Both the position numbers and the translations under genes were made by a program. Below the pieces are notes generated by a model. It searched no databases. It was given only the letters and a program-made list of their open reading frames with translations, and was not told the origin of the DNA. From Wallemia ichthyophaga EXF-994 (lineage: Eukaryota > Fungi > Basidiomycota), in NCBI RefSeq assembly GCF_000400465.1, contig NW_008806289.1, positions 180,001-212,000 of the forward strand: 32,000 bases of DNA, in the 5' to 3' direction. This document shows positions 1 to 32,000 of the stretch, one piece after another. Each line of letters begins with the position of its first letter. Position 1 is the stretch's first letter.

Positions 1-2
1 TA

Positions 3-1213
3 CTACGTATGCCCGAAAATGACGCTGATACAGATCGATTGAGAGACATGGTACAGAAAAGGGACGTTCAAGACGACGTTTGGTTTAAATTTAAAGATAG
101 CAGGAGAGCTCAGTTTCATATTGGCGAGAAGCTTAGATCTGCAAAGCTAGTTGACTTACCTACGATCATTGAATCACAGAAAACACTGGATAACAAGCAA
201 ATGTTTAAGATTGCTGATATTTGTCAAGTGAGTTATGCTTTATGGCTCCTTGACACAATAATTAACATTTTCTAAAGATGTTGGTTGTTGGAGATGAAAT
301 TCAGCCAGATGCACCTGAAACTAAAGCTTTTAACACCAACGAGTATGTTTATCCTCATGGTATAACACCACCTATGAAGCACGCGCGTAAGAGAAGGTTT
401 AGAAAGCGTGTTAATCGTCAAACAATTGAAACTGTCGAAGAAGAAGTTGAAAGATTACTTACGCAAGACGCAAAGTCTGATAAGGTGGAATATGATGTTT
501 TAGATAGAACAGCATTCGAAGCAGAGATTGCACAAGATGAATCTGAAGCTGGTACACCATATCCATACCCTGAAGAAAGCTTTAACGCAACACCACGTGC
601 AGAGTCAGAAGTTGGCAGTTTGATGGGTGATAGAGAAGAAGAAGAAGAGGAAGAGGAAGGAGGCGATCTTGATATGGATCTTGCTGCTGAAATTGATAAA
701 GAAATGGAGAATCAAGGTAAAGATGAGGATGATGATGATGATGATGATGAGGATGATAGTAGTAGTGAAGAAGAAATTGAAGAAGAAGAAGAAGAAGAGC
801 AAGAAGGAAATGTAGATAATGTGACTATGGAACTCGCAAGGAGAGGAAAATTGTTAAACGAGGAGATTAGGGATGTTGAGACAGCGCTTTCAAAGAAGAG
901 AGCGGAAACAGCAACAACAGGGAATCCAATCATCAAGAGGAGGTTTGAAGATGCTTTACGGAAATTGCAAGCAGATTTGGATGCTAAGAAGCAGCAATTG
1001 GATGACATACACGAAGAGAGGAGAAGGATAATTGAGGAGAAGAAGGCGGAAGAGGAGAGTGAAGTGATTAGGGCGAATGAAGTTGTTGAGGAATCAGAGC
1101 CACAGCCAGAGCAGACACAAGTAGCGCCACTACCAGAACCAGAGCCAGAGCCAGAGCCAGCAGGACAAGAGCAAGTAACAATGGAAGTAGATAAAGCGTT
1201 ATTTGAAGTTTAA
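3..1213 (+). CDS. TAF7: TFIID subunit TAF7 (TAFII55 N-terminal domain plus acidic C-terminus); 5' end lies upstream of the window
   Basis: Frame is open from the window edge (LRMPEND...). Motifs AKLVDLPTIIESQKTLDNKQMFKIADICQ and YPHGITPPMKHARKRRFRKR are present. Intron 228-277 (GTGAGT...TAAAG) joins the two ORFs. Confidence 0.9.
636..800 (+). repeat. Coding GAA/GAG/GAT trinucleotide runs (poly-E and poly-D tracts) in TAF7
   Basis: Direct reading, e.g. gatgatgatgatgatgatgat and gaagaagaagaagaagaa. A (CCAGAG)n Pro-Glu repeat also occurs at about 1133-1160. Confidence 0.85.
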
Positions 1214-1276
1214 ATTTTTATAATTAATTGAATTTAATGATTTATTTAGCCTGTTAATCTGTAACGCTGAGGAGAT

Positions 1277-4200
1277 ATGGATGACTACGCAGATGAATTG
1301 ATAAATCAAGAGGATTGCTGGACAGTGATTTCATCCTTCTTTGATGAGAAAGGATTGGTTAGGCAGCAGATAGAATCATTTGATGAATTCGTGCAGAACA
1401 CGATGCAGGAAATTGTAGATGAGAATCAAAGGCTCACGCTTGATCAGTTTAATCAGTACACTCAGCATAAGAACGATACAACTAGAAGATACGAAATTGA
1501 ATTCGGTCAAATTTATTTATCCAGGCCAACTATGACTGAGGCCGATGGCAGCGTTAGCCCTATGTTCCCACATGAAGCGAGACTTAGAAATTTAACTTAT
1601 TCTGCTCCACTTTATATCGATATGAAAAAGAAGGTTCTTATTCAAGTTGAGGACGACGAGACTGGCGATTTGGTTTGGGTTCCCGAGTACGACGACGAAT
1701 CTGACGAGAACATCAAAGTTTGGATTGGTAAGGTTCCAATCATGCTTAAGAGTTCCTTCTGTAACTTGAGCAATGTTGATTCTTCACGATTGGCTGAGTT
1801 GAACGAATGTCCTTTCGATCAGGTTTGTCTGCTCGACACATCCGTTTCACTTCTAAACTTCCTCATAGGGTGGTTACTTCATCATCAATGGCTCTGAGAA
1901 AGTCTTGATTGCTCAAGAAAGACTGGCTGCAAACCATGTCTACATCTTCGCAAAAGCTGAACCTTCTCCCGTCTCCTACCAAGCTGAAATTAGATCTGCT
2001 ATGGAGAAAGGTGGAAAGACCGTTTCCTCTATGCAAATCAAAATGTTCAGAAGACCTCAAGGTAACGCTCAGGCTGATACTATGAGAGCTACTATACCAT
2101 ACATCAAAAACGAAATTCCTGTCATCATTGTCTTTAGAGCTTTGGGTATCGTCCCTGATAGAGAAATCTTGGAACACATTTGCTTCGATTTCGACGATAG
2201 TCAGATGCTCGATCTCCTCAAACCCTGTATAGAAGAAGCATTTGTTGTACAAGACCAGAACGTGGCATTGGACTTTATTGGTAGGAGAGGTACTACTACT
2301 GGTCTTTCAAAGGATAAGCGTATCAGATACGCCAAGGACATACTTCAAAAAGAGATGTTGCCGCACGTTGCCACTAATGAAGGCTCTGAAACTAAGAAAG
2401 CCTACTTCTTTGGTTATATGATCCACAGACTCATGTTGGCTAGATTGGAAAGAAGAGAATTGGATGATAGAGATCATTTTGGAAAAAAGAGATTAGATTT
2501 GGGTGGTCCTTTGCTTGCTAGTTTATTCAGAATGCTTTTCAGGAAGCTCAGCAAGGACGTTTACAGGTACATGCAGAAGTGCGTTGAAACACATAAGGAA
2601 TTCAATCTCAACCAAGCTGTCAAAGCCAACACAATCACAAATGGTCTCAAATATTCCCTTGCAACTGGTAATTGGGGTGATCAAAAGAAGTTTATGCAAG
2701 CAAGAGCTGGTGTCTCACAGGTTTTGAACAGATACACCTTCGCATCGACTCTCTCTCACTTGAGAAGATGTAACACACCAATTGGTAGAGACGGTAAAAT
2801 TGCTAAACCACGTCAACTTCATAACACTCACTGGGGTATGGTATGTCCTGCTGAGACTCCTGAAGGTCAAGCTTGTGGTTTGGTCAAGAACCTTGCTCTT
2901 ATGGCCAACGTTTCTACTGGTGAAACATCTGCACCAATCCAAGACTTCTTGCAAGAGTGGGGTATGGAAGAACTTGAAGAGTTTAACCCACGTTCAAACC
3001 AAATCAAGGTTTTTGTTAATGGTGTCTGGATTGGTGTTCACAGAGACCCAACAAACCTGGTAAAGACTCTCAAAAAGCTTCGTCGCGATAGTGACATTCC
3101 TCACGAAGTATCTATCGTTAGAGATGTTAGAGAAAAGGAGCTAAAAGTTTTCACTGATGCGGGACGTGTTTGCAGACCGATCTTCTTAGTTGACGAGGAA
3201 TCTCAAAAGCTGATGATCAATAAGTCACACATTGCTAAGATTGAAGCAAACAATCTTGGCGAAGATGAGGATCCAGAACATCCATACAATTGGGCCAGAT
3301 TGATGTCCGACGGTGTTATGGAATTGGTAGATGCAGAGGAGGAAGAAACGCTTATGATCTGTATGACGCCCGATGAACTTGAACACTCGAGACAGGGCTT
3401 TATTCCACAAGATGAAGAATTTGATCCTGCTGCAAGAATTAAGTCAGCATCTACATTAGACACTCACACATGGACACACTGTGAGATCCACCCAAGTATG
3501 ATTCTCGGTATTTGTGCATCTATCATTCCATTCCCCGATCACAACCAGTCCCCAAGAAATACCTATCAATCAGCTATGGGTAAGCAAGCGATGGGTGTTC
3601 ACTTGACCAATTTCCAGCAAAGAATGGACACACTTTCAAACATTCTTTACTATCCACAAAAGCCACTGGCAACAACAAGATCTATGGAGTATCTCAGATT
3701 CAGAGAATTACCTGCAGGTCAAAATGCTATCGTCGCCATTCTTTGTTACTCTGGTTACAATCAAGAAGATTCGGTTATTATGAATCAGTCGGCTATTGAT
3801 AGAGGTTTATTCAGATCCATTTTCTATAGAAGTATGTCTTACTGCCATTACCTATTCATGTCTTACGATGTACTACAGGTTACATGGACACTGAGAAAAA
3901 AGTTGGTACTATGATGTTAGAGGAATTCGAAAAACCCACAAGAGACACTACCTTAAGAATGAAGCACGGTACATACGACAAGATAGATGATGATGGATTA
4001 ATCGCTCCAGGTACTCCAGTAAACGGTGATGATATCATCATAGGCAAGACTGCTCCAATACCAGCAGACTCAGAAGAGTTAGGCCAGCGTACAAAGTTAC
4101 ATACGAAGCGCGACGTGTCTACCCCATTGAAGTCGACAGAGGAGGGTACAGTTGATCAAGTTCTGGTCACAACAAATGCAGATGGATTGAAGTTCTCTAA

Positions 4201-5034
4201 AGTTAGAATGAGATCAACCAGAATACCTCAGATCGGTGATAAATTTGCATCTAGGCACGGTCAAAAGGGTACAATCGGTATCACGTATCGTAATGAAGAT
4301 ATGCCATTTACGACCGATGGTATCACACCAGATTTAATTATAAACCCACACGCCATTCCTTCACGTATGACAATTGGTCACTTGGTTGAATGTCTATTAT
4401 CCAAGGTATCGACTTTACAAGGCAATGAGGGTGATGCAACACCATTTACAGATGTGACTGTTGAGTCCATTTCATCTATTTTGCAAGAAAGAGGCTACCA
4501 AAAGAGAGGTTTGGAGGTTATGTACAACGGTCACACTGGTAGAAAATTACAAGCGCAGGTGTACATCGGACCAACATACTATCAGAGACTGAAGCACATG
4601 GTTGACGATAAAATTCACGCAAGAGCTCGTGGACCTGTACAAATACTTACAAGACAGCCTGTTGAAGGTAGATCTAGGGACGGTGGTCTTCGTTTCGGTG
4701 AGATGGAAGTGAGTATAGAAGTTGATTCGATAGCCACTGCTAATGAAACATAAAGCGTGATTGTATGATTGCGCACGGTGTTGCTGCCTTCCTCAAAGAG
4801 CGTCTATTCGATGCATCGGACGCTTACAGACTGCACGTCTGCGATCTTTGCGGTATGACAGCTATTGCCAACCTCAAGAAGCAAACGTTTGAATGTAGAG
4901 CATGTAGAAACAAGACGGACATATCTCAAATCCACGTGCCTTACGCAGCCAAGCTTTTATTCCAAGAGCTGCAATCTATGGGTATATCACCAAGGTTATA
5001 TTCTGATGTCAGTAACTCGGGTGGTGTACGTTAA
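1277..5034 (+). CDS. RPB2: RNA polymerase II second-largest subunit
   Basis: Conserved motifs [52 protein letters not shown] and C-terminal zinc-binding CxxC pairs. Introns 1823-1868, 3832-3878 and 4709-4755 restore the frame. Confidence 0.99.
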
Positions 5035-5138
5035 GTTAATTTAATGGCAAAATGTCATAATGTATATTACAATTTTAAGTATTTTACTTGAGTCTTGCGT
5101 GTTGAGATTATTGGATGGTGACACAGTTAAAAGTAACC

Positions 5139-5341
5139 CTATGTAGGACTCTTTGCATTTGGAGCTACTGTCTCTTCAGTTTTCTTTCTAAGTTTTGTGA
5201 GCAAACATAAGCAAATGAAAGCGGCGCCTACTCGTCTTTGACGTCTCTGCTGGCTTGTCGAAGGGGGACACTGAAGATATAATATCCGGACATGACACCA
5301 ATTGTGCTAGCTACCAGTAGTGGTGTCACTTTTCCTCGCAT
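5139..5341 (-). CDS. 52-aa single-pass membrane microprotein, PIGBOS1-like
   Basis: Exon 1 5341-5232, intron 5231-5188 (44 nt, GTAGGC...GCTCAC...TTAG), exon 2 5187-5139. Protein is MRGKVTPLLVASTIGVMSGYYIFSVPLRQASRDVKDEKKTEETVAPNAKSPT. The core LLVASTIGVMSGYYIF resembles human PIGBOS1 LLFATVLGIAGGVYIF (recalled from memory). Confidence 0.7.
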
Positions 5342-5405
5342 TTTACGTGATGGTGGGTTGAAGTAACCTGTATCGCTGCAACGTCCAAATTCAAAAGGCA
5401 AAAGA

Positions 5406-6105
5406 ATGCATATAGCTGTGCAATTACTGATAGCTATTATTATATCAGAATTCATCGCTGTTATTCCACAGGATGTCGTTCAATCGCTTGTACGTTGCCG
5501 TGTAATTGATTGGGATTACAGTGCTGATAACAAGATAGATCGAGAGCGTTTACAACTTTACTTTGAATAGATCGCTACTTAACAAGCAGGGTAAACTGAA
5601 GCAGGATATTATGAACACAAAGAAGCAGCTTAACAGCACTTCCTCCCAAGACGAATTCTCTAAATGGGCTAAATTGAAGCGTAATCATGATAAACTGCTC
5701 AAGCAGCACGAGGATACCAAGCAAGAAAACAGCAAAGCTCAGATGATTATAAAACCACTCGTTAAAGTCGTCATGTTCGCTTTACCTTCTGTATTACAAT
5801 TTGGGGTGACTATTGCTAACGGTAAACGCTCAATCATTCACCTCCCACCACACAACTGGTTTGGCAGCGCACTCACCTTGTTATTTAGCTTGCCATTCAG
5901 CCCGAGAGGAACTATCTCTGCTAGCATATATGGTATGGTTGTGAAGAGAGTAGTGAAGCTATTTAGGCAGTTCATACAAGATCTCGGTACAATCATCTTT
6001 GGCGTGAAGAACTCTCAAGCCTCAGCTGCTAGGAGGGATGACTCTAAGCAGGATAAGCAGGAAAATAGCTCAGTGCACACAGCACAACCGGTTAAAACAC
6101 AATAA
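5406..6105 (+). CDS. GET1: GET complex subunit Get1/WRB (CHD5 family)
   Basis: Hydrophobic N-terminus MHIAVQLLIAIIISEFIAV, intron 5490-5538, signature SSQDEFSKWAKLKR, then W-F-G...LLFSLPFSP...IS segment. Confidence 0.9.
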
Positions 6106-6384
6106 TCGCAGGAAGTGTATGATGTGCACATTCGATATATCTATTTGAACGACTTTTATGTGTTGATGAGGGACGCAACGTTTTGGAGTAACAATATGGC
6201 ACTAGATATGTAAATTCAGGCTAATTTAATATGTTTAATTCATATAAACAAGCCTGTTTGCTATCTCAATGTGTCTTCTAATATTATGACGCGCTTTTTT
6301 TAAAAGCAAACGTGTAAATGCATCGAAAATAAAATAATTAAATATGCTAAGTGGTCTATGACACAGTAATCCATGAAGCATTAA

Positions 6385-8359
6385 CTAATGCTTCGATTTT
6401 GGTGGTTTAAGAGCAAGCCAATATGTGAGTGTACCCACGATAATACAGACCCCCACGAGTATACCAAGAATAGCAAAGAACCAATTCAATCCATCGGCAC
6501 TCTCTCCTGGCACGTGAACGTTCATTCCCCACAAACCACAAACAATGTTGATAGGCACAAGGACAGTACCCAAGGCTGTCAACTTTGACAAAACATTATT
6601 GATCTGATTGTTGGCTTCGGTCATCTCAATACTGATTTGAGCAAGGTAATTGGAGTGTGATCTACTGAGAATCTTCTCGTAGTGATTCAAATTCTGAGTC
6701 ATTGTGATCAAGTGATCTTGGATATCACTCAGGTAAAGACCTATGTCGGATTTTGGAGCAACGGTCCAATTCTCGTTGCAGCGTTTAGCTAAACCTTTAA
6801 CGACATCTGCTTTATTACCCATCAATCTGAGCAAACCCATGACTTTTTTACGACAAGTACCAATCCTTCTTAACATATCAGACTGTTCGTTTTCTTTAAG
6901 AATCAATACGAGTTCATCGATTGTGTCGACTTCAAATTCTATTGATTGAATCAGTGGTGCGAATGCGTCTGTAATATCATCGATGAGGGCGTACGATATC
7001 CAATCTGACGTAACGTTGATATAATCCCTAAGCTGCTTTATTCTGCGACGAACATTATGCGGATGTGGCGTTGCTCTGAAATGGAACGACAGCGTGCCTT
7101 CTCTAAATACGATGATGTACATGTTTAGTGGTTCCAGATATGTTGGACTGTGTGGATCTTGATCAAAAGATCTAAAACACACAAGGTAATAATTCCGAAA
7201 GAGTTCAATTTTTTCACGGGACTCCTCCATTTGAATATCTTCAGTGGTAAGAGGGTGGATGCCAAAGACCTACATAATATGTAAGTTGACGATTAATATA
7301 ACAATACCAACCCACTTTACTTAAAGTCCTCATTTCAGAGTCTGTTGGTGATAATACGTCCAGCCACCAGGTATTGGCTTCGCTATCATCTACAGGTGTT
7401 TCATTACCATTTTCCACTCCGATATTCAGTTCAAGTGCATTTTCGTCTAGCTTATCGTTTGATGTGGTAGATTGTTTGCCTTCAAAGAGCTGCTGGAATG
7501 ATTGTCCTAGAGATGGTAGTTCTCCCAGAGATCTGGCATGCACGGTGGCAGGAAGGGAATTAGAGTAAAAGCTGAATCTATAGTCTTTTTCTGCGGTTGT
7601 TGGAATGCGTGGTGGCAGGCTAGGTCTAGGTGCATTATTGTAAGGGTCATTTGAAGGTGGTGGAGGTGGAGGTGATGATCCAGACGGAAAGGTGGGGGGT
7701 GGTGCACCTGAAGAGTCAAAGATTGCGAGATGCCGCTGGTGCATTGGTTCCTTCTTTTCATCGTCTGTTTGCTTTGGAGTTGAAGGCGGAGTTAATCCGG
7801 AATGTGCCCGTTCTGAGAGCTCTAAGCCAGTTGATTCTGCAGCGACATAAGCATCCAGCAAACTAAAATCGAATTTGTTTGGCTTCAGTCTTGTGCCTGA
7901 GCCTATCGCGTCAGTCGAAGGTTGAGCCGATAGTGGTGATGGACGTGTTGGAGGCTTTTCAATCTCTACATCAGAAGATTGTGGGGTGAAACGACCACTT
8001 ATATCTTGGTTGTCGAGCTCTAAACTACCACCTTGCTTTGCTAATTCAATTTGAGCTTCTTCGTCTGCGGATAAAGGGAATAAGAACTGAGGCTTTTCAG
8101 AGCTCGGAGACAAGCCGCCGTCGTCTTCGGGATTATCCGCATTGAGCAATGTCTCATTACGCGGTCGCTTGCTGTAAGAAGGAGTGTGTTGAATGAAAGA
8201 ACCAGCTCTAGCTCTGGATAGTTGCATTACTGAATCAATATCCTGTTGACGCTGACGGTCTTCGTCATTTAAGCGCCTCAAAGAGGATCTTGCGCTTGAG
8301 GGACTGTGTGGAGGCGTGCCGTGTTCAGGCTGATTATCTTGCTTTGTGTTTGATGACAT
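6385..8359 (-). CDS. CorA-family Mg2+ transporter, Alr1/Mnr2-like
   Basis: WWLDVLSPT, then FGIHPLTTEDI after splicing intron 7315-7270. GMN signature (WGMNVHVPG), two C-terminal hydrophobic helices and a long disordered N-terminus. Confidence 0.92.
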
Positions 8360-8604
8360 TCCTGCAATGATTTTAAATTCCTGTTAACATATCTTGCTTA
8401 TATTCTGTGTTCAACTGTAAAAACCGCGGCTTCGACGAATTTGGAGTCCTCAATGTCAGACTTTGAAAGCTCATCTATAATAGGAAACGTACAACGTTTG
8501 GCAGAAAAATTTTTATGTTCTTTTCTGTTTCCTTATGAAAATATCACAATTCGGTATCTGGAACGCATTTCGTTCATCTTCATAACTTAAATTCTTCGCT
8601 ATTA

Positions 8605-9416
8605 TCACAAATTTGATTCAACCCACTCGTATAACTTTAATACGCGTATACTTGGGCGATGAGTAGCTAGCCAATCTGGCCTATATGCTCTCCAGTGCTT
8701 ATCTTGAGGATGCACGTTGAACCTGTAACACACTACGTAATTCCCATTGATTAGCACCGGCGTCGGTATGCTGTCAATATCCTTTAATTTTATCGTAGCC
8801 CCTTGTAAGTATATTATATCCCCTTTTCTACACTTATCCTCGTTGTCCAAGCCTTCCTTGTCGAAGATGCTCATCTCGATTGGGATCCCAGCTTCGTCTG
8901 TGGCAGTGAGATTGAATTTTGCCATTTTCAACCCATTTCTCAGTGTTATAGTATTAGCCTCAACTGAAATCAAAAACACCACAACGTTTATTGGCTGATG
9001 AGATAGATGTTTCGCATTTAAGTAAATGGATTCTAACGAAATGAGGCTATTTACGGAGAAATTGTACGATGGTGGGTTTAGTAAGGATACGTCACTTCTC
9101 TGCGTTATTGTAGCTGCCGTATTTGCTATTTTAGTTGAATCGGAAGACTTGATTGATTTGTGACAAGTAAATGACGTCTGTTGAGGCTTTGCTGTGCTTG
9201 TAGATGAATCCGATACGCTGAATAGCTCCGTGGGTAGCTCTACCATTCAATTAAACACAAATTTCACGCTTCAACACCCGTTAAAGACCCACCTTGGACC
9301 TCTTTGAAGTCGTCTTCTAGCTGAATCCTGACGAATTCCGTTTCCTGATACTCATCGTACAACGGACGCTTATTGGAGAGCTGCTTCTTCGTTGGTGCGC
9401 CTGTGTAAAAATGCAT
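8605..9416 (-). CDS. Single OB-fold nucleic-acid-binding protein (about 252 aa)
   Basis: Exon 1 9416-9293 (MHFYTGAPTKK...), intron 9292-9240 (GTGGGT...GGTAG), exon 2 to 8605. The ORF-track ATG at 9246 lies inside the intron. Beta-strand pattern INVVVFLISV...FNLTATDEAG..IEMSIF...KGDIIYLQGA and terminal VLKLYEW helix are OB-fold-like. Confidence 0.7.
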
Positions 9417-9449
9417 ACATAACTTGTTCTATCGAAAGAGCGCCTTTAT

Positions 9450-11023
9450 ATGCTACGCCGTACAAGTCTTCTAGCAAAGCATTATAGGAAATCAATTCCT
9501 GGCTACTCGACTCAATCTAGATCATTCTTTGGTATTGGAGATGTTCTGGGTGAGGCTCTCTCATTCATATCACCCAGGTCTAATCCTCAGTAGGCGCAAT
9601 TGGCAATCCAAAGGAAACACTTTCTCAGATAACTGAAGCAAAGAATGAGCTTGAAAAGGTTAAGAATGAGCTTGTCGAAATGGGAGAGAAAGTTCGTTTA
9701 CCCCCGGTTAGGACTTTTGTGCGACAACCAAACTATTTCTCGAGAAAGCTAGAAGAGGATAGAGTACGCGCAATGCTTGACTCTGATGCTACGTTCACTG
9801 TTTTCTTTGGTGCTGCTTCTACTGGGAAAACGTGCCTGATTCGGCATGTGTTGACTGATAACACAAAGTATATCGTTCTTCCGATTGACTTGAGAATTTC
9901 TGCATTCACGGACCCTGCCACATTTTACATGTCCCTCTCAACACACTTGGAGGCATTCTTCAACGATGTCAGCGAAAGTGTTGACGGATTCGAGGAGTTA
10001 GGACATCGTCTCGGCTTAGGATTTAAGCACGCGAGAATTGATGTCGAAAGAAGGGGCGTTCCTCCTTCGTCTACAGACATAAGCAGACTGATGGAGTTGT
10101 TCCAAAACGCTTTCCTGAACTATTGGAACTACGATCCCTCACTGACAGAAGAAGAGCGAAAGAAATTAGATAACCAATCAACACTACCTGAACCTAAACA
10201 GAGAGTAACTTGTGGTAGCCCTAACAAGTTAAACAGAAAGATACCAGTACTATACATTGACGAAGCACATCGTCTGCCTCAACTGCTCGATACAGAGCAC
10301 TCCGGTACACTAAAAATTATTCTGGATGGCTTAACAGTTCTAACCAAGCAAGAGAGGTTACTGCATACCATATTTTGCACGTCTGATTCTATGTTTATGT
10401 CAACGCTTGTGGATTACAATGTTTTAACACATACACAGGTTCTACATGTCACAGATCCATCGAAGGATTCAATTAGATCCTATTTGAAAGATCATCTACT
10501 CTTACAAATTAATCAATCGCACCTCCATCCCCACATAATTGAAAATTTCGACAACATTTACTCAATCCTTGGTGGAAAGTACATTCACTGGAAGGATTAC
10601 TTGCTTGGAGATTGGCTACATGATGGTTTGAGTCTAACTCAATCAAAGGTCGCTACACATGCCAAAATATCTGTCGAATCACATCTCTATCCATCATCTG
10701 GATTGAGCACTCCACCGAATACTCTTGCTTTGCTGCATGAGATTGCGAAAGCAACAGACGACAATCCACTAGATATTTTTGATGCAAGAAGGAGATTTGG
10801 TCAAGAGGTGGTGGATGCACTCTTGTGTAACAAGATTTTAGAAGTTAGATGGGGGAACGTTATAAGTCGATCAAATTTCCTTGAGAATGCGCACATGAAC
10901 CCCAAACTAGATGGAAGGTCAGACATTAGTGAGAACAAACCGGCCATAAATCCACTTAAGCCAGCATCTTCTGTGATGGGATGGGCGATTAAAGAGGTAT
11001 TGAAGAAGCATGAATTGCAATAG
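9450..11023 (+). CDS. P-loop AAA ATPase (ATPase_2/AAA_16-like) with predicted mitochondrial presequence
   Basis: Exon 1 9450-9549 (MLRRTSLLAKHYRKSIPGYSTQSRSFFGIGDVL), intron 9550-9593, Walker A GAASTGKT, Walker B VLYIDEAH. Confidence 0.85.
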
Positions 11024-11031
11024 TTATACAT

Positions 11032-12133
11032 TTAGCGATAGTAGTTATTTGCGTACGGTTTGAGTGATGACCATAATCCTGAAACAGCCTCAGACAATTC
11101 TTCGGGTAAAGGTCCTTTGTCTAGGTCATCGAGGTTCGATTTGATGTGCTTAACGGAAGATGCACCGATGATGATAGTGTCACCATGCTCTCTCTTGAGC
11201 AAACTGTGATTAGTCAACCATCTCAAAGCGATTTCGGCTTGAGTGAGGGAATACTTGGATGCTAATTCACTGAATTGGTCCAAGACCCTGAAATAACCTT
11301 CGTTAAAATATCTAAGTTGCATGTTAAAAGTAACGTCAAAAGCTTCACATTATCTTACCTGGCCCTGTACATTTTACCCTGGTGACGATTTTCATCAAAA
11401 CGACTGCCTTCATCTACGGGTTGATCAGGCTTGACAGCTCCTGTGAGAAGACCACCAGCAAGCTTCATAATGTTAATGATATCAAAAGCAAGAGATGAAC
11501 ACGCACTGGATTATAAGCGTAAAATCCAATGCCGAATTTGCGCAAAGCAGGGAACAATTCAGGCTCAACAGCTCTATGAATAGCAGAGTAAACACCTTGA
11601 TAGACAGCAGGTTTAATTAAATTGTGCACACGGGCAAGTGTCGCGATCTCAGCGACCTCCCAACTAGCGTAATTAGACAAGCCGAGTTTCTCAAACTTTC
11701 CTGCCTTGTATTGAGTATCTAATGCTTTGAGAGTGTCTAAGAAGTCTGTACTTCTGTCTGGGGCATGAAGATACCAAATTTTGAGCTTATTGACACCCAA
11801 ATTCTTGAGAGATGTGTCAATCTCCTCTTCTATGTCTTGCGCTGTGTGTTTGACACTAGATTTACCACCTGAGAGAGCATTAGAGCTCTGATCGAATGGA
11901 AAAATCTTGGATGACAAATCGTACTTGTTGGAAGCTTGCAAGTGTCCGAGATACTCTTCAGAAGTACCACCGCCATACATTCTAGCAGTATCAATTTCCT
12001 TGTGTCCGTGCTGGCCAAATATATCGATAATTTCCTGGACGGTTTCGTAATCGTGAACTCTGGCCTGCTCTTTGCCTTGTTGACCAAAGGTCATTGCGCC
12101 GAGAACGACTGGTAAAGCTGACTTTTCCGACAT
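11032..12133 (-). CDS. Aldo-keto reductase, AKR7 / aflatoxin B1 aldehyde reductase-like
   Basis: LGAMTFG, IDTARMYGGG, YLHAPD, GLSNY and YQGVYSA motifs, then YNPLAGGLLT after intron 11506-11463. Second intron 11358-11312. Confidence 0.92.
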
Positions 12134-12243
12134 TCAGATTCCGATTAAGCAGATGGAGATGATGATGGTAAAGATAAAGGGGTAATCACAGGTGACGCCA
12201 TAACAATTTTGAGTGAATGTAATAATTTATAGTAAAAGTACAA

Positions 12244-13418
12244 TTAAGCTGCAGGCTTCTTTTTACTCCTACCCCACTTGACGCTTACAGGTTCGTTGCT
12301 AACGGTAAGGCCATTCTTTGAAATGGTTAGGGCTGCGGCTTCTGCTGCTTGCCTCGAAGTGAAATTGACAAAGCTGACTTTAGAGGTGGGGACTACGGTT
12401 GCTGACTTTATAGAATCAGCTGAGCCTCCAAATGCAGATCTCAGTTGATTTTCTGTAGTGCCTTCGGGTAGCTGAGAGCAGTACAGTGATAGCTGTGGTT
12501 GTTAGGTGAAATCCATCATAAAAGTAGACTGTAACGCACAATTTCAGGATCATCAGGCTTTTTTAAATCCAATTTAACATTCTTAATTGGGGGTGTAACC
12601 GGTGATGTAATTTGAGATAGTGATTGATTGTGATTTGAGGTAGAATTCTGATTCTTAGTTGGCTTGTAGTATGGTTCGTTCTTTGCAAGATCTTTAAGTA
12701 TTTTCTTTCCTGCGTTCTCTGCTCTCCCCAAGCCACCATCGACCATAGTAGAGTTGCCTTTGAGCTGAAAGGAGTGAGAAGGGATAGTCAAGTGGATATA
12801 AGACACACCTTATCCTCTTGATTCTGTGCAAAGTATTGTCTATTCAAATTATCAGTTGGAGCTTTTGATTGGATACCGAGTGCAGCATCACGGAGGTGAA
12901 CGGGTATTTTGTAAGTCTGAAAAGAGTAAGAGTGACTTGTAGCGGTTGATAGTGTAACTCACTAAATCTAGAATACAAGTTTGACAGCAGTGCTTCATCT
13001 TTGCGCATGTGTTACAGATTTCTGTCTTCTTGTATCTAGTACCAGCACCAGGGCACCAACTGAATAAAGTGAAAGGACGAACGCAGATTTTGCATTCTTT
13101 ACCGAAAGCTCTCTTTTGCATTCTAACGAAGCTAATTGAGTGGGTTAGAGGAGAGTATGTGTATGGTGAGTACTAACGGATTTGGGCCTAGACCTGAAAG
13201 GGGATTTTAAGCATAAAACAGTAAAACGATAAAGGAACTTACAATCATCGCAAAGGATTGGAAATTCTGACTAAGTGTTTCATTAGAAAGTGAGTTTAAG
13301 TTGAGAGCAGCGCACTTCTTCCCAACCAGATGCATTAACGTCTCTCTGTAGATGATAATGTTAGCATGAATAGAATATTTTTACACATGTTCCTTACTTT
13401 TGGACCATAGGAGGACAT
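12244..13418 (-). CDS. SLT11: Pre-mRNA splicing factor Slt11/Ecm2/RBM22
   Basis: Spliced N-terminus [48 protein letters not shown]..., then [29 protein letters not shown] and NRQYFAQN, with a C-terminal RRM ending VKWGRS. Seven short introns with canonical ends. Confidence 0.92.
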
Positions 13419-13895
13419 TATGAGTGTATATGATAGAGAAGTGTGTTTTATTCAAAGGGATATAAATTATTGTACATGAATATCGTTTTATTTACACTTC
13501 CTATAAGAATATCCGTTAGCAACTTCTAAACAACTTCAACCAATCGACTTTTCAGTTAATTCTCAATTTAGCCAAAGTTATCCGCATATGCTTTAGCGCT
13601 AGGCAGGGGATGAAACATATAAAATAGCTTATTTCATCCTTTAAAGTCTAAATTGGTTGTACACTCTCACTCACATTAGGTATCGTGAATACAAGGGTGA
13701 AATCCTACTCGATCTCATTTTTGAGTCCAAGAAAATTTTCATATTAAAATAAATAATAATCATCATCATATAAATTCGTTAGTTGATATTAAAATGCTTA
13801 GTGGTATAGTTATTCTTCGCGTAGACGTTTATAGTCAACGCTAAAGTTATCCAACGACGACAACTCCTTGTTTCTCTGCTTTAATTGCATGAGTC

Positions 13896-14174
13896 TCATC
13901 GAAGAATGTTGTCGTATGACTTGAAACATGATCTGAGCTGTTTTCTCCTATTAAAAAGACGAATGAAAGACTCACCCACTCCTGACGAAATGCCTTGCTT
14001 TATCGTAGCTATGAAATGCATACCAGCGTGCACCTGGATACTCCCTCACTTGGTAAAGTGCTTTCTCACTTTGAAATCATCTTAGTAGACTAGATATACC
14101 ATTCATATCACTCACAGTCCGGGATATATTCCATTTTGCCTGCCTTTGTGAACTGCGTAGAAAACTATTTCCAT
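13896..14174 (-). CDS. Stand-alone RNase H1 N-terminal hybrid-binding domain (Cauli_VI-type) microprotein, 51-80 aa depending on 3' splicing
   Basis: Exon 1 14174-14116, intron 14115-14069 (47 nt, GTGAGT...CTAAG...AAG), exon 2 14068-13976. Protein is MEIVFYAVHKGRQNGIYPGLEKALYQVREYPGARWYAFHSYDKARHFVRSG, an ungapped match to the FYAVxxGR..G(V/I)(Y/F)..W......V..(F/Y)PGA....F....A..F pattern. A second GTGAGT donor at 13975 gives stops at 13972 (unspliced), 13896 (43-nt intron) or 13847 (38-nt intron). Confidence 0.8.
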
Positions 14175-14307
14175 GAATACTGTTTTTGTCAAGTGACAGT
14201 TGCGGTTTAACGCCGCACCGCGTTTTTATCAACAGCAGCGTCATTTATGCACAATGACTGAATGTCCCCTTTCTGATATCTTATCTTTAAGTAGATCAAT
14301 GTTGATA

Positions 14308-14361
14308 TTCTTATTATTCTTATTATTCTTATCATTATTATCAATCTTATCATTCTTATTC
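14308..14361 (+). repeat. Imperfect 9-bp tandem repeat, 6 copies, consensus TTCTTATYA
   Basis: ttcttatta ttcttatta ttcttatca ttattatca atcttatca ttcttattc read directly, between the HBD gene and RFA2. Confidence 0.8.
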
Positions 14362-14496
14362 AACTTTCTATATGTCTTGATTTAGCTGCGAAATCAGATA
14401 AAACACAACTATACGTATACTTTTAATTACATTCTTCTAATTTTCTCATCAAATATCACCATTTAATATACATCTACACCTCCTTAACTCACAACC

Positions 14497-14502
14497 ACGC
14501 GT
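14497..14502. promoter_or_regulatory. Possible MCB (ACGCGT) G1/S element upstream of RFA2
   Basis: Exact ACGCGT 8 nt before the RFA2 ATG. RPA genes carry MCBs in yeasts, but this position may fall in the 5' UTR. Confidence 0.3.
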
Positions 14503-14510
14503 GTCCAGAT

Positions 14511-15568
14511 ATGAGTTCGTTACTCTTTTTATTTGACTGATTTGGTTAATTTCATCGACAGGCTACGACGATTACGGCAATTCAAGTAGGCCTTCCTTAC
14601 GCCGACTACTCTCCCTTCTAATCTTCTCCAAAAGACCCTTACTATGAAGATACCGGCGCAGGCGGCGGTGGCTTCTTATCGAATTCACAAGGCGGCGGAT
14701 ACAGCCAAGGAAGTCCTTCTGCCAACGTTAGTCGATTCCACTCACGTTGCTTCTTTTGACTTGAAATTCCCAGAGGAAGGACGATGATACTCTCAGACCA
14801 GTCACAATAAAACAAGTCCTCAACGCTAAGCAGCCTCATGCTGATTTCCCTTTTCAAATCGAAGGCCACGATGTTTCACACGTCAGTTGACTACTCACAC
14901 TCCCCTCCCTTCTCATTCTCTACAGGTTAAACTTGTCGCTCTGGTTAGATCTATTGGCTCACAAACTACGTCAGCCGTCTACTCGTTAGAAGACGCTACT
15001 GGCACTATTGATGTCAGATACTGGAAAGATGTTGAGTCTGAATCTGAAACCCCAGGGAGCGCTCATCAAAATCAATACGTGCGGGTCGTTGGTAGCTTGA
15101 AATCTTTCGCCAATAAGCTCCAAATCACCGCTCAAGTCGTAAAACCAATCACAGACTTCCATGAAATCTTCTACCATAAAGCTGAAGCTTTGGCTGTCAC
15201 TTTACAGCTCCGCAAAGGCACAAATACTCTCATGTCTGAATCAAAACCCTCAGCAACTTACGGTCAACAGAGCTCTTCCGAACCAAACTACATGAAACCA
15301 TATGCTGAGTTCCCACCGCTTCACAAATCCGTCATGAAAGCTATCTATGAAGAGTCAGATAAAAGTCCACAAGGTGTACATGTCGCCCGTATCGCTCAAC
15401 ATTGTCCAAAAGGCGATGAAGCTTTGACCGAAGCTATTGAGTATCTTATTAGTGAGGGTCACTTATTCACTGGGTACGTTACACAAGCTCTTTGCACGCA
15501 ATTTACTTTCTAACTTGCATCATAGCGAGGATGATGAGCACATATTGCCTGTAACCCATGATTCTTAG
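14511..15568 (+). CDS. RFA2: Replication protein A 32 kDa subunit
   Basis: GGGGF N-terminal phosphorylation region, TLRPVTIKQV, OB fold YSLEDATGTIDVRYW...YVRVVGSLKSF and C-terminal winged helix (GVHV...AIEYLISEGHLFT). Five short introns, the first at 14515-14561. Confidence 0.95.
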
Positions 15569-15617
15569 CAAATGCATTTGTAAAACATAATTTATCTAGT
15601 CAACTTGACTTGTAAAC

Positions 15618-17601
15618 CTAATCATCTGAATTGCCTTCATCGACACCTTCGTCAACATTCAATAGTTCAAACGCTGACCTGACGTTTCTGTCAGCAGGTG
15701 CTTCTGACTCTTCTTGTGGCTCTTCAGCCGCACTTTCATCGCTTTCTACCTCGTCATCCTCTTCTTCGGATGTATCATTCTGTGTTTCCGCAACAGAGTT
15801 GTTGTCCACAATGTAAATACCATTAGAATTATCCATCAATTCAATACCATTAGGAAGATATGCCCATTTGAATTGACTGGTTGTTATTTGGCGCAATATA
15901 AAGTTGCTCGCTCGATTCACATCTGGTCGACCAGCTTTAGCGGTCATATATCCTGCTCTGATTGAGTAACGTTCTAGTATCTCAAGGGTTTTCGTATTGC
16001 TATCCTCTCGTCTTGAGGTTCTAACCATACCTTCACGCCAAGTACGTTTATCTTCCTTTTCATCCTTCTGTAACACACTTTCTGGTGCTAAAGGAAGTAT
16101 ATTTTCCAATGGCATGCGCTGCCCAATTTCATACACTATGCGGCTAGGTTGACGTTCTTGCGATATTGGTACCGTTGATCCCAACACCTGCGCCCAGCGC
16201 GGTGTCGTCGATGGCCAAATCAATCCGGGACAATCAGCAAGCCTGACTTTGTTGGCCAAATAGAGCGTTTGAAAGTGCTTGGTTTTACCAGGAGTAGAAC
16301 TGGCTCTCACTTTTGAGCTTCCGAATAAACCGTTAATCACACTGCTTTTACCAACATTAGGCTGTCCGAGCAAACCGATGGTGAGAACGTCATCTTCTGT
16401 ACGTTCATTATTGGCATTTTCATCACCGTGTTCCTGCTCCTGCTCTTCTTCTTGCTCCTCCTGATCATCTGGAGAACCAACCTCCTCAAAAGCAACGTCG
16501 AAACCCTTTCTTTTTGGACCACCTTTCTTGTTTTCGGCTTGAACTCTACCTAACTTTCTGGCTTTGCGCTTTGCAACCTTGCTTGATGAATTCAAGGTAT
16601 CGCCTTGGTCAATATCAGGGTTTGTCGAGGCGTTTGGTTGGTTTGGATGCGCAGTTGTATCTATACGGTCTCTTATCTCCTTTGCTACATCCTCAAAATC
16701 AACATCCGGTACATTCTCACATGCAGACTTGAGTGAAGCGTGTGCAGTCGAGATAGCAGTGAGCAATTCTACCATGCTCTCGGGTTTGATGAATGGCTTA
16801 CGCCTGCCTTTCCCTTGTTCGCCTAAGACAACCTGATATGTGCTCAGCTTGACTATCTGATCAGTAGAGCTGAGTTGAGATTTGAGCCACGCTTCCCAAC
16901 AAGCGGCAGTGTCATCAGGTACCAAATCTACCTTTGTGAAGACATAGATGACTCTTTTATTTTGCTTCTCGGTAAGAAGATCTAAGTGTTTCTTTAATGA
17001 GTTTGTAAAGTGTATTGTAGGCAGACGAATGTCGATCAAAATCAACAAAACTTGAGACATTTCACATGTTCTCCAGCTTTCGTGTGTTAGCGGTTGGTAT
17101 TACTTAAACTTTAAAGTATACTTACAACTGCCTCCAAACTTCTATATTGCGCTCATAGACACCAACGTCCTGCTTTTGCAGCTTATCTAAAGCCTCGTCA
17201 TTGAATTTCAACCATCTCTTAAACTGAATGACTTCGTTAGTCTCTAACTCCTTTTTCGACATGTTGTAATTCCACTTTGGTCTTCTGAAGCAGCTGAGCT
17301 GCTGGTCGTCTGGATCTTGGCTCCAGATTGCGGCGTGAGTCGGTATAGGTCTGTGCCAATACCAACTATCAATCACCTCATTCTGATCGACGTATTCCTG
17401 GTTGGATGATCCCTGCCAAGTAGATTCAAGCTTCTCTGCAGCTTTCTTCTTCTTTCCTAGCTTTGGATCCAGATAAGCAGATCTCGAGAACTTTGGCAAC
17501 TGTGACTTCTTGGATATTTCAACATCCTCGCCTCTGTTCTGTGCCCTTTGCAATTTAAGTTTCTCGCTTTTCGCCTTGGCAGATTGTGGTGTACGCCTCA
17601 T
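15618..17601 (-). CDS. Circularly permuted large GTPase, GNL1/HSR1-like
   Basis: RRPKWNYNMSKKELETNE and YERNIEVWRQ, one intron near 17124-17077, then G4 (TKVD), G1 (GQPNVGKSS), G2 (TPGKTKHFQT) and G3 (DCPG) in permuted order. Confidence 0.92.
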
Positions 17602-17641
17602 TGTTAGCCAACAAGAATGATTTCACATGTTGGAGTGAACG

Positions 17642-19230
17642 ATGATCAGGAGTGCTTTCAAACGGCTGCTGGTCAAGCCAAATCTTAATCTAAACACTAG
17701 CAAGCAGCTCATTAGCATCAGGAAACCAACGCGCTTAGGCACAGACCAAGGAATAAACTTCCAACAACTCGATTGGCATAACAAGATCAAGCAAGAAATA
17801 AGCCATGTTTCTACGGATGTCATGGAATATACAAATGACAAGTTGTCCATAAATGAGGCTGACGGTTTCGAGGATAGTAGGAAACTGGTTCATGCGAATC
17901 GTCAGCTAGACGGTGTCAGATGGGTCAATGTTGAAGGCAGGAACTTACATCTATTGCGCGAGCTCGCTTTGAAGTACCAGCTTCATCCTTTGTCCATTGA
18001 GGATACGTTATATGGTGATTGTGCGACACGACCTAAGGCTGAATATTTTAGCAATGCGCTGTTCGTTACCCTACCTTTACATAGCTTGGGTGATACAAAT
18101 GGCAACGAACCTACTCATATGCAAAAGCTTTTCGACAATGCTCGCAAAGCTTCAAAGAAGCCAGAAATTTTTAACGACAAGGGTGAAGTGAGGATTGATG
18201 TACAGCTTTTGTCCTTGTTCTTGCTGAGAGATGGTTGGTTGAACTTTATTGTGGACACGCTGTCACTGATAAGCTCAATCCAGGAACTATCATTAGTATC
18301 TTTGAAAGACCACAGCCAAACGTGCTAGAGCCAGCTATCGCGAGAGTTAGACAGGAGGGAACAGTCGTTCGAGACTCAGCTGATGCATCAATGTTACTCC
18401 AAGCTTTACTCGACGTCGCGGTCGATCATGCAATCAGTGTTGTCGGCGCGCTGGAGAAAAAACTACTTCTGCTTGATCAGCAAGTCTTAGAAGTACCGAC
18501 AATGGAGACTATCAGATCGCTGCACAGACTACGCGGTCAGTTCTTGGAGTTGAAACGCACATTGACACCACTTCACAATTTGATTTACACGTTGAAAGAT
18601 TTAGACGGACAGAAAGCTGCCTTCACCACTGGTCAGCCTGGGAATCCATCAGAAGGGTTTATGAGCTTACAAGCTAGGACATATCTACAAGATGTAGCAG
18701 ACCACGTGTGAGTGGTGATGTTATTAAGTTCAAATGCTGACTGAGTCAACAGAGACTGGATACTCTCAGCATTAGACATGTTTTCGTCTCTTTCGGAGAA
18801 CCTCGTATCGCTCAGCTTCAACAGCAGCAGTTTCAAGCTGAATGAAACGATAAAAACGTTGACGGTGTTTAGTGTGATTTGTATGCCACTCTCACTCATT
18901 TCAAGCTACTTTGGGATGAACTTTGAAAAGTAAGTGACAGTAATGTGTTTTGACTCCGCTAACAAAGGCGAAGGTTCCCATCGCTAGCAAACGATGTCAA
19001 TTAGTAAGTATGTGGTATTTTGAATAGCCCATTTAACCTAGAAGTAGCTTCTGGAAGCTGGCTGTTCTCACATGCGTTGTGACCACAGTCGGGATCTATG
19101 CCCCGCAGCTCAAATCCAAGATGATTGCGCGTAGACTGATGCGCAATAGATCGCTGATGCTAAGAGCTGTGAGTTTGATATAAATGGAATCACACCTTTG
19201 ACCCTGTTTCAGAATCATAATGACATGTAG
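17642..19230 (+). CDS. CorA-like metal transporter with presequence-like N-terminus
   Basis: VRWVNVEG, YQLHPLSIED, YLQDVADH, TLTVFSVICMPLSLISSYFGMNF (GMN motif). Five predicted introns. The stop is at 19183 if the last intron (19169-19212) is not spliced. Confidence 0.85.
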
Positions 19231-19416
19231 TCGGCCAAGTGGATCATATCCGGGGACGATGATTTTAGAAGGAAAAGAAAGGAAAATACCAGTAAAATTA
19301 TTCACTTGGAATTTAATGTATGCCCATAAATATAACGATCATTTTTTGATATTTTTATTAGACTGAGGTGCGAAGGCCTCTGCTCTGAACTCGTTGCAAC
19401 TAAACGTTTATCCAAA

Positions 19417-20512
19417 ATGAGCGAGCAGCAGCAGGACATAGCTCAAAAAATAGCTGCGGCGAGGCATTTGTCTGAGGGCTTAAAGGATAAGATACGTGCT
19501 AAGAAGGAGCAGACGGCGGATAGCACTTGTGGGTGATTCGCACTGCCTTTGAGTGTGCTGACAAGTTATATTTAAAGTGCGAGCCATGGCCGCAGATATA
19601 GAACCACTGCCACGCGTAGTCATGAAACCAAGAAGAACTCTGAAAGGTCACCTCGCAAAGATATACGCAATGCACTGGTCTGCAGATAAAAGGCATTTGG
19701 TTTCAGCTTCACAGGACGGAAAATTAATAATCTGGGACGCTTACACAACTAATAAAGTCCACGCTATACCCTTAAGGTCTTCATGGGTTATGACATGTGC
19801 CTACGCACCTTCAGGCAACTTGGTTGCTTGTGGTGGATTAGATAATATCTGCTCAATTTACAATTTAAGGGGAAGAGACGGTAGCGTGAAAGTGTCCAGG
19901 GAGCTGCAAGCACACACTGGTTACCTCAGTTGCTGTAGATTCCTCAACGACAGACAGATTTTAACCAGTTCAGGCGATATGTCTTGCATGTTATGGGACA
20001 TTGAGTCTGGCGTCAGAATTCAAGAGTTCCACGACCACACTGGGGATGTAATGTCGATCAGTTTAGGTCCAAATCAGAATACTTTCGTTAGTGGTGCATG
20101 TGATGCCACAGCCAAGATTTGGGATATGAGATCAGGTAAAGCTGTACAAACGTTTACTGGTCATGAAAGTGATATTAATGCGGTGCAATTCTTCCCTAAT
20201 GGAGATGCGTTCGCCACAGGCTCAGATGATGCGACATGTCGTTTATTCGACTTACGAGCAGACAGAGAATTGAATCAATACAGTCATGATAATATTTTAT
20301 GCGGGGTAACATCGGTAGGATTCTCCAATAGTGGCAGAATATTATTCGCAGGTTACGACGACTACAACTGCAATGTTTGGGATACACTCAAGGGCGAGAG
20401 AGTTGGCGTGCTTTCTGGACACGAGAACAGGGTCTCGTGTCTGGGAGTGTCTGGGGACGGAATGGCATTATGTACAGGTAGCTGGGACAGCCTTTTGAAG
20501 ATATGGGCGTGA
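19417..20512 (+). CDS. GPB1: Heterotrimeric G protein beta subunit
   Basis: [13 protein letters not shown], seven WD40 repeats, C-terminal [11 protein letters not shown]. Intron 19529-19577. Confidence 0.98.
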
Positions 20513-20642
20513 TAAGATATTGAGTTATAGATACCCTTGAGAAAGAAATAAAATAAAATTAGGTTTACACTCATTAAATTTGATATTTTGATTAAATAAC
20601 AAACTTTATATCTTTAAATGCATTACAAATATAATTTTCGAG

Positions 20643-20999
20643 TTAAACAGACTGAATGAGAGTTATGTTATCGCCTTTGAGGAGAATCCTACCGAGGCTG
20701 CTGTTTGGCTGTGATTGCTTTTTGTTGATGAAAACCTCTTCAACGTCATCGAGGATGAGGTTCATGTATTCGTCGAAACCAATGATACGGCCTTGTAACC
20801 TGCAATCAACGTTATCGTACAGCCAGACAGATACCTTGGTTCGCTGGAGATTTTTAATGTGCATTTCAATGAATAAAGATAGCTCACCTGCTGAAGATAC
20901 TTGAATATAACATTCTGTTGGAATTGTTAGACAGGCATGAGTACCAGGTAGAGGACTGACGATTGGCTGAATCATAACTTGCTGCTTGCGTCCAGACAT
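20643..20999 (-). CDS. SME1: snRNP Sm protein E
   Basis: Spliced [32 protein letters not shown]...[16 protein letters not shown]...[15 protein letters not shown] (88 aa). Introns of 46 and 44 nt. Confidence 0.97.
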
Positions 21000-21069
21000 T
21001 TTGAATTATAAACTAAACCAATTGGTCGTTGCTGTAGAACCTAGAAGCGGTACAATACAAACGACCATC

Positions 21070-21531
21070 ATGGCTTCAAATATTAGAAATCTAAAATCAT
21101 CCAACTCAAACAAATTATCACAGTCTTTTATCCCACAAATCACCAAATTCACTTTGGCTGTCGACGATTTCGCACCTTCCCATGAAGCTTTAAGAAAGTT
21201 TATACAGAGCGATCTAATTGATATCGCCAATAAAAACAAAAACGTAGAATTCATTATACAAGGCGTTGCAAAAGGTGCGAGGGGCTCCTTGGGCGTCGGT
21301 AACGGTGGTTGGATCAAAGGGGAGTACATCAACGGTAGGGATAAAGTAATTGCCACGAATAGGCTAAATCACCAATCTATCAAAACTAAAGTTCAGCTCC
21401 TGATTGATAGCTCCGGAAAGAAGATTGTTCCACTTAAAAATGCTCCAATTGAATCTACAAATCAATCTGTTAGAGGTATCTGGTCCCCATACCATGCAAA
21501 TCAAAATTCATCATCTCACTGGAAAATTTAA
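21070..21531 (+). CDS. MRPL51: Mitochondrial ribosomal protein mL43 (yeast MrpL51)
   Basis: SFIPQ..., IKGEYINGRDKVI, and STNQSVRGIWSPYH C-terminus. Start assigned to the ATG at 21070 rather than the upstream TTG. Confidence 0.9.
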   Translation: MASNIRNLKSSNSNKLSQSFIPQITKFTLAVDDFAPSHEALRKFIQSDLIDIANKNKNVEFIIQGVAKGARGSLGVGNGGWIKGEYINGRDKVIATNRLNHQSIKTKVQLLIDSSGKKIVPLKNAPIESTNQSVRGIWSPYHANQNSSSHWKI

Positions 21532-22761
21532 CACACTTCATCATCATTTTTGTACTAATAGATTGATACTATCCCTATATACTCTGCGTGGCATCCTCGC
21601 CAAGTCCTCCACCCGACGACAGAACAAAAGCTTTGAATGTCAAAGATTGATGTTTAGAGTTCAAAGTGTCTATCCTGACTGGCGTTGCGTAGCGCTCTGC
21701 AATTTTTAAACTAGTTTTGGTATGTTTCAGGGAGCGTGATTTGGAAAATAAACATAGACAATCCTACTATCTTGACTTCTGGGACTATAACGCATATTCA
21801 ATTATCATTCCAACCCGATTATTTAGATTTTCAAAATTTACTGGTCAGGAGCCAAATCTCAAATTGGGGGTTTAGGCTAACCCCCCTTTTTTCTATGCCG
21901 AGATTTCGTTTAGAAAGCATGAAGGGAGGTGGAATGGTGATAGTATCATCCTGGCGCCATTATCGAGTCTTGTGGAAGCCGCCAAGGCCGACATGTCTGA
22001 ATAGACAAAAAGCGTTCTGAAGGGTATATACTTGTGCTATTTGGGTGATTGCAGTCTCATTAAAATCTGGCAATATCACATTCTTACCAGCTATACCTAC
22101 CCATCAAGTCGTTTTCTTTGGAGATTATCAAAAGTCCTATATCATCATGTGAGATAAGATAGGTGGTCGAGAATAATTCCGAGTTGGTGGAAATTGAGCG
22201 GAGGGTTGAGCGAAAATATACTCAGATATATAAAAGTGGCATAAAAATGATGGTTTTGCTAAATCTTTCAATTGTCAGTATATGGTGTCCCTGCGTTCGT
22301 CTTCTCGCTCACTTGGTCATTTTTATGGTGCCTTGAGCATATTTGATTCAATAATATAATTCAAACTGCTGTTATTCAGTTTTTCAAATCGCCTTGTCTT
22401 GTACCAAACTCGTCCTGAAGTCATCTTGACTACGACCCTACCGTTTGCCTCTTGAGCCTTCTTTGTTAACATTCTACAAATGAGTCAAAAGGCTGTAGAT
22501 CAGCCTGCTATAAAGTCAGTGACTGGATGCTCATTTATTTCAAGAAAATCAAATCGAGTGAAACAATCACAGCGGAGATAGCTTTAGACATGCATAATTA
22601 ATCGCCAGGGTCCAGAAAGATGCGTTTCGCAATAACGAAAGCTCTTAGCAATCACCAGTAGCACTTTAGCACTCTGGAATGGGGAAAATCGTAGCAGAGC
22701 AGATCACAGGCCTTCACACCAATCAAACAAGTGTTAACGCTCTTTATGAGAAATTTATAGC

Positions 22762-24346
22762 TTAAAGCAAAAGATCATCGTTGTTTTGCGGTGTTTGATA
22801 TTGCTGCGATGGCTGCGATGGCTGAGGTTTTGAAGATGTAGGTGTGTTCCACAAAGAAGCTGATGATTTCTGCTGCGCCATTGATGCCATCGATGGTTTA
22901 GCTGTGTTTTCTGATTGTTTTGTTGACTTTGAAGACTTCCACAAATCGTCGAATCCACTAAATGGATCATTTGGTTTTGTCTGTTGGTTAGGTACATTGG
23001 CACGATTTGGCATCGTTGCTGGGTTGATAGCTGGCTGTGGCGCCATTGCAGGAGGTGTTGCTGCAGGTTGTTGGAGGCTTTGGAGTCCGCTCATTGGCAT
23101 CGTTGGAGGTATACTACTAAGGGCGTTGCTTTGGCTTCCCATTGGAGGCTGGATGTTTGGTATGGACTGCGTGCTTGCTGGAGCTTTTGGTTTTGAGACA
23201 GGTGCCGACTGAAAGTCGTCGAAATCGTCGAATTCTGAAATACCTGCTTGAGTTGTCTTAGGTGGAGCTTGGACAGGTGCCGCCGTAGGAGCAACAGGAG
23301 GAGCAGAAGCGGGTTCATCCCCAAAGTCAAACAAGTCAACCTCAGGTTCTTTCTGTTTTGTTTGCTGAGGTGGTTGGGAGGTAGAGCTAGCTGGGGTGTT
23401 CTCGTGATAATCCTCTGCACGATCATCATCATCGCCAGCATCGTAATCGTCATATCCCTGATTGTTTTCAGCAGCATCGCTGAATCCACCTCCACCACTG
23501 TACGAAGTGTTGGTGGTATTCAAGCTATCCGAACCGAATCCACCGTATCTGCTTCCGCCCATGTTGAAAGATACACCAGAAAGCTGCTCACTGCCAACAC
23601 CTACGTACTTGGAGCGGTTAGCTTTTGCCTTTCTGCGCTCTGCTCTGATCTTGTCGACATCCGATAACAGAGAAATGATTTCCATCGCTCTGTTGCGCAC
23701 GTTGATGCCTTGATCCTTAGACTTATCGTCGATGAAGTGGAAGTTCCTGAGCATCTTGATGGTTGAAAGGTGTGCGCGTGCATCATCAACCACGCGCTCA
23801 GAGCCGTGCTTTACAAGATATTCGAGTAATTGGAGAGCCTGTGAAAGTTGTAAGGGATAATTCACAGCGCAAACACACGTACTTTGTAGATTTGTCTCCA
23901 CTGGCGGGCTTCCATCTCCATAAATTTCCTGTAGATCGTTGGGAGTATCTCGTTGAATTCTTGGCTGTTATTGGACCGGTTAGAGTACTTTGAGATACGC
24001 AAGCCAGACAAACAAGTTGAATGTTCCTTGGGCTATTTGCTGCATTAGAGTTGAGCTAGCACCCCTTAGAGCTGGTCAGATGGACGTCAACACAGACGCG
24101 TTTAACAAACCAGGGATCGTCGTTGGTGGCTTCATTCACTTTCGCTTCCATCTCCGGCACGTTCATTGCAATATTCTTCGCCTGGTCCTTCCAGTCAGCA
24201 ACTGCTGCGTCAGTGCCTCAGGACCAACCTTCTCGATATACGACTTGACATCGTACGGCGTCAGATCTTGTACCTGATTCTTGTAAGCTGATGGCTCTGT
24301 GCGCTTGCCAACTTACTTGATTTGTTACTTTCTGAATCCAATCCAT
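22762..24346 (-). CDS. ENT3: ENTH-domain epsin-related protein (Ent3/EpsinR-like)
   Basis: MDWIQKVTNQ-VQDLTPYDVKSYIEK, ALQLLEYLVKHGSERVVDDAR, KDQGINVRNR, DLFDF / DDFDDF acidic-Phe motifs and terminal DDLLL. Confidence 0.9.
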
Positions 24347-24388
24347 CGGTGTTAGGGTGCGAGGAATATATTTATTACGACAAAATAT

Positions 24389-25567
24389 TTAATTCAACAA
24401 GCCAGGCTGTGTTTCTACAAGGTATTCATATTCTGGCTTGAAATTCTTTGTTTCCCGTGAGATACGCCTACTCATCGTCCGACACACTCACCAAATACGC
24501 GGCCTCCGGATGCGTCAATGTTGCAGCCGTGAATGCTGCATCCTCGTCGTCAATCGTGTTTCTGCCGATGTGTCAGAATATTCACTTGGCCGCAATCACT
24601 CTAAGTCTACTCACATCTTGTGGCCATTGGATGCAGCCGATTCACTCAATAGCTGCACATGGCACGCTCTTTCTAGTGCGTGAAATGCGTGTGCCATCTC
24701 GTCGACAGTCTCTCCTACCGTCAACAATCCGTGGTTCTGTCTTGTTTCAATTATGTCTTGGAGTACGCAACTTCACTCACCTGTAAAATACAGTTTTTTG
24801 ATGTTCCCAGAGACTTTGCTACATTCTCGCCCTCCTCGTGTGCCAAAACTATTCCACCAAAGTTCCTAATCGCGCTGATTAGCCGAGATAACAAATACTG
24901 GTGTGAGTAACGCACTTATAAACACCCTAGACGGTTGTGAGTGAGCAAAATGAACATTGCAATCAAGACCCACCAGGTTGTTGTAGAAAAGGCAGCTATC
25001 TTGGCTCAGCATGTCAATTGGCTTCCCGAACACGCTCCATGCTTTTCCATAAACAGTGTGAGTGTGTCCAGCAGCCTTGACATCCGGTCTAGCTTTGTGT
25101 ATAGCGCTGTGGATGTAGAATCCAGCTGTATTGCTGTAGTGCGCTATTTGAGATAAATATTAACATGCAGTCACCACCCACATCGGCAATTGTGCTCCTT
25201 CAGGGCGAATATAACCATCAGGACCGACGAGAACTAGCTTGGATTTTGTCATGATGCCAAAGTGCACACATATTGGATTCATCCAGTAGCAGGATGGTTC
25301 GACGGGGTCGACAACGGTTATGTGCCCCGCCAGTCCTTCACCATATCCCATTTTGCCCCAGAAACGGAATACTGCTGCCATGTGCTCCTTTATCCACTCG
25401 CGTTCTTCCATTTTATCTGTAAATACTGGAATGCCTTGGAGCTTTATCTTGCCGTCCCTGTCTGCACGCGAAACTCTCTCGATGAGCGACTTGGGCTGGT
25501 TAGCAATGCTCTGGTGATGCTTCGAAGCGTCTTCTGGTACTGTGGTTGTAGCACTCATTGCACTCAT
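24389..25567 (-). CDS. Class II aldolase/adducin family protein
   Basis: EGLAGHITVVDP...YWMNP, then after splicing PINTAGFYIHSAIH...AAGHTHTVYG and LQ-NHGLLTVG (three metal-binding His). Six short introns; stop TAA at 24391-24389. Confidence 0.9.
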
Positions 25568-25692
25568 TGCGTGTTGATGGTGACTTGACGATAGCAGTTT
25601 ATGGGTTTCCCGGTGGGTCACGAGCGAATCAAATGACAAATATTAAATCCAATTAAAGCACATGCATTAAATAAATAAGACAATCTATAAAT

Positions 25693-27946
25693 CTATCTTC
25701 TGAGCGCATTGTTTGAAGCCATCCTGAGATTGTTGCGGCGTCTTGATCTACCTTGCTCATCTGCACCCTGGTCTTGCTCAAGAGCGCCTTTCTCCAATCC
25801 ATGTCCAAATTGCTCTCTACCCTTAGCCTTCTTAGGTTGAGGCTTGTTGTCATCTGCTTCGGTCGTCTTAGGCGTGAACACCATCTCCATACCACCGCCA
25901 CCAGTCCTTCTGACTGATGAGCTATCTTTGGATTCCTTGGCTTGCTGCTTCTTCTCAGTACCCTTGATTCTATCGCCGAACGCATCTCCTGCACTGCCCG
26001 TCTGTTCCGTTGCTGTTCCTGCAACAAGCGTTGGCTTAGACTGCGGCTTAGGCTTTTGTACAGGAGCTGTTGGTTGACGAGGTGGTGGTGCACTGATAAT
26101 GTTATCTGAAAAGAGTTAGCCGTGCTATCTATCAGTGTTATAGCATACTCACCTTCACTCTCATCACCACTATCACCCTCTTCTTCACCTTCACTGCTAC
26201 TACCCTTAGACATATCTTCATCCATCGAGTCCTTGTCACTCTCCTCTTCCTCCTGCTCAACAGCAGTCTTACCCTTGTTGAAGCCAGATGGGTTGCGCAG
26301 CGCAAACTCTTTGCTGTCTTCGTCTATTTCAAATTCAGGGTTCTCAAACATATCCTTGAATCTATCATCACTAAGCAGCTTTCCATCATCCTTCTTGCTC
26401 TTCTTGCTAGACGACTTGGATAATTTATCAACCAAGCCCTTATTAATCTTAACGTTGGGCTTGACACTGTTACGTATTCTCGATTCAGCTTGCTTGTCGA
26501 GCTTAGCTTGGATCTCCTTTTCTCTGTGCTCAGCATAGGCGAATGGATTCGAAACCAGCTTGGCTGTGGAGTATAATTCGCCAGAGATGAAGAAACCGTG
26601 CATGTATGGCTTGAGAGCAGCTGTACCGATCAAATGATTCAACTGGAGGCTCTCAAGCTCAGACTTGTCGATAAACTTATAGTCTGACCATGCAGATGGA
26701 CCGACACCTCCACTCATGTCGCCCTCGAGTTCTTCTGTGATATTGTCCAAGAATCTGCACCATTTTGGTGCAGGTCCAAGTTGAGGAACGTAATAACTAG
26801 ACATCTCTGGTGCTTCATTCGCCAACATGATCAAACCTGTCTTCGGGACAATGTGCATATCATTGATGTCAGACTCAGGTGTGAGATTGACGTAGTTTTC
26901 GGTAGATTCCTTGTCCCATATCTTAATAACTTTGCTGTCTGCACTAGCGACCTTACCGTCAGCTTCATCGTATCTACCTGAGGCACTTTCGAGCCACTGG
27001 AGATTCTTAATCGGCAGACCATAACCTTGATCCTTGCTGGCAAAGGGCTTGCTTGCTCTGAGATCGTAAAGGAGAGTGTGACCGGTGGATGTACCGACTG
27101 CCATTGATAAACCATTGCTGTGTGAGGCTAAGGATGTGACACCCAAAGGACCTGAACCAAGATTTGCAATATTGTCTTCAACCAAGTATTCTGCTGGCAA
27201 GTCCAGGGAGCCAATCTCATTCCTAGAGCGTGGATCCCAGAATTTGACACCAGCGCCGCTACCTTCGACACCAAACGACCAAAGCTGATGAGCAGGGTTG
27301 ACGTCAACAGCATTAACACCTTGGACAGATGAGCTGTCCAAATCCAAGGGGTTAAGGAATCGACCTTGCTCCAAATTGAGCCTAAAAACCTGACTACCTG
27401 TACCACCAATCAAGGTATCACAAGAAGGGAAGTGATATGCGAGTGATCTACCAAACCTAGGTACTCTAAGGGAGTAGTGTAGTTGGGACTGCGAATGAAC
27501 AGACACCGTTCTATCATTCTGCAGGTGTACGCTCTTTGTCCAGTCGCTCGATAGAATCTGCGTGGATGTGAGAACAAGACCAAGGCGAGAGGACACGAAC
27601 AGACCTGGAAGTCAACGTTCTCTGATGAAGTGTGTCTCTCCCATTTCAGAGCCAATTCTCTCAAATCGTAGCATCGAACTTGCGGCTTGTAGGTGCCTGT
27701 CGCCAAAGCAAAATCACCGTCGGGCGAAGTTCTAACTTTCATTGAAGCTTCAGGGAACCCAAATTCTTGAATAAGCGTAAGCTGTGACTCTTCCAGGCCT
27801 CTCTCCTTGACTTTAGCTTTGGAGCGCTTTCTCGATTTGCCTCCAGTGCGCTCAGCAGCCAAACGACGCTTAGAGATCCATTGCGGTAGGCTGGATGCGC
27901 CGGAGCTGGGCTGTCCATTGACGCAATAAACTTTTGCAACGCTCAT
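25693..27946 (-). CDS. ENP2: Ribosome biogenesis WD40 protein Enp2/NOL10
   Basis: IQEFGFPEAS, ATGTYKPQVRCYDL, LGPAPKWCRFLDNITEELE, YMHGFF and NUC153-like DDRFKDMFENPEFEIDE motif. Introns include 26152-26106. Confidence 0.95.
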
Positions 27947-28003
27947 CCAAGTGATGGTTGTTGAAGAACAACGTCCATCACCGCAACAGCGCTAAAGCCA
28001 GAA

Positions 28004-28559
28004 ATGTTATTTAAATTATTCCCTAAAATGCAACCCGCGGTTGGCACACGCGCTGCGTCTACATTCGCCAGACTCACCCTCTGTGGGAATATCGCTGAGC
28101 CTGAATTCAAGGTCGCGAAGACGGGCAGCGAATACGCAAGACTCTCAGTGGCTACTACTGTCTCCTTGCCTCCAACCGAGGATGGTCGTGTGTGATCCTC
28201 TGCGTCTCCCAAGCTGTCACTCATATCCCCAACAGAGTCACAGGAAGAGACCAACTGGCACAACGTCTTTGTCTTTGGCGAGAAGGCCGAAGCCTTGCGC
28301 ACTGCCAGAAAGGGGTCAGTGTCTCCAGCCAATTCATAACCCTCTTAACAAAGCAAACAGCTCACTCGTACACATTGAGGCTGACTACTCTCTTCAAAAG
28401 GTTCAGCAGGACGAGAACTCCCCAATTTACAAGCTGCCAAATCTCAAAGCTCGTGAGTTGACAGGGCATAGCAAGGCGTCCACTAACCCCTTCTTATCAG
28501 GCCGTATCGATATTCTCAAGCGTCCTCAACCAAAGGAAACCATTGAATCCACTGATTAA
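28004..28559 (+). CDS. RIM1: Mitochondrial single-stranded DNA-binding protein (Rim1/SSB)
   Basis: Presequence-like N-terminus, FARLTLCGNIAEPE, YARLSVAT, ETNWHNVFVFG and SLVHIEADY after splicing short introns. Confidence 0.88.
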
Positions 28560-28681
28560 GTCTGACACGCCTCCTCACGCTCATTGATTGTCTTCTCGTT
28601 TGTTTATATCCACGCTCAACACTCGTCTTGTCACTTTAGTTATTCTCAATCTATGTGTTACATTCAAGTCTATCCACTTTC

Positions 28682-30098
<1,417 letters not shown>

Positions 30099-30150
30099 AT
30101 TCCTATATTAGTAGATCGTCGTCGATTGCAACCACCACGTTTTATTCTAA

Positions 30151-31451
30151 ATGGCCGACATCGAGAGACCAAGCAGGGATGGCTTGATAGACTTCATAGT
30201 TCCCGTACAGGTTGCTATCTACGTTATTTGCGTGCTGCTGCGATACGTCGGCTATTCGCCCACTGCACTCTTTGCTACCCTCGTTGCGACGGGTTTTGCT
30301 CTTTTCTATAGACAAGTCAAATCCGCGTATCTCAATAACAGCTTGAACTATATCATCGGCTCTCAGGGTACGTTGAATTGGGATGGCCAAGTTGTTTTCA
30401 TTACCGGCGGTAAGTTTTCCACGTAACTACATCTATTCGGGGGATAGTGAACATCTCCATAGGCTCCAACGGCTTAGGGAAGGCTCTCGTCAAGGATCTG
30501 CTTTTGATGCGCCCAAAGCGCATCATCAACGTTGATATTGCAGATAATGACATCACTCACGATAGTAAGTTGATTGGTCAGGTCAGGTTGTTTGGACTTA
30601 TTTTTTAAGCTCTTCAAACAATCAAGTGTGATATTACCAACAGTGAGCAGCTTCAACGTGTATGCGGCGAGGTCATCAAAGAGGTACGCCAGTCTTTGAC
30701 GTAGAGGAGGTCACTAACAGCACTTAAATTACAGCACGGTACACCTAATATTGTCGTACTTAATGCTGGTGCATTCGACGCAAAGTCCTTGACAGAAAGC
30801 ACAACGGCCGACTTCAGAAAGTGAGTTTGAACATGCCGCACGCAATCATTCTAAGACATCTTTAGCACACTCGATGTCAACTTTACAAGCCACTTGGAAA
30901 TCTTGAATGCTTTCTTACCTGGTTTCATAGAGCGTAACAGAGGTCACATTGTCAGTATTGGCTCGATTCTTGGTGAACTTCACGCAGCACACGCTGCAAC
31001 TTACTGTGCGACCAAAGCAGCTGTCATTTCATTATTCCAATGTCTTAGAGTTGACTTGAAGCATTTGCACAAGGCACCAGACGTTAAGACGACACTCGTA
31101 TTCCCAGGACTGATTGAAACGAGACTGTTCGGTAATGTCAAATACAGCCAGTCATCAAGATTACCTGCTTGGATTTCCGATGCGGTGATGCCCTCCGTCA
31201 ATCCGACCAACCTGGCTCAAAGAATTGTTGGCGATCTGAATATGAGACGCACAGGCGACATACGCTCACCTTACTTTGTTCACTTGGCTAGCTGGTACAA
31301 CCATCTGCCGCCGTTCGTGATGAATGCACTTGAATACGTGGGTATCTCTTTCATGTTGAACAATACAAAAGAAAGCTAACGAGTTGTGATTATGAAGGTT
31401 ATCGGCGTTCACAACTACATCGACCATGTTAAAGTTGCAAAAAAGCAGTGA
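30151..31451 (+). CDS. Short-chain dehydrogenase/reductase with N-terminal membrane segments
   Basis: VFITGGSNGLG (TGxxxGxG) across an intron, VVLNAG, GHIVSIGS and catalytic YCATK (YxxxK). Confidence 0.9.
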
Positions 31452-31460
31452 TGGCGATAT

Positions 31461-32000
31461 CTAGATAACGGCCGATTCACCGCGCGACGTATTACTTTGT
31501 GCTTGAGCTGGCGTAGCAGAAGCTTGTGGCTGTTGCTAGATACCTTGTATCAATATATGAATGAAAAAAAAAGTGATGCACTTACTGGTGTTTCGAGCAT
31601 ATCTGAAATGGTGTCAGGTGGATTGCTATCTGGATTCTGCAAATACGAAGGGGTCTCATCGATTTCATTGAGATCATCGCCCAAAGCATCCAATTCTGTT
31701 AAAAGTGTGCGTTAGAAGACCGAATGAGTTTGTGCAACGCTAAACACACCAGCCTCAAGGTCAGCTTCGTCAATCTCTTCAGGAACGCCGTACGATCTAC
31801 CCAGGGTCTCTTGAACCTCAGTAGCAGATTCGATGAGATCTTGCATATCATCTTGGATGGTGTCGATCTTATCGATGTCTATCTTGCCGTACTGCTTCTT
31901 CATCTGCTTATTGGCTGTCTGCATAGCGTCGACTGTGGCCATTGTATTAGAGAGATTCTCAGTAGTCATTTGAGCCTGCTCCATGTTGAATGTTTGTTGC
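31461..32000 (-). CDS. VPS60: ESCRT-III Snf7-family protein Vps60/CHMP5; 5' part lies beyond the window
   Basis: QQTFNMEQAQMTTENLSNTMATVDAM, IDIDKIDTIQDDMQDL, LGRSYGVPEEIDEADLEA-ELDAL, and last exon QQPQASATP...ESAVI*. Confidence 0.93.

Follow-up and report, generated by a model that had tools for sequence, protein, structure and literature searches.

Between the divergently oriented RPA2 gene and SLT11 of the salt-loving fungus Wallemia ichthyophaga EXF-994 lies a short stretch of minus-strand DNA that resembles the hybrid-binding domain (HBD) of RNase H1 and carries no catalytic part. Is it a gene, and if so, what could an HBD do on its own? The question arose from a first-pass annotation of 32,000 nucleotides of contig NW_008806289.1 (positions 180,001 to 212,000, hereafter the window, whose numbering is used throughout), which proposed a spliced microprotein with substituted hybrid contacts.

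Gene structure and annotation of the locus

A GT..AG intron of 47 nt (14115-14069) joins two HBD exons into a spliced gene that is absent from the open reading frame listing of the window, just as had been proposed, and that is also uncalled in both W. ichthyophaga annotations, including that of the EXF-994 reference. Exons 1 and 2 together encode MEIVFYAVHKGRQNGIYPGLEKALYQVREYPGARWYAFHSYDKARHFVRSG, followed by TGA, and this form of 51 residues had been taken for the whole product. Alignment of the W. mellicola locus revealed a second intron and a third exon in the window, adding a conserved tail of 23 residues, so that the two-exon model has to be replaced by a minus-strand gene of three exons encoding 74 aa (Table 1). 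The coordinates originally given already ended at the TAA stop (13847) of this longer form. Retention of intron 1 leads to a stop right after codon 20, and retention of intron 2 terminates the protein at 51 aa by a TGA (13974-13972) overlapping the second GTGAGT. The mean intron length in W. ichthyophaga is 61 bp (PMC3849046).

Table 1. Position of the three-exon gene and of neighbouring features within the window
Feature	Position	Strand	Description
Exon 1	14116..14174	-	59 nt; ATG 14174-14172; residues 1-19 and 2 nt of codon 20; beta1-beta2 of HBD
Intron 1	14069..14115	-	47 nt, GTGAGT...AAG, phase 2
Exon 2	13976..14068	-	93 nt; residues 20-50 and 2 nt of codon 51; alpha1, beta3, alpha2 of HBD
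Intron 2	13920..13975	-	56 nt, GTGAGT...CAAG
Exon 3	13847..13919	-	73 nt; residues 52-74, HTTTFFDETHAIKAEKQGVVVVG, then TAA 13849-13847
Intergenic region	14175..14510		336 nt, common to divergent RPA2/RFA2 (ATG 14511, +)
Promoter-proximal block	14189..14232	-	TTGATAAAA ... AACCGCAAC ... TCAnnTGA; 5' of ATG; kept in four species amid diverged intergenic DNA
GNL1	15618-17060		Neighbouring ORF; 100% identical to GNL1 of W. ichthyophaga EXF-994; GNL1 of the AT-rich relative 56% identical

No protein identical to the product was present in a collection of 5.8 billion clusters. Its closest database relative is WALSEDRAFT_60031 of W. mellicola CBS 633.66, a hypothetical protein of 75 aa with the UniRef name 'Ribonuclease H1 N-terminal domain...'. 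With 78% identity over 74 aa, the same exons, the same synteny and a gene span that implies two introns, it represents the direct ortholog. A gene wholly new to the databases is thus not what the window holds, since the W. mellicola counterpart had already been annotated.

In the EXF-994 annotation the RPA2 model opens with a mini-exon, ATGCTTAGTG, at 13794 on the plus strand, followed by an intron of ~700 nt that spans the microgene. In the other W. ichthyophaga assembly and in W. mellicola, RPA2 starts at the ATG equivalent to 14511, and the ~700-nt intron is probably an annotation artefact that hides the microgene. Other W. mellicola gene calls run into intron 1 (...PGLLVVIFFVEDRNADKAFTV...), resulting in mis-models of 86 aa and 44 aa, P0002 (E3Q04_03898) and P0153 (L004), respectively. 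Published Pfam counts for the W. ichthyophaga proteome include one PF01693, two PF00075 and one RNase HII protein (PMC3849046 Table S1). Because the microgene is called in neither W. ichthyophaga annotation, the listed PF01693 protein is taken to be a different one; we assume that it is the canonical RNH1, presumably encoded elsewhere in the genome.

The divergent pairing with RPA2 is kept in W. mellicola, in the Wallemia-like assemblies L009 and L011 and in a more distant AT-rich relative (L003), and the microgene is probably expressed from a promoter region that it would have in common with RPA2. The hexamer ACGCGT, similar to the MluI cell-cycle box, is located at 14497-14502, 9 nt 5' of the RPA2 ATG, and is also found in L009. 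A conserved cell-cycle box in the shared promoter was rejected, as W. mellicola and L011 carry CACGTG in place of the ACGCGT of the window and L009. The shared intergenic region also harbors six copies of a 9-nt tandem repeat, TATTCTTAT, at 14306-14360.

On the other side of the gene, between its stop and SLT11, a conserved element of ~100 nt was noticed on the minus strand (13547-13647), 200-300 nt downstream of the microgene. It contains a C-box-like GGAUGAA (UGAUGAA in L009) and a D box, CUGA, enclosed by a terminal stem that varies between species yet stays complementary (window, ACUUU/AAAGU; W. mellicola, AGCA/UGCU; L011, AAGCAAA/UUUGCUU). Splice-like sequences flank it, GTGAGT at ~13674 and CTAAC...TATAG at 13500-13515. 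Judged by these motifs, the element looks like an intron-hosted box C/D snoRNA that would belong either to the microgene's 3' UTR or to the SLT11 5' UTR; a search of Rfam gave no match.

Conservation and selection in the Wallemia lineage

The locus between RPA2 and SLT11 is kept in five taxa of the Wallemia lineage. In a second W. ichthyophaga assembly the gene is identical, as it is on scaffold KE007239.1 (193847-194174), and the same three-exon structure was found in L009 and L011. Exon 1 is kept in L009, L001 and L011. Intron 1 measures 44, 53 and 53 nt in the orthologs and has diverged in sequence apart from its GT..AG ends. Intron 2 occupies the same position in all six orthologous genes, with lengths of 50, 50, 50, 61 and 55 nt in the others and likewise diverged sequences. 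In the AT-rich, uncultured relative L002, whose locus has a GC content of ~25%, the gene is duplicated in tandem (727-1010 and 1731-2010), again with RPA2 on one side and SLT11 on the other. Both copies lack intron 1, and both have an intron after the HBD followed by a homologous tail exon. The position of the stop is the same in all orthologs, and the tail motif aromatic-aromatic-[DN]-E-x-x-A-[ILA]-[KR]-x-x-x-x-G is common to the window, W. mellicola, L009, L011 and both L002 copies.

Comparison of the window with W. mellicola gave a dN/dS of 0.13 for the whole gene and of 0.086 for the HBD. When the two L002 copies were compared with each other, dN/dS was 0.14 in the HBD and 0.69 in the tail, the latter based on few sites. 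The first-pass annotation had named a dN/dS near 1 as the mark of a decaying relic; the values of ~0.1 obtained here point to purifying selection instead. Taken together with the conserved exons between diverged introns and the maintenance of the locus in five taxa, this marks the gene as conserved and probably functional, not a decaying relic. We consider it almost certain that it is a real protein-coding gene.

Synonymous sites between the window and W. mellicola are near saturation outside one block. This block, made up of the 3' half of exon 2 and the first bases of intron 2 (13969-14049, minus strand), contains a stretch with 59/60 identical positions that is the best 60-mer in 12 kb of synteny with W. 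mellicola, the neighbouring genes being 64-83% identical. Synonymous change affects 1/12.7 sites in the block and 24/34 elsewhere in the gene (p = 1.6e-4 in a post-hoc test), and the deficit is only marginal when four species are included (p = 0.07). A hidden RNA element was considered as the cause of this identity and rejected, given the lack of an Rfam match, a fold z-score of -1.05 and the marginal synonymous deficit.

A profile search of 1.84 billion representatives yielded no other full-length member of the family; its other matches were ordinary HBDs, and unannotated spliced microgenes are invisible to such a search. By sequence comparison, the gene is best described as an old offshoot of the HBD family that appears specific to the Wallemia lineage and that purifying selection has kept at a fixed locus. 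In Pleurotus, PF01693 is found within helitrons (PMC4289320); capture by a mobile element was ruled out here, since the locus is syntenic in five taxa.

Domain identity and contact residues

The identification of the domain, which had been made by hand, was borne out by profile search. The 51-residue form matched Pfam PF01693 with 48.6 bits (E 1e-12, cut-off 21), the match covering positions 2-44 of the 44 in the profile, and the 74-aa form scored 48.1 bits. Ungapped matches to the PDB were obtained for the HBD of yeast RNH1 (1qhk, E 1.3e-6) and for the human HBD (3bsu, E 2.3e-5), and when all six frames of the 32-kb window were scanned with the HMM, HBD signal was confined to exons 1 and 2. 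These matches and their restriction to the two exons exclude a chance resemblance. AlphaFold2, supplied with a four-sequence alignment, predicted a beta-beta-alpha-beta-alpha order (E5-9, E15-17, H20-27, E34-38, H41-50) with pLDDT 80-87 over residues 1-50, and a helix at 59-67 in the tail with low confidence. In Foldseek this model matched the 3bsu chains best among PDB entries, with an rmsd of 0.9-1.6 Å and a target TM of 0.84-0.89; 1qhk came next. According to profile and model, the protein consists of a single RNase H1-type HBD (predicted residues 4-50) and a short conserved C-terminal tail.

A catalytic domain has no place in this gene. From the TAA stop at 13847 to the annotated SLT11 ATG at 13418 there are 428 nt, and neither RNase_H nor any other Pfam family was matched in the three minus-strand frames of 13419-13930, in agreement with the earlier statement that no space is left for such a domain. 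This also rules out an RNase H remnant 3' of the stop. PF00075, whose presence in the same product would identify an RNase H1 enzyme, is thus missing. The end of the tail, G-V-V-V-V, resembles by eye the strand before the Y/F-x-D-G-S catalytic motif of short-linker HBD-RNase H proteins. The idea that the tail represents the linker and first strand of a lost catalytic domain was discarded, because the hhalign profile-profile alignment stops at residue 56. The gene may have arisen by truncation.

The ungapped HMMER alignment to 3bsu reproduced the residue mapping of the first pass. The structural residues F28, Y29, G34, G38, Q49, V50, P54 and F61 are kept (Y29 corresponds to Y6). Of the hybrid contacts, all of them encoded by exon 2, W43 is replaced by L20, K59 by Y36 and K60 by A37, while R57 is retained as R34; F58 corresponds to W35, encoded by the same exon. 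The protein therefore lacks the canonical W43, K59, K60 triad. Y6 and W35, the counterparts of the aromatics Y29 and F58, do not vary among six orthologs, and in the human HBD structure Y29 and F58 are reportedly the other two aromatics in contact with the DNA strand. The HBD carries a net charge of +4 in four Wallemia species (pI ~9.6), compared to +4 to +6 in yeast and human.

The two distant copies in L002 depart further from the canonical domain. They have N or S at the W43 position, C at K59, I at K60 and Cys at R57, a CxC motif, A-C-W-C-I, standing in place of A-R-W-Y-A. Their HBDs are acidic or neutral (net -2 and 0), and they matched PF01693 with 22.2 and 28.8 bits, barely above the cut-off of 21, leaving the C-terminal third of the profile unmatched.

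How unusual these substitutions are was assessed in 360 HBD copies, taken from the 147 best relatives. W occupies the W43 position in 60% of them and L in 24 (6.7%). At K59, K or R is present in 82% and Y in 4/360 (1%), and at K60, K or R is present in 56% and A in 4%. The R57 position holds R or K in 41%, the R of the window included. Joint loss of W43, K59 and K60 was seen in 12/360 HBDs, distributed over 9 proteins, several of which have further HBD copies. The highest-scoring relatives (P0003-P0007) are 327-643 aa long and each contain 4-8 stretches that match the HBD, with acidic linkers between the repeats in the sequences inspected.

The description of W43/K59/K60 substitution as the hybrid-binding-dead mutant is supported by the literature. 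In the human enzyme, heteroduplex binding is abolished by W43A and falls about 10-fold with K59A/K60A (PMC6846478), R-loop foci are lost in W43A and KK59/60AA sensors (PMC10639055), and WKKD serves as a standard control (PMC8653787). R57 has indeed been cited as an RPA-binding mutant position: the text of PMC11323782 states that R57A disrupts the RPA-binding domain, while a figure legend of the same paper labels R57A the catalytic mutant.

Possible functions and comparison with known systems

Our favored reading, held with moderate confidence, is that of a non-catalytic, stand-alone, degenerate HBD which has lost or weakened the canonical hybrid grip and is kept for another binding role. The substitutions, read against the human mutants, suggest that the change of W43 to L (N or S in the distant copies) and of the K59/K60 phosphate clamp to Y/A (C/I in the distant copies) would have removed or strongly weakened the grip on the DNA strand. 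By this analogy, the loss of classical hybrid binding itself seems fairly probable. If the grip is lost or weakened, the protein would most likely act as a small binding module of altered specificity, directed to a protein partner or to a different nucleic-acid form and not as a classical hybrid reader.

Nucleic-acid binding may nevertheless persist, given the retained Y6 and W35, the basic HBD of the four Wallemia species and the occurrence of Leu at the W43 position in 6.7% of related domains. The protein could then be a working reader of RNA:DNA hybrids or dsRNA that makes use of Y6/W35, the RNA-contact loop and the basic surface, and would act in trans to bind or protect R-loops or dsRNA without cleaving them. 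The strong full-length Pfam match, the invariance of the Y29/F58 equivalents in all six orthologs, a pI of ~9.6 with a net charge of +4 that equals that of yeast HBD1, and the 24/360 related HBDs with L at W43 are in line with such an activity. However, in the human HBD the single change W43A is enough to abolish heteroduplex binding (PMC6846478), Y at K59 is found in just 4/360 related HBDs, and the distant orthologs are acidic or neutral and match PF01693 with 22-29 bits, its C-terminal third unmatched. We regard this reading, the main rival, as rather unlikely, at perhaps one chance in a few. The adaptor or decoy function envisaged in the first-pass annotation appears improbable. It would have the protein, co-expressed with RPA2, compete with RNase H1 or modulate it at RPA-coated R-loops through its R57-type contact. 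The part of the argument that stands is the retention of R34 in four Wallemia species, together with the citation of R57A as an RPA-binding mutant of RNase H1 (PMC11323782), the divergent pairing with RPA2 in all five taxa and ACGCGT 5' of RPA2 in the window and L009. What does not hold is its generality: the R57 position is Cys in both of the most distant orthologs, which weakens this reading in particular, and R/K is found there in only 41% of HBDs. Moreover, with about three-quarters of the genome coding (PMC3849046), the pairing may simply be synteny passed on by descent, and ACGCGT is replaced by CACGTG in W. mellicola. There is only a slim chance that the gene encodes a natural 'WKK-type' binding-deficient variant, specific to the Wallemia lineage and maintained by selection, which, co-regulated with RPA2 from a common bidirectional promoter, would tune the handling of R-loops or replication stress through competition for an HBD partner such as RPA and not for the hybrid.

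Two further explanations deny the peptide a binding function. It might be incidental, a uORF-like passenger on a mainly non-coding transcript that would serve the box C/D-like element or SLT11 as host or leader, as could be suspected from the conserved, intron-embedded element 200-300 nt downstream on the same strand. We hold this to be very improbable in view of a dN/dS of ~0.1 with synonymous sites close to saturation, a domain match preserved across taxa, a conserved stop position and, in L002, a tandem duplicate with its own ORF and intron. Least credible is the view that a duplicated RNH1 lost its catalytic exons by deletion and that the gene is its decaying relic. The degenerate contact residues and the G-V-V-V-V at the end of the tail, which recalls the strand before the Y/F-x-D-G-S motif, are compatible with it, but five taxa with seven gene copies all have open frames and intact splice sites, dN/dS lies at 0.09-0.14, the upstream motif is conserved, the profile-profile alignment stops short of the tail and no RNase_H remnant is present. 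Truncation may describe the origin of the gene and not its present state.

What is new here is modest: an uncalled gene, a 74-aa model with a conserved tail, confinement to the Wallemia lineage and a triad-less HBD under purifying selection. That HBD-only proteins are abundant is already known, as is the W. mellicola ortholog in the form of a hypothetical protein. The analysis supplies a gene that the W. ichthyophaga reference lacks and shows that a degenerate stand-alone HBD can stay under purifying selection across a fungal lineage. At present the product is one more uncharacterised PF01693-only protein. If a partner were identified, it would stand as a natural equivalent of the engineered W43A/K59A/K60A controls in R-loop studies and could reveal a hybrid-independent function of the HBD fold.

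Compared to the HBD of RNase H1 (human 3BSU, yeast 1QHK), the protein has the same fold and length, shares 36-45% identity and keeps the structural core and the F58 aromatic. It differs in lacking an attached catalytic domain, in the changes W43 to L, K59 to Y and K60 to A, in its family tail of 23 residues and in being encoded by a separate three-exon gene. The caulimovirus P6/TAV viroplasmin belongs to the same Pfam family and, according to the Pfam description (cf. PMC7102451), also has the domain without an RNase H catalytic domain; the viral HBD-like region, unlike the window protein, is part of a large multifunctional protein.

A parallel is offered by the uncharacterised PF01693-only proteins named 'RNase H1 N-terminal domain-containing' or 'viroplasmin family', WALSEDRAFT_60031 among them, several of which are 80-110 aa long. 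Among the 147 nearest relatives PF00075 was detected in 59 and RVT_3 in 31. As only 59 have PF00075, many appear to be without an RNase H domain, and an HBD on its own is no rarity. In contrast to the window protein, most small PF01693 relatives keep W43 and the basic K59, and the motif set LYQV..Y...W and the tail are confined to the Wallemia lineage among the relatives found. The combined loss of all three contacts is shared with the degenerate extra HBDs of multi-HBD proteins; in S. cerevisiae Rnh1, too, the second HBD is degenerate. These extra domains, however, adjoin intact copies, a catalytic domain or both in one chain, whereas the HBD of the window stands alone.
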